Shown here: in pieces, positions 1-64,000 of the stretch | Numbering within the stretch: position 1 is the stretch's first letter | Layout: each line of letters opens with the position of its first letter | Source of the DNA: Vezdaea acicularis | Lineage: Eukaryota | Length of the DNA: 64,000 bases | Direction: 5' to 3' | NCBI GenBank assembly: GCA_026025075.1 | Contig: JAPEUI010000083.1 | Location: 1-64,000 of the forward strand | Notes under the pieces: model-generated | What the model was told of the DNA's origin: nothing | Database searches by the model: none | Seen by the model: only the letters and a program-made list of their open reading frames with translations | Made by a program: the position numbers and the translations under genes

Positions 1-386
1 GCTATAGGTTGGCCGGAGCGGGCAAACTGTCCCCAGTAAAGATGGGGCCGTTCCGTATCAAAAGCAAGGTAGGACGCCTAGCCTACGAGATTGAATTGCC
101 ACCGGAACTTCAGGACATCCATCCAGTAATCTCGGTGACACACCTGGAACAGGCGCCCGACAAGTCATTGACGCAGGGCAGGAAGCTGCCACCCCCTGGT
201 CCTCTCCTGGTGGACGGCCAGGAGGAATGGGTTGTCGAACGGATATTGGGCCAAGAGAGACGAGGAGGGAAAGACTTCTATAAGATCAAGTGGGAGGGAT
301 ACGACGGTCCAACCTGGGAGCCTGCAGAGAACATAGCAGCAGACGTCCCTCAGCTGGTCCGGAAGTTCAAAAAGACACGGCGTTAG
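1..386 (+). CDS. pol C-terminus: integrase GPY/F (SH3-like) region plus chromodomain (partial)
   Basis: GPFRIKSKVGRLAYEIELP..IHPVISVTHLE and EEWVVERILG..YKIKWEGY..TWEP; stop TAG at 384-386. Confidence 0.95.
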   Translation, partial: YRLAGAGKLSPVKMGPFRIKSKVGRLAYEIELPPELQDIHPVISVTHLEQAPDKSLTQGRKLPPPGPLLVDGQEEWVVERILGQERRGGKDFYKIKWEGYDGPTWEPAENIAADVPQLVRKFKKTRR

Positions 387-689
387 CTGTGTCGTATCCC
401 CTAAGAAATACTGAATAGGGGCTACTATCTTGAGATAGTTACCCCTATATTGATATCGCTTACGAATTCGCTTATTTTAGATAGTTAATTTAACTTGCGC
501 TGAGCTGTAGCTCGCTTCACCTCACCTCACCTTTCGTCGCTACACCTCATCTATCCTTCATTCTTACACCACCTCATCCTTCGACAAGGTGATTCTCTTG
601 ACGTCTATAGTACTACCGCGGGGCTTGCCCCTTCGTAATAAACATACCGTTTAACATACCGCTTTATCACCTCAGCCTGTCCGGTTACA

Positions 690-2969
690 ATGGCCCCCGG
701 TGCAATGGCTTCGGTGCATACAAACGTCCCGCCGGTCAAGTGGGCCAAATATGACTTTAAACCCGTCCGAAGAGCTTGGCCTCCTTCCTGGAGGGATCGT
801 CACATCGAGGGCGCAATCTACGCAACTTTTGGTCTGTTCTCTAGCCCTTCCGACCGTGAGATGGCTAAGAGACTTTTCGCGATCGAAAACGACCCAAACG
901 ACTGGCCTTGTCGTGCTATTAGACGCGGCTGGAACATCAAGAAGCAGCCAGAGTTTGACGACAACATCGTTGAACTCTTCAAGGAGACGTTCCCCACCTG
1001 CGACAAGACGGATGGCCAGATTGGTAGAGCACTGAAACAAGACATCCTGATCAAGAATAAGATCCTCATACAGGCTCTCAAGGAAGACGGCATCGAGACA
1101 AAGCTTCAATACCGATTGTCCTGGGAACACGAAGCTACATTGGTACGATACCCCACCTTCGACGAAGCAGAAGAAGGGACAGGAGCTTATGACGATCCTC
1201 TCGCAACGGTACCCGAGTTTGGCAATTGGGAAGACGCCTTAAACGTTACAAAGGCCAAACTCCAGCGCGAGAAGATGTCTGCCATGGCTATGAGATCACT
1301 GTCCCCATCCGGGTCAACCCAAGCTATGGATCCAGAGGAAGAGCACAATGATACGGTATCGGACAAGATAGCTCGCGCAGATGCAAACGTGGCTATTCAA
1401 AGCATTGAACCCATCCTGTCGCCAGTACAATCGACCATGGCGCCGCCTCGTCGGGTCACACGGTCCGCGACGCACCAGCCGACGGCCTCTATCGTACACC
1501 CCGTGTCCATATCATCTTCCATATCGTCGTCCTCGAGCTCAAGCGGGTCTGAAACAATAAATGCTGTTGTAACGAACACTCGAGAAGACACAAGGGAACC
1601 TGATACATTTGTGAGCCCAGACACGTTGCCCGTGCCACGTACAAGACCGCTGGCTGCGACATCTCGGTCCCCAACACCAAGAACCACGCCCTCCAAACCC
1701 GTCGAACAAGTCTCCACTGCTCTCACCCAGGTCTCAACTACAGGACGTACCGCTAGGGCAGGAACCAACCCTCTCTGGACCCCAGGCGCTCAATTCCCCG
1801 CTGGAACATGGCAACCTACTGACGGACACGGCGATGAAAACGGTCCGAACTGGCTTCTGTATGACCCGAGGGGCCCCTTGCCTATACTAGACTCGCGAGG
1901 ATACTCGGCGGACGACAGAAGACTGATGACCTTCCCGGTGTACGTTAACCTGAGCGACAGAGCGACAGGGCATGTCATCATGTCGATGGTATCCTACCGG
2001 ATGAAACAGAAGTATTGGCCAAATAACTTCCGAAAAGATGCTCGGCTGGCCAGGAACTACGTATCAAAAGGGGCAGGATTTTTCTTCGTGGACGGACGAG
2101 TTGGGGCGGTGGACACCATCAAGCTGCTAGGTGCTGATTTTCATGGCAAAATCCCAAAACACTACAACCTGCCGATTGGAAGCGCCCAGTCGAATGATCA
2201 GCTGCAGGACCTTCCCCCCGATGACCTTGCGGTGGCAGACTGTTTTCTTCCCGTACCGGCATCCAGCTTAGGCGGGACACAACCATCTGTTGGACCAGGA
2301 CAATATGCCGTGCCTAAGTTTGTCGTCGCCGTCACCCCCCCAGCTCCAGGACAAAAGGATGCAAGCATTCAAGTAAAGAAGCCAGCAACATCCCGTCGAT
2401 CAGCAGATACGACGCGTTCATCGGTATTTCCTAGTCAGCGTCGTCTTCCACCCTTACAGTCGTTGGAGCCCCAGCCAGTGGAACGCCCCAATATCGCCAC
2501 ACATGAACCGCGACAAGCTTCATCTCCTCCTAAGGGTGGTTCATCGCGTCTAAGCAAGGTATCAAAGAAAAAACTATTTGAGGAGTCAAAAGCTATCAAG
2601 GAAGAGGTAAAAGCCCATATGGCACGTCTGGAGGAGCTTGACCGTCAGTTAGAACCGGATCCAGCTCCGCTAAGTACTCGAAAAAAGCATCAGCGTCAGC
2701 ATAAAGCTGCCCCCGCTCCGTCCTCTTCACCCCCTCAGCGTGTCCTGCCACAGACGACCAGCTTCCAGCCAATCAACGAGCCCGGCCCGTCTGGACACCC
2801 TGATCATAGACGTTCCTCGACTCAAACGTTCAATAGCGACAGTCTACGTTCCCCCGGTATGCTCACGGGTCACGACAATCAGGTTGAGGGCGATGGACAA
2901 AAGGAAGCAGCGTGGCCTGAAGATGACCTCTACGCTGACTCTCCAAGGCCATCGCCTCCAAAGGGATAA
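690..2969 (+). CDS. Retrotransposon-borne extra ORF (ORF3), 759 aa, unknown function
   Basis: Uninterrupted 2.28 kb ORF, ATG in ACAATGG context, lying between the pol stop and the PPT; no family recognised. Confidence 0.8.
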   Translation: MAPGAMASVHTNVPPVKWAKYDFKPVRRAWPPSWRDRHIEGAIYATFGLFSSPSDREMAKRLFAIENDPNDWPCRAIRRGWNIKKQPEFDDNIVELFKETFPTCDKTDGQIGRALKQDILIKNKILIQALKEDGIETKLQYRLSWEHEATLVRYPTFDEAEEGTGAYDDPLATVPEFGNWEDALNVTKAKLQREKMSAMAMRSLSPSGSTQAMDPEEEHNDTVSDKIARADANVAIQSIEPILSPVQSTMAPPRRVTRSATHQPTASIVHPVSISSSISSSSSSSGSETINAVVTNTREDTREPDTFVSPDTLPVPRTRPLAATSRSPTPRTTPSKPVEQVSTALTQVSTTGRTARAGTNPLWTPGAQFPAGTWQPTDGHGDENGPNWLLYDPRGPLPILDSRGYSADDRRLMTFPVYVNLSDRATGHVIMSMVSYRMKQKYWPNNFRKDARLARNYVSKGAGFFFVDGRVGAVDTIKLLGADFHGKIPKHYNLPIGSAQSNDQLQDLPPDDLAVADCFLPVPASSLGGTQPSVGPGQYAVPKFVVAVTPPAPGQKDASIQVKKPATSRRSADTTRSSVFPSQRRLPPLQSLEPQPVERPNIATHEPRQASSPPKGGSSRLSKVSKKKLFEESKAIKEEVKAHMARLEELDRQLEPDPAPLSTRKKHQRQHKAAPAPSSSPPQRVLPQTTSFQPINEPGPSGHPDHRRSSTQTFNSDSLRSPGMLTGHDNQVEGDGQKEAAWPEDDLYADSPRPSPPKG

Positions 2970-3021
2970 GTCTGCCGTGGCACTCCGACGCTACTACAGG
3001 ATATCGGGACGATATCTTTTC

Positions 3022-3030
3022 GGGAGGGGG
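3022..3030 (+). promoter_or_regulatory. Polypurine tract (plus-strand primer)
   Basis: GGGAGGGGG followed by CAATC and then TG, the LTR start; preceded by TCGGGACGATATCTTTT. Confidence 0.85.
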
Positions 3031-3035
3031 CAATC

Positions 3036-3333
3036 TGTTGTGGGACAGCGGGATAGGGGCAGATGGGCTATAGGGGCAGGAGCAGGTACGCGATATACTG
3101 ACAGACGCAGCCTTCTTATAGCGCCTGCCCATAGGGGCAGCGCTATAAGGCATGCGACTGCCCTGCAACGGACAGCGCTTACTGCGCTGTCCTGACCGGG
3201 CAGTCGTGACCGGGCACGTGATGACCCATATATATAGCGTATCCCCCTAGATAGAAACAATGCAACTCTTTCATCATAAACCCGTATCAGGACGCCTTGT
3301 CCTTGCAGTGTCTGGACACCCCGTGCCCTGACA
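3036..3333 (+). repeat. 3' LTR (~298 bp)
   Basis: Starts TGTTGTGG 5 nt after the PPT and ends CCCTGACA exactly where transposase-like sequence begins; TATA-like ATATATATAG near 3228. Confidence 0.82.
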
Positions 3334-3978
3334 ATATTTCTCTCCATTCATACGGCCATCTAGCATTACCATTGACCCCAATTCTTTCCCTTTCATATAA
3401 ACCCATACTCCAACTGATGTCCGGCCGCTTTTGAATGTTGGAGTCAAACATTCTGCAAGATATTCTTCAGCTGGTTGGCGCCAGACCCATATTACTCGAG
3501 AATCTAAGCCTAATTCAATATTGCATTCATCACTGAATAATACTTGTGACCAATCTTCAATAGACCAATGCTCATGAGCTAGCGCAAATGCTAATCTTAT
3601 ACGCTTATGCTCTGCCTTCAGAAATGGCTTGCGTCTTGCAATGCGCCGATGATATCCATATTTATTCAAAGCAGATTTTACTGTTGGAACACTGCATTCA
3701 AAAACGCGGCATAGCTCTTTTATTGAAATATGGCGATCTTGTACTGCCATGCGTACTAATCGTCGCTGATCTCGAACAGAGAGAAACTTAGGTCGACCGC
3801 TCTGTGGCCGTCGAGCGGTAGGATCCTCGGGGTTCTCCTTAGCTCGAGTTACAGCCCTTGAGATTTGGCCAAGAGAAACATGCTCGGTGTGGACTATAGA
3901 GCGATAAGCCACCTTGTGTCGCACAAGCGCTAGGATGGCAGACGCTTTGCGAGGGGTCAGATGTCTCTTTGCTAACAT
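3334..3978 (-). pseudogene. Tc1-family transposase (HTH + first half of DDE), truncated by insertion
   Basis: SGRPKFLS, RRIARRKPFL, W..VLFSDE, VWRQPAE, SVGVW, DGRMNGEKY; after Y the frame runs into LTR sequence. Confidence 0.9.
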
Positions 3979-4109
3979 TTTACTATGATAAGATACTTCT
4001 ACAACTATCTACGGCTTCAAAAGTGGTTATCGAATGCCCCCCGCTACCCCGCTAACTGCTAACGAGTTACGCAATTTTAGCGTGTTCCAATACTTTCTTT
4101 CGCTAACTG
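3334..4109 (-). mobile_element. 5' part of a Tc1/mariner DNA transposon, interrupted by the LTR element
   Basis: Transposase ORF plus terminal TA|CAGTTAGCGAAAGAAAGTATTGGAACAC read on the minus strand. Confidence 0.88.
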
Positions 4110-4111
4110 TA
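4082..4111 (-). repeat. Tc1 terminal inverted repeat with TA target site (4110-4111)
   Basis: TA-CAGT start typical of Tc1 ends; the partner TIR is not in the window, so TIR length is approximate. Confidence 0.7.
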
Positions 4112-4738
4112 CATAGACCAATGTCAGAGATACATGGTACGACTGGAAGATACCAAAGTTTGTCAAAGGAAGCCAGCCAATGGGGGCCCAGGATATGCAG
4201 TCAACCTTAGACGAATTGCGCCTCGATGGTTGCGGCAGTGAAGGCCTCAATTGATTTACTTCCAGGGCTTGCCAAAGCCCCGGGTAAGCTAGTATGGAAT
4301 AGCATTCCTTGATATCGCCACAATTTGCAACGCCAGTATACCCAATTGTACGATCTAAATTGGAGAGGTCAAAAGCTGGATGCATGTCCCCGCGAGGTAA
4401 CAGAAGCGCAATATTTTTGTAGACAAAGGGAATAGGGCAGAGTTGATTCGACACAGGCGCGATTTCCAGACTCTTGAAGTTCTATGACATTACAGTGCCT
4501 GCCGAAACAGTAGGTTTCCCACAATGCATGCCGCTATAAATATGCTTACTCGTTCATACTCAAGTCTTTGCTTTGGATGCCCCATGGATAATAGCAGGGT
4601 TCTCGGCGCGGAGTTACTTTTTCGCCGACGTCGCATATCTCAGAATTTCCGAACTAGGCAAGCTTAGTTCCGGCGAGTGGATCGCAACTTTCTTAACAGG
4701 CACAACTTCCTTCGCCCTCAGGAAGACAATATCCCAAG

Positions 4739-6899
4739 ATGCCTGAGCGGAGAGAGGAAAGCTTTAGTGCCGGGGTACGTCTAAGACCTCGTAACTGCTC
4801 ATCCGGGTTATAATGATTCAAAGCTTACTTATAATCGTGATAGGCTATGCTCCGGACCGGCCTTCAAGGCATTGGGATGTATCTTATAGTCCAGTTCGCA
4901 ATGAAGCAATTCATGCCGCAGCCACAGTCGCAGACACCTGGTTCCACAAGTTCAGTAGGGGGTGCAATCGGAGCTATTCCAGCATACGAAGCCCGACCAA
5001 GCGCCTTAGATGCGGGAGCGGAAATAAGCATAATACCGGAAACCATCATTCCCATATGGCCCACAGACACTTCCCTTGACATCAGCATGTATGTCTCATC
5101 GTCTGTAGCAATGCCGGCGTTAAAGTCGGCGCCAAAAGAATCACTCGTCTTGAGTGAGGAGGGGTTCAAGCTCGGAGATTATGAAGATACGCGGCATATC
5201 GAAACCACTTTCACGGTACCGAAAGAAGTGCAAAATAACGGTACCTTGTGGGCTCACTTCTACGTTGGACTTTCTGGCAGCGTACTGGATCCTCTCGATA
5301 AGCACTATGACGCCGGGAGGGCATATCACTTCCTAAAGCCTCTAAATCAATTTCTTGCGAAGAAGAAAGTCAAGAAGACGAAGAAATTGCTAGAAGCTAC
5401 AGCAGAAACCGAGGTCATCGAAGAAGAGTCAAAACCCACTGGTCGAGTCATATCTTCATACTATCACCCAAATTTCACAGTCTCTCTCATCCCAGACTCA
5501 AGCGTTATAAATTTCCCCAGCTTACATCCTGCCCTCCGTCAATGGATCCATCTGGAGTCCAAGGGCTCTCGAGATGGTTCTGGTCAGAACACCTGGTACT
5601 ATCCAATTATATATCTTAATACCTTTTGGCAGCTGCGGGATCATATGACGGAGCTCAATTCCACAGTCAAGACACTGCCCCTGCATATCACCCTAAACAA
5701 CCAGAACAATTGGAAGTTCTCGCTCTATGCAACAATAGATGACAGTGTTAAGACAACAGCCCGAAATGCCGCCCATGGCGGCTCAATAACCGCTGGCGGA
5801 GACGGTAGTGAGTTCGAAGAAATGAAGAGAATACTTGTTGACACCAACCTTTATCTGCTGGGGACTACCGTGTTTGTTAGTATTCTGCATACAATCTTCG
5901 AAATGCTCGCTTTCAAGAGCGATATTGTAAGTAGTCAATTCGAGTCATGTGAGTCCTTCAAGTACTGACTGGTAGCATTGACAGTCACATTGGAGAAATA
6001 AGAAAGACAATGTTGGAATCTCTGTTCGAACCATACTAGCCAACGTTTTCATGCAGACCATCATTTTCTTGTACCTTATCGATAATTCCGATGGAACCTC
6101 TTGGATGATTCTGTTTGGACAAGGCATGGGAATCGTCCTTGAAGCATGGAAGATCACGAAAACGGTTGATGTTCGCGTTCGGCCTGCACCTCCGGGCGCC
6201 TGGCTGCCCTATCATGTTACTTTCGAAGACAAGCACAAACTCAGCGAGACTGAAGAGAAGACTAAAGAGTATGACGAGATCGCTTTCAAGTACCTTTACA
6301 TGGTTGCTGTGCCGTTACTTGGCGCATATGCAGTGTACAGTATGCTTTATGATACCCATAAGAGCTGGTACAGCTTCGTAATCACCACTCTGGTCGGAAG
6401 CGTCTACGCTTATGGATTTCTGATGATGGTTCCAAGTCTTTACATTAACTATCGGCTGAAGGTACAATATCAAAGCATCTATCAAGGAGCATGTTTGCTA
6501 ACGTATTCTTAGAGTGTTGCTCATATGCCAGGCAAGGCCATGACCTACAAGGTCCTCAATACTTTTATTGTAGGTCTCTTTTAGAGCGAGATCTTGACCT
6601 TTCTGCCATGTCTAATTGTTGTTCAGGACGACTTATTCGCGTTCACCATCAAAATGCCAACACTTCACCGACTCGCCACACTCCGCGATGACGTGATATT
6701 CTTCATCTATCTGTACCAATCCTGGAAGTACAAGGTTGACCCAACACGTGTCAACGAATTCGGACAAGGCGGAGAAGTGGAGGAAGTGGATGCCAAGAAG
6801 GCAGCAAAGCCACTAGTAACTCAAACAGGAAAGGACACCGCCCCAGCAGCAATAGCCAGTGGAAGAGAAAAAGGTGCAAAGTTAGAGAAGCACAAATAA
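4739..6899 (+). CDS. CLPTM1-family membrane protein (putative lipid scramblase), multi-exon
   Basis: NNGTLWAHF, FEMLAFKSDI, YGFLMMVPSLYINYRLKSVAHMP, DDLFAFTIKMPTLHRLATLRDD, RVNEFG; GT-AG introns. Confidence 0.92.
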
Positions 6900-7111
6900 T
6901 TTTTCATGTTATACTGGATAGCACTTAGAGTGCGGAATGTTCTGTAATCGTAGGCATAGAAAGGCTTGGATCACATGAAACACTTTCAAGCGCTACAAAC
7001 GCTCCAAGCGTGTCAAGCACATCAAGTTCCATTCACTACTATACGAGCTCAAGCTTGACAGTCATCTAGTTTCAGCTCCAAACGCCCTCCTAGCTCACCC
7101 TTCGTCGCCAG

Positions 7112-8030
7112 CTACATATCATCCCACCTCTCCACCAATCCTCCTTCCCCCTTGTAACCTTGCAACCAGCTGATTACCTCTTCAGCCTGCCATGCCACTC
7201 CGATGATTTCCTTCCTTTTCTCCCTCACAAACCCCTCCCCATCAGCCCTACTCACCCATGCTAACAACCCATCCCAAAACCCCTCTACATTGTATACACA
7301 AATGCCCCTATTATGAATGCCGAGCTGATTCCAAGTCACCATTTCCATCAGCTCCTCCAGCGTACCAAACCCGCCACTCAGCGCCACGAACCCGCTCCCC
7401 GGCCCGCCCGCGACCACTTCCCGCGCCATCAGCTTCTTGCGCGTATGCATATCCGGTACAATCGTCGTCCGCCCGTACTCCGTCGTAGGTCCAGGCCGAA
7501 TCCCGCTTCCGCCGTGCCGCACATCCTCCTTCGCCCCTTCAGAAGCTTCTTGAGTCTGCGGATTAGAAGTGTACGAGTTTCCGCGCTCAAGCGCGAGGAG
7601 CGGCGCGGGAATTATCCCGTGCACAGCGTCGATCCCGCTGAGGGAGACGAGGCGTTTGGCTATGGCGCCCATGAGGCCGGTCGACCCGCCGCCATACACG
7701 AGCGAGATCTTGTGGGCGTGCAATGTTTCCGCCAGGGCTTCAGCGGCGGCTAGATGCGTGGGGGAGACGCCGGGGGTGGAGCCGCAGCTGGGCATGTGGG
7801 GTTAGCGAGGCGGAATATGCGGGGCGGAGCGGGGGTGGGGTGATGTGCGGGGTTAGGCGGGGCACTTGCAATACACATATCTTTGTGCGGGGCTTCTCCT
7901 CAGAAGCGGATGCTGCTGTAGAAGTAGATGGAGGGATAGAATCGGAATTGGGTGGAGCTGCCTCGGAATTGCGCCTAGAGTATGAGTTGTGGAGGCGATG
8001 TAGCATGGGATGCGCAGGGGGCATAGACAT
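7112..8030 (-). CDS. LOG1: LOG family nucleotide phosphoribohydrolase (lysine decarboxylase-like)
   Basis: KICVFCGS after splicing, LVYGGGSTGLMG, DMHTRK, GGFGTLEEL, TWNQLGIH; start codon uncertain. Confidence 0.9.
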
Positions 8031-8300
8031 GTTGAGAAGTATCGGTGGGGGACGTTGCCAATCGATCGTCAGGAACGGGGATCAGATCGTAAGTCTACAC
8101 CAATTCAGAGCCTGCAGCGACGGTTTTATATTCGAAGGTATCGCACCAAAAGATTACGTCAGTAGTTTTAATTCGTCTATCGCTTTCTCTAGTCTGCGAG
8201 ATCGGAGCTATTCTCTTTTGGGCGTCTGATTGGCTAAGGACATATCTGCATGAATGCTCCGTACCTTTAACGCCAGATCCAACCGAAGATACATGCCCGC

Positions 8301-10017
<1,717 letters not shown>

Positions 10018-10545
10018 GATATGCGCGGGGTAGTGATATGAATGCCCCACCAGAGCACCAGGCAAGACCGAATATGTATGTAAGATAGGTATCTTAACCG
10101 CAGCTTCGAGAATTTGGAGAACAATTTCAAGTCGGTCACCAAAAGTCTCTTACAGAAACTTCCCTTACGCAGTTCTTCGTATATCAAGCTCTTGTGCCGA
10201 AGAAGTGACTCTAATATTCGCTTATTTTGAATCGCAGAAGAGGGCTCCACCACGTACGCTAAAACGTTGCCTCAACCTATCATCAAAAGCGCTATACATA
10301 TGGAAGGGCATGTATCTGAAGTCGCTCTCCAATTGAAAACCCTGCTCTATCCCGAAATCTGCTTAAGCCTCTAATAAGGCTTGACTCCGTGTACCAATGT
10401 CTATATTGCCCCCTTCTCCGCAGTACCTGCAATCAAAAGGCCTCCCAACGCACTTTCGTAAATGCAATCATTAGTCATATTTTATAGATCAGGTTGATAG
10501 CGACAATTCCCCGTTTGGTAGTCCCAAAATTTCAGACCCTTGCTC

Positions 10546-11340
10546 CTACATAATCACACATGGGCCTTGTTTTGTTGGTTTGGGGGCCTCCTGGGATTTC
10601 TCGACTTCCGCAATCATCATATCGAACGCCTTCGAGACGTTCTCGTTATACCGAGCACTAGCTTCGGTCCATCCGCACTTGAACTCTTCGGCGATTTTCT
10701 TTCCCTCTTCAACTGAGACTTGTCTTTGTTCGGGTCGCAAATCACTCTTATTTCCGACAACAACTAAAGGGACCCATTCTGCACCCTATTGATGTAAGGG
10801 TTGAAGGCTCGAGTTGTACTTAGTTTATCAACTTACAAGGTGTGTCAAAATCTTGTCTCGAATTATACGAACCATCTCGAACGATTGCTTCGAGGCAACT
10901 GAATAAACAAGTACATAGCCATGTATTCCAATAAAATGCTTTGAGTTCAGGACGCTGTACTCATCCTATTTGGAGATTATATTAGCCTTTGGTGAACTCT
11001 AGTTCAGAGTCGTTGCAGGCGTAAACTTTGACTTGTTGCTAGCATAATCGTCAAAAGGAAACCTACCTGACCGGCAGTGTCAACAATTTCCGTCGCGAAG
11101 TCCTGCCCCTTATACTTGATGACCTTGCTGAACGTGTTCTCAATCGTTGGATAATAGCTATCAACAAAGACACCGTCGACGAATTGTACAGTGAGTGAAG
11201 ACTTCCCTAAATTCGTTGCGTGTCTGTATCAGTGAACGTTGAACCATGAATTTCACGAGGGTGAAACAAGAGCGCAGCATACCGACTGATCTACTTCCAA
11301 CTATAGCTATCTTACGCTGCTTCGCAGGTCCCGTCATCAT
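10546..11340 (-). CDS. RHB1: Rheb small GTPase
   Basis: KIAIVGSRSVGKSSL, YYPTIENTF, DTAGQDE, EASARYN, CaaX CVIM. Confidence 0.95.
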
Positions 11341-12118
11341 CAGTGCAAAATTAACAACCAAGTCTGATTTCTAGAGCGATGTAAGGTAAAGGAGTGACGA
11401 AATAGTGTATCGACAGTTCCCGCTCATATGACGCCGGTCTAGGGAGCAAGCGAGAAGGGAATACAATCAAAGATCCGGCAGAAACAGCCGAGGGAGCGTG
11501 CAATCAGGATGAAGAAGCTTCTTAAAAGGTCCAAACGAATGAAATGCTGCAATCAGATATTGCTAATGATATTCAACGTTTTGTTGTCTCAAGCATTCTA
11601 GGCCTGCAGGGAAGCAGATGCTGAACTTCTTCAGCCAGATAGAAAACCAGGGGGGGCTTCGAAGATGGGAAACCCTCGCCTAAAACAAACGGCCATGCAA
11701 TACAACCCTGGATTAGCGACCTCCCGATGCAGGGGTGCATTTGGCGGTAGCGTCTAGCATGTGATGGCTGGGTCGTTCATGGGCCAATGATGAACAACCT
11801 ATTGCGCATGCTCCAACTCTAAATCTTTGACAGATTTATATTCAGACCTCATAATCGCTCCACAGGTTATGCGTCTAGAATGGATATGAACACTACAGAG
11901 AGCTGCGAGTTCGAAGCTTTTACGTGATTGTTCGGGAAACAACGGACGTGGCCGTGTGGTAATATAGTATGGTGCCTTGTTAACTACCATCCAGGCCGTC
12001 AGAGATGCCTTATAATCTATGATAACACAATTCCCAAGTGTGCTTCTTCAAATGAACTTGACAACCCTTTACGCCGCTCCCATGCAAAATGGTATCACGC
12101 TTCAAAGTCAGAGCTTAT

Positions 12119-15100
12119 TCATGATATGGCCTCGAGTTCCTTCAAATGCTGCACGACGGCATGCAGCCTGTCTGTATGCTCGTCTCGAGCGTTATCGCCG
12201 TCATCAGTATCATGCAGTTCCTTATCCACCATTCGAAGTGAGCGCAGGAATTGTTCCGCAGCATCGATCAATAATCCCAAAGATTGGTTTGGCAGCTGTG
12301 ATCGTATCCGGTCCCTGATGACATCGGTAATACATAGATTTGTGAGTAAGACCGACAAATATCCGAACGGAATGATCGTTCGAGCGTCCTCTTCGGTGAC
12401 AGTCTAAGCTCATTAGTGATATGTAGAACGAATTCAAGCATATTCACTCACCTCAAATGCATTCTCTGCCCTTTGCATAAAGAGCTTCAGCAGTTCATCT
12501 ACTGGATAATGGCCACTCGGCTCCTCATGCAGCGTACAAAGTCTTGCAGCATCGCTCCACTCCGCAAAATTAATCAGCGTTCCAAGCGTGATGATCAGAT
12601 GTTCTAGTGCAACCTCCTGCTCATGGCCCTCGACAATACCCGAGAGCAGGTCGAATTTAGATACAACTGTACGGTATAACATTTTCATAATTTCCGGTTG
12701 AGCAAAGGCACCACATGCATCTGAGTCATTATTTGTGACGTTTATGGTGAGCCGAAGCGCAAGTCTCTGTGCATCGTAAAGCGTGTCCTCGGACCAAGCC
12801 AGAATAGCCGGCAGAGCTATAGCTACGCTGCTTATAAGTAGACGTTGAGTTTTATCTGGATATCTCGAAGCAGAGAGTGTGTGAGATTCGAAAATGGACA
12901 CCAGTAGTGCCGTCTCGGGAAGAGCTCTTAGTGTGACATCGCTTTCGGACGGAGCTGCCGTGAGTGAAGAAGCCATTTTTTCAATGGCTTTAGCTGGAAT
13001 GATGACACTCATATCACCACCATCCCGTGCCTTACGGACGATGAGATCCAAAGCTTTAAGAGCTAGAAGCTTTGGTGAAATGGCAATAGGGGGACGATCT
13101 TGCCATAAGAAAGACTGCTTTACAAGCTCTCTTAGCGCTGAGACCGCTCCTTGAGCAAATTTTGACATATTGGTTCTGCGTTCTTTCGCAACCTGTTCTA
13201 TGTCTTTGTCGAAGTCCAGGAGAGGAGTTAACACATCAATCACGTGCTCCTGATATGCCCTGAGTACCCTGTAACTCGAAGGACTGTTGTTCAAGATGAA
13301 GAGTATGGCGCAAGTGAAAATAGCACTGGCCAGCACATCTCCTTCAATGCCCCTTAGAGCAAAGAGCCTCGCGTCGAGGCCCTGGACCGTGAATTTCTCG
13401 CAGAAACGCTTTTCGATTAGCTTAGTAGTAAGGTCCATGAGTCCACTGCGTTTGCGAGAGATGGTGGTTTGTGTGCCATCAACGTCCTCGAATATTGCTT
13501 CAGCTTCATCAAGGAAGCGCTTATTTCCCCCCGCTAGACGCAATTCATGGATACTTTTCATCTTATTGGAACTGCCTTCAATGTCTTCATTTTGGTTCAT
13601 CTCTGAAGTTTTGGAAGAAAGTGACTTGGGAGCAGCAGCTGTCCGTGGTACTCTTCGGCGAGCTGGAGCTATTCGATCATCGATATCAAGAGGCATGTCA
13701 AATGTTGCTGGATCATCCAAGGCTTGGTCCGTCAAATACGATCTTTGGCGAAGGTAGGTAACTTTTGGGCCGCCATACTGAGAAGATTGGGGTTGTATGA
13801 TTCTCTGAGAATCGCCGGGTTCATTTGCGTCCAGGCGGGAAGTCGTCTTCAGCAGATTCGCAGATTCTATATCGGTAGAAGATTGTAAATCTTTGTCGGA
13901 TTCTGAGGATTCGTCGTCGAGCGAATTTCTCCCCATGGCATCGATGAGTTTCGTACGAGCTGGTTGGGAGGTCGGCACAGACGATGTCCTCTTACTCGTT
14001 TGTATTGATTCGTGGTTTCGAGAATTGGTACCCCCTTGTTCCCATGGAGCAGGCCTAGCTTGTGCGGACAGGGTTAAATTTCTCATCTTCAGCTGGCTGG
14101 GACTTGGGCCGATGGGTACTTCTGCCAGAAGAGCATCCCATGCCCGTGCCTGCTTCGGAGTCGTCCTAGCCACGTAAGAATCCTGATTTATCGGCGATGT
14201 TGATGATGTAGAACGGCTCTCTCGGGGGGAACTGGATTGAGCAAGATGCCTGTTCCGCTTTGGAGACACCAGAAACTCAGACTTCGAGCTCCTCACTTCG
14301 TCTTGTGCCATTGATGAGCGTGCCTGGGTCACATTAAGATGGGCTTGTTTCTCTAACGGTATTTTTTGCTTAGCGGGTGACTTAAAGCTACTACCCACTA
14401 ACTTATTACCAGCCCTATTACCAGGCCTAGCATCGGAATTCTTATGCGTATCTTTTGCTTTCGAGGTGGGTTGTAAATCGTCCGGACCAGCGAGGTCTCC
14501 CCAGGTCACCTTAGCTAGTTTCCGAATAATCAGTCTAGATGTGGGAAACGAAGAGGGTGGCGACCGCTCCAATGAGCTGATCGGTGAAGCAGAGATAGAA
14601 GAGGGCTTCGAAATTCTATCCTCTTCCTCAGTCTCCATCGCGATATGACGCTGCAGCGCATCATCGTCAAACAAACCTCGCTCTGTCTTTGAGGTCTGCC
14701 CTTGGCCAAGCCTCCGCCTCTTTCTTCCGAGTATTTCTTCGCTCCTTCTTGAAAGTCCAGCGTCTTCATCAGATGAAGGTATACTATACGGATCTCGAGC
14801 AGCCGAATCGAATTCCAAGAACCCCTTCTTAGGCGATGATCTACTACCCTCGAGGGCATGTCTCGTTGCTTTTTTTGGCACAGGTAATTCTTCGTCAGAG
14901 GGCAGGACTGCAAAGATATCGAAAGCGCCGTTCTTCGCAGGTGATGCCCTTGTAGGGCTTTTGCGCTTGGCAAGCTTCTCCTGAGATTTCCTCGGCGGGT
15001 CCACACTAGCTTTCTTAGACAGAAGCTCCAGGTTCACTTTGAAAGGTTTGCGTCTAAAGTTCGAAGACTCATCTTTCCTCGTACTGTAGGATAAGTTGCC

Positions 15101-15307
15101 TTCTCCAATCGCTATTGATTCGCCGGCTTGTGAAGTGGGCCGTCCTGACCAAACATTGCTGCTGCGCCGCTCCCAGACTGGGGTACCGCTCAACGAGAAA
15201 GCATTAGAAAATCGTGATTGATGTCCGTGGTCTGGAAGCCTCTTGCGTGCGCTCTTCCCGTAAGTCGCGAATTTCCGCCGAGGTTGACTATTATCTATGG
15301 CGGCCAT
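12119..15307 (-). CDS. WPL1: Wings-apart-like cohesin release factor (WAPL/Rad61/Wpl1)
   Basis: N-terminal TYGK, KVTY.RQRSYL, KSIHELRLAG, helical C-terminal domain (LRLTINVTNN, LGTLINFAE); one intron near 12405-12451. Confidence 0.85.
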
Positions 15308-15865
15308 TGCGAAGTAGTTGGAGAGTCGAATTCTTTCTCTCCACACGGGTCAGTCCTCTAGGAGATCATTTCAAGGTCGTTCTTTGCTTCAGAAGAGTGA
15401 GATTATCTTTCGTTCCATGTGCAATGATTTTTCTAGGAGTTGGTGAGATTAAAGACAGATGATGCCAACGCTCCACGCCTCCTACGGCCAAGTGCAGAGA
15501 GGGTTTTAGGAACCAAGGGGAAAAGTGTATTTCCCAGAAACGACATCTAGAACCGACAAGAGCCGATATTCTTACACAGGAACAGAAGGAAGTAGCATTG
15601 TGAACAGGGACAAAGCGGCGATATTGCCACTATTGATTGTCGCATACCGCTCAAAACAATGATTGAGGAGTCTGTGAAGCAGGGATGTTAGGCGAGAAGC
15701 CGGCAATCGGGAGCTACGGTTACATAAACATGGGAGAATCTGAGCCACCTCTTAACCAACCCTAAATATAACGACTCCTCCCTCCCTCAAAGAGCTGGTC
15801 CCGACCAACCTTATAAAAGCCAGCAGCAACAGCTGCATCTACCTAATGCTAGCACATCATTAATC

Positions 15866-17224
15866 ATGGCCACTCAACCGTCACAGGCTCTCAGCAAGCG
15901 CTCAGCTGCCACAGATCTCATGCCACCACCAAGCGTGAAACGCATCAAACGACCACCTAAAATTCTTGACGAAGATGAATACGCTGATGCGGTGTCCCAG
16001 ATCATAGAGCGCGATTTCTTTCCAGGCCTTGAGCAAACACGGACTCAAATGGAATTTCTTGACGCAGTCGAATCGCAGGATGATGAGTGGATATCAAAGG
16101 CGGGCCACACCCTTACACGCGTGATGACGCCGGGCCCCCAACGACGTATCACAAGAAGCATGGCGCCGTTCAGTACTATGTCTACGACACCTAAAAATTG
16201 CTCAGACGACACACCTACATCAACGATATCAGAGAGCTTTTCTACGATCACAACGCAAGCGAAGTCCAAGGTCAACACTGACATCCGGTTAGATACGTTC
16301 CTGTCGAAGTATACCGGCGAGGATAACGAGAGTTTCTACAAAGTTATCGACAAGCAGAATCAAAAAAGAGCGGAGAAATATGCGTGGATCTACCAGGGAA
16401 ATAAAATTCTCGCGCCCAGACAGTTAAAGCATAGGGAAAGGGAGGAAAAGCTCATCAAGTCAAAGGCAGCACAGGAGGCTGAAGATAGTGGAGTGCAACT
16501 TCTTGCGATTGAAGGGAAGGACGATCGGAAGGCAATGGCAGACAGTTGGAATTCTAAGCCTAACAATCAACTTATGTTTAGCCCTGAAAGCATTGAGGAC
16601 CAAGTCGTCACTGTGCAGCAACGTGCTGAAGCAGAATCTAAGATGCCGCCAAAGGTCGTGGTGTACGATAATACGCGGCTACCTTCGGCTGCTCCTGAGC
16701 CAGAGAAGAGACTTCCGCCTTCTCCTTCTCTATCAGCTGTTCAAGATGCGATTGCGGGGCGACCACGACCCACAGATTCTGAGCCAGGTTATACCGGGGC
16801 TGAAACGCCAAGGGTGAACGGATATGCATTTGTCGACGACGAAGAACCGCCACCAACAACACATGCTTTCATGCCTCGTGCAGATACAATGCCGAATCCA
16901 TTCAAAATAAGAGAGCAGAGTAAGAGAGAATCGCTTCACCACCGGATGGTCGACAAAGTGTCAAGAGACAAGCGAACGTCCTCGGTCAATGGAATGAACG
17001 GGAGAGCAGCAGACTCCTCAATACCCAAATTTCCTAGCAGTCCAAGTATCAGGACACCTTTGACACCTGCCGCAGAAAGACTTTGGAGCAAGTTGGGCAG
17101 TTCAAGTCCAAAGAGACCAGGAGTATTCGGAGGCAGGACGGGCACAACAGGGTTACGAAAGGAATCTGGTCTCAAATTTAGATGGACACCAACACCTAAA
17201 GCAGAGGGAAGAGGAAAAACGTAG
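15866..17224 (+). CDS. ESS2/DGCR14 (Es2) splicing-associated nuclear protein
   Basis: ILDEDEY..IIERDFFPGL, LDTFLSKYTGEDNESF, NQLMF.P, TPRVNGYAFV, FKIREQSKRE, LTPAAERL. Confidence 0.9.
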   Translation: MATQPSQALSKRSAATDLMPPPSVKRIKRPPKILDEDEYADAVSQIIERDFFPGLEQTRTQMEFLDAVESQDDEWISKAGHTLTRVMTPGPQRRITRSMAPFSTMSTTPKNCSDDTPTSTISESFSTITTQAKSKVNTDIRLDTFLSKYTGEDNESFYKVIDKQNQKRAEKYAWIYQGNKILAPRQLKHREREEKLIKSKAAQEAEDSGVQLLAIEGKDDRKAMADSWNSKPNNQLMFSPESIEDQVVTVQQRAEAESKMPPKVVVYDNTRLPSAAPEPEKRLPPSPSLSAVQDAIAGRPRPTDSEPGYTGAETPRVNGYAFVDDEEPPPTTHAFMPRADTMPNPFKIREQSKRESLHHRMVDKVSRDKRTSSVNGMNGRAADSSIPKFPSSPSIRTPLTPAAERLWSKLGSSSPKRPGVFGGRTGTTGLRKESGLKFRWTPTPKAEGRGKT

Positions 17225-17454
17225 GCGAGTTGCATATCAAGTTTTCGGGCGTTTTTGCGGGCAAGCTTTGATACCCTACAAATCAGCTCGAGATAGAAAC
17301 CAAAGACATAGTCTCGTCTAATACTGGTCATTTTACACTAGGCAGTAGATTTAATATCTCTGTATCCTACACAACGGCGCTGCCACACCCCCCCAAATTT
17401 TACAAATAGTTCGAGACGGTTAGCAAGCGCCGAGCGCAGGCCAAAGTACTCAAG

Positions 17455-18540
17455 CTATATCTCATCTTCCTCTTCATCAAAGTCATCCTCAACCCCCATA
17501 TCATACAGAATCCTCCCTCCTTCCCCATCCCCCTTCTGCGCATCAAAATAAGGCAATATCACCCCCTCCCTTTCTCGCCTCTGCTTCTCCGTCAAGCCCA
17601 GACTAAACGTACTCTCCACTCCTTCTTCTCCAATCCTCCTAGCTCCGCCATCAGCCACTACCTCAGAAGCTCGGTACTCCGGTAAATCATCCAGTAGCAT
17701 CGCCCGCTCTTTCTCCTTCGGCGTCCATGGTACATCCTCGGTGAGTGTAGGCAAGAAAAACGACTCAGAAACTCCCCGTCCACTCCTCCGCCGATATTCG
17801 AGGTACACCACCACGCCCCTCGGATCATTCGCGCCCTTGCTAATTAAGAGCCCCTCCTCCCGTCTAGCGAAGCCAAATGTTGGCTCGGGGAGCGAGCGGT
17901 CTTGTGCAGCTTTCCGCGCCAGCACATGATGCAATGAGTCGACTTCGAAGATGGTGGTGGCGAGATATTTCAAAGTTATAAGTGGGTTGGGGGTATACGG
18001 GTCTTTGGAGCGAATGAGGGCATCCATGTGAAAGGTTGCGAGCAGTGAGAGTGACGGGGAGTGGAAGGTGGAGAGAAATGTAGAGATCTGAGCTGGGTTT
18101 TCAGCAAGCGCGGAAAGGGAATCGAAGACTATCAAGCATTCTAGGAGATTGTTAGTAGCAATTAGTCTAGTTGAGAAGTGTTAGAGTACTGCCCGTGCCA
18201 ATTATGGCGTCTCTTATCTCTGATAGCAGTGTTTCTAGAGTCTTACGTCGTCCCCAGATATATATCGTCACATCTCTAGGTTTCTTGAGAGTCTCAAAGG
18301 CCACGAAGATGATGTGTATTTTCAAACCCTTAGTGAAAGGTTGTAAATTTAGTATTCCTTCCTTGTGTCATATTCTGGAGTACATACGCTGGCCCGACGC
18401 AATATGTCAACTTGAAGAGGTTTCCCCGATTGTTCTAAGGAATCGAGGATTAATGCGAATGGTGTGATATGATCTCGCACGCACAACAGTCGAGAGATCA
18501 GGAGTAGATTGTGTTTTCTCCTATAGTTCATATTTTCCAT
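17455..18540 (-). CDS. ELP5: Elongator subunit Elp5/Iki1
   Basis: LILDSLEQSGKPL, RRRSGRG, STFSLGLTEKQR..REGVILPYFDAQ, GGRILYD..EDDFDEEED. Confidence 0.9.
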
Positions 18541-19599
18541 CTTAACGTAAAGAATACTCTTTCAAGCCCAAACTTGAAATTGAAGCTGTCCAAACATGAG
18601 CTCGCTGCCAAACGGGGACCTAGACGAATTGAGACGATGGGTTACTGTAGATGTGAGTGTCCGGTTTCTGATAGACTCAAATTGACCATGATATCCATTT
18701 TTGTTCTTGACATAATTTGATCAGAGCTACAAACATCAAGTTCAAAATGTGGGTTTCGCCGAATGTGCTTTGCGAAAATCTTGATAGAAGGAAAAATAAG
18801 GATGATAAGCATTTGTTTGTGCAAGAGGTTACATATTAGCCTGATACTTCGATATGGCATAGCTTTTACAGGGCTGATCGGTATATTAAGCTTACAAGGC
18901 TATCAAGCTTGATGGTAGAGGCCGGGCTGAAGTATCAGTGCAATGCCCAAGATTTACACTCAATAATAACCTTCCAATTAGCACTCGATCATCAATCCCA
19001 TCTGTGCTCGCGACATATATTCTATTGTTTGTGGAGCAAATAGGTTCATTTCCGTTAAAAAGGTTTAAGAGCTAGAGGGTGCTTATGAGGTAAGGAAGGC
19101 TTTCCCTTTGTAAGGGCATTTGATGCAAGAGTCCAGCTGAGGAACCACCGAGAAAAAACATAGGGAGAACAGTCATAACGTTCATCAAAACTATGCAATA
19201 GTCACAGTATATCCAAAGTCATCTTCTTCTGGGCCTTAATCTCCTAACCAGAAGTGCTCAATAGAGTAGACCAGTCAGAAAACAGAATGAGAACGAGTAC
19301 GAGAACGGCAGTTCTGCACTAGAATTACTTGTTCATGGTAGAATCACCATCGCAGGAAGTCAAGAGGGTGAGCCTCACTAAAATGCGGCGATGAGTAAAG
19401 TTGCTAGAACGAAGAGAGAGAGGTCAGGTGCAGTATTATGAGCTACTTTGAAACATGGGCAAGGACAGCGGCGGTGTAAAGTCGGCACAATACTCCTGAT
19501 AATTGCTCTCGATGTTGGAGTCAGGGACAGAAGCTTGCCAGCTTTTAAGGGCCTGTTGCCACAAGCACTCATCTATAGGAGTGGTGTGAATATCGCACA

Positions 19600-22415
19600 C
19601 TATTTCAATATAGTAGGAAAGCACTGACCTTGGTTTTCGCAAGCCTTCCAGACAAGTCCTCCAAATTGAACAATCCATCCACTGTTAAAAAGATTTTGAC
19701 GGCGCAGAGTCCCAGGCCAGTAGTAGTTCGACATGGATGTTGCGCCTTGCACAAGGCAGGTGACATCAGCAAAAGGGTCGAAACTTCCAAGAACTGGATC
19801 TATTGCATAAGGATTGATGCTTGATTCCATCTCCCAGCGAACAAGTATGAACATAGCCTGATCTACATATAGGTAGAGCTGATGATCATGGCGGATAATC
19901 GTAATGAGAGGATCTGGGAGCTCGACAATAGCATTGGCTTCGAGATCATATCCTTGTCTACTCAAAGAGAATTGTGTCAGGTCCATTTCAGAGGAGTCGC
20001 CAAAATCGAATCGTGACTCTTTTGGGATCTTTTCATCAGTATTCAAGAAGTTGGCCGGCACCGATTGTCGAAGGGTAGGGCTGGTTCGCGAAAGATTCGT
20101 GGAATTCATCCGGACCGTCGCACAGTGCAAGACTGTTGTGTTCTCCTTTTCAATGGTCCTTCTTTTTGGAACATAAGGAACGTATGGCGATACCCCGGAT
20201 AGCATGTTTGACCATGGACGATTTAATGTTGCCAAAAAAGAGTTGGCCAGCTCGAGACGGTCTAGAAAATGCTTGACGTCTCCTGTCCAGTTGGTGTCCT
20301 TCACAGAAAGGGCCGGTATCGTTGCCGCAAGGTCCAAGAGCCTGAAATGTGGCTCAAGATCCTTCTGCTGCTGTAGGTCTAATTTAGCGAATTGTGCTCC
20401 TTTTAACCTCGAGGACTGACCCGGAACGCGTGCATGCAATACACCATCAATGAAGAAAACATTATCCGTACCAGGAACTCGAGGGTTACCACGACGCTTT
20501 CGAACTTTATTTGAGTCGGCAGCAGTCGCCGTATCCTCTTGGAATTTTCGAAGCCAATACTTCTGGCGCATATCCCACAGTGTCCCTAAGTCTTGATTGT
20601 CTCTAACGCACCGAAAATCTTTCCAGGCGTTTCCATTAGGCATCTGCCCTACGCGACCGTTTTCTTCAATTATAGCCTTCAACAACGTACTAGGCCCTAC
20701 AGCGTTGGAAACGACACGTAGTTGCACGTTCTGTGCAGACAAAAACTTTGTTGTGCCTCTTGGGATAACAAATGCCATTGGATGGGAAGCCTTAGTCACC
20801 TATGAACAGAAGTCAGCAAAAGGTCAGTCAATGAAGCGTACATAATCATATTGTTTTATGTCCAGGTCGCAACACCAACCCTAGCTTCTTTCTCGACAAG
20901 TATCTTTTGGCCACCAGGCACAACAAATGCGTGTGAGAATGTCCATATGTCGCCCTCTAGAAATTGGCCAAAGAGAGCCATTTCCTCCAACTTGACCTTT
21001 CGGCTTTCACCTGCAATGACAACACCGAGCTTTTGCTTTTGACCCCAAAACTCCTCGAATTGATCGTTTTTGTAATCGTCAAAAAATCCATGCTCTCGCT
21101 CCTCCATTGCAGCAGCGGCTTGTTGAACCCAGTCTGGATCAAGGCGGCCGTTGCTAAGGTCTTCCTTGAATAATCGGATATGGCTGCGGTAATGTTCATC
21201 GTATTGTAAAAATCTGGAGGAGAGCCGGACCTTCCCATCAACGCCTATTTCAAGGCTATGGTCTGGCATCAGCGCTCTGAGTTCCTCTTGCTCCTCGGCG
21301 CTCAGTACATCCCAAGCTTGAGGGTTAGCAAGTAACTTCTGGATCAACTTAGTTCCTTACACAGATTTCCGCTTTTCAAGACTCATACCTCAATATCAGT
21401 TGTGACTAAGATTGATTTGGGATTTTCGAGCAGAAAGTTTTCAGACCAGATGTCAGACTTTGCACGTTTGGTAACTGTTGAAGTCTGGAGGTTGGGTGCA
21501 ATTCGCTTGAGAGAGGGAGTCTTCACCGGACTAGCAGCAGCAGGCTTCGCTGTGTCACTAACATCCATAACATTCAGAGTAGACTCCATCGCATGCGCAG
21601 TGATTGTTGGTCCAATGATCATTGGTCCGGGAAGGAACATATCAGCCCGACCCATACTCTTGGGAGATGAGATGTTGGAAGGAACATCAGAAAGTGGGCT
21701 TGAACTTCCCGAGCGGCTGCAGGTATAGGTCAAGGCATCATCAATGCTTGTCGATAAGCTGGTCAATTTCATATGATCGTCAAGAGAACCGGAATCTGTC
21801 ACGACCTTATGGATATCCATGGCCGATTGTGTGGTCGAAGGAGATGGTGGTGGTCCAGAGGCGGTAATAGAGTGAGTACTAGATACTAGAATAGGGAGAA
21901 GCTGTCAGCCTTTACTGCAAGCAAACAAACACAATGCCAAGTGCTTAGTCCGATGTGGTAATTAGTCTGTAAGAAATCGAGCGATTGCGTTCCCACGTCT
22001 CTCTTAAACAATCGCTACACAATCAGCCTTGGAAAGTGGTAGACCTTTCTTTTGCCACTCTCAGTCTAGAGGTAGTAGACAGCCAGCATATGGGTCAAGG
22101 TTTCATCATTACAAACTAATGGTGGACTGAGTTGCAAGGGAAGGCGAGTGAGCAGATGTTCCAATTCAACATCACTGATCAGAGATTCCACAGAGAGAAA
22201 TATGCGATCCGAAATGGCCAATAGACACACTCAAGGGAGATCGAGCCACGGAGATACAGAGGTAACTTACGCTGGTCTGAAGGTGCGGAACTCCGAAGCA
22301 GTTCAGTGTCAAGTTGAACGTCTCCAGGACTTGAACTCTTCGTGTCAAAGGGTGCCTGTTGCTCTGCTCGTATTTTCGCAGCGGCTAGACGGCGTTTTGA
22401 ACGAGTGCCAGCCAT
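19600..22415 (-). CDS. Asx homology (ASXH/DEUBAD) domain protein with a long C-terminal extension
   Basis: NPKSILV..AWDVLSAEEQEELRALMP..FKEDLSNGRLDPDW..EEFWGQK; first exon MAGTRSKR joins in frame across intron 21886-22270. Confidence 0.8.
21961..22120 (-). ncRNA. Candidate intronic structured RNA with box C/D motifs
   Basis: ATGATGA (22103-22109), CTGA (22061-22064 and 22023-22026), 12-bp closing stem, inside a 385-nt intron. Confidence 0.35.
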
Positions 22416-22932
22416 GACTATCAATGAACGTGCAAGGTATTCGCAGCTTCGAGCAAAGAGCAAAGAGGAAGGAGCTTTGTTAAGCACAGAACAAAACAGA
22501 GAAAGTTAAGAAAATATGAGGGAAGGTAGATCAAGGCCTACTCTGTGAATGTTGAGGAAAAGAAAGGAAATAGAAGTGAAAGCAAGATTGCGTGGAGAGT
22601 GCATCAATTGCAGAAGCTCAAGCTAGCGTATTCTCCCGCTTTAAATACGCAGCTATAGACAGGGGTTGTGATTGGCGCTAGACTCTCACCGCCTACGAGA
22701 CCTGGTGTCAATGGGTCGAAAATTACTTGTGATCTAGCACTCGAAACTGCATATCTGGCAAACACAGTTAAGGCACACTCCTGCGCTCAAGCTTGTACTA
22801 GCTCTCATACCTGCTGTCAGACTGTTTGAGCATTATATTCGACGACCTTTTCCTTCGAATTGTAACAGCAAGTCGCACAAATTGCCCTGACGTTGCGCCG
22901 CATCCTGTCAGGGCGAGCATTTCTATCAAGCA

Positions 22933-23803
22933 ATGGTAAAGTCCACGCAGATAGCTCGGCTAGATAGTAAGTTATAACGTCTATACCTTACATACGTTGG
23001 ATACTAAAATCTTCTTCAGGCCTTATGCTGGCGGCATCAGTCGACGATGATCAGGTATTTTGTCACTTGCAGTGACACTCTACTTCAAAGCTTAAGGGTT
23101 CACAGGCCGAGGCAGAGTTGGCGGAGACTAAATCACAGGCGAAGATGGTCTTTAGGCAGCTGAATAGAAACTCAGAACCCCAGGCTTCAATAGAAAGCGG
23201 CCAATATACTTTGCAGTAAGACCTTTGGAAGTTGTGAGCATGATTCCTAGAGCTCAAAGGCGTCTTATAGCTACCTTATCGAGGATTCCGTATGTTTCCT
23301 GTGCATATGCGACAAGTCGTATCCACGGAAACTTGCATTTACATACTTGTCCGACCTAGCCCGCGAGTTCACCACCACGTATCACTCCTCCCAGTATCTT
23401 TCGCCTACCCTGAGACCTTATGCTTTCGTTGAATTTGATACATTCATTCAGCGCACAAAGAAGACCTACCAAGATAGTCGGGCCAGCCAGAATCTAGACA
23501 AGCTCAATGATGAGCTACGAGACGTAACCAAAGTGATGACCAAGAACATTGAAGATTTGCTATACCGTGGAGATAGTCTGGAGAGAATGGGTGATATGAG
23601 TCAAAGGCTTCGAGAAGATTCAAAAAAGTATCGAAAAGCAGCTGTTCGGATAAATTGGGAGCTGCTTTTGAAGCAAGTGAGTTATCAACGCTGCTCTCCG
23701 TTTCTCATACATCAAGACCTTATTACTGATCCATACACAGTACGGGCCATTTGGGGCGCTGGGGTTGATCATCATTCTGTTCATCTGGTGGCGGTTTTTC
23801 TAA
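22933..23803 (+). CDS. SEC22: ER-Golgi longin R-SNARE Sec22
   Basis: LMLAASVDD, YPRKLAFTYL, RPYAFVEFD, VMTKNIEDLLYRGDSLE, C-terminal TM; 4 introns. Confidence 0.95.
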
Positions 23804-24276
23804 TACCCCTCTTGCATCTGTTATTTGCTTTCCGGACTCGGTTGCTTGTACTTTTAGTTTCGACCCAATATAGCCTGGAATGACGAATTCTCGAGAACGG
23901 GCTCCGGAAATTGAGTCCTTTACGCAACTGTTCTAATTACCGGTTCCCTATTTATGGTATGAGCTCTTCCCATACGAACTGTGCTCATATCAATATCAAT
24001 TTGCGCAGAAAGTACACCTTTCAGACCAGTCTGAGATATTAGCAGGGAGGTATTGAAGTAGATATCCACAATAATATTTGCTGAACGCCTGGGTCAATAT
24101 TTCACCTTTTGCGGCCGTCGAGGATTTGTATCGAGTACGAGCTATTCGAAGGCGGTCATATCAGATACATAACATTCCTTGTTTTCAATCCAAAAGCAAT
24201 GCAATAAAACGCCTTTCCCCCACTCTGAATCATTTCAAAGGCCAGATCCATCCCAACTGGTATAGTAGATCGTGCT

Positions 24277-24781
24277 TTAGAAGTCTTGCTCCTCCTGGAA
24301 GAACATGGTGAAGCTTATAATTGTGCCATATATCAGTAAACCCCCTACGATCGACATGACCATCGCTGGGTACTCTATCAAGTGAGAGTGTGCCAACAGC
24401 GCAGGCAAGGCTAGAACGTCAAGGCATCAAAGTCGGTTCTTCAGAGTACAAGCTAAGTGAAGGAAAAAGTACTCACCAACGCCCATGACTACTAGGAACC
24501 CCGTGCAAAACCGTCCGAAATCGATTACCGCGTTTCCAGCACTTTCCATGAAGTCATCAGGATTTGAGCATCGCGCACATAACCAGTTCGGTATTGGTGC
24601 AAGAACGTAGGTTGTGACGACTAAGAGCGGGAGGTAATTCTTCCACAGCGCAGAGGATAGGATGCATAACAAAAAGCCGATTGCCAGGACCTTTCATGCA
24701 TCATCAGCTTCAGCACCTCTGCATTCTTAACATGATACTCACAAATGAAAGTGCGATTATGGTCTTTAAGCCAGCAGCCAT
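24277..24781 (-). CDS. VPS55: Vacuolar protein sorting 55
   Basis: MAAGLKTIIALSF-VLAIGFLL, DFGRFCTGFLVVMGVALP, ends FFQEEQDF. Confidence 0.93.
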
Positions 24782-25239
24782 CTTGTTAGAAAGATATCCT
24801 CCCGAGGAGGCTGGGAGTGGACGGGTGACGTTTTGACGGTAAAGCGCAAGGTATCGCCAGAGCCGCCGCAAGGATTAGAGAGGAACTCAATATAATCGAT
24901 TCACAGCATGAAACGTTAGACAAGCTCTCTGACGTCGCTGTAGAACGGTCTGCGTTGGTGGACCAGTCTGTTAGGTAACGTCACAAGCTGCCGCGCGACA
25001 CCTTCAGGCCGGGAGTATGGGCGGCTCCTAAGCTCTACAGTAGGCGATAACCCCTGCAAAATGCCTATTGAGGCTCTAGCCGCTTTCAGCGCATTTGCCA
25101 GAGCTCTCGCGTCCTTCTTCAGCCTAAAACCTTACAAACAAGAACATCAGTTCAAACTTCCGCCAGAACCCTCTTTACCTTCTCCTCCCTAAGTGGCGAT
25201 CTCTTCGAAGCTTAGAGAAGGCATTTTCACTGCGCAGAG

Positions 25240-26157
25240 ATGTTCAGAAATAACTATGACAATGACTCGGTGACCTTGTAAGCTTTTAAGAAAGCTACAA
25301 AATATACAAGCCGTTAACAGCTCGACAGTTCGCCACAGGGACGTATCTTTCAAGTAGAATATGCACAAGAAGCCGTCAAGCAAGGTTCAGTTGTTGTGGG
25401 CGTTGCAAGCAAAACTCATGTCGTTCTAGTCGCCCTAAAGGTGATTCATTACTGAGCTATACTTGCAGAGGAGTGTGCTCATCCCAATATACAGCGAAAT
25501 GCAGAGGAGCTCTCTTCATACCAGAAGAAGATCATTGGGATCGACGACCACATGGGTATCGCCCTCGCTGGTCTTGCCTCTGATGCTCGCGTTCTCTCAA
25601 ATTTCATGAAACAGCAGTCCCTAGCCTCGAAAATGACATACGGGCGCGCAATACCTATCGAGCGACTCGTAGCTCAGATTGGCGATCGAGCTCAAACTAA
25701 TACTCAACATTACGGGAAGCGGCCATATGGCGTTGGCTTACTCGTTGCGGGAGTGGACGAGGCAGGGCCGCATCTTTTCGAGTTCCAGCCAAGTGGGATG
25801 ACACAGGAGATGGTAGCATGTGCGATCGGCGCACGAAGCCAGATGGCAAGAACATATCTGGAGAGGCACCTAGAGAAATTCGACACATGTGGGCGAGACG
25901 ATTTGATCAAGCACGGAGTGAGAGCACTAAAGGAGAGTTTGAGCCAGGACAAGGAGCTCACGGTAGACAACACGAGCGTAGCTGTTATAGGAGTAGCAGA
26001 AAAGGCTGGAAAGAGGAAATTAGAGGGCTTCAAGCTCTTTGACGGGCAGGAAGTTCATACGTGGCTGGAGACTGCATTTGAGGGAGAGGACAAACAGCCT
26101 ACGGTAGAGGAGGAGAGAGAGGAGGGAGCTAGCGAGACGATGGATGTAGACTCGTAG
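25240..26157 (+). CDS. PRE5: 20S proteasome subunit alpha-6
   Basis: [46 protein letters not shown]. Confidence 0.97.
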
Positions 26158-26664
26158 ACATGTTAATGATACAAACTAAACCAGAGGAGCCACCTACTTG
26201 CACGTGATTATTTCGGCTCGAAGTTCAGTCATGTAGCCATATAGCTTGTTTATATGTTGACTTTTCAGCGCGAATAAAGCAGAGCTCGTGACGAGCTTCG
26301 ATGTCAGCAGCCTCGAAATTTACCGACAGCATGTTGACGCCTGCCACGTTGACATGCCCGACCTCTAGGGAAGCCCTCCATCCCTCAAAGGGGAAGATTC
26401 ATGCTCATATTCCAATACCAAGCTTATTGTACGGGAGTTGGCAAGATCAGAAGTATTCACCGTGGCTGTGTCAAATCTTGTCTTATTCGTATGCTCCGAG
26501 GCTTCGACGTTTCTTCCCTTTTTTGAGCAGTGCTTCATATGAAGCAAAATTTGCAAGGAATACTCTCAACGCAAACTCCATGCATGGAAATGATGCGTCT
26601 ACAGTTTAACAACTGAGAATTGAGCTTTGCACCTTTTCCTTTTGCCTATAGTTCAGACGCTACT

Positions 26665-28317
26665 ATGGAGAGCCGAAATTCTCCAACCAGAAATAACACT
26701 ATGAAAACGGCTCACGGTGGTATTTTTAAGTGTCCACGATGTCCTTTCACAGATTCGGTGCCAGGCATTATTGAAATGCACTATGACCATATTCACGTTC
26801 ACGGAGATGCCAAAGGACAATCTAACCAGACATCAACCTTGCCTGCCTTAATAGGGGGTTCGCACCTGAGAGCGGCGGATGTTTCTTCTGAGGATGACAA
26901 CGACGAGTACGCGAATTGCCCAAACGGAAGCTGTGGAGAGGTCATCCTGTTGTCTGAAATGTCAAGCCATATGGACATGCACATGGCCGAGAATTTGACT
27001 TTTCAAGGAGAAGATGTAGCGATCAATCCTAAAGATACATCTTCGCAGCCGTCTGTTACAACAAATGGCCCCAAAAGATCACATTCTGGCTCTAGCTATT
27101 CAGACGGCTCTCGACACCATGATCGGCGGCGGAATGTGCCCAAGAGTCCATATGGCTTTAAAGGTTTTAAGAGTATTAAGGAGATGCTCGGTGGTCTTAG
27201 CCCAAGCTTAGAGAACGGGAAGCAAGTTGCGGAACCTCGCAGAAAGCAGTCTGATGGAGGGAAAGGTGTAAGGCTTGGGGTAAGTGACCACTGCCAATCA
27301 TAACTCTGGTAGTCACACTTCTGATAGTAAGTATGGGGGCTGACATAGAGTAGAGATCGCAACTTGGACCCCATGCGCACGAGAAGCAAATGCCAGCATG
27401 GCTTCGCAAGAAAATCGAAGATGGAGAGCCCCTTGTATATCAAGCTCGAATCGGTGTCAACGGCAAGACCGAACGCCACAAAGTCACTCCCAATGAAACG
27501 ACGGAGTCAATACTAGTGATATCACAGCTGTGCCAGCTCGATCCTGATACAGAGCAAGTTTACTTCTGTCACCCAGCTGTAGCTCATATCTCCAAGATGC
27601 AACGAGAAGGTGGCTTCTGCGGGTATCGCAATATCCAAATGATGGTATCATACATCCAGGCAGCTCAGTCTCCTGGATATGAGCAGTTTCCAGGACCTAT
27701 ACCCAATATACTGACTCTTCAAGATCTGATCGAAGATGCTTGGGATAAGGGCATCAACGTCTCAGGCCGGGCGGAGACCGGTGGTATTAAAGGAACAAGG
27801 AAATATATAGGTACTCCAGAGGCACAAGCCATGCTCCTCAGCCTCGACATACCCTGTAATGCTCTAGCATTCCAGAGCAGTCCCGAAGGCAGCGCCTATG
27901 AGGGTCTCTTTGACGCAGTAGAAACATACTTTCAACGTGGCTGCGCTGCGAACGACAAGAAAATTCAAAAGACTTGGATGCCCCCACTCTATTTCCAGCA
28001 CCCTGGTCACTCGCTTACCATAATTGGCTTTGAGCGTAAGAAGTCAGGGGCTCGAAATTTGCTTGTCTTCGACCCTTCTTTTAAAGCTCCACAAGGAGTA
28101 CGCGACAATATTGGGGCAACTTCCATCCAGGTACGCAATCCAGCAAAGCTACTTGGAGCATACCGGAAAGGGGCGGGATACCTGAGGAAATATAAGCAGT
28201 TTGAGATACTCATGTGAATTTATCTCTCCGACCCGGTAGAGCACTTTGCATTTACTAACGTAACAAAGGTTATCCCATCCAGTGGATGTCGTTGAAGGAA
28301 ATATTTGGGCCCCTTGA
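26665..28317 (+). CDS. ZUP1/ZUFSP (Mug105-like) peptidase C78 deubiquitinase with N-terminal zinc fingers
   Basis: CPRCPF..H...H and CP..C..H...H fingers; GGFCGYRNIQM, QHPGHSLTIIG, LLVFDP; ends approximate. Confidence 0.85.
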
Positions 28318-28657
28318 GAAGATCAAGAGGTAGTTAGTGCCTTCTCCTACGGGGCTATGGTTTGGTGGTAGCGTTGGGCATTTTTGCTGGAGCGTCTTGC
28401 ATGGCATGTGGGATAGAAATTGTCGGCGAAAGGGTATAGGGTTTTGTGCACCCAGTCTACTTCATGAAAAATGGTATAGAAAGTCTTTACCCTAAGTGCT
28501 AGAGAATCATTAATACGATCTTGAATCAACCACAGTTGTTCAATTTATAGCGGCCATCCTGGGTGTGGTGAGATAAGCCTGCTAATCTATTATCATACCA
28601 CTCTGATGACGCCCTTAGATATACCATATCTAGCTGGTCACATCATTCATCCCGACT

Positions 28658-29239
28658 TCAAGACAGAATGGCCCAAACCCCAGTCAAGGCACCCGTCAGC
28701 GACAGTAGCGACCTGCCAGCATTGTATGTGCTCCACCTATCCACCAAAACCTTAGTCTTTTCGTCTTCATCCTCCCCAATCTCAACAAGCCCCTCGCTGG
28801 ACCCCAAGCTTCTCATACTCTCCGCCTTTTCCATCAGCTTTCTATTCGTCCCGCCCATCACGATGATCGTATATGGTATAATGCTAATCGCGAGCGTCGC
28901 CGCCAAGATAAGCGGCTGGCTTCTCGAATGTGTGAAAGGCTGCGGGCCAGCATAGGCGGCGTACATATACGAGGCAGCGGTGAAGGCGGCCATGGGTGGA
29001 GCGAGAAACTTGCCAGTGTTATAGGTGGAGAGCCATGACGTTGCGCAAAGAGGCGTTGGGGAGGCGAGAAGGGCGGGAACAGCGAAGTAGGAGGTACCAA
29101 AGGCGACGCCTGTACAGTCCGGGTTATATCAGTTACCAATTATATCTCTCGAGTATATCTCGACATTACCTGAGATGAAGCTCGATGTGACGATGCCGAC
29201 GGCGGCAGCAGCGCGTATGTCAATTGGTATATTTGCCAT
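28658..29239 (-). CDS. DUF1772 (anthrone oxygenase-like) membrane protein
   Basis: Hydrophobic helices, IIPYTIIVMGGTNRKL, LVDRWSTYNAGRSLL; one intron. Confidence 0.8.
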
Positions 29240-29636
29240 GTGAGGTGACCTTTTTCATAAAAACCCGTTTCAAAAGGTGTGATTAATCTTCTGACTATAT
29301 TGTAGTATTAGGATGGAGAGCTGGGCATAAAAGTATTTCAATGCTGATCTGCATCCCCGCGATCGTTCTGCCGCGAGGCGCGTCATGTTACCGAGTGGGT
29401 GATACGTGTCGTCCTAGGTTGAGTTTTAGCCCGGGTTTCCGGGGCTTGAGAAGGCTCTACTCATCCAGTCAATTTGGAGATGCATGACAGCAGCTACATA
29501 GTGTAAATCTAGAAATGAGATAAATTTGATTCTAAGCATACAGATCTTTCCAATATGCCTTATATTACCAATCGCATGACCAAGGAATGTTATCAACATC
29601 TACAAACAGATAGTAGTGGTATCCTTCGTTCCTCAT

Positions 29637-31452
29637 TCAATCTGTTTTTCTCATCCTGATCCTCACCCTCAAATCTTCGGTAGGAATGCAGACTGCCGTA
29701 GCCTTCTTATGTCCAGGAATCACCCAGCCCTTCTTACTAACCGGCTCGATATCCCAAACCCTTAGTATGCCTGCTACAAACGCGTAACACTCCCTCTCCG
29801 CAAAGAATCGGCCTCTACACATCCTATCCCCTCCGCCATAGACCCTCAGATGCCCTATCTCGCAGACTAGCTCACCTGGGTTCTCTTCTGATGGCTTTAG
29901 GAATCTATCAGGGTCGAACTTCCGTGGATTAGGAAAGTAACGTGGGTCCATATGATGCAGCTCGTGCGGAATTTCGAGGTACGATCCCTTTCTTAGGAGG
30001 TAGGTCTCTGGTTGGCCACCTGCGCGGACCTCGTCTGCCGTTTCGGTAAGCGTGATATCTGACATAAGCTTTTTAACGGACCAAGGCTGGGAGTCTAGAC
30101 GCAAGGCCTCGAAGTAACACGCTTTGAGAAGCGGACACTTGTTCGTAAGGCCGGGAAGATTCATGCGCATGGAGGGACTCGCAGCGAAACTACCGATGGG
30201 TGGTGGAGTTGTAAGGTGGATATATGGAGAGATTTCCACAAGGAGGCGAGTATGAAGGTCGGGGTTGGCCAGGATTCGGACCATCATCCAGAAGCAGAGG
30301 TTGTTGGCATTGACATTCATCGCCCAAAGTAGGCTAGAATCACATCCTCCACGGATCTCGACTGGGAGGCGAACCTTGTCTCGAAGTATCCCGTTGCGAC
30401 CTCGTAATAACTTACTTACATCTTCGAGGTGTCTCCATTCAGGATCTTGTTTTTCGCCTGCTTCTTCCAAGTCAAGGTTGTGATAGAGAGCCGCAATATT
30501 TTGGTGCAAACGTCTCCTAGCAATGTGGGCCCTAGTAAGAGTGGGTATCGGGACATATCGTGGAAGACCCATTAATAGCCACTTGAATCCATCGTCGAGA
30601 TCGAACACATCCTGGAGAAATCCCGGGTAGTTTCTAATGAACGTCTCACCCATCAAGGTTTTGGATGAAACCTGTCCGATGAAGTGACGAAGCATCTGAA
30701 AGAGACTTGCTTCCGCATATTTTCCCGCTGAATCAGAACCGATCTTCATATTAGCCGTCCTTTCCCAAACGTTTTGATCAACTACATTGGCTGTAAATGA
30801 CACCATATCTGGAATCCGTTCCTCCAGTTGCTCGACTGTGTCCATAATCATGTTGGTTAAACCGGGCTCTTTCATGAGTTCAGTCCCTGTGAGGTTCGCA
30901 ATGTCTTGCACATAGGGACCGATCATATCGGCATACTTGGGAGCTATACCGAACATTGACCTCATGGTGGCCAAGTGGAGGAAAGTTGGATCATAACTTA
31001 GGCGGTTGCTGAAGACAGCCTTGATGAGAGAAGGTGTGCAGACGATGTTATGCGAAGTACTTGCAAGATTGAGATTGAAAACACCGTGAATCGTCTGATT
31101 TCTGTAATTTCACGTTAGGTATGGTATAGCTCAAGGATTTGGCCTTATCATACCTTGACTTGCGCAGAAATTCATCTGGATCGACGATGAATGCGAACAG
31201 GCTTCCTATGAATGGTAGCCAGTACGGCACCACTGGTACTGATTTCTGCCCCTCTGACCATATCTCTATAGAGCTAAACCCACGGCCAGTCCATATCCTA
31301 GTCGTAATAACGATGATAGACGCCGTAGTAAGGCTCCCTATCACAAAAAGGGAGGGTTCCGCTATACACCTTGCTATGATATCCAACAACATCCCGGGAT
31401 AGTAGTACAAGCGCCCCGGATTGGGCATCGCGAAAGAGCTCGTGGCGTTCAT
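29637..31452 (-). CDS. Cytochrome P450 (CYP7/8-like, sterol 7-alpha-hydroxylase-like)
   Basis: PYWLPFIG, LLWAMNVN, EALR, FDPDRF, heme motif YGGGDRMCRG; start uncertain. Confidence 0.9.
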
Positions 31453-31864
31453 CTTGCTAATATATACAAGTGCTGGGGGCTTCCGATAGCTGCCGCATAC
31501 GGCCGTTGTCCTCACGGCCGTTATGCAACCTGGGGGTACAGCTAGGGGAGGGTTCGTTTCGGCATGTCAGCTATGCAAAGGCATAGAAATAGCGCGTTGG
31601 GGGATACGAACGGCCATGCGGTTTTTGAGAGCAGCTAAGAAACGCGTAGAATAAGTGAAGGAATACTATGAAACAGCAAGCCTGCTTCTACACATGAGGC
31701 TTACCCGTGCACTGTCGTGGGGTACGGCAACTCGCAAATCGCGTAGGTGTAGGCGTCTGATTGCTGGGCCCCCTGTTTAGCCGTGAAGACTGAGCGACTC
31801 TTCATAGCGTACATGGACGTTCGGTACCTCCACCGAACAAGTGAATCACGCTTCAAGGATCAAC

Positions 31865-32768
31865 ATGGCCCCAAACGAATTGAATTTCATCACTAGCAAC
31901 GAAAAGAAGTTGGGCGAAGTCAAAGATATTTTAAACGGCGTCATCAACATCAAGAGCAAGGCTTTAGATTTGGTTGAGATACAAGGGACTATAGAAGACA
32001 TCTCTGCAGACAAATGCCGGCGCGCTGCAGAAGCGGTAAGTCCTTTTGTGCAAATGTTGCGTGGTCAACAACGTGGAGTTCATGCCGGCTAAGAAGGACG
32101 CCTGAAACGAAAGATACAAGGTCCTGTGCTAGTCGAAGACACGTGCTTATGTTTCAATGCCCTAAAGGAATTACCCGGGCCATATATGTAAGTCCGACAA
32201 ACAACAAGCTTTCAGGGATACGAGTCATACAGTTTGATCTGATTCGACGATTAGAAAATGGTTCTTGCAAGCACTGGGCCATGATGGTGGGGAATGCGCT
32301 TGTTCTTGAGTACATCCAATTCAACTTATATTGATGCTCTATAGGTTTAAACAACCTTTTGGCCGCTTATGAAGACAAATCCGCCCAGGCTGTATGCACT
32401 TTCGCATATTCTGAGGGACCGGGATATGAGCCTTTGATCTTCCAAGGTCGTACGAATGTGAGTGCCATCGCGATCTCGTCATCTCATCGACTAATGTGAG
32501 TGCAGGGCAAGATAGTACCAGCTCGAGGACCAAAAGATTTTGGTAGGCTCATCACCGAACGATATTGCTATCGTACTGACGTTCTAATAGGCTGGGATCC
32601 AATCTTTGAGGTGGGAGCCCAAACGTACGCAGCCAAGTTTCCATACGTGTCTATGGAACTGCTAACGGAGTTAGATACGCCGAGATGCCAAAGGAGGCCA
32701 AGAATCAAATATCTCATCGCGGTAAAGCTTTGGATAAATTGAAGCTATGGCTTGAGAGCTCCGAGTAG
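31865..32768 (+). CDS. HAM1: Inosine triphosphate pyrophosphatase
   Basis: [43 protein letters not shown]; 6 short introns. Confidence 0.95.
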
Positions 32769-32809
32769 TGCGGGTCATGGTTGGCAGGTGGGCCACGAGC
32801 GAATGATCC

Positions 32810-33400
32810 TCAAGTAGCTTCAGCTTCGTGGTTGTTCTTCTTCCAACTCTTGATCCATGCCTCGATTCTCTCTACGTTATGCTCGAGATCTTCACCATTA
32901 TCGCTCCGCAATTCGATCACAATTTCCTCGTCGTAAGCGTCGCGCGCCTCCTCGAGTAGCACTTGCATAATCTCAGAGTCCATATTCTCTTCGATCTTAG
33001 AAGCAGAGTATTTCCTAATTTAATCAGCCTTAGAAGCCCAAAATACTTCACTGTCAGGGAACTTGGAATACCTTGCATTAAGCCTGTCATATAAGATTGT
33101 TGAATCCGTTCTCAGTACAACAACAAGGTCCACCCAACTCTTAGGGAATACTTCACACGCGTGCCAATCGATGATATATCCACCTTGCTTCACATCATCT
33201 TCAATGGCATCTAGCAATTTGTCTTCGTCAACTAGGTAGCTCTGATATTCGTCACTCCAGCCATCATGGCAATCTCTGCTCTTAACAACTTCATTAATGG
33301 CCAAATGCTTCAGTCCAGCGTTCTCTGCCAGGAGCTCGCTGTGGCTTGACTTTCCTACACCAGGAGTTCCTGTTATAATGATGTTTGGTTTCGTGCGCAT
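32810..33400 (-). CDS. FAP7: Adenylate kinase 6 / Fap7
   Basis: PNIIITGTPGVGKS, IIDWHAC, LYDRL, ENMDSEIMQVL. Confidence 0.95.
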
Positions 33401-34261
33401 TGTCACAAGATACTTGAAGAGTTGTCTGATTTCAAGATCCTCGATTTCGTTTGCAGGGTTTGTCGGCAACTCCCGAAACACCACGAAACACCACTTTCGC
33501 AGAAGTTCGTTTGTTTAAACCCAAGTCACGTGCTCTGAATCTTCATAATCGCTGAGAATGGAGCTGTGCCAGTCGAATCTAGAGCTATTACGGGAAGTTC
33601 AATTCCTCTGTGTTACCAGAGATCCCCAGATATGCTGACCCTCGACTACAGACTTGGCTTGTTGGAGTATGGCCGCGCAGAGTAAATGTAAGAGGTACCA
33701 CAGAAAGTCACCATCATATTGTAGTAGTCAATGGTCAAGTATCTAAACAGTTGGTGTTGAGAAATCATGCTCTTGCGCTCCCCTGATCTCACTGATGCAG
33801 CTGCCACGTGATGCAAACCGAACACTTGCGGTATCCAGTCGAGGTTAGACTTGAACTTTTTCGCCAAGGCAGGAACCGGTTGGTGTGGACAGCCGTTATG
33901 AAGTCAATAAAAATCAAGGAAGCTATCAATACCTACCTCATTTGCTCATTAAATAATCCCGAAAATCTATTATTTGTTCTTATATAACTTAGCTGAAAAC
34001 TTCTAAATCACGCCGCCGTGGTTTTGAGTTCTGCCGCCACCGGAACCTCCAGAAAGGGCTTTTCGCCTGCAGGCCCACTAAGTGTGCGGCACTGCTACGG
34101 TGGAGGCGAGCCACTGCTCTAAAACTTTCCGTGTTGAGCATTCAACCTTCAAAAACCTCACCCCTCCATCTTCGTTTGACACGACCTCCCGCCTGCTCAC
34201 GCTCGTTGAGCCTTCAAGCATCACCAAAACCTTCCCTTCTACAAGGTTTGAATCGATCAAG

Positions 34262-35727
34262 ATGTCAGATCCGAACAGAATCAAGAAATCGGACCTTCCA
34301 GGTGCCCCGTGAGTACTAGCCTGTCGCCACCAAATGAAATAGATACGGCCCACTGACGTCTGTTTGCCCTTCAGAACTCCCCAAAACACCCCGGCTACAA
34401 ATGCTCCCATCTCGTCGCACGCGCAAGAGCCTGGTGTCCCAAGCATCAAGGAAGGTATGCTTTATCCCACCTTCTACGATTTGTACTATCCGATTGACGC
34501 ACAGCTAACCTTGGTATTATGACAACAGAGGACCTCGACAGGGCTGCCGCTGCTTCGATATTCGCTAAGAACCCTCATCTTGTCTCAATGATTCAAGGAA
34601 AACTCGGATCTTTAGTTGGTCGTTCGTCAGGCTACATCGAGTCACTTCCGACCTCGGTTCGCCGCCGTGTGGCAGGTCTTAAAGGCGTACAGAAGGAACA
34701 CTCTAAGCTTGAAGCCGAGTTTCAAGAGGAGGTTCTACAATTGGAGAAGAAGTATTTTGCTAAATACACTCCCCTTTACGAGAAGCGCGCAAAGATTGTC
34801 AATGGGAAAACGGAGCCTACCGAAGATGAGGTGAAAGCTGGTGAAGCGGAAGACGAAAAGGAAGGCGAAGAGAAGACTCAAGCGACGGAGGAGAAGGCCG
34901 AAGAGAAGGACGAGAAACTCTCCGGAATTCCAGAATTCTGGCTCTCAGCTATGAAGAACCAAATATCCCTTGCCGAAATGATTACAGAGAATGACGAGAG
35001 TGCCCTTAAGTTCCTTACTGATATCCGCATGGAGTACCTTGATCGTCCAGGATTCCGTCTCATCTTTGAGTTCTCAGAAAACGAATACTTCACAAACGAA
35101 ATAATCACTAAGACTTACTTCTATCAAGAGGAAAGTGGTTATGGTGGAGACTTCATATATGATCACGCCGAGGGCGACACGATTGCTTGGAAATCTGGCA
35201 AGGACCTTACTGTAAGGATAGAGAGCAAGAAACAGCGAAACAAAAGTAAGGAGTGTCTAGTCCGATCTTCAAAACTATAGATGCTAATCTTAACAACCAC
35301 CACAGACACCAAACAAACACGAGTTGTTAAGAAGACTGTCCCTACTGATTCTTTCTTCAACTTCTTTTCTCCACCAAAAGCTCCGACAGACGAGGACGAG
35401 GATGCCGCATCAGACATCGAAGATCGTTTGGAACTTGACTACCAGCTTGGGGAAGATATCAAGGAGAAGCTCATCCCTCGTGCGGTTGACTGGTTCACTG
35501 GAGAGGCCCTACAGTTTGAAGAGATGGATGATGGTCTAGATGAGGACGACTTTGAAGATGAAGATGATGAAGAGGACGATGAGATGAGTGAAGACCGTGA
35601 CGAAGAAGAAGAGTCTGAAGAAGATGTTAGTTCTTGACCCCTTCACCCTGAGATCACGTACTCAAAGACCTACTAGGACGATAACGCAAAGCCTAAGCAA
35701 GAAGCGGCTGAGTGTAAGCAGAGCTAG
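34262..35727 (+). CDS. NAP1: Nucleosome assembly protein 1
   Basis: [44 protein letters not shown], acidic tail, ends CKQS. Confidence 0.97.
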
Positions 35728-36339
35728 AAAATGTGAGCTAAAAAGGCCGCTATAATCTCGCTGATGATGGTTTTCTTCTTCACGGTTGGCGAAAGGTCTA
35801 CTTCCTGCATTACGATCTCTCTTCCCAGGATCATCACGGTGGTTTTCTTCAATTGTAGCCGAAAATACGATTGGCATTAGCTTTTCCACATAGACCACAC
35901 TAATATGCGAATAGCTTGCATTCATAACCGCGGACTCCCTCAGGCTGGATAACTAGCTCAGTTCAACCAGCTTCCTAGTGGTTCTGGGCTTTCATGGGAT
36001 GGAGTTTCTCAAGATGTTTGTTATGGATCAGACGCATTTGAGTCGCAACGCTAAAGGCTTGGTCTCTTTCCCCAAAAAATCCCAAGTCTCTACTGCTAGC
36101 TGGCTTTTCGAATGCAATTAGATGGGTCAATTGTTGATAGAGATTTTGGAATCATGCAAGTTCAACACCCGAGCAGCTTTCCCCATAAAATGATACTGGA
36201 AGTATAGTGACCAAGCGACATGCGTGACTGGCGAATTAAACTTTATTTAGCGATGAACCCCTCCATGGATATGACGCAGAGTTCCCGCCACGTGCCATTC
36301 TGCAATTCAGTGATCATTTTACCACTGTGAACCATAGAT

Positions 36340-37979
36340 ATGGCGCCTTCTGCACCCCGAGAAATAGCAAGGAATGGTCCAAAACTATCAAGGACAGTTT
36401 CTAGCAGTTTCGACATAGCAACGTCTCCTTCCGCGTCATTCCATTCACCAGTCCACAGTTCTGGAGGGCGCCGGCTTAGTCGAACATCAACAAGACCCTC
36501 AGTCAAGCAATTGAAGCCTTTTGCGACCGAAGATATTAAGATCCTGCTGCTCGAAAATGTTAACCAAACAGGACGTGATCTATTGTCCAAGCAGGGCTAT
36601 CAGGTTGAATTCCTGAAGACTTCATTGCCGGAGGAACAGCTTATTGAGAAAATCCGGTTTGTTGAACCCAGGTTAAGCAGAGTGCGACCACACCGCTGAC
36701 TTAGCTTTAGTGATGTCCATGTTATTGGAATACGATCCAAGACGAAGCTCACTGCAAGGGTCCTAGAAGAGGCTAAGAACCTGATCGTGGTCGGCTGCTT
36801 CTGCATTGGCACCAATCAAGTGGACCTAGAATATGCTGCAAAGCATGGAATCGCCGTGTTCAATTCCCCTTTCAGCAATTCGAGAAGTGTGGCAGAATTG
36901 GTCATAGCTGAGATAATCACTCTCGCACGGCAGTTAGGTGATCGATCCCTCGAGATGCACAAGGGGACGTGGAATAAGGTCAGCAGCAAGTGCTGGGAAG
37001 TTCGCGGGAAGACCCTTGGTGCGCCATATGAGTCAAAATTCAAGAAGTAGAGGACTGATCGTCTCCTTAGGTATCATCGGATATGGCCATATCGGATCAC
37101 AGCTTTCGGTCTTAGCAGAGGCAATGGGTATGTCAGTGATTTACTACGACGTAGTGAACTTGATGTCAATGGGAACATCAAAGCAAGTCCATTCTTTAGA
37201 GGAACTTCTGCAAAATGCAGATTTCGTGACCTGTCACGTTCCAGAGCTTCCGGAGACCAAGGAAATGATAAGCACCGAGCAGTTCGAGGACATGAAGACT
37301 GGCAGCTACCTGATCAACGCAAGCCGCGGAAGTGTGGTTGATATTCCTGCACTCATCAACGCAATGAGGAGCGGAAAGGTTGCAGGCGCTGCGCTAGATG
37401 TGTATCCAAGCGAGCCAGGTGGCAATGGAGACTACTTCACCAACAGTCTCAATAGCTGGGCAGAAGACCTCAGATCCCTCAGCAATATCATTCTCACACC
37501 ACATATTGGTGGTAGCACCGAGGAAGCTCAAAGTGCCATTGGTGTCGAAGGTAAGCTATCTCCACCTCGACTCGCTGGATCTAAATTAATGGTCAACAGT
37601 GAGCGAGGCTCTTATCCGGTACGTCAATGAGGGCACGACTCTTGGATCCGTGAATATGCCAGAGGTCAATCTACGCTCATTGACTTTGGATGAGCCGGAC
37701 CACGTCCGAGTTATCTACATACATCACAATATTCCTGGGGTGCTGCGTCAGGTCAACCAGGTTCTCAGCGACCACAATGTCGATAAACAAATGACTGATA
37801 ACAAAGGGGAGGTTGCCTATCTTATGGCAGACATAAGCGACGTTAATCACACTGAGATCAAGGATCTTTTCAACAGCCTTGAGGCTTTGGACTGTGAGTG
37901 TCCACATCATGGAACTCGCGCTTGGTACATCTGCTAATTTCGCCTTATAGCTCGCATCATGACGCGGGTATTATACTAA
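36340..37979 (+). CDS. SER3: D-3-phosphoglycerate dehydrogenase
   Basis: GCFCIGTNQVD, SPFSNSRSVAE, GIIGYGHIG, TPHIGGSTEEAQ, ACT domain. Confidence 0.96.
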
Positions 37980-38950
37980 GAAAAGGACAAATTGTGATGT
38001 GAGGCATAGCATGGGGAGTCTCTTGATACTCAATTCAACAGTGATTAGCGTTTCCCTCCCTCATAGCATCGATAAAGGCTGGTTTGGGTCTCTTTCAACA
38101 ATCTGGAGGTCAAATTCGGCGCAGGAGACTAGCTGGATCATCGCATCATAAAATGGAAGGAAAAGTTAATAATTTCAAGTAAGAGCTAGATCGGGCAAAG
38201 AGTGTCCAGTATTCGTTGAGTAGATGTGCAGTTTGTGGCTTCCATGTCACGATTTGCCCCTGTCAGGAGACGATGCGCACATGTGAAACTTTCTCTCCAA
38301 TCGGGCTTGCCGAAGGGGATGACGCATTCGGTCGGGGTAGCAAGAGGCGACAGATCCGCCGTTTCGTATCCCCTACTTAGAATGCCGCACCGCTTCATTG
38401 CCATCCTGCGATGCTGCAAGCCACCCGCGCTGTTGAGAAAGCGTCGGGACGTAAGCAGTCAAGTTGATCTGTCCTCGTCTCTCGGCGTCCCAGCGTGGCT
38501 GCATTCCCCTATCTTGCGCGCCCCTTGTTGCGCGCAGCTTCCTCGTTTCGTTGTCGCGCTCGTGCATCTCCCAGCAGCTGTTGGCCTCGCTTGTGCCGCT
38601 GCCGAAGACCGCGCTAGACTGCATTAGGCCCAGCGGTCCAGCTGCAACCACTCGCGAAGCAGCCTGGACTTTCTCCCAGTCGGCCTCTGCGCCAGCCTCT
38701 CCGGCCAAGTACCGCCATAACTTTTTTAAACTAGGGAGAGCGTGTTGTTGGGTGCATGAACCACCACGCTCCTTACTGAGCAACCTTATCTCATGACACC
38801 TTACGATAACATCTAGCCCCTCACCCGGACGACTTTCCTTACTCGCTCCTACGCCCTTTTCTGGCAGTGCTGGCCATCTTTCGGAGCCCGGTGATTACTT
38901 GCCGCGGTTGAGATACAACACCCTCCACTGCCGGTTGGAGGTCTGCCCCC

Positions 38951-41900
38951 ATGGCTCACAACTACGATGTGGGTACACAAGCATGGCAGCCCGATCAGAC
39001 GGAGGGATGGGTTGCATCCGAAGTAGAGCAGAAGATTGTCAATGGGGACAAGGTAAAGCTGGTCTTTAGCCTGGCAAACGGGGAGGTGAGTTCTCCTGAC
39101 CATAAATCTCAGCCTGCACAGCAAGACAGAGCACTGACTACGAGCGCCGCAGTCGAAAACTATCGAGACTACATTGGCAGCACTGAACAATGAGAGTGAT
39201 GCCTCTTTACCACCGTTGATGAATCCGTCAATGCTAGAGGCTAGCGATGATCTGACAAACTTGTCCCATTTAAATGAACCTGCCGGTGAGCCAAACCATG
39301 TTGCTGTACCGTTACTACTCGGCGCTGACGGCTACTTTTAGTGCTGCAAGCGATCAAGTTGCGCTATTCACAGAAGGAGATTTACACATACAGCGGTATA
39401 GTGCTAATAGCAACAAATCCTTTCGCAAGAGTCGACTCCTTGTATGTTCCGGGTATGGTCCAGGTCTATGCGGGGAAACAACGATCCACACAAGCGCCGC
39501 ATCTATTCGCAATCGCAGAAGAATCATTTGCGTATGTCATATGTAGATTCGAAATTGCTTAGCTTGTGTTAATAACGGTCTATAGGGACATGCTTAGAGA
39601 CAACCGAAATCAAACCATCGTCGTGTCCGGAGAGTCGGGAGCAGGGAAGACCGTCAGCGCCAAGTATATTATGCGGTACTTTGCTACTCGAGAGTCGCCA
39701 GATCGGCCTGGACAACGGAGTAAAGGTCGAGCTGATGCGATGAGCGAAACAGAAGAGCAGATCCTGGCCACGAACCCCATTATGGAAGCGTTCGGCAATG
39801 CGAAGACAACCCGGAACGACAACTCTTCACGATTTGGTAAGTATATTGAAATCATGTTTGACAGCAAAACAGAGATCATCGGTGCCAAAATCCGAACATA
39901 TCTGCTTGAGCGGTCGCGGTTGGTATTCCAGCCACTGAAGGAGCGGAACTATCACATATTCTATCAACTAGTTGCTGGAGCTTCCAACGAACAAAGAGCT
40001 GCTCTTGGCTTGCAGGATGCTCAATATTTCGACTATCTGAACCAGGGCGGTGATCCGCGCATCGAAGGTGTAGATGATAAGGAAGAATTTGAGGCTACCA
40101 AGGCGTCACTGAGGACGATTGGTGTGAGTGATGCTAAGCAAGCCGACATTTTCCAGCTCCTCGCAGCACTTTTACACCTTGGAAATGTCAAGATCAGTGC
40201 ATCACGGTCAGAATCTACGCTTGCGCCAACTGAACCCTCGCTCGTTAAAGCGTGCGAAATGCTTGGAGTCGATGCAGCAGCTTTTGCCAAGTGGACCACC
40301 AAGAAGCAACTGACCACTCGGGGAGAGAAGATTGTCAGTGGCATTACCCTCCAGCAAGCGAACGTCGTCAAAGACTCTGTTTCCAAATTCATCTATTCAA
40401 GCCTTTTCGATTGGCTGGTAGAAATTATCAACCATGGATTGGCAACGCAAGATGTCCTAGAGCGCGTCAAGTCTTTCATCGGTGTACTGGACATTTACGG
40501 CTTCGAACACTTCGCGAAGAACTCCTTTGAACAGTTCTGTATCAACTACGCCAACGAGAAACTACAACAGGAGTTCAACCAGCACGTGTTCAAATTAGAG
40601 CAAGAAGAATATTTGCGGGAGCAAATCGATTGGACATTCATCGACTTTTCGGATAATCAACCATGCATCGACCTCATTGAAGGGAAAATGGGCATCCTGA
40701 ACCTTTTGGATGAGGAGTCGAGGTTACCTATGGGCTCGGAATCGTCGTATGTGCAAAAACTCAACGGCAACTTTGCAGACGATAAGTCGAAGTTCTACAA
40801 AAAGCCCCGCTTTGGAAATTCTTCTTTTACTGTATGCCATTATGCCGTTGATGTGACGTACGAGACCGATGGGTTCATCGAGAAGAACCGCGATACTGTT
40901 CCTGATGAGCATATGGAAGTCCTAAGAGCATCGACGAATTCTTTCTTGACAGAAGTCTTACGGGTTGCCACTGCAGTCCGAGAGAAGGATTCTGCTGCCG
41001 CTATGTCTTCAAAGGTGGCTCCAGCTGGTCCAGGGCGTAAAATTGGCGTTGCAGTCAATCGAAAACCAACTCTGGGAGGAATATTCAAATCCTCCCTGAT
41101 TGAGCTCATGAACACAATTAATTCTACAGATGTCCACTACATCCGATGCCTCAAACCTAACGAGGGTAAGATTGCATGGAAATTCGAAGGTCCGATGGTT
41201 CTCAGCCAACTGCGAGCCTGTGGTGTACTTGAGACAGTTCGGATTAGCTGTGCTGGGTATCCTACACGGTGGACTTACGAGGAGTTTGCTCTTCGGTACT
41301 ATATGCTTGTACCTTCGAGCTCATGGACATCAGAGATCCGAAAAATGGCCGACACCATCCTTAAGAAAGCGCTGGGCAGTGGTACCAAGCAGGGCTTGGA
41401 TAAATATCAGCTTGGACTGACCAAGATCTTTTTCCGGGCAGGCATGCTTGCCTTTCTTGAAAACCTTCGCACCTCTCGTCTCAATGAGTGTGCGGTCATG
41501 ATACAAAAGAATCTTAAATGCAAGTACTATCGACGGAAATACTTAGAAGCTCGAAACTCGATTATCGAATTCCAATCTCGCACACGCGGCTATCTATCTC
41601 GGGTGCGAGCTGAAGAGATCCGAAAGACAAGAGCTGCCACAAACATACAAAGAGTGTGGCGTGGCCAAAAGGAGCGAAAGAAATACAATAATGATCGGAA
41701 TAATATCATCCTCTTACAGGCTGCAACTAAGGGCTATCTGTGTCGAAAGAATATTACAGAGACAAGGCTTGGGAACGCGGCAAAAACTATTCAGAGATCT
41801 TGGAGATCAAGGCAACAAATGCGGTCTTGGCGCCAGTACCGTAAGAAGATTGTTATCATTCAGAGTCTATGGAGAGGAAGGACCGCACGACGTGAGTATA

Positions 41901-44047
41901 AGGGTCTTCGAGAAGAAGCACGAGATCTTAAGCAGATCTCTTACAAACTGGAGAATAAGGTGGTCGAGCTCACGCAGTCTCTCGGTGCAATGAAGCGGGA
42001 GAACAAAACTCTGATTAGTCAGGTTGAAAACTACGAGAATCAACTCAAGTCGTGGAAGAACCGGCACAATGCCCTCGAGACAAGGTCCAAAGAGTTACAA
42101 GCTGAAGCGAACCAAGCAGGTATTACTGCAGCGCGACTTGAAGCTACGGAAGAAGAGATGAAGAAGTTGCAAAAGAGTTATGATGAGTCAGCCGCAAATA
42201 TGAAAAGATTACAGGAAGAGGAGCGAAGCCTACGGGAATCATTAAGGCACAACAATATGGAGCTGGAGAAAGCAAAACAGCAAGGCACAACGGCAGAAAG
42301 CGAGAAACTGTCTTTGAGACAACAGCTCGCTGATCTGCAGGACCAACTGGAGATAGCAAAGAAAGCCGTTCCCGTCAATGGCGAACCGAACGGCGCACCT
42401 CTTGCGCCAGCATCCAATGGTCTCATTAATCTTGTGGCTTCTAAAAAGCTCCATAGGCACAGCGAAGAAGCAGCGCGCGGACTCGCAGACCTGGATCGAG
42501 CTAATGGTGGCTTCAACCCTCGGCCGGTATCTATGGCTGTTGCAGGTAACAATCTGCACCGCTATGGTTCAAACCTCTCAGGCTCTACATTTGCACCTGT
42601 TCAAGACAATATTGAGGCGGAGCTTGAGAACCTCCTCGCTGACGAAGACGGCCTCAATGATGAAGTCACCAACGGCCTCATTAAAAACCTTAAGATACCT
42701 GCCCCTGGAGCTAGTACACCACCAACTGACAAGGAAGTCTTGTTCCCATCCTACTTGATCAACCTGGTCACCTCAGAGATGTGGAACAATGGATACGTAA
42801 AAGAGTCAGAGCGATTCCTTGCCAATGTTATGCAGTCAATTCAGCAAGAAGTCATGCAGCACGACGGGGACGAAGCTATCAATCCCGGTGCATTCTGGTT
42901 GTCGAACGTGCACGAGATGCTGTCCTTTGTCTTCCTCGCCGAAGACTGGTACGAAGCTCAGAAAACCGACAATTACGAGTACGATAGACTGCTAGAGATT
43001 GTTAAACACGATCTAGAGAGTTTGGAATTCAACATCTATCACACTTGGATGAAGGTTCTTAAGAAGAAGCTTTCAAAGATGATCGTCCCCGCAATTATTG
43101 AGTCTCAATCGCTGCCTGGCTTCGTTACAAACGAGAGCAATCGTTTCCTTGGGAAACTCTTGCAGTCCAACAACACCCCAGCTTTTAGTATGGACAACCT
43201 GCTCAGCCTACTCAACAACGTCTTCAAGGCGATGAAAGCGTACTATCTCGAGGACTCAATTGTCACGCAGACGGTAACCGAGCTCCTCCGACTCGTCGGT
43301 GTGACTGCATTCAACGATTTACTCATGAGGAGAAACTTCTTGTCCTGGAAGCGTGGTCTGCAAATCAATTACAACATCACTAGGATAGAGGAGTGGTGTA
43401 AGAGTCATGACATGCCGGAGGGCACTCTGCAGCTGGAGCATCTCATGGTAAGACATCCAATGGTGACAGGTTTAGAATACATACTGACATCCTCAAAGCA
43501 AGCTACCAAGCTTCTACAGCTCAAGAAGGCAACCCTCAATGACATTGAGATCATTCAAGACATTTGCTGGATGTAAGTTTTCAGCATTGTTTGTCTATCG
43601 GTGATATACTGACATCACCCTCAGGCTTTCAGCAAACCAGATCCAGAAGCTACTGAACCAATATCTGGTAGCTGACTATGAGACTCCAATCAATGGCGAA
43701 ATTATGAAAGCAGTAGCTTCAAGAGTCACAGAGAAGGGCGATGTTCTTCTGTTAGCGGCTGTCGACATGGATGACAGCGGGCCTTACGAGATTGCGGAGC
43801 CTCGAGTGATCACCGCACTAGAGACCTATACTCCAGGATGTAAGTCACAATAACATGTTGATTTGAATCTGATTTATTCGATGCTGATAAATTACCAGGG
43901 CTTCAGATCCCAAGACTAAAGCGACTTGCCGCGATTGTCTCAGCGCAAGCAATGGCACAGCAGGAGCGGATGGACCATGATCAAGGAGCTAGCCTGGACG
44001 AGGATCAGGAAGACATGACCAACCACCAAGCAGAGATTGCGGCTTAG
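38951..44047 (+). CDS. MYO2: Class V myosin
   Basis: GESGAGKT, NDNSSRFGK, DIYGFE, IQ repeats, coiled coil, DIL domain. Confidence 0.98.
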
Positions 44048-44856
44048 AATGGCCTTCTTTTCATCGCATAACAGTTCCCCTCTCGTGGCGACCGCGTTTC
44101 AATTCTTCTGTACCTTGTTTCATCAGAACAGCTTTAAACTGGCAATTTCTCCCAGACAACACCTACATAATGTCCTTACTCTTAGCGACCTGCCTGGAAC
44201 TCAGGCGAAGACCAAGGACAACGACTCTAACGACCTTATCGCCAAATTCGAACCCGTCACACTTCATCTCTAATTCTAACAGACTTGTGGTCTCTACCAT
44301 TGCGTTTCTGTACCAGGCAGAGCCAATTGGTTAGTTGACAGCCTTCTTGTTTATCACTTTCGGCGCATTTGAAAGCGAACGGTCTTAATGCATTTTGCTC
44401 GGGTTAGCACCAAGCCAGTTTTCAGAAATATTTGAAAGATTCTATGGTGGTGACAGTAGTGGATGAGATGAGATGAGATGGGAGCGCTTGACGATGGTGA
44501 TAGTAGTGGTGATGCATGTAGGCCTTGCATGAGAGGTGGCATTAGAAACCTGATGATGTACGATCGTAATTCTGTTCCATAGTTGGATGAATATCATGCG
44601 TGCATCTGTCACACTTTTCCCGCTCTGGTATCCAGGTCTCAACTAGAGTTGTCAACCTGATCTGCAACAGATGTGGGTCGTCCTAATGTCGGGATTCCGG
44701 AAGCCTTTTTAGCCCTCGATTTGGTTGTCCGTGGCACCGGGTAAACTACGGGCCAACCATTATTCGGCCGCTAAGATTTGAGCTTCGCGAAAGCATCCTG
44801 CGTGCACACTATCTTTTGATAACGACAACCCAACCTGTAACACCAGAATGCTCTGA

Positions 44857-47800
44857 ATGAGTCGGAGACAAGGTCTCCAATCTTTCGAAATGGAGCCTTC
44901 GAGCTCTATGCCAGTCAATCGCCCTCGGCGGAGCAGCTCGAGGCTCGTCGGGCACCCGAATGGCAGTTATACGCCCATGTTCCGGCGGGACTCCAACACA
45001 AGCACGTACGTTGGGACATTCACAATGCTGTTTTGCTGTTGATGTCTAACACGCAATAGGGCAAGCTTCATGACCGATGTCGAAATGGCCCAGGACGAGG
45101 TAATGTCATTTATTAGATTCGACGCTCTTGGAATTCATCCACTAAATCTTGAATTAGGTCTTTGCTGGCCCCATGTCCGAGAGCGTTCCGTCTAGTGTCG
45201 CTTCATTCGCGCATCGCAGACAGCGCGCAGATTCTACTGCAAGCTTTACGTATTTTGAGGACGACGATGAGCTACTAGAGGGCGGGGAAGATGAGGCTGT
45301 CGTGGACGACGAAGACGAGGAGCACATATTGGACGGGCTCGACGGACAGCTAGATCGAGACGTAGAAGCTGGTGAGCTTTCATCTCTCCGACGCAAGTCG
45401 TCGGCTTTCTCCAGAGCATCCACCGAGGATCCCCTGCTCCATCGGCGCGATTCGACGCATACGAACAGAAGCGGGTATGGTCCAGCGAACAGCCAGAAAG
45501 TCTATATCGTTACTGAGGACTTGACCATTGTCATTGCAGGATTCAAGACCAGCAGGGCAGGCTCTGCTATGTACATCGCTTCTTGTATATGTACTCTTGG
45601 ACTGGCTTATCTACTCCTGCGGTGGCTGCCTAGGTGGAGGGTACGCCTGGTGGGGTCGCAAAGCTCACTCGACGAGGCGACATGGACGGTAATTGAGGTG
45701 AGTCCACTAGTGTTCAATCTGGCTTAGAGGTATCTCTGATTTGTCTTGCAGAACCAATGGGGCGAATTCTCAACCCATGATATTGTCAAAAATCCCTACA
45801 GTCGTTCATTGTCATCTGTTTTTGGGCTCCAGGGTAAAAGGGAGTTTGGAGCCGACGAGGACTATGACGATCCTATCCTTCAAGATCTACGATACCTCGA
45901 TTATCGATATATTAGATTCTGCTATCATCCTTTACGAGAAAAGTTTGTCTTGAGCAATAGTTGGAAAGACCCAGCTTGGGTGGACGTTACGTTAATCCGT
46001 AATGGTCTTGAGAGCGAAGAAAGGGAGGTCAGGGCGTTGGTGTTCGGGAAGAACCTGATTGATATTGAAGAAAAGTCAGTCGCGCAACTACTTGTCAATG
46101 AGGCGTTTCATCCATTCTACGTTTTTCAGATTGCCAGCCTCATTTTATGGTCCTTGGATGATTATTATTATTATGCGACAGCAATTTTCATTATCTCTGC
46201 TTTCAGTATCGCCACGACACTGTTGGAGACCAGATCCACGATGAGAAGACTTCGAGAAATTTCCAGATTCGAATGCGATGTGCGAGTCCTGCGGAACGGC
46301 TTCTGGAGACACGTTAGCTCCAGCGAGTTAGTTCCAGGCGACGTATACGAAGTTACAGATCCGGCTCTGAACCAGTTTCCATGCGACAGTTTGCTAATAT
46401 CGGGTGACTGCATAGTTAACGAGAGCATGCTTACAGGAGAATCAGTGCCCGTTTCCAAGGTACCTGCGACCAACGAGACGCTAAGTATGCTCAACCTGTC
46501 CGCACCCTCTATCCGATCAGAATTAGTTCGCCATTTCTTATTCTGTGGCACTAAGATCGTTCGGGCTCGTAGACCACAGGACGGTAAAGATGATGAAGCA
46601 GTTGGCTTGGCCATGGTTCTAAGGACAGGATTCAATACGACAAAAGGATCGCTCGTCCGTTCAATGTTGTTTCCTAAGCCGTCTGGATTTAAATTTTACA
46701 GAGACTCGTTCCGCTACATCTCCGTGATGGGTGGTATCGCTCTCATCGGCTTCGTGGCCTCTTTCTTGAACTTCATCAGGTTGAAGCTTGCATGGCACCT
46801 GATCATCATCAGAGCGCTGGATCTTATCACTATCGTTGTGCCTCCAGCGCTACCAGCTACCTTAACAATTGGGACGAACTTCGCACTATCACGATTGAAG
46901 AAGAAGCAGATATACTGTATCAGCCCCCAAAGAGTCAACGTAGGGGGAAAGCTGGACATAGTTTGCTTCGACAAGACAGGCACGTTGACAGAGGATGGAC
47001 TTGATGTCCTCGGAGCAAGAGTTGTGCAGAAACCTATGAACCGGTTTAGCGATCTTCTGGCCGAGTCGACCGTCCTCCTGCCTGTGGCTTCTTACGAAAG
47101 AGACCCGACTGTGGACTATGACCTCCACAAAGCAGCTCTGTACACAATGGCGACTTGCCACTCGCTGCGAGAATTGGATGGAGAGCTCGTTGGAGACCCG
47201 TTGGACCTCAAGATGTTCGAATTTACAGGATGGTCATTCGAGGAAGGCGAGCAGGAGGCCCATACCGTCGAGGATGATGAAAATAATCAACTGACCCCGT
47301 CCATTGTCAGACCCCCACAGGGCATGGAGTTCGACCTCGATGATGCTGATAACGCAGTTAAATCACCGACGGAGCTGGGAATACTTAAGACCTTTGAGTT
47401 CGTCTCTCAACTCCGGCGTGCAAGTGTCATTGTACGGCAATTTGGGTCTCCGGGGTGCGACATCTTCGTAAAAGGGGCCCCGGAATGCATGAAGGAGATA
47501 TGCCACCAATCAAGCTTTCCGTCCGACTACGAAGACCTGCTGAATTACTACACTCATCGAGGATATCGTGTTATCGCTATTGCAACGAAGCATATCGAAA
47601 AGCTCAGCTGGGTGGGCATTCAAAAGATGAGCCGTAAAGATGCGGAGAGTGAGCTTCGATTTGTTGGATTCATCATCTTCGAGAACAAACTCAAGCCAAC
47701 TACAGCCGCTGTCATGGACGAACTCCTACAGGCTGGTATTCGAAAAGTCATGTGCACTGGCGACAATATTTTGACCGCAATTAGCGTTGCCCGCGAATGC

Positions 47801-49185
47801 AACCTGATAGATCGGACTGCACACTGTTTTGTCCCACACTTTGTCGAAGGAGATTTTCAAGATCCGAAAGCTCGGCTGAGCTGGGAGAGCGTTGACAATC
47901 CGATCTACCAGCTCGATGACCAGACACTCACGCCCCAAGCACCGCCTGCAGAGGGCGACGCCTCCCTACCTTACGATATTTCCAATATACGAAATTACTC
48001 CGTAGCGGTCAGCGGCGAAGTGTTCAGATGGATAGTCGACTATGCGTCGCAAGAGGTCCTACACCGTCTACTAGTATGTGGCCAGGTGTTTGCCCGTATG
48101 TCACCAGATGAGAAGCATGAACTTGTTGAGAAACTGCAGAGCATCGACTACTGCTGTGGGTTCTGTGGTGACGGCGCAAATGATTGCGGCGCATTGAAGG
48201 CTGCGGATGTCGGAATATCACTTTCGGAGGCGGAGGCTTCGGTTGCAGCGCCTTTCACCAGTAGGGTCTTTGATATTTCGTGTGTGCCAGAGGTTATCAA
48301 GTAAGTCTATGAGACTATAATTGAAGATCATTACTGACGAATAGCATAGGGAGGGACGGGCTGCTCTGGTGACAAGCTTCAGTTGCTTCAAGTATATGAG
48401 CTTGTACTCTGCGATCCAATTCACGTCTGTCAGTTTTCTTTATGCTTCGGCGTCGAACCTTGGCGACTTTCAATTCCTGTTCATCGACCTCCTTTTAATT
48501 CTTCCCATTGCCATCTTCATGGGATGGACGGGCGCATATCCAGTACTGTGCCGCAAACGCCCCACAGCTAGCCTGGTGTCACGGAAAGTGCTGACACCAC
48601 TTCTTGGACAAATCGCGCTCTACGTCTCTATACAGGCCATTGGCTTCTATGTCGTACAGCAACAACCCTGGTTCAAGCCACCAAAGCTCAACCCTAATAA
48701 ATCTAATATCAAAAATTCTGAAAATACAACTCTCTTCCTTCTTTCTTGCTACCAGTACATCCTCTCCGGAATCGTCCTAAGCGTTGGACCTCCCTTCCGC
48801 CAACCAATGCAAGACAACGGTAAGCCCACCAAGCCACTTAGGCTGCGAAAGCCAGCCCCTCACGCTGTACCCCACTACATTGGCTAACGTCCTGGTAGTC
48901 CCCTTCGTCGTCAGCATTGTTGTCACAACCTTGTTCTCCAGCTACATGTTGCTTGACCCGAATCACTGGCTGATGAAGTTTATGCAACTCACTTTCATGC
49001 CACTCGACTTCAGGTTTTTGTTACTGGGGTTGGCTGTTGCTGGCTTCAGCGTGTCGTGGATTGCCGAGAAGCGGCTACTGCCGCTCTTAGCGAAGTGGAT
49101 TGGGCACGCCAATCAGAGGCTCAGGCCAAAACATTATAAACGCAGGAAGTTATACAAGCTGCTGCAGCAGGAGTTGCGCTTGTGA
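44857..49185 (+). CDS. YPK9: P5B-type ATPase (ATP13A2/Ypk9)
   Basis: TGES, PPALP, DKTGTLT, KGAPE, GDGANDCG. Confidence 0.96.
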
Positions 49186-49458
49186 ATGATACTTTTTTTG
49201 CGCTCAATTGCTTGGGATAAGGCACGCATGACTGTAAATATAGAATTAGAGGGAATATTTGAGGTTTAGAGGTTCTCAATGACGTCAAACCGCTGCTAGT
49301 GCATTTCCGCACGGGGTAATCTTCACCCCGGTACATTTTATATGTTTACGCGTTTCACAACTTTATATCAAACCCTTAATGGCACACTTATAGTACCACG
49401 AGCTGCTGTGAACGAGTCACTGCACCAAACTCTTCCTTACACAGCCTAGACATTCACC

Positions 49459-50537
49459 ATGAATTACGGTTACCCTCCTCCACTCCCGTCCTTTACTCCC
49501 CACTAACCCCATTTCTAGAATGGATACTCGACGGAGGCTACCTCCCGCACTTCGTGATCCGGCAGGGCATCCGGCGCCAGTTACAAGACCGAATCAACAT
49601 CATCTCCTTTACCTCCCTCAGCCACGCCTACGACAAGAAAATGTCCTACGTCTCCGCCCTGCGCACACGCCCCATCGCCATCGAGACAGACAAGGCAAAC
49701 GACCAGCACTACGAAGTCGGCACCGGCGTCTTAGCCGCCTGCCTGGGTCCCCGCATGAAATACTCGGCATGCTTGTATCCGACAGGGGGCGAGACGCTCG
49801 CCCAGGCCGAGGTCGCTATGCTGCAGAGCTATGTGAGCAAAGCCGGCTTGGAGGACGGAATGAGCATTCTGGATTTGGGTTGCGGATGGGGTAGTGGAGC
49901 ACTGTTTTTTGCCGAAACCCTCCCCAAATCACAAGTCACGGCCTTTAGCAACTCCCGAACGCAGAAGGAGTACATTGACTCTGTGGCTGCGAAGAAGGGC
50001 ATCACAAACTTGAACGTTATCACGGGAAATGTGGTCGACTATGAGTTCGAACTCCAGAGCTTCGATAGGGTCGTCTCGATCGAGCTATTCGAGCACATGA
50101 AGAATTACGAGCTGCTCATGGCAAAGGTGGCACGCGCCCTGAAGCCGGGCGGGAAGCTCTTCGTGCATATCTTCGCACATAAGACAACGCCGTATGACTT
50201 CGAGGACGGCTGGATGAGTACGCACTTCTTTTCTGGGGGCACCATGCCCTCTGCGGATCTGTTGTTGTATTTCCAGCGGGATTTGGCCATTGAGCGGCAG
50301 TGGTGGGTTAGTGGGAAGCACTATGCGAAGACGTGTGAGGACTGGCTGAGTAAGATGGGAAGGAATAAGCAGGAGATATGGCCGAGTCTGGAGGAGACAT
50401 ATGGAAAGGAGAACGCGGGGGTGTGGTGGAATAGGTGGCAGATATTCTATTTAGCATGCGCGGAGTTATTTGCGTATGATGGCGGGGACACGTGGGGGGT
50501 GGGGCATTACCTTTTTGAAAAGAAATCAGGAGCGTAA
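49459..50537 (+). CDS. SAM-dependent methyltransferase, CMAS / coclaurine N-methyltransferase-like
   Basis: ANDQHYEV, MKYS, ILDLGCGWG, SIELFEHMKNY, FFSGGTMPS; short first exon ATG AAT TAC G. Confidence 0.9.
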
Positions 50538-50938
50538 GGGACGCGGCTTAGTGGTGGTACATCTTCTGAGCGTTCTCAAAAGCAGCCATCTCATTCACTC
50601 TTCGTCAGTGGGGGGACTCTATTGGCTTCGAGCAGTTCAGATAGCCGTACAGTCCGGTCATATGGATTGGAGTAGACTTCATGCGGTCTTAGGCGATATT
50701 TGGGGACTTCTGTAGGTTGCTTCAATGCAATTGCGCACTATGTTCGTTGTCTATGCTAACTCCTCGAGGGTCCAGTAAATCCCTGGTCTCATCGTTCTGG
50801 CAAGATTTGTTCTTCATAGACTCTTCTACTTTTCAAGCCAACGATCTTGTCCTCCAATCCTCTGAGTTCCATTTAATATATGCAAATGATCCTTTAACGC
50901 CAGGAATGCTTGTGACCGGTAGTGTATTAATTTCCACT

Positions 50939-51147
50939 TTAGTGATCCCAGGGGTGTTTCCATCCAAGCAATACCGGTCCATCCTTCTTCGCACGATACA
51001 TGAGCTACCCGGAAAGTCAGATCCCTACTTCGAAGTGATTGAGTTTGCTGAACATACGAAGAACCACATCGCTGCTCCAAGGCCCGTTGCTGCGAAGCGG
51101 TACAAGGGCCGTGCTGGATGAACGTGGACAGGGTGCTTTCCAGCCAT
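50939..51147 (-). CDS. Small mitochondrial complex I accessory subunit (NDUFB2/AGGG-like)
   Basis: Two exons: MAGKHPVHVHPARPLYRFAATGLGAAMWFF + LMYRAKKDGPVLLGWKHPWDH*. Confidence 0.8.
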
Positions 51148-51646
51148 CGCGGTTACTAGGCAGAGCCTCAACGACACCGTTAGCCTTACGAACCGTTCAG
51201 CTAATGAGGTTGTTGATAAATACAATCGAAGCTACTTACAGTGGTGTACGACGCGACAATGGACAATGAGGAGGTTGGTCAAGGAAGAATAGGAAGCGAT
51301 TGAATTAAGGTCAATAGGACCCCGGCACAAGCTAGCGAATCGGCTTTCGCCATTGTCGCGAATCTCAAAGTCGACCTGCAGCAGCGCAAGGTTCGTAGAT
51401 AATCGACGTAGGAATTTCTCTGACATGCTTTTCTTCTTCACGAAAACTGGAGCAGCTGGTGCAGATAATACCCCTTGTTCGCTGTTCTGATTCATTGTGT
51501 AGTCTGCTGGCAAGCTACAACACCAACGACCATTGTTCATTTACTTTCTTGCCGTCTTATAAGTATTCACTCGACGTTACTACCACATCTTGCGTGTTGC
51601 GAAATTCATACGACCATTTTCACTTGAGTGTAGTGTTTCTCTTAGC

Positions 51647-53856
51647 ATGGCGGCAACACCGAAGAGCTCGCAGCCGAAGATACTCGTGCCTGCAGAGAAA
51701 GTTGCACTTCGAAGACCGCTAGAGAAAGACAAGGATGGAGGCATCCGGTTCAAAGGGTGCTCCAAGATTGCGGACTATGAGGTACAAGCAAAGCTTGGAG
51801 AGGGCACATTCGGGTAAGCAGCGTCCCTGGATGAGAGCTAAGAGGGGACCTAGTGCTGTACTGACATGGATTTATTCGTTTAGAGAGGTCTACAAGGGAA
51901 GATGTCAAAGGACGGGCAGGGTCGTAGCCTTGAAGAAGATATTAGTTATAAATGAGAAAGATGGAGTAAGTCTATATCATTATGCTTCAATTGGCTTTTA
52001 ATAACACTGTCTGATAGTTTCCTATCACCTCGCTGCGCGAGATCAAGCTATTGAAATCTCTCAATCATGTCAACGTTCTCAAGCTTGTGGAGATGGCTGT
52101 CGAAACCCACAAGCAAACAAGAGGTCAGTACCCGCTATATGACCCAACTATCACTTACTGACTTTACTTGGATCCAAGGTGAGAAGAAGAAGAAAGCGAT
52201 AATGTACATGGTCACACCATACATGGATCACGATCTCTCTGGATTACTCGAAAACCCTGATGTCAAGTTCACAGTCCCCCAGATCAAATGTTACATGATA
52301 CAGCTCCTAAAGGGAGTCGCGTATTTGCATGAAGAGCAAATCTTGCATCGAGATCTGAAAGCTGCCAATATTCTCATTAATAATCGAGGAGTGTTGCAGA
52401 TTGCAGATTTTGGGCTTGCGCGGCTCTACTCGGAGCCAGTTCCACAGAAAGGGAAGGGTAATGGGCCTGGCGGCCGAGATTATACAACCATGGTCGTGAC
52501 CCGTTGGTATCGGCCGCCAGAGCTCCTGCTTCATTTGCGCAAGTATACTCCTGCTATAGATATGTGGGGTGTCGGGTATGTTAATTGTAAACCCATCTTG
52601 GACTTCTAGACTGTAGCTGACCTGTATATAGCTGTGTGTTTGCAGAAATGTTCCACGGGCGACCAATACTTAGTGGGCACTCCGACCAGAATCAGATCGA
52701 ACTTATATTCGAGCTTATGGGGCCGCCGACGGAACAGAGCATGCCGGGATGGAAGTCCCTTCCTGGCATACAGGGTCTCATTGTAACGACGCAGCAAGGT
52801 AACATCGAACAGCGATTTGGACAGTAAGTTCTCCTGTCAGCTCTGTCATGAGAATCGTCAGTAAACTAACGGATGCATAGGCATGGCGCGGACTTTGTGT
52901 CTCTAATGAGCCAGCTGCTGAGACTAGACTGGAGAAAAAGAGTCAACGCCCTCGACGCTCTTGAACATCCATACTTCAAGAAGTCGCCACTGCCTGCTTG
53001 GCCAGGTGATATTCCTCGATTCGAAGATTCCCATGAACTTGATCGAAGGCGATTTAGGGGCAAGCGTGCAGCTCTTCCTCCTGCACCTGCTGGAGGGACT
53101 GTTGGAATGGGTCAAGGGCCAAGTGATTGGGCCTCTCGGGCCCCTGGGACCAATGGTACGCAAGACTGGGGCAGCGGCCGTCGTCCAGGAGATCACGGCA
53201 ATTTCACGGCCCATACCGGAAATGTAGGCTTTGAACCACACCATGACTCTCGAATGAACCCAGCTCAATACGCCCAGAGATCTCGTGGTGGACATAGCCG
53301 TGGAGGTTACTCGCAACAAGATTCAGGTCGCCCTGGAGGTGGATATCAAGGCCATTCATCGAACCGGAATGCTTTTTGGCGTCAGCCCGGGGATAATGAC
53401 CCTTACTTTCCTAAGGATAACACGTGGTACGGGCCTAACGGAAAGCCATTAATTAACGATCAAGGGTGGAACCGTTCGAACGGTAGACCCACGCCAACTC
53501 ACCAATGGGGAGCTGATGGATCTGGGTCTCGCGATCAGCTGACGCCGAGGGTAGGCGCTCCCAGAGTGGATAGCTATGTACCCGACCGGGACCGCGGATC
53601 AGCTCGACCACCGCAGGAGGGCCGAGTAGATCGTTATATCCCAGGCGGCAGAGATGATGATGATAGACGAAGAGGCCGGGATGAGCGGAACGACCGATCC
53701 AGATGGAACGGTGACAGAGACCGAAGACGTAGCCGCAGCAGGAGTCCAGTGCGAGATCGAGACAGACCTCGTGATCGTGATCGTGATCGAGAGCATGATC
53801 GGGACAGAGACAGGGACCGTAATCGGGATCGGGATAGAGACTCTCATCGTCGCTGA
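51647..53856 (+). CDS. BUR1: CDK9-like kinase Bur1/Sgv1
   Basis: [53 protein letters not shown]-rich tail. Confidence 0.93.
53750..53842 (+). repeat. Degenerate hexamer coding repeat (Arg-Asp dipeptides)
   Basis: CGTGAT/CGGGAT/AGAGAC units encoding RDRDRD. Confidence 0.8.
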
Positions 53857-54417
53857 GGCCTGCAACACCTCTCGGTAGACTATGTGTCTTTAAGTAAATC
53901 GTTGTGAGGTCAAAGCAGTTTAGAGTTACTGCAAAAAAGCAGGACTCTTTAGGAGTTTAGTCATCGAAGGAAGGGGTCTAGAAGTACGCCAGCGGTCACT
54001 TGTAAGGCTGAGACGAGCTTCTTCACCCACCGCTACCTCGAAGTCGGTAGGGTGATGCTTTCATGTTCATGATACCACTGCATTGTACTCTTGTGTCAAT
54101 TTCACTCCGCGGTGTTTGGGAGGCCTCGAACCAAAAGGGATTCGGGACGGAATCGAGTCTCGCATAGGATGGGCAGCTTAATTCGTGCATGGCATATTTC
54201 GAGGACGGTTTTGTCAGTTTTAGCTAATCTAGTCTTCGTAACTATGCTGCCTAGAAACAGAAGTGCAGTCATTTGCATGAATTCGTGACGCTCGTCCAAG
54301 TCGTCAGTCAGATGCGAGACATGCCTGGGTATATGCAATCGCCAACCACACCAATTGTGAGATCCTATGCTGGTGCCATGCTGAGAACCGATGCAAAACA
54401 GTCTGACGCTCCCTTGA

Positions 54418-56421
54418 TTACTGGTTCCCGCTCTCCTCATCGCTGCTGATGACAATGATCTTATCCACATTATCTTTGCGCCCAGGAGTCTCAACAGCAC
54501 GCGTCGGCATATCAAGATCATATCCCAGCCAGCCGCCCTCCCACTTCCTGCCCGCCACGAACGGCACCGTCCGCATAAAAGCGCTCACATCACTGACCCA
54601 TCTCAACTGCTCAAGATAGCCCACCACAGCCTCCAACGGCCCCTTATTTATGATTCCGTCTTCGCGCTCGGAACGCTTGATGTTTCTCACGCCCACGAAC
54701 TCCGGCACCAGAAGGAGATTGTGTGGCTCCGAGCTGGCTTTTAATGCCGAGTCATCGATTAATACTGTATTGCCTTGATTCCAGCTTCCTCCACTAGCAG
54801 CTTGCGGATGCCGCGCCTGCAATGTCTTGTCCGCCCACACAGTAGTCAGTTGCTTGTAGACCTGTACCTTCTCGTGGTACTCCTCGTAATTTAGTCCTAG
54901 CGTATCACGAGCCCATTCCCCAGCGAGCAACCTGCGTTGTGCCTTGCTGAACAGCGTCTTGCAAATAGCTGCGATGTTCTTAGGTTTGACCGAGGACCAG
55001 ATTAGCACGGTGTGCGTGGCGAGTAGGTATTTCAGAAAGGGCGTTACGAAGGGCCGGGCGTCATATTTGGAGACCAGTTTGCGGTTGGGGCGGTGAAGTA
55101 TAGTGCCGTTCAGATCAAGAAGAATGAGAAGCGGTTGTGGGGCATTGAGACCAACGTGGGGAACAAGGCTTTGTGCCAAGTAGACTGGGTTCGGCGAGGG
55201 GGCAGGGCGGCTGAGCGTTGTCACGGATCCGTGGCGTTCCTGACGAGAAGGGGCTGACGAGCCGGACCAACGATTTGCTGAGGGCTGAGCATGCTCGGGC
55301 TTAGGGGAAACAGTGAGATCAATCACTTCCGTTGGTTTCAGTCGGTTGGTTGAAAGCCCCGAATTGAAGGAATTGGACAATGATGGCGATAAGTCGGGTG
55401 GAAGACGATTGTCAAGTTGTAAACTTTGTAAGGACTCAAGGGGCGTGAAACTGTGTTGATCGCCATATCCGGAGCCATAGTTCTTGGTAATTGAATTGTC
55501 ATGGCTAGCTTGGTTGAATTTCGATACCAATGGCCGTAGTGGGAGAACGTTATTGAATCGTGGATACTGGGGAGCCCCCAACGCGTTGAGGTAGGGTGGT
55601 CCAGCATGTCCAACTTTCTTATCGTGAGTGCGTTGAAAGGTTCGATGGGCTTGTGCCTGTTTCCGGGTGTGAGGAGGGTAGTATTTTCCGGGAGACTCAG
55701 ATTCTTCAAGCTTGGGCGGCTTATTGCGACCTAGTTCTGATGATGGTCGAGGCTGATGCGCACGCCTTGCGAAATCAGGACCATCTAATCCAAGCTCAGC
55801 TGGTAAATTTTGAGTCTTTGTCACCGAGAGGGTGGAGCTAATAGGTGAAATTCCTTGTGTTGCTGACTGAGGAGGATTTGCAAGTTGATTGGAGGCCAGA
55901 GTGACACCGTCGATTTGAGGGTTTGCTTTGGGCTGTCGCCGTCTTTGCTTGTGTGTAGAGTACAACTGCTGTCCTTTTCCTTGAAACTGCTGTTGTTGTA
56001 GTTGGTTCTGAGGTTTGGCTTCTTGACATACTTTCTTAGAATCTATCTTCCTGTTCTCTGCAATGCCTTCGTCATGGGAGCAAGAGCCGTCCTGAGGGGT
56101 TTCGTTGTTCATAGTAGTATTCTTAGCTATTAGGATAGCAGTCTCTAGCGTCTGTCCTCCCTTTCGTCTCACCCTCTTCTTTCGTTTCTTCTTCGTGAGA
56201 TGTTGAGAACTAGGCTGATTCAAGTCTTCAGCAGCTTTATCCATGCTGTCAAGATTAGGTACCAACGAAGGATTGACTCTACTATCTGTAGATGCAAGAG
56301 ACCCCAGATCGGAAGTGGTCATCTCCTCCAGAGGGGAGCCGAGCTGTGGGTCATTCAAAGCGTCCCTCTGTTTATCATGTTCTCGAGAGTGTAGCACAGT
56401 CTGGTTCGAGCTTGCCCTCAT
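54418..56421 (-). CDS. NIF/FCP1-homology HAD domain protein with long disordered N-terminus
   Basis: LLILLDLNGTIL, RPFV..FL, IWSS, NTVLIDDS..K..P.N. Confidence 0.88.
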   Translation of the reverse strand: MRASSNQTVLHSREHDKQRDALNDPQLGSPLEEMTTSDLGSLASTDSRVNPSLVPNLDSMDKAAEDLNQPSSQHLTKKKRKKRVRRKGGQTLETAILIAKNTTMNNETPQDGSCSHDEGIAENRKIDSKKVCQEAKPQNQLQQQQFQGKGQQLYSTHKQRRRQPKANPQIDGVTLASNQLANPPQSATQGISPISSTLSVTKTQNLPAELGLDGPDFARRAHQPRPSSELGRNKPPKLEESESPGKYYPPHTRKQAQAHRTFQRTHDKKVGHAGPPYLNALGAPQYPRFNNVLPLRPLVSKFNQASHDNSITKNYGSGYGDQHSFTPLESLQSLQLDNRLPPDLSPSLSNSFNSGLSTNRLKPTEVIDLTVSPKPEHAQPSANRWSGSSAPSRQERHGSVTTLSRPAPSPNPVYLAQSLVPHVGLNAPQPLLILLDLNGTILHRPNRKLVSKYDARPFVTPFLKYLLATHTVLIWSSVKPKNIAAICKTLFSKAQRRLLAGEWARDTLGLNYEEYHEKVQVYKQLTTVWADKTLQARHPQAASGGSWNQGNTVLIDDSALKASSEPHNLLLVPEFVGVRNIKRSEREDGIINKGPLEAVVGYLEQLRWVSDVSAFMRTVPFVAGRKWEGGWLGYDLDMPTRAVETPGRKDNVDKIIVISSDEESGNQ

Positions 56422-57094
56422 GGTGACCTATAGCTCGGCTTAGCAAATTGGGTCTGGAAGCAGCCGCAAGGACGGATCAATCCATACTATAACCTTCCTG
56501 TTACCCTTCTCGTTTGCAAGACTAGAGTGGTTTACTCTTCTTTCTTGGTTGCCTTTCAACCACCCTGCTAGATCTAGAGCCTGGCTGAGGCGTTTCTTGG
56601 GGGTTCTCGAGCACGCTGCAGGCTGGCCGTGTTTGGCTAAGAGAAGTCTGCAATAACACTGCCCGAAACCAAGAAGCACCGAACAGTCTCCCCCAAGCAT
56701 GGGAAAACCGGGCGCCTCAAGGGCAGTCACACAAGACGCACTTCTAGTAAAAACGTAAAACTTATCTCATCCAATTGATGAAACTATAGCATGTTTGCAC
56801 TATTTGCATTGTCGCCCTGCGCATATTCTGCCATTCTCACCGCCTTCGGGGAGCTGGCCATAACGGCCGAACTGTCAACCGCGCCCTAAAGCCAGCCAGC
56901 GCTTCCGGAATGCCCTAATTCCCTATGATATATGGGATGATTGACCTCCTCTACTTCTTGAATGTGCATACGCTTGGCTATGAAAAAACCCTTGTACGTC
57001 TGGCCTTTCAACTGTTGTTGCGCGTTTGGAGCTTGTTGCCTGTGCGACTCCGGCAGTTGAGCCTAGCCGAAATAGGCTTGACGCCGCCTGGCAG

Positions 57095-57109
57095 TTTCTT
57101 GAAGGTTCT
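57095..57109. promoter_or_regulatory. Heat-shock element upstream of HSP90
   Basis: Perfect nTTCnnGAAnnTTCn (tTTCttGAAggTTCt); further TTCccGAA at 57143-57150. Confidence 0.8.
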
Positions 57110-57294
57110 ATCATTTCGCGAGCCTTCTGAATATTTTAGAGCTTCCCGAAACTCATCCTTCACACAATTCTCAAGACACCTCGTCCTCTGCGAAAGTCAC
57201 AGAACTCTTTCTCCAACCTCATATTCCTTCCTCTACAGTGCTTTGTCTTACAAAGCAAGCCTCTCATCACCTCTTAGCCTTCTCACACTCAAAT

Positions 57295-57492
57295 GTAAGT
57301 GTTTTCCTCGCTCTGCTTCTTTTTGCTTCTGCAGTAGCCTTGCGGTCTTGAAGAGCAGGAAACTCTCTCAGTACCGTGGAAGCATAGTTCTTCACTGGCG
57401 CTGTTCGAGTCTCAAATGTTTCTGTGTATTGCTGTCCTTCTTCGCCTAGTCATGTCCATGGGGAAATCAAGCTGATTGCGTGTATTAATTAG
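57295..57492 (+). other. Probable 5'UTR intron of HSP90
   Basis: GTAAGT donor, GCTGAT branch-like site, TAG acceptor 28 nt upstream of the ATG. Confidence 0.65.
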
Positions 57493-57520
57493 CTGTCATA
57501 CAAATCTCCAAGTCGCAACG

Positions 57521-59692
57521 ATGGCTGGCGAGACTTTCGAGTTTCAAGCAGAGATCTCTCAGCTTCTGTCACTCATCATCAACACCGTCTACTCCAACAA
57601 GGAGATATTCTTGCGAGAACTAATCTCGAACTCTTCGGATGCTCTTGATAAAATTCGATATGAGTCGCTTTCAGACCCATCCAAGCTCGATACGGGCAAG
57701 GACCTCCGAGTTGACATCATTCCTGACAAAGAAGGCAAAACGCTCACCATTCGAGATACTGGTATTGGCATGACTAAGGCAGTAAGTGAAATCCAACAAA
57801 AGCAATATCGTGCATAATTTGATCTAATGTGTTCACAGGACCTTGTAAACAACCTTGGTACCATTGCTCGCTCCGGCACGAAGCAATTTATGGAAGCTCT
57901 CACAGCTGGTGCTGACATTTCTATGATTGGCCAGTTTGGTGTTGGGTTCTACTCTGCCTACCTCGTTGCCGACAAGGTCACTGTTATTTCCAAGCACAAT
58001 GACGATGAGCAGTACGTTTGGGAGTCAAGTGCGGGCGGCACATTTACCCTCACTCCAGACACTGAGGGAGAGCAGCTCGGACGTGGTACAAAGATGATTC
58101 TTCACCTTAAAGATGAGCAGACTGACTATCTAAACGAGTCCAAGATCAAGGAGGTTGTCAAGAAGCATTCCGAGTTCATTTCTTACCCGATCTACCTGCA
58201 TGTTCTTAAGGAGACCGAGAAGGAAGTTCCCGACGAAGATGCAGAAGAGAAAGAGGCCGAGGAGGATGAAGACAAGAAACCGAAGGTTGAAGAAGTGGAC
58301 GATGACGAAGAAGACAAAAAAGAGAAGAAGACGAAGAAGGTTAAGGAGTCAAAGATCGAAGAGGAAGAGCTTAATAAGACAAAGCCTATCTGGACAAGAA
58401 ATCCCTCTGACATATCGGCGGAGGAGTATGGCAGTTTCTACAAGTCTCTTTCGAACGACTGGGAGGATCATTTGGCGGTCAAGCATTTCTCAGTCGAAGG
58501 TCAACTTGAGTTCCGTGCCATCCTCTTCGTCCCGAAACGAGCTCCATTCGACCTTTTCGAGACCAAGAAGACCAAGAATAACATCAAGCTGTACGTGCGT
58601 CGTGTCTTTATCACAGACGATGCCACTGATCTCATTCCTGAGTGGCTGAGCTTCATCAAGGGTGTGGTCGACTCAGAAGATCTTCCTCTCAACTTGTCTC
58701 GTGAGACTCTTCAACAGAACAAGATTATGAAAGTCATCAAGAAGAACATCGTCAAGAAGACCTTGGAGCTGTTCAACGAGATCGCCGAAGACCGTGAGCA
58801 GTTCGATAAGTTCTACACGGCATTCTCCAAGAACATCAAGCTTGGCATCCACGAGGACTCTCAGAACCGACAGTCACTAGCAAAACTTCTTCGATATAAT
58901 TCAACAAAGTCGGGTGATGAACAGACCTCATTGACTGACTACATCACGCGCATGAAGGAACACCAAAAGAACATGTACTATATCACCGGCGAATCTCTCA
59001 AGGCTGTCCAGAAGTCACCTTTCCTCGACTCTCTGAAGCAAAAAGAGTTCGAAGTCTTGTTCCTTGTTGACCCGATTGACGAGTATGCCATGACTCAACT
59101 CAAGGAGTTTGAGGGTAAGAAGCTAGTTGACATCACTAAGGACTTTGAATTGGAGGAGACTGAAGAGGAGAAAAAGGAGCGTGAAGCCGAAGAGAAGGAG
59201 TTTGAGGGACTGGCAAAAGCTCTCAAGGAGGTTCTTGGTGACAAGGTTGAGAAGGTCGTCGTTTCCCACAAGCTTGTTGGCTCTCCATGTGCTATTCGAA
59301 CTGGTCAATTCGGTTGGTCCGCCAATATGGAACGTATCATGAAGGCCCAAGCTTTGCGTGATACTTCAATGTCTTCTTACATGTCTTCGAAGAAGACCTT
59401 TGAGATCTCTCCAAAGTCACCCATTATCAAGGAGCTTAAGAAGAAGGTTGAGGCAGATGGCACAAGCGATCGTACCGTGAAGTCAATCACTCAGCTCCTC
59501 TTCGAGACTTCTCTCCTAGTTTCTGGATTCACCATCGAGGAGCCGGCAGGGTTTGCAGAGCGTATTCACAAGCTTGTCTCACTCGGCTTGAATGTGGATG
59601 AAGATACCGAGCTGCCCGACGAGAAGCCAGAGGAAACAACGACGAAGGAGGGTGAAGTTGTTGGGGAGAGCGCCATGGAGGAGGTGGATTAG
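57521..59692 (+). CDS. HSP90: Heat shock protein 90
   Basis: [34 protein letters not shown], terminal MEEVD; one coding intron 57782-57838. Confidence 0.99.
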
Positions 59693-61386
59693 ACGTTGAT
59701 CATGGATATACCTGGAACGACGATGCATGATTGAAGTAGTATGACGGGCATTTTCTTGTTTCTTTGGCCTCCAAGCTTTAATGCTCTGTAGCGTTCAATC
59801 AAATCTTTGGGCCTAATCACTGCATATTCGCGGCAAGCTAGTGGTTGAGCTCAATGATTCTGACTGACGTTCAGTTCACATCTGTATTTTCTAGACTTGC
59901 ACGGGCACAGATGGCTTAAGATGGATAAAAGCATTGAATGAGAATCAATCCAAAGACCTTTCAGATTTGATTAGTTGCGCTGGTAGGGGAAGGTGACTTG
60001 TCCGTTCTCACAAAATCGTGACGCCCAAGACCATTCCTGCCCCCTGCCCTGCATACAGCTGGTTTCACCTATAATGCAACAAATGAGGCCACAGTATTTT
60101 GCTATAAGCTTGTTCCTTTCTCTCCATTTCCTCTGGTTGCAATGGTATTATACTTGCTTGCCAACTTGCTCTTCGGTATCATCACATCCTGCGCCAACAA
60201 ATTGACGCTACACTATCAGGGGCAATTTCCTCATTTTCTTCGCCCATCCGGAGCTCGAGTAATGCGCCTCCGGGTGGGGAGTATATTCCTACCAACCCTA
60301 TACATCTCTGATTGCCCTTTCCTCCGCATAGCATCGAGTGGCCTCAATTATAGAGAACTACACCCTAGGTCACACCCCAGAACCAACGACTTTTCTATGT
60401 GCTGCGTCTTCTTCTGTGATCGAGATAATGTGCCGAAGTCCTCATTGCAGGCGGGTATCGCCCTTGCCTTTCTTCCACATTCTAGATTTCTCTTTGGTTG
60501 AGTATTTTTGCAGTTCCAAGTCTGATGTCTACTCTATGTACCCGACACCGGGCCGCCTCGGCTCTGCCGAGGAGATGAAGCAGGTCAGGTTCGGCAGAGA
60601 CATGGCAATCGCCAATGCCGAAGGCCTAGGTGGCACACACTTGGAATGCAAAATGGTGCTGTTGATGGCAATTCGAGATCTCCCATGACGTGAAAAAAGT
60701 AAAAGAAATGCATTGAGCTCTGTGGTCTGTAGCTGTACAGACGGTCAAACGAGCCGTTACGTTGAACAGTTCTCCCGGGGGGGAAAGGCAGACTGCAATG
60801 GCAATACGCCCGCGCTCCGATCACGCACTACTCATCCAAGTTCTAGAGTGGCGGCGAGGGAGGGCCGGAAGTTGTGTCAAGGTGGGGGTTTAAGGGCGCA
60901 GAGTTGACGCTAAACCGAGCCATATCTATGTGGTTGGCTCGCTCCCCCGATATGATGGGGGGTCTCCCGTCCTGCGAGCTGCAACCCCAATCCGACCTTC
61001 CCTCTGTGTACCGCCTTCGACCGACCATTCAGAAGCTGCCCTCACGCACCTCATCCTGCTCCTCTCCTTCCATCGATCGTGGAATACGGCCGGAGAATGC
61101 GCTGAAGAGTCGATGAAAGATTGCCGACGACCGAAATACTTCGACCCATCGTTCCAACATCCTCGACGACGATCGCCGTTCACCATAGAGTGGATTTCGC
61201 CCAGCGTCCGTAGGCCACCTGCGGCCCCCATGACTGCGTCAATCTCAATCATTGACGACCATCTCGTTTTTTATCAACGCTCTGGTACCGTTGATTGATC
61301 GTCAGGGCCAAAGCTGAGAATATAGATACAATCCGCCTTGAAGTAAATTGCGACTTTCCACAAGATATAGGTGTCGGGTCCTTGAT

Positions 61387-63512
61387 ATGAATCAAATGTC
61401 CACACCCTCCTGGTCGCATTCGGCACATCACGATCCTATGGTTTCGGCCCCAACCGAGGATTTTGCCAGCTTTCTCGACTTGAGTGACTTTTCCATTGAC
61501 TTCGGCGATTTCGAAGCTCCCGGGCAAACCGAACAGGATCTTCAACATGATGTCTCCAACGCGATGGATACCAGCCTTGACGGGCTGGATACAACTGCTG
61601 TGGAAAGTGGGCTTCAAGACCCATCTCAGCCGATAGAAAATATGCCCAATAAGACTCGACAGTCTCTGAGAATTGCAAATAGCGGTAATATTTCCGGTCC
61701 AACTAGTATGAGTGTTCGATCGCAACCTTTCCAAGACCAGCAAATATACGATCCATCATTTAGGCACACGGCCATACCGCCAACTCCAAATAGCATCGAA
61801 CTGCAGGGCGCAGCAGCTCAATACTATCATCATCAGCTTGATCAGCAGACGAGTGCGCAGATATTACTTGAGCGCTATCAGCGGATGAGAGAGGACCAGG
61901 TGAGAAATGAGATCATCATCTAAATCTTGGCCAAAGCTTATCAGAATAGAATATGAACTTCACTCCACTTGTCTCCCCCGCAGTCACTCCTCTTGAGACA
62001 CAGTTTATTCCCGAATTCACTATTCCGGGAACTGACTTTAGTCCCTTGACTTCTCCAGCTCTTGAAGCTCAACATCAAGCCGCTCAACGTTCGGTTTACA
62101 ACAGCGGTCGAAGTTCTGATAACTCTATCGGGACTTCGCCGATTGATGCCCATGTGGACGCGGCCCACAATGATTCTGCTACCGATGGTGGTCCTGCAAG
62201 GAAGACACGACGTAAAATGCCCACTCCTAGAAACCCATCTCGGGCTGTGCGGCAGTCTCCTGCAACTCGGGGTCAACGGCGCAAACCGCCGCCCAGTGGC
62301 ATCATACCTCCGAAAGAAGTCACCGAGGTGATTGAGGATGCCCAAAGATCAGCTGGCCTCCAGTTTCACAATGGCGTGAATCAGCATAATCGCGGTCACG
62401 AAAGCTCTGGTACAGAATCCATTTCTCCAGAGCCGATCTCCGAATCTCTTATGGGGCCACCACCCGCTCCACGTCATTCGATGGAGAGATCTCCTTTCCT
62501 AGCCGCAAAATCAAGTAAGAGCCCGCGCACATCTGCCCAGGGACTGGCTTCGAGCGGACTATCCCCCGCTACTCCTGCTTCCTTGATGCGCCTACAGAAA
62601 CAACCATCGCAACCTCAAATAACAAGCAACACTTCTTCGCCAAGACAGACACGATTCCTGCCTGGCCTTGAACAGCCCATGGAAGATATGAGGCTTCCGG
62701 AGGCGGCGACCGCTACTCGCCCTACCCTCTCCCGTTTAAGCACCCAGATAGCTGATGGTCAGAGCACACCGACGCCTTCTGCAAGGACTCCAGTCTCCAG
62801 TCGTAACGGCTCCACTTCCGTTGCAACACCACTGAGTGCGTCTGAGAGCCCGCAAGTCGGCGCCATTGCCTCCCCAACAGGCTCGACGAGTTATCGAAAG
62901 CCGGATGCTAAGCAGAACGCCCGGAACAGCAAGAAACGGAATAGTTCTTCATCGGTCCATGTCTCCCCTGCACTCAGGCCTAAGGTCTCGCCCAGTATTA
63001 AGCCCCTCCTACCGGAAGGCGGTAAGTCAATCATTTCTTGCCTCTTACTCCACCACTGACAAACATCTATAGTGACTATCTCTGCGGAAACCTCTGCCCT
63101 TCTCCTTGCTACAAAGTCAAACTATCAGAACATCCTTGAAGGCACTCACCTCCCTGGCGTCGTCTACCACTCCGATCTCGCAACGAATTTGTCCTACAAA
63201 CGTACTTCCCATAAGCTGGCCGAGCAAGGCCGTCGCGACCGCATCAACACTGCCATCGAGACCATTAAGAAGATGCTACCCTCAAACGGCAAGGATGACG
63301 TCGAACACGGCAACGGCGGTTCAAGCAATAGCGTTAGCGGGACTACGAACAGCTCCAAGGCGAGCACGGTCGAAATGGCAATCGAGTACCTCAAAGACAT
63401 GCAAGTAGCCGTCAAAGACGCGAACGATCGTGCGGAGAAGGCAGAGCAACGAGCGAGGCTCGCTGAACAGAAAATTGAGGCTCTCGAGCGCGAGCGGAGG
63501 AGCAGCGCTTGA
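61387..63512 (+). CDS. PHO4: Phosphate-acquisition bHLH transcription factor (Pho4/NUC-1/PalcA)
   Basis: PPTPNSIEL, FTPLVSPAVTP, FSPLTSPAL, KSNYQNILEG, KRTSHKLAEQGRRDRIN, SKASTVEMAIEYL. Confidence 0.92.
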
Positions 63513-64000
63513 AAGCTGGGCCGAGAAAGCAATTTATGACATGATGGATGAGCTACACATGGTGCGCAAAAACCTCTTGGGTGGCCTAACTGCTTTTTCT
63601 TTGGGGATTGGCGTTTCGCGGCTATGTCCCACTTATTGTGCATCTACTAGTTATTTAGGGCATAGAGTACACGACCAGACATGAGCTCGGATTACTTCCC
63701 CTTATTTCCTCATCTTCCTCCGACTCCTCACGCTTTGCTTGACGTGGCGTTTCAGGGAACAAGTAATGGCTATGGACTAATGCCATTTGACGTAGACCTG
63801 TTAGAGAGTGTAGATACTAGGGCTTAGGTCTAAAACACATGAATACTTGCAGTCGCCGCTCGTGTCGTTGGGGCTGAATTCGTGCATGAATGCGTAAGTA
63901 GGAGATTTTTCTTGGGTATCTACCATTGTATTGGCCGTAGGGGACAATACGATTCATTGAGTTTCACTTGTTGAGGAACCCCCTGTTACTTCATACGTGC

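Follow-up and report, generated by a model that had tools for sequence, protein, structure and literature searches.

The window, a 64,000-nucleotide stretch of a Vezdaea acicularis contig (JAPEUI010000083.1, positions 1 to 64,000), opens inside a pol gene, and the 5' LTR, primer-binding site, gag and reverse transcriptase of the same element lie upstream of it. Downstream of the pol stop are a 303-nt spacer, a long third open reading frame (ORF3), 52 nt, a purine tract and a 3' LTR (Table 1).

Table 1. Coordinates of the chromovirus 3' part and of its insertion site in the window
Feature	Position	Strand	Remarks
pol 3' end (integrase SH3 Tf2-1 type + chromodomain)	3..386	+	Pfam; TAG stop 384-386
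pol-ORF3 spacer	387..689	+	303 nt
ORF3	690..2969	+	759 aa, ATG start; orphan protein, without transmembrane segment
ORF3 module N (aa 25-200)	762..1289	+	conserved; predicted all-helical, low confidence
ORF3 module C (aa 356-530)	1755..2279	+	best conserved part of ORF3
ORF3 basic helix-prone module (aa 608-660)	2511..2669	+	conserved
Purine run GGGAGGGGG	3022..3030	+	polypurine-tract candidate, 5 nt ahead of LTR
3' LTR	3036..3333	+	298 bp, TGT...ACA
Tc1/mariner transposase remnant	3334..4008	-	Pfam HTH_Tnp_Tc3_2 E 1.2e-14

The chromovirus and the setting of its third reading frame

Pfam matches in the 127-aa pol tail were SH3_Tf2-1 (E 6.5e-13) followed by Chromo (E 2.4e-11; residues 76-124), and by these domains the carrier element is a Ty3/gypsy chromodomain LTR retrotransposon (i.e., a chromovirus). 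Over all of its 127 residues, the tail was 81% identical to the C-terminal 127 residues of the 1,371-aa pol protein P0015, which has, in this order, the domains RVT_1 (467-622), RT_RNaseH (733-841), Integrase_H2C2 (944-1001), rve (1017-1115), SH3_Tf2-1 (1233-1294) and Chromo (1320-1368).

We noticed that the two ends of the LTR could be located independently in public data, i.e., Logan contigs of four metagenome runs (X1-X4). Contigs with unlike flanks past 3333 numbered 8, 6, 6 and 6 in X1 to X4, with a consensus agreement of ~0.5, and four contigs of X3 had unlike flanks ahead of 3036. Summed depth in X1 rose from ~15-45 in the bins of 1-3000 to 255-305 in 3001-3300, so that the LTR had ~8-10 times the summed depth of the internal part of the element; this points to a high copy number, although summed depth is not itself a copy number. 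Both ends of the LTR at 3036-3333 are thus confirmed by the metagenome contigs. The LTR also contains a TATATATA box near 3228-3235. Repeats of at least 40 nt were not found within the window, which therefore holds neither a second copy nor the 5' LTR.

The sequence beyond the LTR is a Tc1/mariner transposase remnant that is severed in its catalytic domain at 3333/3334. Its minus-strand frame reads on into LTR sequence, and a diverged mariner copy that lacks the LTR (X1, record 7) reads past 3334 for another 309 nt. As judged from this arrangement, the chromovirus is inserted into the transposase remnant.

The sequence-only reading of this locus had claimed an intact sense frame of 759 aa after pol and inside the element. 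That frame was recovered at the same place, with its ATG 303 nt past the pol stop and its stop 52 nt ahead of the purine run. An open frame of 759 codons has a chance probability of about e^-30 even at ~0.04 stops per codon, and is thus far beyond chance. The ATG is in a context with A at -3 and G at +4. A Met occupies one shared alignment column in five ORF3 lineages, and the second Met of the window ORF3 (M6) aligns to the first Met of P0012, P0006, P0007 and P0014. In the spacer, five plus-strand copies of CACCTCA are found at 518-674, i.e., 5 of the 12 matches in the window fall within 157 nt. The spacer also contains a candidate 3' splice site with a branch-like TTTAAC at 650-655, a pyrimidine-rich run and an AG at 674-675, the last sitting 14 nt ahead of the ORF3 ATG.

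This candidate site could also be read as part of a pol extension, in which ORF3 would be spliced onto the integrase as a C-terminal targeting module past the chromodomain. ORF3 (starting at 690) is in phase with the pol frame (read from base 3), and six stops of that frame lie between them. A GT at 382-383 overlaps the pol stop, the open stretch 642-689 has no AG other than that at 674-675, and splicing between the two would fuse the frames in phase with a 294-nt intron removed. However, GTTAGC makes a poor splice donor, and ascomycete introns are usually shorter than 294 nt. The conserved Met start in five lineages and the identical residue at which pol ends in the window and in P0015 also argue against fusion, as does, weakly, the failure to find any fused protein of 1,330-3,795 aa. 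We consider it quite improbable that ORF3 is such an extension of pol.

An orphan protein of three conserved modules

The composition of ORF3 alternates along its length: aromatic residues make up 10% and S/T/P 17% of aa 1-205, 1% and 43% of aa 206-355, and 11% and 19% of aa 356-530, while K/R accounts for 23% of aa 613-660. This agrees with the aromatic-rich blocks, S/T/P-rich linkers and basic segment that had been described earlier from the translation. Comparison among family members revealed that ORF3 is built of three conserved modules with S/T/P-rich linkers between them that evolve fast, the modules being 54-60% identical vs ~25% for the linkers. Module N, whose invariant residues in the family alignment include C74 and C104, was 93, 54 and 33% identical to the window ORF3 in P0001, P0012 and P0006, respectively. 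In the same order, the identities were 94, 60 and 53% for module C, which carries the motifs TWQPTDGHG, FPVYVxLSDRAxGH and KGAGYFFVDGRVG, and 83, 58 and 26% for the basic module, which reads RQASSPPKGxSxRLSKVSKKxLFEESK... The linkers beside the basic module were 21-27% identical in P0012, P0003 and P0006.

Whether the aromatic blocks are folded, as had been proposed, is supported by the conservation of the modules and not by structure prediction, because both AlphaFold models were poor. With a 9-row alignment, AlphaFold2 gave helices only for module N at a pLDDT of 48 and an unusable model for module C at a pLDDT of 29. A Foldseek search of the PDB with the module N model returned nothing at E <=0.001 (best 0.81, TM 0.15).

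Searches of known families were equally unproductive. Pfam gave only noise for ORF3 (DUF4554 at E 0.53 and single-member matches), and up to an E of 10 no family recurred over 11 members of the ORF3 family. The sole NCBIfam match was a low-complexity one to PspA (E 0.013), far under its cut-off, and a profile search of PDB sequences with the same E limit gave no match. In the ESM Atlas, aa 350-540 had no usable match and aa 1-205 matched only unnamed clusters at 0.80 or below, while 95 pattern stretches matched in JGI metagenome contigs included no relative of ORF3. A kinship to rhodanese repeats was considered, as the ORF3 profile matched P0010 and P0011 at E 1e-5 and 1e-4 with 7 stretches each; these matches were judged spurious, because none of the 11 ORF3 members had a Rhodanese Pfam match at E up to 10.

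Strong relatives of ORF3 were only seven among 1.84 billion representative proteins, and every named one is from Vezdaea. In the libraries searched, ORF3 has no relatives beyond this one fungal genus. Other Vezdaea paralogues are KAI9854766, KAI9865615, KAI9853584 and KAI9853204, some of which may be free-standing host genes. Given the lack of detectable relatives and of a predictable fold, the ORF3 family is a candidate new domain family.

Neither of the two familiar retroelement proteins accounts for ORF3. The highest Kyte-Doolittle mean over 19 residues was 1.02 in the window ORF3, which indicates that it has no transmembrane helix, and ranged from 0.93 to 1.09 across six family members, the usual threshold for a transmembrane segment being 1.6. 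ORF3 was rejected as an Env protein, as it has no hydrophobic segment and no match to an envelope or fusion family in Pfam or PDB sequences. It was likewise rejected as a Gag protein, as there was no Retrotrans_gag or CCHC match in Pfam and no C-X2-C-X4-H-X4-C in the translation. The earlier description of a non-env frame therefore stands as regards hydropathy and matches in Pfam, NCBIfam and PDB sequences; nor did these three libraries yield a known env or gag that would explain ORF3 away.

The nucleotide composition of ORF3 (GC 0.54, GC3 0.53) does not set it apart from host genes (GC3 0.46-0.70) or from the pol tail (0.63). No RIP signature was found with the dinucleotide indices of 1-3333, which were 0.84 for TpA/ApT and 1.07 for (CpA+TpG)/(ApC+GpT).

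Persistence of ORF3 in a repeated element

Junctions of ORF3 with the rest of the element were followed in the 32 of 420 contig records that were listed. The pol stop is crossed by records 1, 9 and 16, and the ORF3 start by record 25 (13/275 letters differ). The ORF3 stop together with the purine tract is crossed by records 5 (36/240 letters differ) and 13 (12/141 letters differ). Contigs of other runs cover the spacer region at 202-650, 324-650, 324-576 and 505-779. Among the joints listed, none of five bypasses ORF3 from pol to the LTR. ORF3, lying between the pol stop at 386 and the LTR at 3036, is therefore placed by these contigs inside a repeated LTR element and persists in its diverged copies, as the sequence-only reading had supposed; copies without ORF3, which would have spoken against that reading, were not encountered among the listed joints.

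The same observations bear on the possibility that an unrelated gene or mobile element landed by chance between pol and LTR in this copy only. Such a nested insertion would be compatible with the fact that only one copy is directly readable and that the window starts inside pol, but both junctions are common to diverged copies. Moreover, terminal direct or inverted repeats around 387-3021 were limited to chance-level matches of 12-28 nt, and the summed depth over ORF3 is about that over the pol tail, although such depth is not a copy number. An insertion private to this copy is extremely unlikely.

In a second lineage, which is much more diverged, ORF3 very probably likewise accompanies a chromodomain pol. 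P0012, an ORF3 relative that is 44% identical to the window ORF3, and the pol protein P0015 are ENA proteins, and for each the one contig that carries it measures exactly 9,431 bp. Based solely on this equal length, the two very probably share one contig.

Intact ORF3-type frames of 634-768 aa are found in four diverged lineages. Some relatives have decayed, e.g., P0002 has no family similarity beyond about residue 570, and P0001 is without 46 residues of one linker. Of the 40 variant sites that were listed (518 further sites exist), 27 are inside ORF3, and 16 of these are synonymous and 11 non-synonymous, compared to 8.6 synonymous sites expected (binomial P 0.003). The crude pN/pS of these 27 sites, which mix alleles, strains and paralogous copies, is 0.22. 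The excess of synonymous changes indicates that ORF3 is under purifying selection.

Purifying selection would also be seen if ORF3 were a passenger, i.e., a lineage-specific host gene that was captured by the chromovirus through transduction or template switching and brings the element no benefit; selection would then mirror that on host paralogues or a recent capture. This explanation draws on the paralogues of ORF3 in Vezdaea-type data, which form at least four to six diverged lineages, and on the lack of similarity of ORF3 to pol (the hhalign probability of the ORF3 profile vs P0015 was 0.1) or to any transposon family. The identity between lineages, 44% for ORF3 vs 81% for the pol tail, is also in its favor. 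Several diverged copies nevertheless keep the junctions, whereas transduced genes are expected in one or a few copies and true additional ORFs in most copies, as stated in the excerpted text of a review (PMC7264820). The second lineage is very probably also beside a chromovirus pol, and no homologue was found in other organisms among the 1.84 billion representatives. On balance, a passenger is an unlikely explanation of ORF3.

Known additional ORFs and a proposed role for ORF3

Fungal LTR retrotransposons are usually described as gag-pol machines. Boty / BcGypsy1 of Botrytis cinerea, attributed to Zhao et al. 2011, reportedly has an additional gene, brtn. Like the element described here, Boty/BcGypsy1 is a fungal Ty3/gypsy element in which pol is separated from the 3' LTR by an extra gene (PMC7264820 and PMC8365987, both in excerpt), and further additional ORFs are annotated in Botrytis LTR elements (PMC8365987, in excerpt). 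The excerpted review gives brtn of Boty as an antisense gene (PMC7264820), whereas ORF3 is in sense orientation; the two are set apart by description and not by sequence.

In plants, additional ORFs in sense and antisense direction in the stretch from pol to the 3' LTR have been reviewed (PMC7264820, in excerpt). Those called aORF-3S or 'env-like' in Athila, Bagy2 and SIRE have the same slot and orientation as ORF3, are likewise present in the copies of a family rather than in one copy, and usually have no database homologues, as far as the excerpt goes (PMC7264820). Their shared traits are also found for ORF3, which lies in sense between pol and LTR, occurs in several copies and lineages and is conserved as a coding sequence, as judged from the 32 of 420 contig pieces and the probable shared contig. 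In contrast to ORF3, the plant proteins typically have transmembrane segments, hence the term env-like (PMC7264820, same excerpt). ORF3 further differs from them in its fungal host and chromodomain carrier, and there is no sequence relationship.

Retained extra genes are also described for other hosts. In orchids, an ORF of the 2-ODD type (AlkB-like m6A demethylase) was captured by Ty3/gypsy elements and retained through subfamily diversification; it has a recognizable enzyme domain and a host-gene origin, whereas ORF3 has no recognizable domain, and its carriers are Tat/Ogre-like non-chromoviruses, whereas that of ORF3 is a chromovirus (PMC9289625, excerpted text). Captured ORFs beyond gag and pol are a family trait of LTR retrotransposons of bdelloid rotifers, which are of another kingdom and have other ORFs (PMC5408684, excerpted text). 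Given these additional ORFs in plants, rotifers and Botrytis, the slot of ORF3 is not unprecedented. A literature search that had most subscription journals outside its reach found neither a fungal chromovirus with a third ORF in sense orientation nor any account of Vezdaea transposons. The earlier suggestion of an undescribed three-ORF lineage is partly supported: the protein family is known only from Vezdaea and very probably accompanies pol in a second lineage, while the slot itself has precedents in the excerpts cited (PMC7264820; PMC8365987).

Taken together, we propose, with a probability of roughly 0.78, that ORF3 is a genuine gene of a chromovirus of Vezdaea-type lichen-forming ascomycetes, and that it would be translated from its own ATG and serve as an intracellular accessory factor. 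Translation from the conserved ATG would call for a further mRNA besides the full-length gag-pol RNA. The most likely candidate is a subgenomic RNA spliced to AG 674-675, by analogy to retroviral env mRNAs; alternatively, a transcript could be initiated in the CACCTCA-rich spacer. For the additional ORF of Bagy2, the excerpted review gives expression by a spliced subgenomic RNA as documented (PMC7264820). RNA data were sought for ORF3, and none of the seven sequencing runs listed was an RNA run.

The protein would be a non-enzymatic factor that raises the success of the element itself; anti-silencing, copy-number control or LTR transactivation, as suggested earlier, are hypothetical activities. 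By virtue of its basic helical module, it might reside in the nucleus or be bound to the particle or to the pre-integration complex; the only limits on this guess are the missing membrane and enzyme signatures. Between the two lineages, the ORF3 modules differ at 40-46% of amino acids vs 19% for the integrase tail, i.e., they are about twice as far apart, which would fit a factor that faces a changing host partner or defence. More tentatively, and with the odds against this fuller version, a Vezdaea chromovirus clade may long have carried ORF3 as a member of an unseen fold family, expressed it from an env-style spliced RNA and kept it inside the cell, where it would evolve at roughly double the integrase rate against, or in exploitation of, a host genome-defence or chromatin factor.

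In that case, ORF3 would be to a fungal retrotransposon what accessory genes are to retroviruses. As a large third gene of a chromovirus that is maintained by selection and does not encode an envelope, it would offer a tractable case of the accessory functions that retroelements evolve without an extracellular phase, candidates being the targeting of integration, entry into the nucleus and evasion of RNAi, heterochromatin or RIP. It would also explain "hypothetical proteins" of a lichen-fungus assembly as transposon genes, which bears on annotation and on counts of orphan genes.

Position of ORF3 in a dispersed LTR element

The features of the element and its surroundings are collected in the table. 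The remainder of the window holds ordinary fungal genes, among them those for CLPTM1, WAPL, Es2, Elongator Iki1, class V myosin, P5 ATPase and Hsp90; five long open frames of 215–398 aa without Pfam matches are set among these housekeeping genes. The coordinates and distances given in a sequence-only reading for the pol stop, ORF3, purine run and LTR were all correct, and its assignment of the element to the chromoviruses was supported by the Pfam matches at the pol 3′ end to the integrase SH3 (Tf2-1 type) and chromodomain.

Features of the window and segments of the ORF3 protein (identity is that of the ORF3 relative P0012 to the window ORF3)
Feature	Position	Strand	Remarks
pol 3′ end (127 residues)	3-386	+	SH3_Tf2-1 E 6.5e-13, chromodomain E 2.4e-11; window begins inside gene
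pol stop TAG	384-386	+	from sequence reading
pol-ORF3 spacer	303 nt	+	six in-frame stops
ORF3	690-2969	+	ATG at 690; 759 codons
N module	aa 25-200		predicted helical; invariant cysteines; identity 54%
Long S/T/P linker	aa 201-355		identity 25%
Central module	aa 356-530		well conserved, TWQPTDGHG ... FPVYVxLSDRAxGH ... KGAGYFFVDGRVG; identity 60%
Second linker	aa 531-607		identity 25%
Basic module	aa 608-660		helix-prone, RLSKVSKKxLFEESK...; identity 58%
Variable tail	aa 661-759		identity 24%
Purine run GGGAGGGGG	3022-3030	+	52 nt past ORF3 end
LTR	3036-3333	+	starts TGT, ends ACA; 5 nt after purine run
Tc1/mariner transposase remnant	3334-4008	-	HTH_Tnp_Tc3_2 E 1.2e-14; broken inside catalytic domain at 3333/3334 by LTR element
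Long open frame	9095-9742	-	no Pfam match at E 1e-5
Long open frame	19600-20796	-	no Pfam match at E 1e-5
Long open frame	26617-27300	+	no Pfam match at E 1e-5
Long open frame	52870-53853	+	no Pfam match at E 1e-5
Long open frame	61950-63056	+	no Pfam match at E 1e-5

No second copy of the element was found within the 64-kb window. Logan contigs from four public metagenome runs (X1–X4), which contain 30–58% of the sampled words of positions 1–3400, were aligned to positions 1–4500 at ≥80% likeness. In X1 the summed contig depth, which is not equal to copy number, rose from 15–45 per bin over 1–3000 to 255–305 over 3001–3300, and X2–X4 showed the same jump at the expected LTR start; in each of the four runs, the LTR (3001–3333) reached ~8–10 times the summed depth of the internal region. 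Beyond 3333 the contigs entered mutually unlike flanks (8, 6, 6 and 6 contigs in X1–X4; consensus agreement ~0.5), and four X3 contigs did likewise before 3036. Such a variety of flanks at precisely 3036 and 3333 is the pattern of dispersed-repeat ends. A diverged mariner copy in X1 (record 7) extended 309 nt beyond 3334 without the LTR, as is expected of an uninterrupted target. Contigs also broke within the LTR at 3115, 3131, 3186, 3209, 3221 and 3295, and one joint returned from 3333 to 3263 in the LTR; together with the LTR depth, these observations point to numerous solo or variant LTRs.

The junction records come from the 32 of 420 contig pieces listed. Among these, records 1, 9 and 16 run across the pol stop and into the spacer, record 25 runs from the spacer into ORF3 (13 differing letters of 275), and records 5 and 13 run across the ORF3 stop and purine tract (36 differing letters of 240 and 12 of 141, respectively). 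Thus, copies diverged by up to ~15% retain the same junctions, and none of the five joints listed deletes ORF3. With unlike flanks supporting both LTR ends, the proposed location of ORF3 inside the LTR element holds. That ORF3 arrived by a one-off nested insertion is very improbable: junctions common to diverged copies contradict it, and no terminal repeats marking a nested element were found around 387–3021.

Selection on ORF3 and its relatives

Chance cannot produce an open frame of 759 codons. Between the window and P0012, ORF3 is conserved in a modular way (table), and in the central module the relative P0006 is still 53% identical to the window ORF3. The 40 best-supported variant sites listed (a further 518 were not), which mix strains and paralogous copies, include 27 inside ORF3. 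Sixteen of these were synonymous and 11 non-synonymous, against 8.6 synonymous expected for a 22:5 transition:transversion mix (binomial P 0.003); the crude pN/pS of 0.22 at the 27 listed sites serves as an indication, not as a formal dN/dS estimate. These counts, with the modular conservation, support purifying selection on ORF3, a coding part that the element has maintained. Some copies have decayed, as expected of a transposon: similarity in P0002 ends at about residue 570, and P0001 is without 46 linker residues. The window copy has no RIP signature.

Searching 5.8 billion proteins by word index returned three ORF3 matches, and a profile search over all 1.84 billion representatives returned seven strong and two weak ones. 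The two weak matches, to the long rhodanese-repeat proteins P0010 (E 1e-5) and P0011 (E 1e-4), each comprised 7 stretches at profile positions ~483–570; they were judged spurious because no ORF3 family member has a Rhodanese Pfam match. All the named relatives are hypothetical proteins of a Vezdaea acicularis MAG (KAI9854766, KAI9865615, KAI9853584 and KAI9853204); given their kinship to a retrotransposon-borne ORF, these four are probably transposon genes missed by repeat filtering. The other relatives are ENA or Logan predictions. Identity to the window ORF3 was 84% for P0001, 44% for P0012, 44% for P0003 and 34% for P0006, with fragments in between. The protein search found no longer or fused proteins containing ORF3, and the JGI metagenome contigs no relative. 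The element thus brings an orphan protein family that, as far as the libraries show, appears confined to one lichen-forming fungal genus, with at least four well-separated lineages.

With the 127-residue pol tail as query and longer proteins as target, the best match was P0015, a 1,371-residue pol from ENA with the domain order RVT_1, RNase H, integrase zinc finger, rve, SH3 and Chromo, which is 81% identical to the window pol tail and has the same terminal residue. P0015 and P0012, both from ENA, are each encoded on a single 9,431-bp contig; given the identical size of the contigs of two rare element proteins, they very probably share one contig, on which their order and strand are presumed. 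Their coding sequences take up 6.4 kb, and ~3 kb is left for gag, spacers and LTRs. This presumed shared contig is the one indication that the association of ORF3 with a chromovirus predates the subfamily in the window. Capture of ORF3 from the host as a passenger gene is unlikely; the genomic context of most paralogues is unseen, which leaves room for a host origin, but its persistence in diverged copies and in a second lineage speaks against a mere passenger.

The ORF3 protein and comparable elements

No hydrophobic segment was found in six ORF3 family members (best 19-residue mean ~1.0), so ORF3 is not an envelope protein, as the sequence-only reading had held. ORF3 has no Gag or zinc-knuckle signature and no similarity to its own pol; no Pfam match recurred among 11 family members with the cut-off as loose as E 10, NCBIfam yielded no genuine match, PDB sequences none at all and the ESM Atlas no usable neighbour. 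The proposed structure prediction, run in AlphaFold2 with shallow alignments, yielded low pLDDT (N module 48, helices only; C module 29, some beta-hairpins without confidence), and Foldseek with the N-module model gave no match.

The ORF3 element belongs with LTR retrotransposons having a family-level additional ORF. A plant-focused review documents many additional ORFs located between pol and the 3′ LTR, both antisense and sense, the sense ones often env-like with transmembrane segments, and it names the antisense gene brtn of the fungal element Boty (PMC7264820); ORF3, in contrast to brtn, is sense, and it lacks a hydrophobic segment. Other publications describe brtn in BcGypsy1 and more annotated additional ORFs in other Botrytis elements (PMC8365987), an AlkB-like ORF in orchid Ty3/gypsy elements (PMC9289625), captured additional ORFs in rotifer elements (PMC5408684) and, for LTR elements in 59 fungal genomes, extra domains only in "complex transposons" from multiple insertions (PMC3248453). 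The earlier interpretation is supported in part: ORF3 is element-borne, selected and non-env, but a claim of an unprecedented slot would be overstated. The literature searched, mostly outside subscription journals, offered neither a sense, non-envelope third gene in a fungal chromovirus nor any account of Vezdaea transposons.

Proposed expression and action of ORF3

A Met occupies the same alignment column in five ORF3 lineages, and the end of pol is shared to the residue by the two lineages (window and P0015), from which we infer that ORF3 would be translated from its own start. Since a 3′-proximal ORF is out of reach on the gag-pol RNA, a second, separate mRNA would be needed. This could be an env-style spliced RNA with its donor outside the window, using a candidate 3′ splice site in the spacer (TTTAAC at 650–655, a pyrimidine-rich run and AG at 674–675, 14 nt upstream of the ATG). 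Pol and ORF3 lie in one reading frame, and the same AG, the sole one in the open stretch before the ORF3 ATG, would also join in phase with a GT at 382 overlapping the pol stop; splicing of ORF3 onto the integrase as a fusion is nevertheless quite improbable, opposed by the conserved Met and pol stop. For a separately translated ORF3, a second option would be an internal promoter or enhancer marked by CACCTCA, of which the spacer has five same-strand (+) copies in 157 nt (518–674); the entire 64 kb contains 12 matches, against 9.2 expected. The cluster may instead mark a splicing element.

With no enzyme or membrane signature, a basic module and long linkers, ORF3 may be a non-enzymatic adaptor, either nuclear or particle-associated. 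Its conserved modules show 40–46% difference between the two lineages, compared to 19% for the integrase tail, as could be the case if ORF3 were co-evolving with a host factor.
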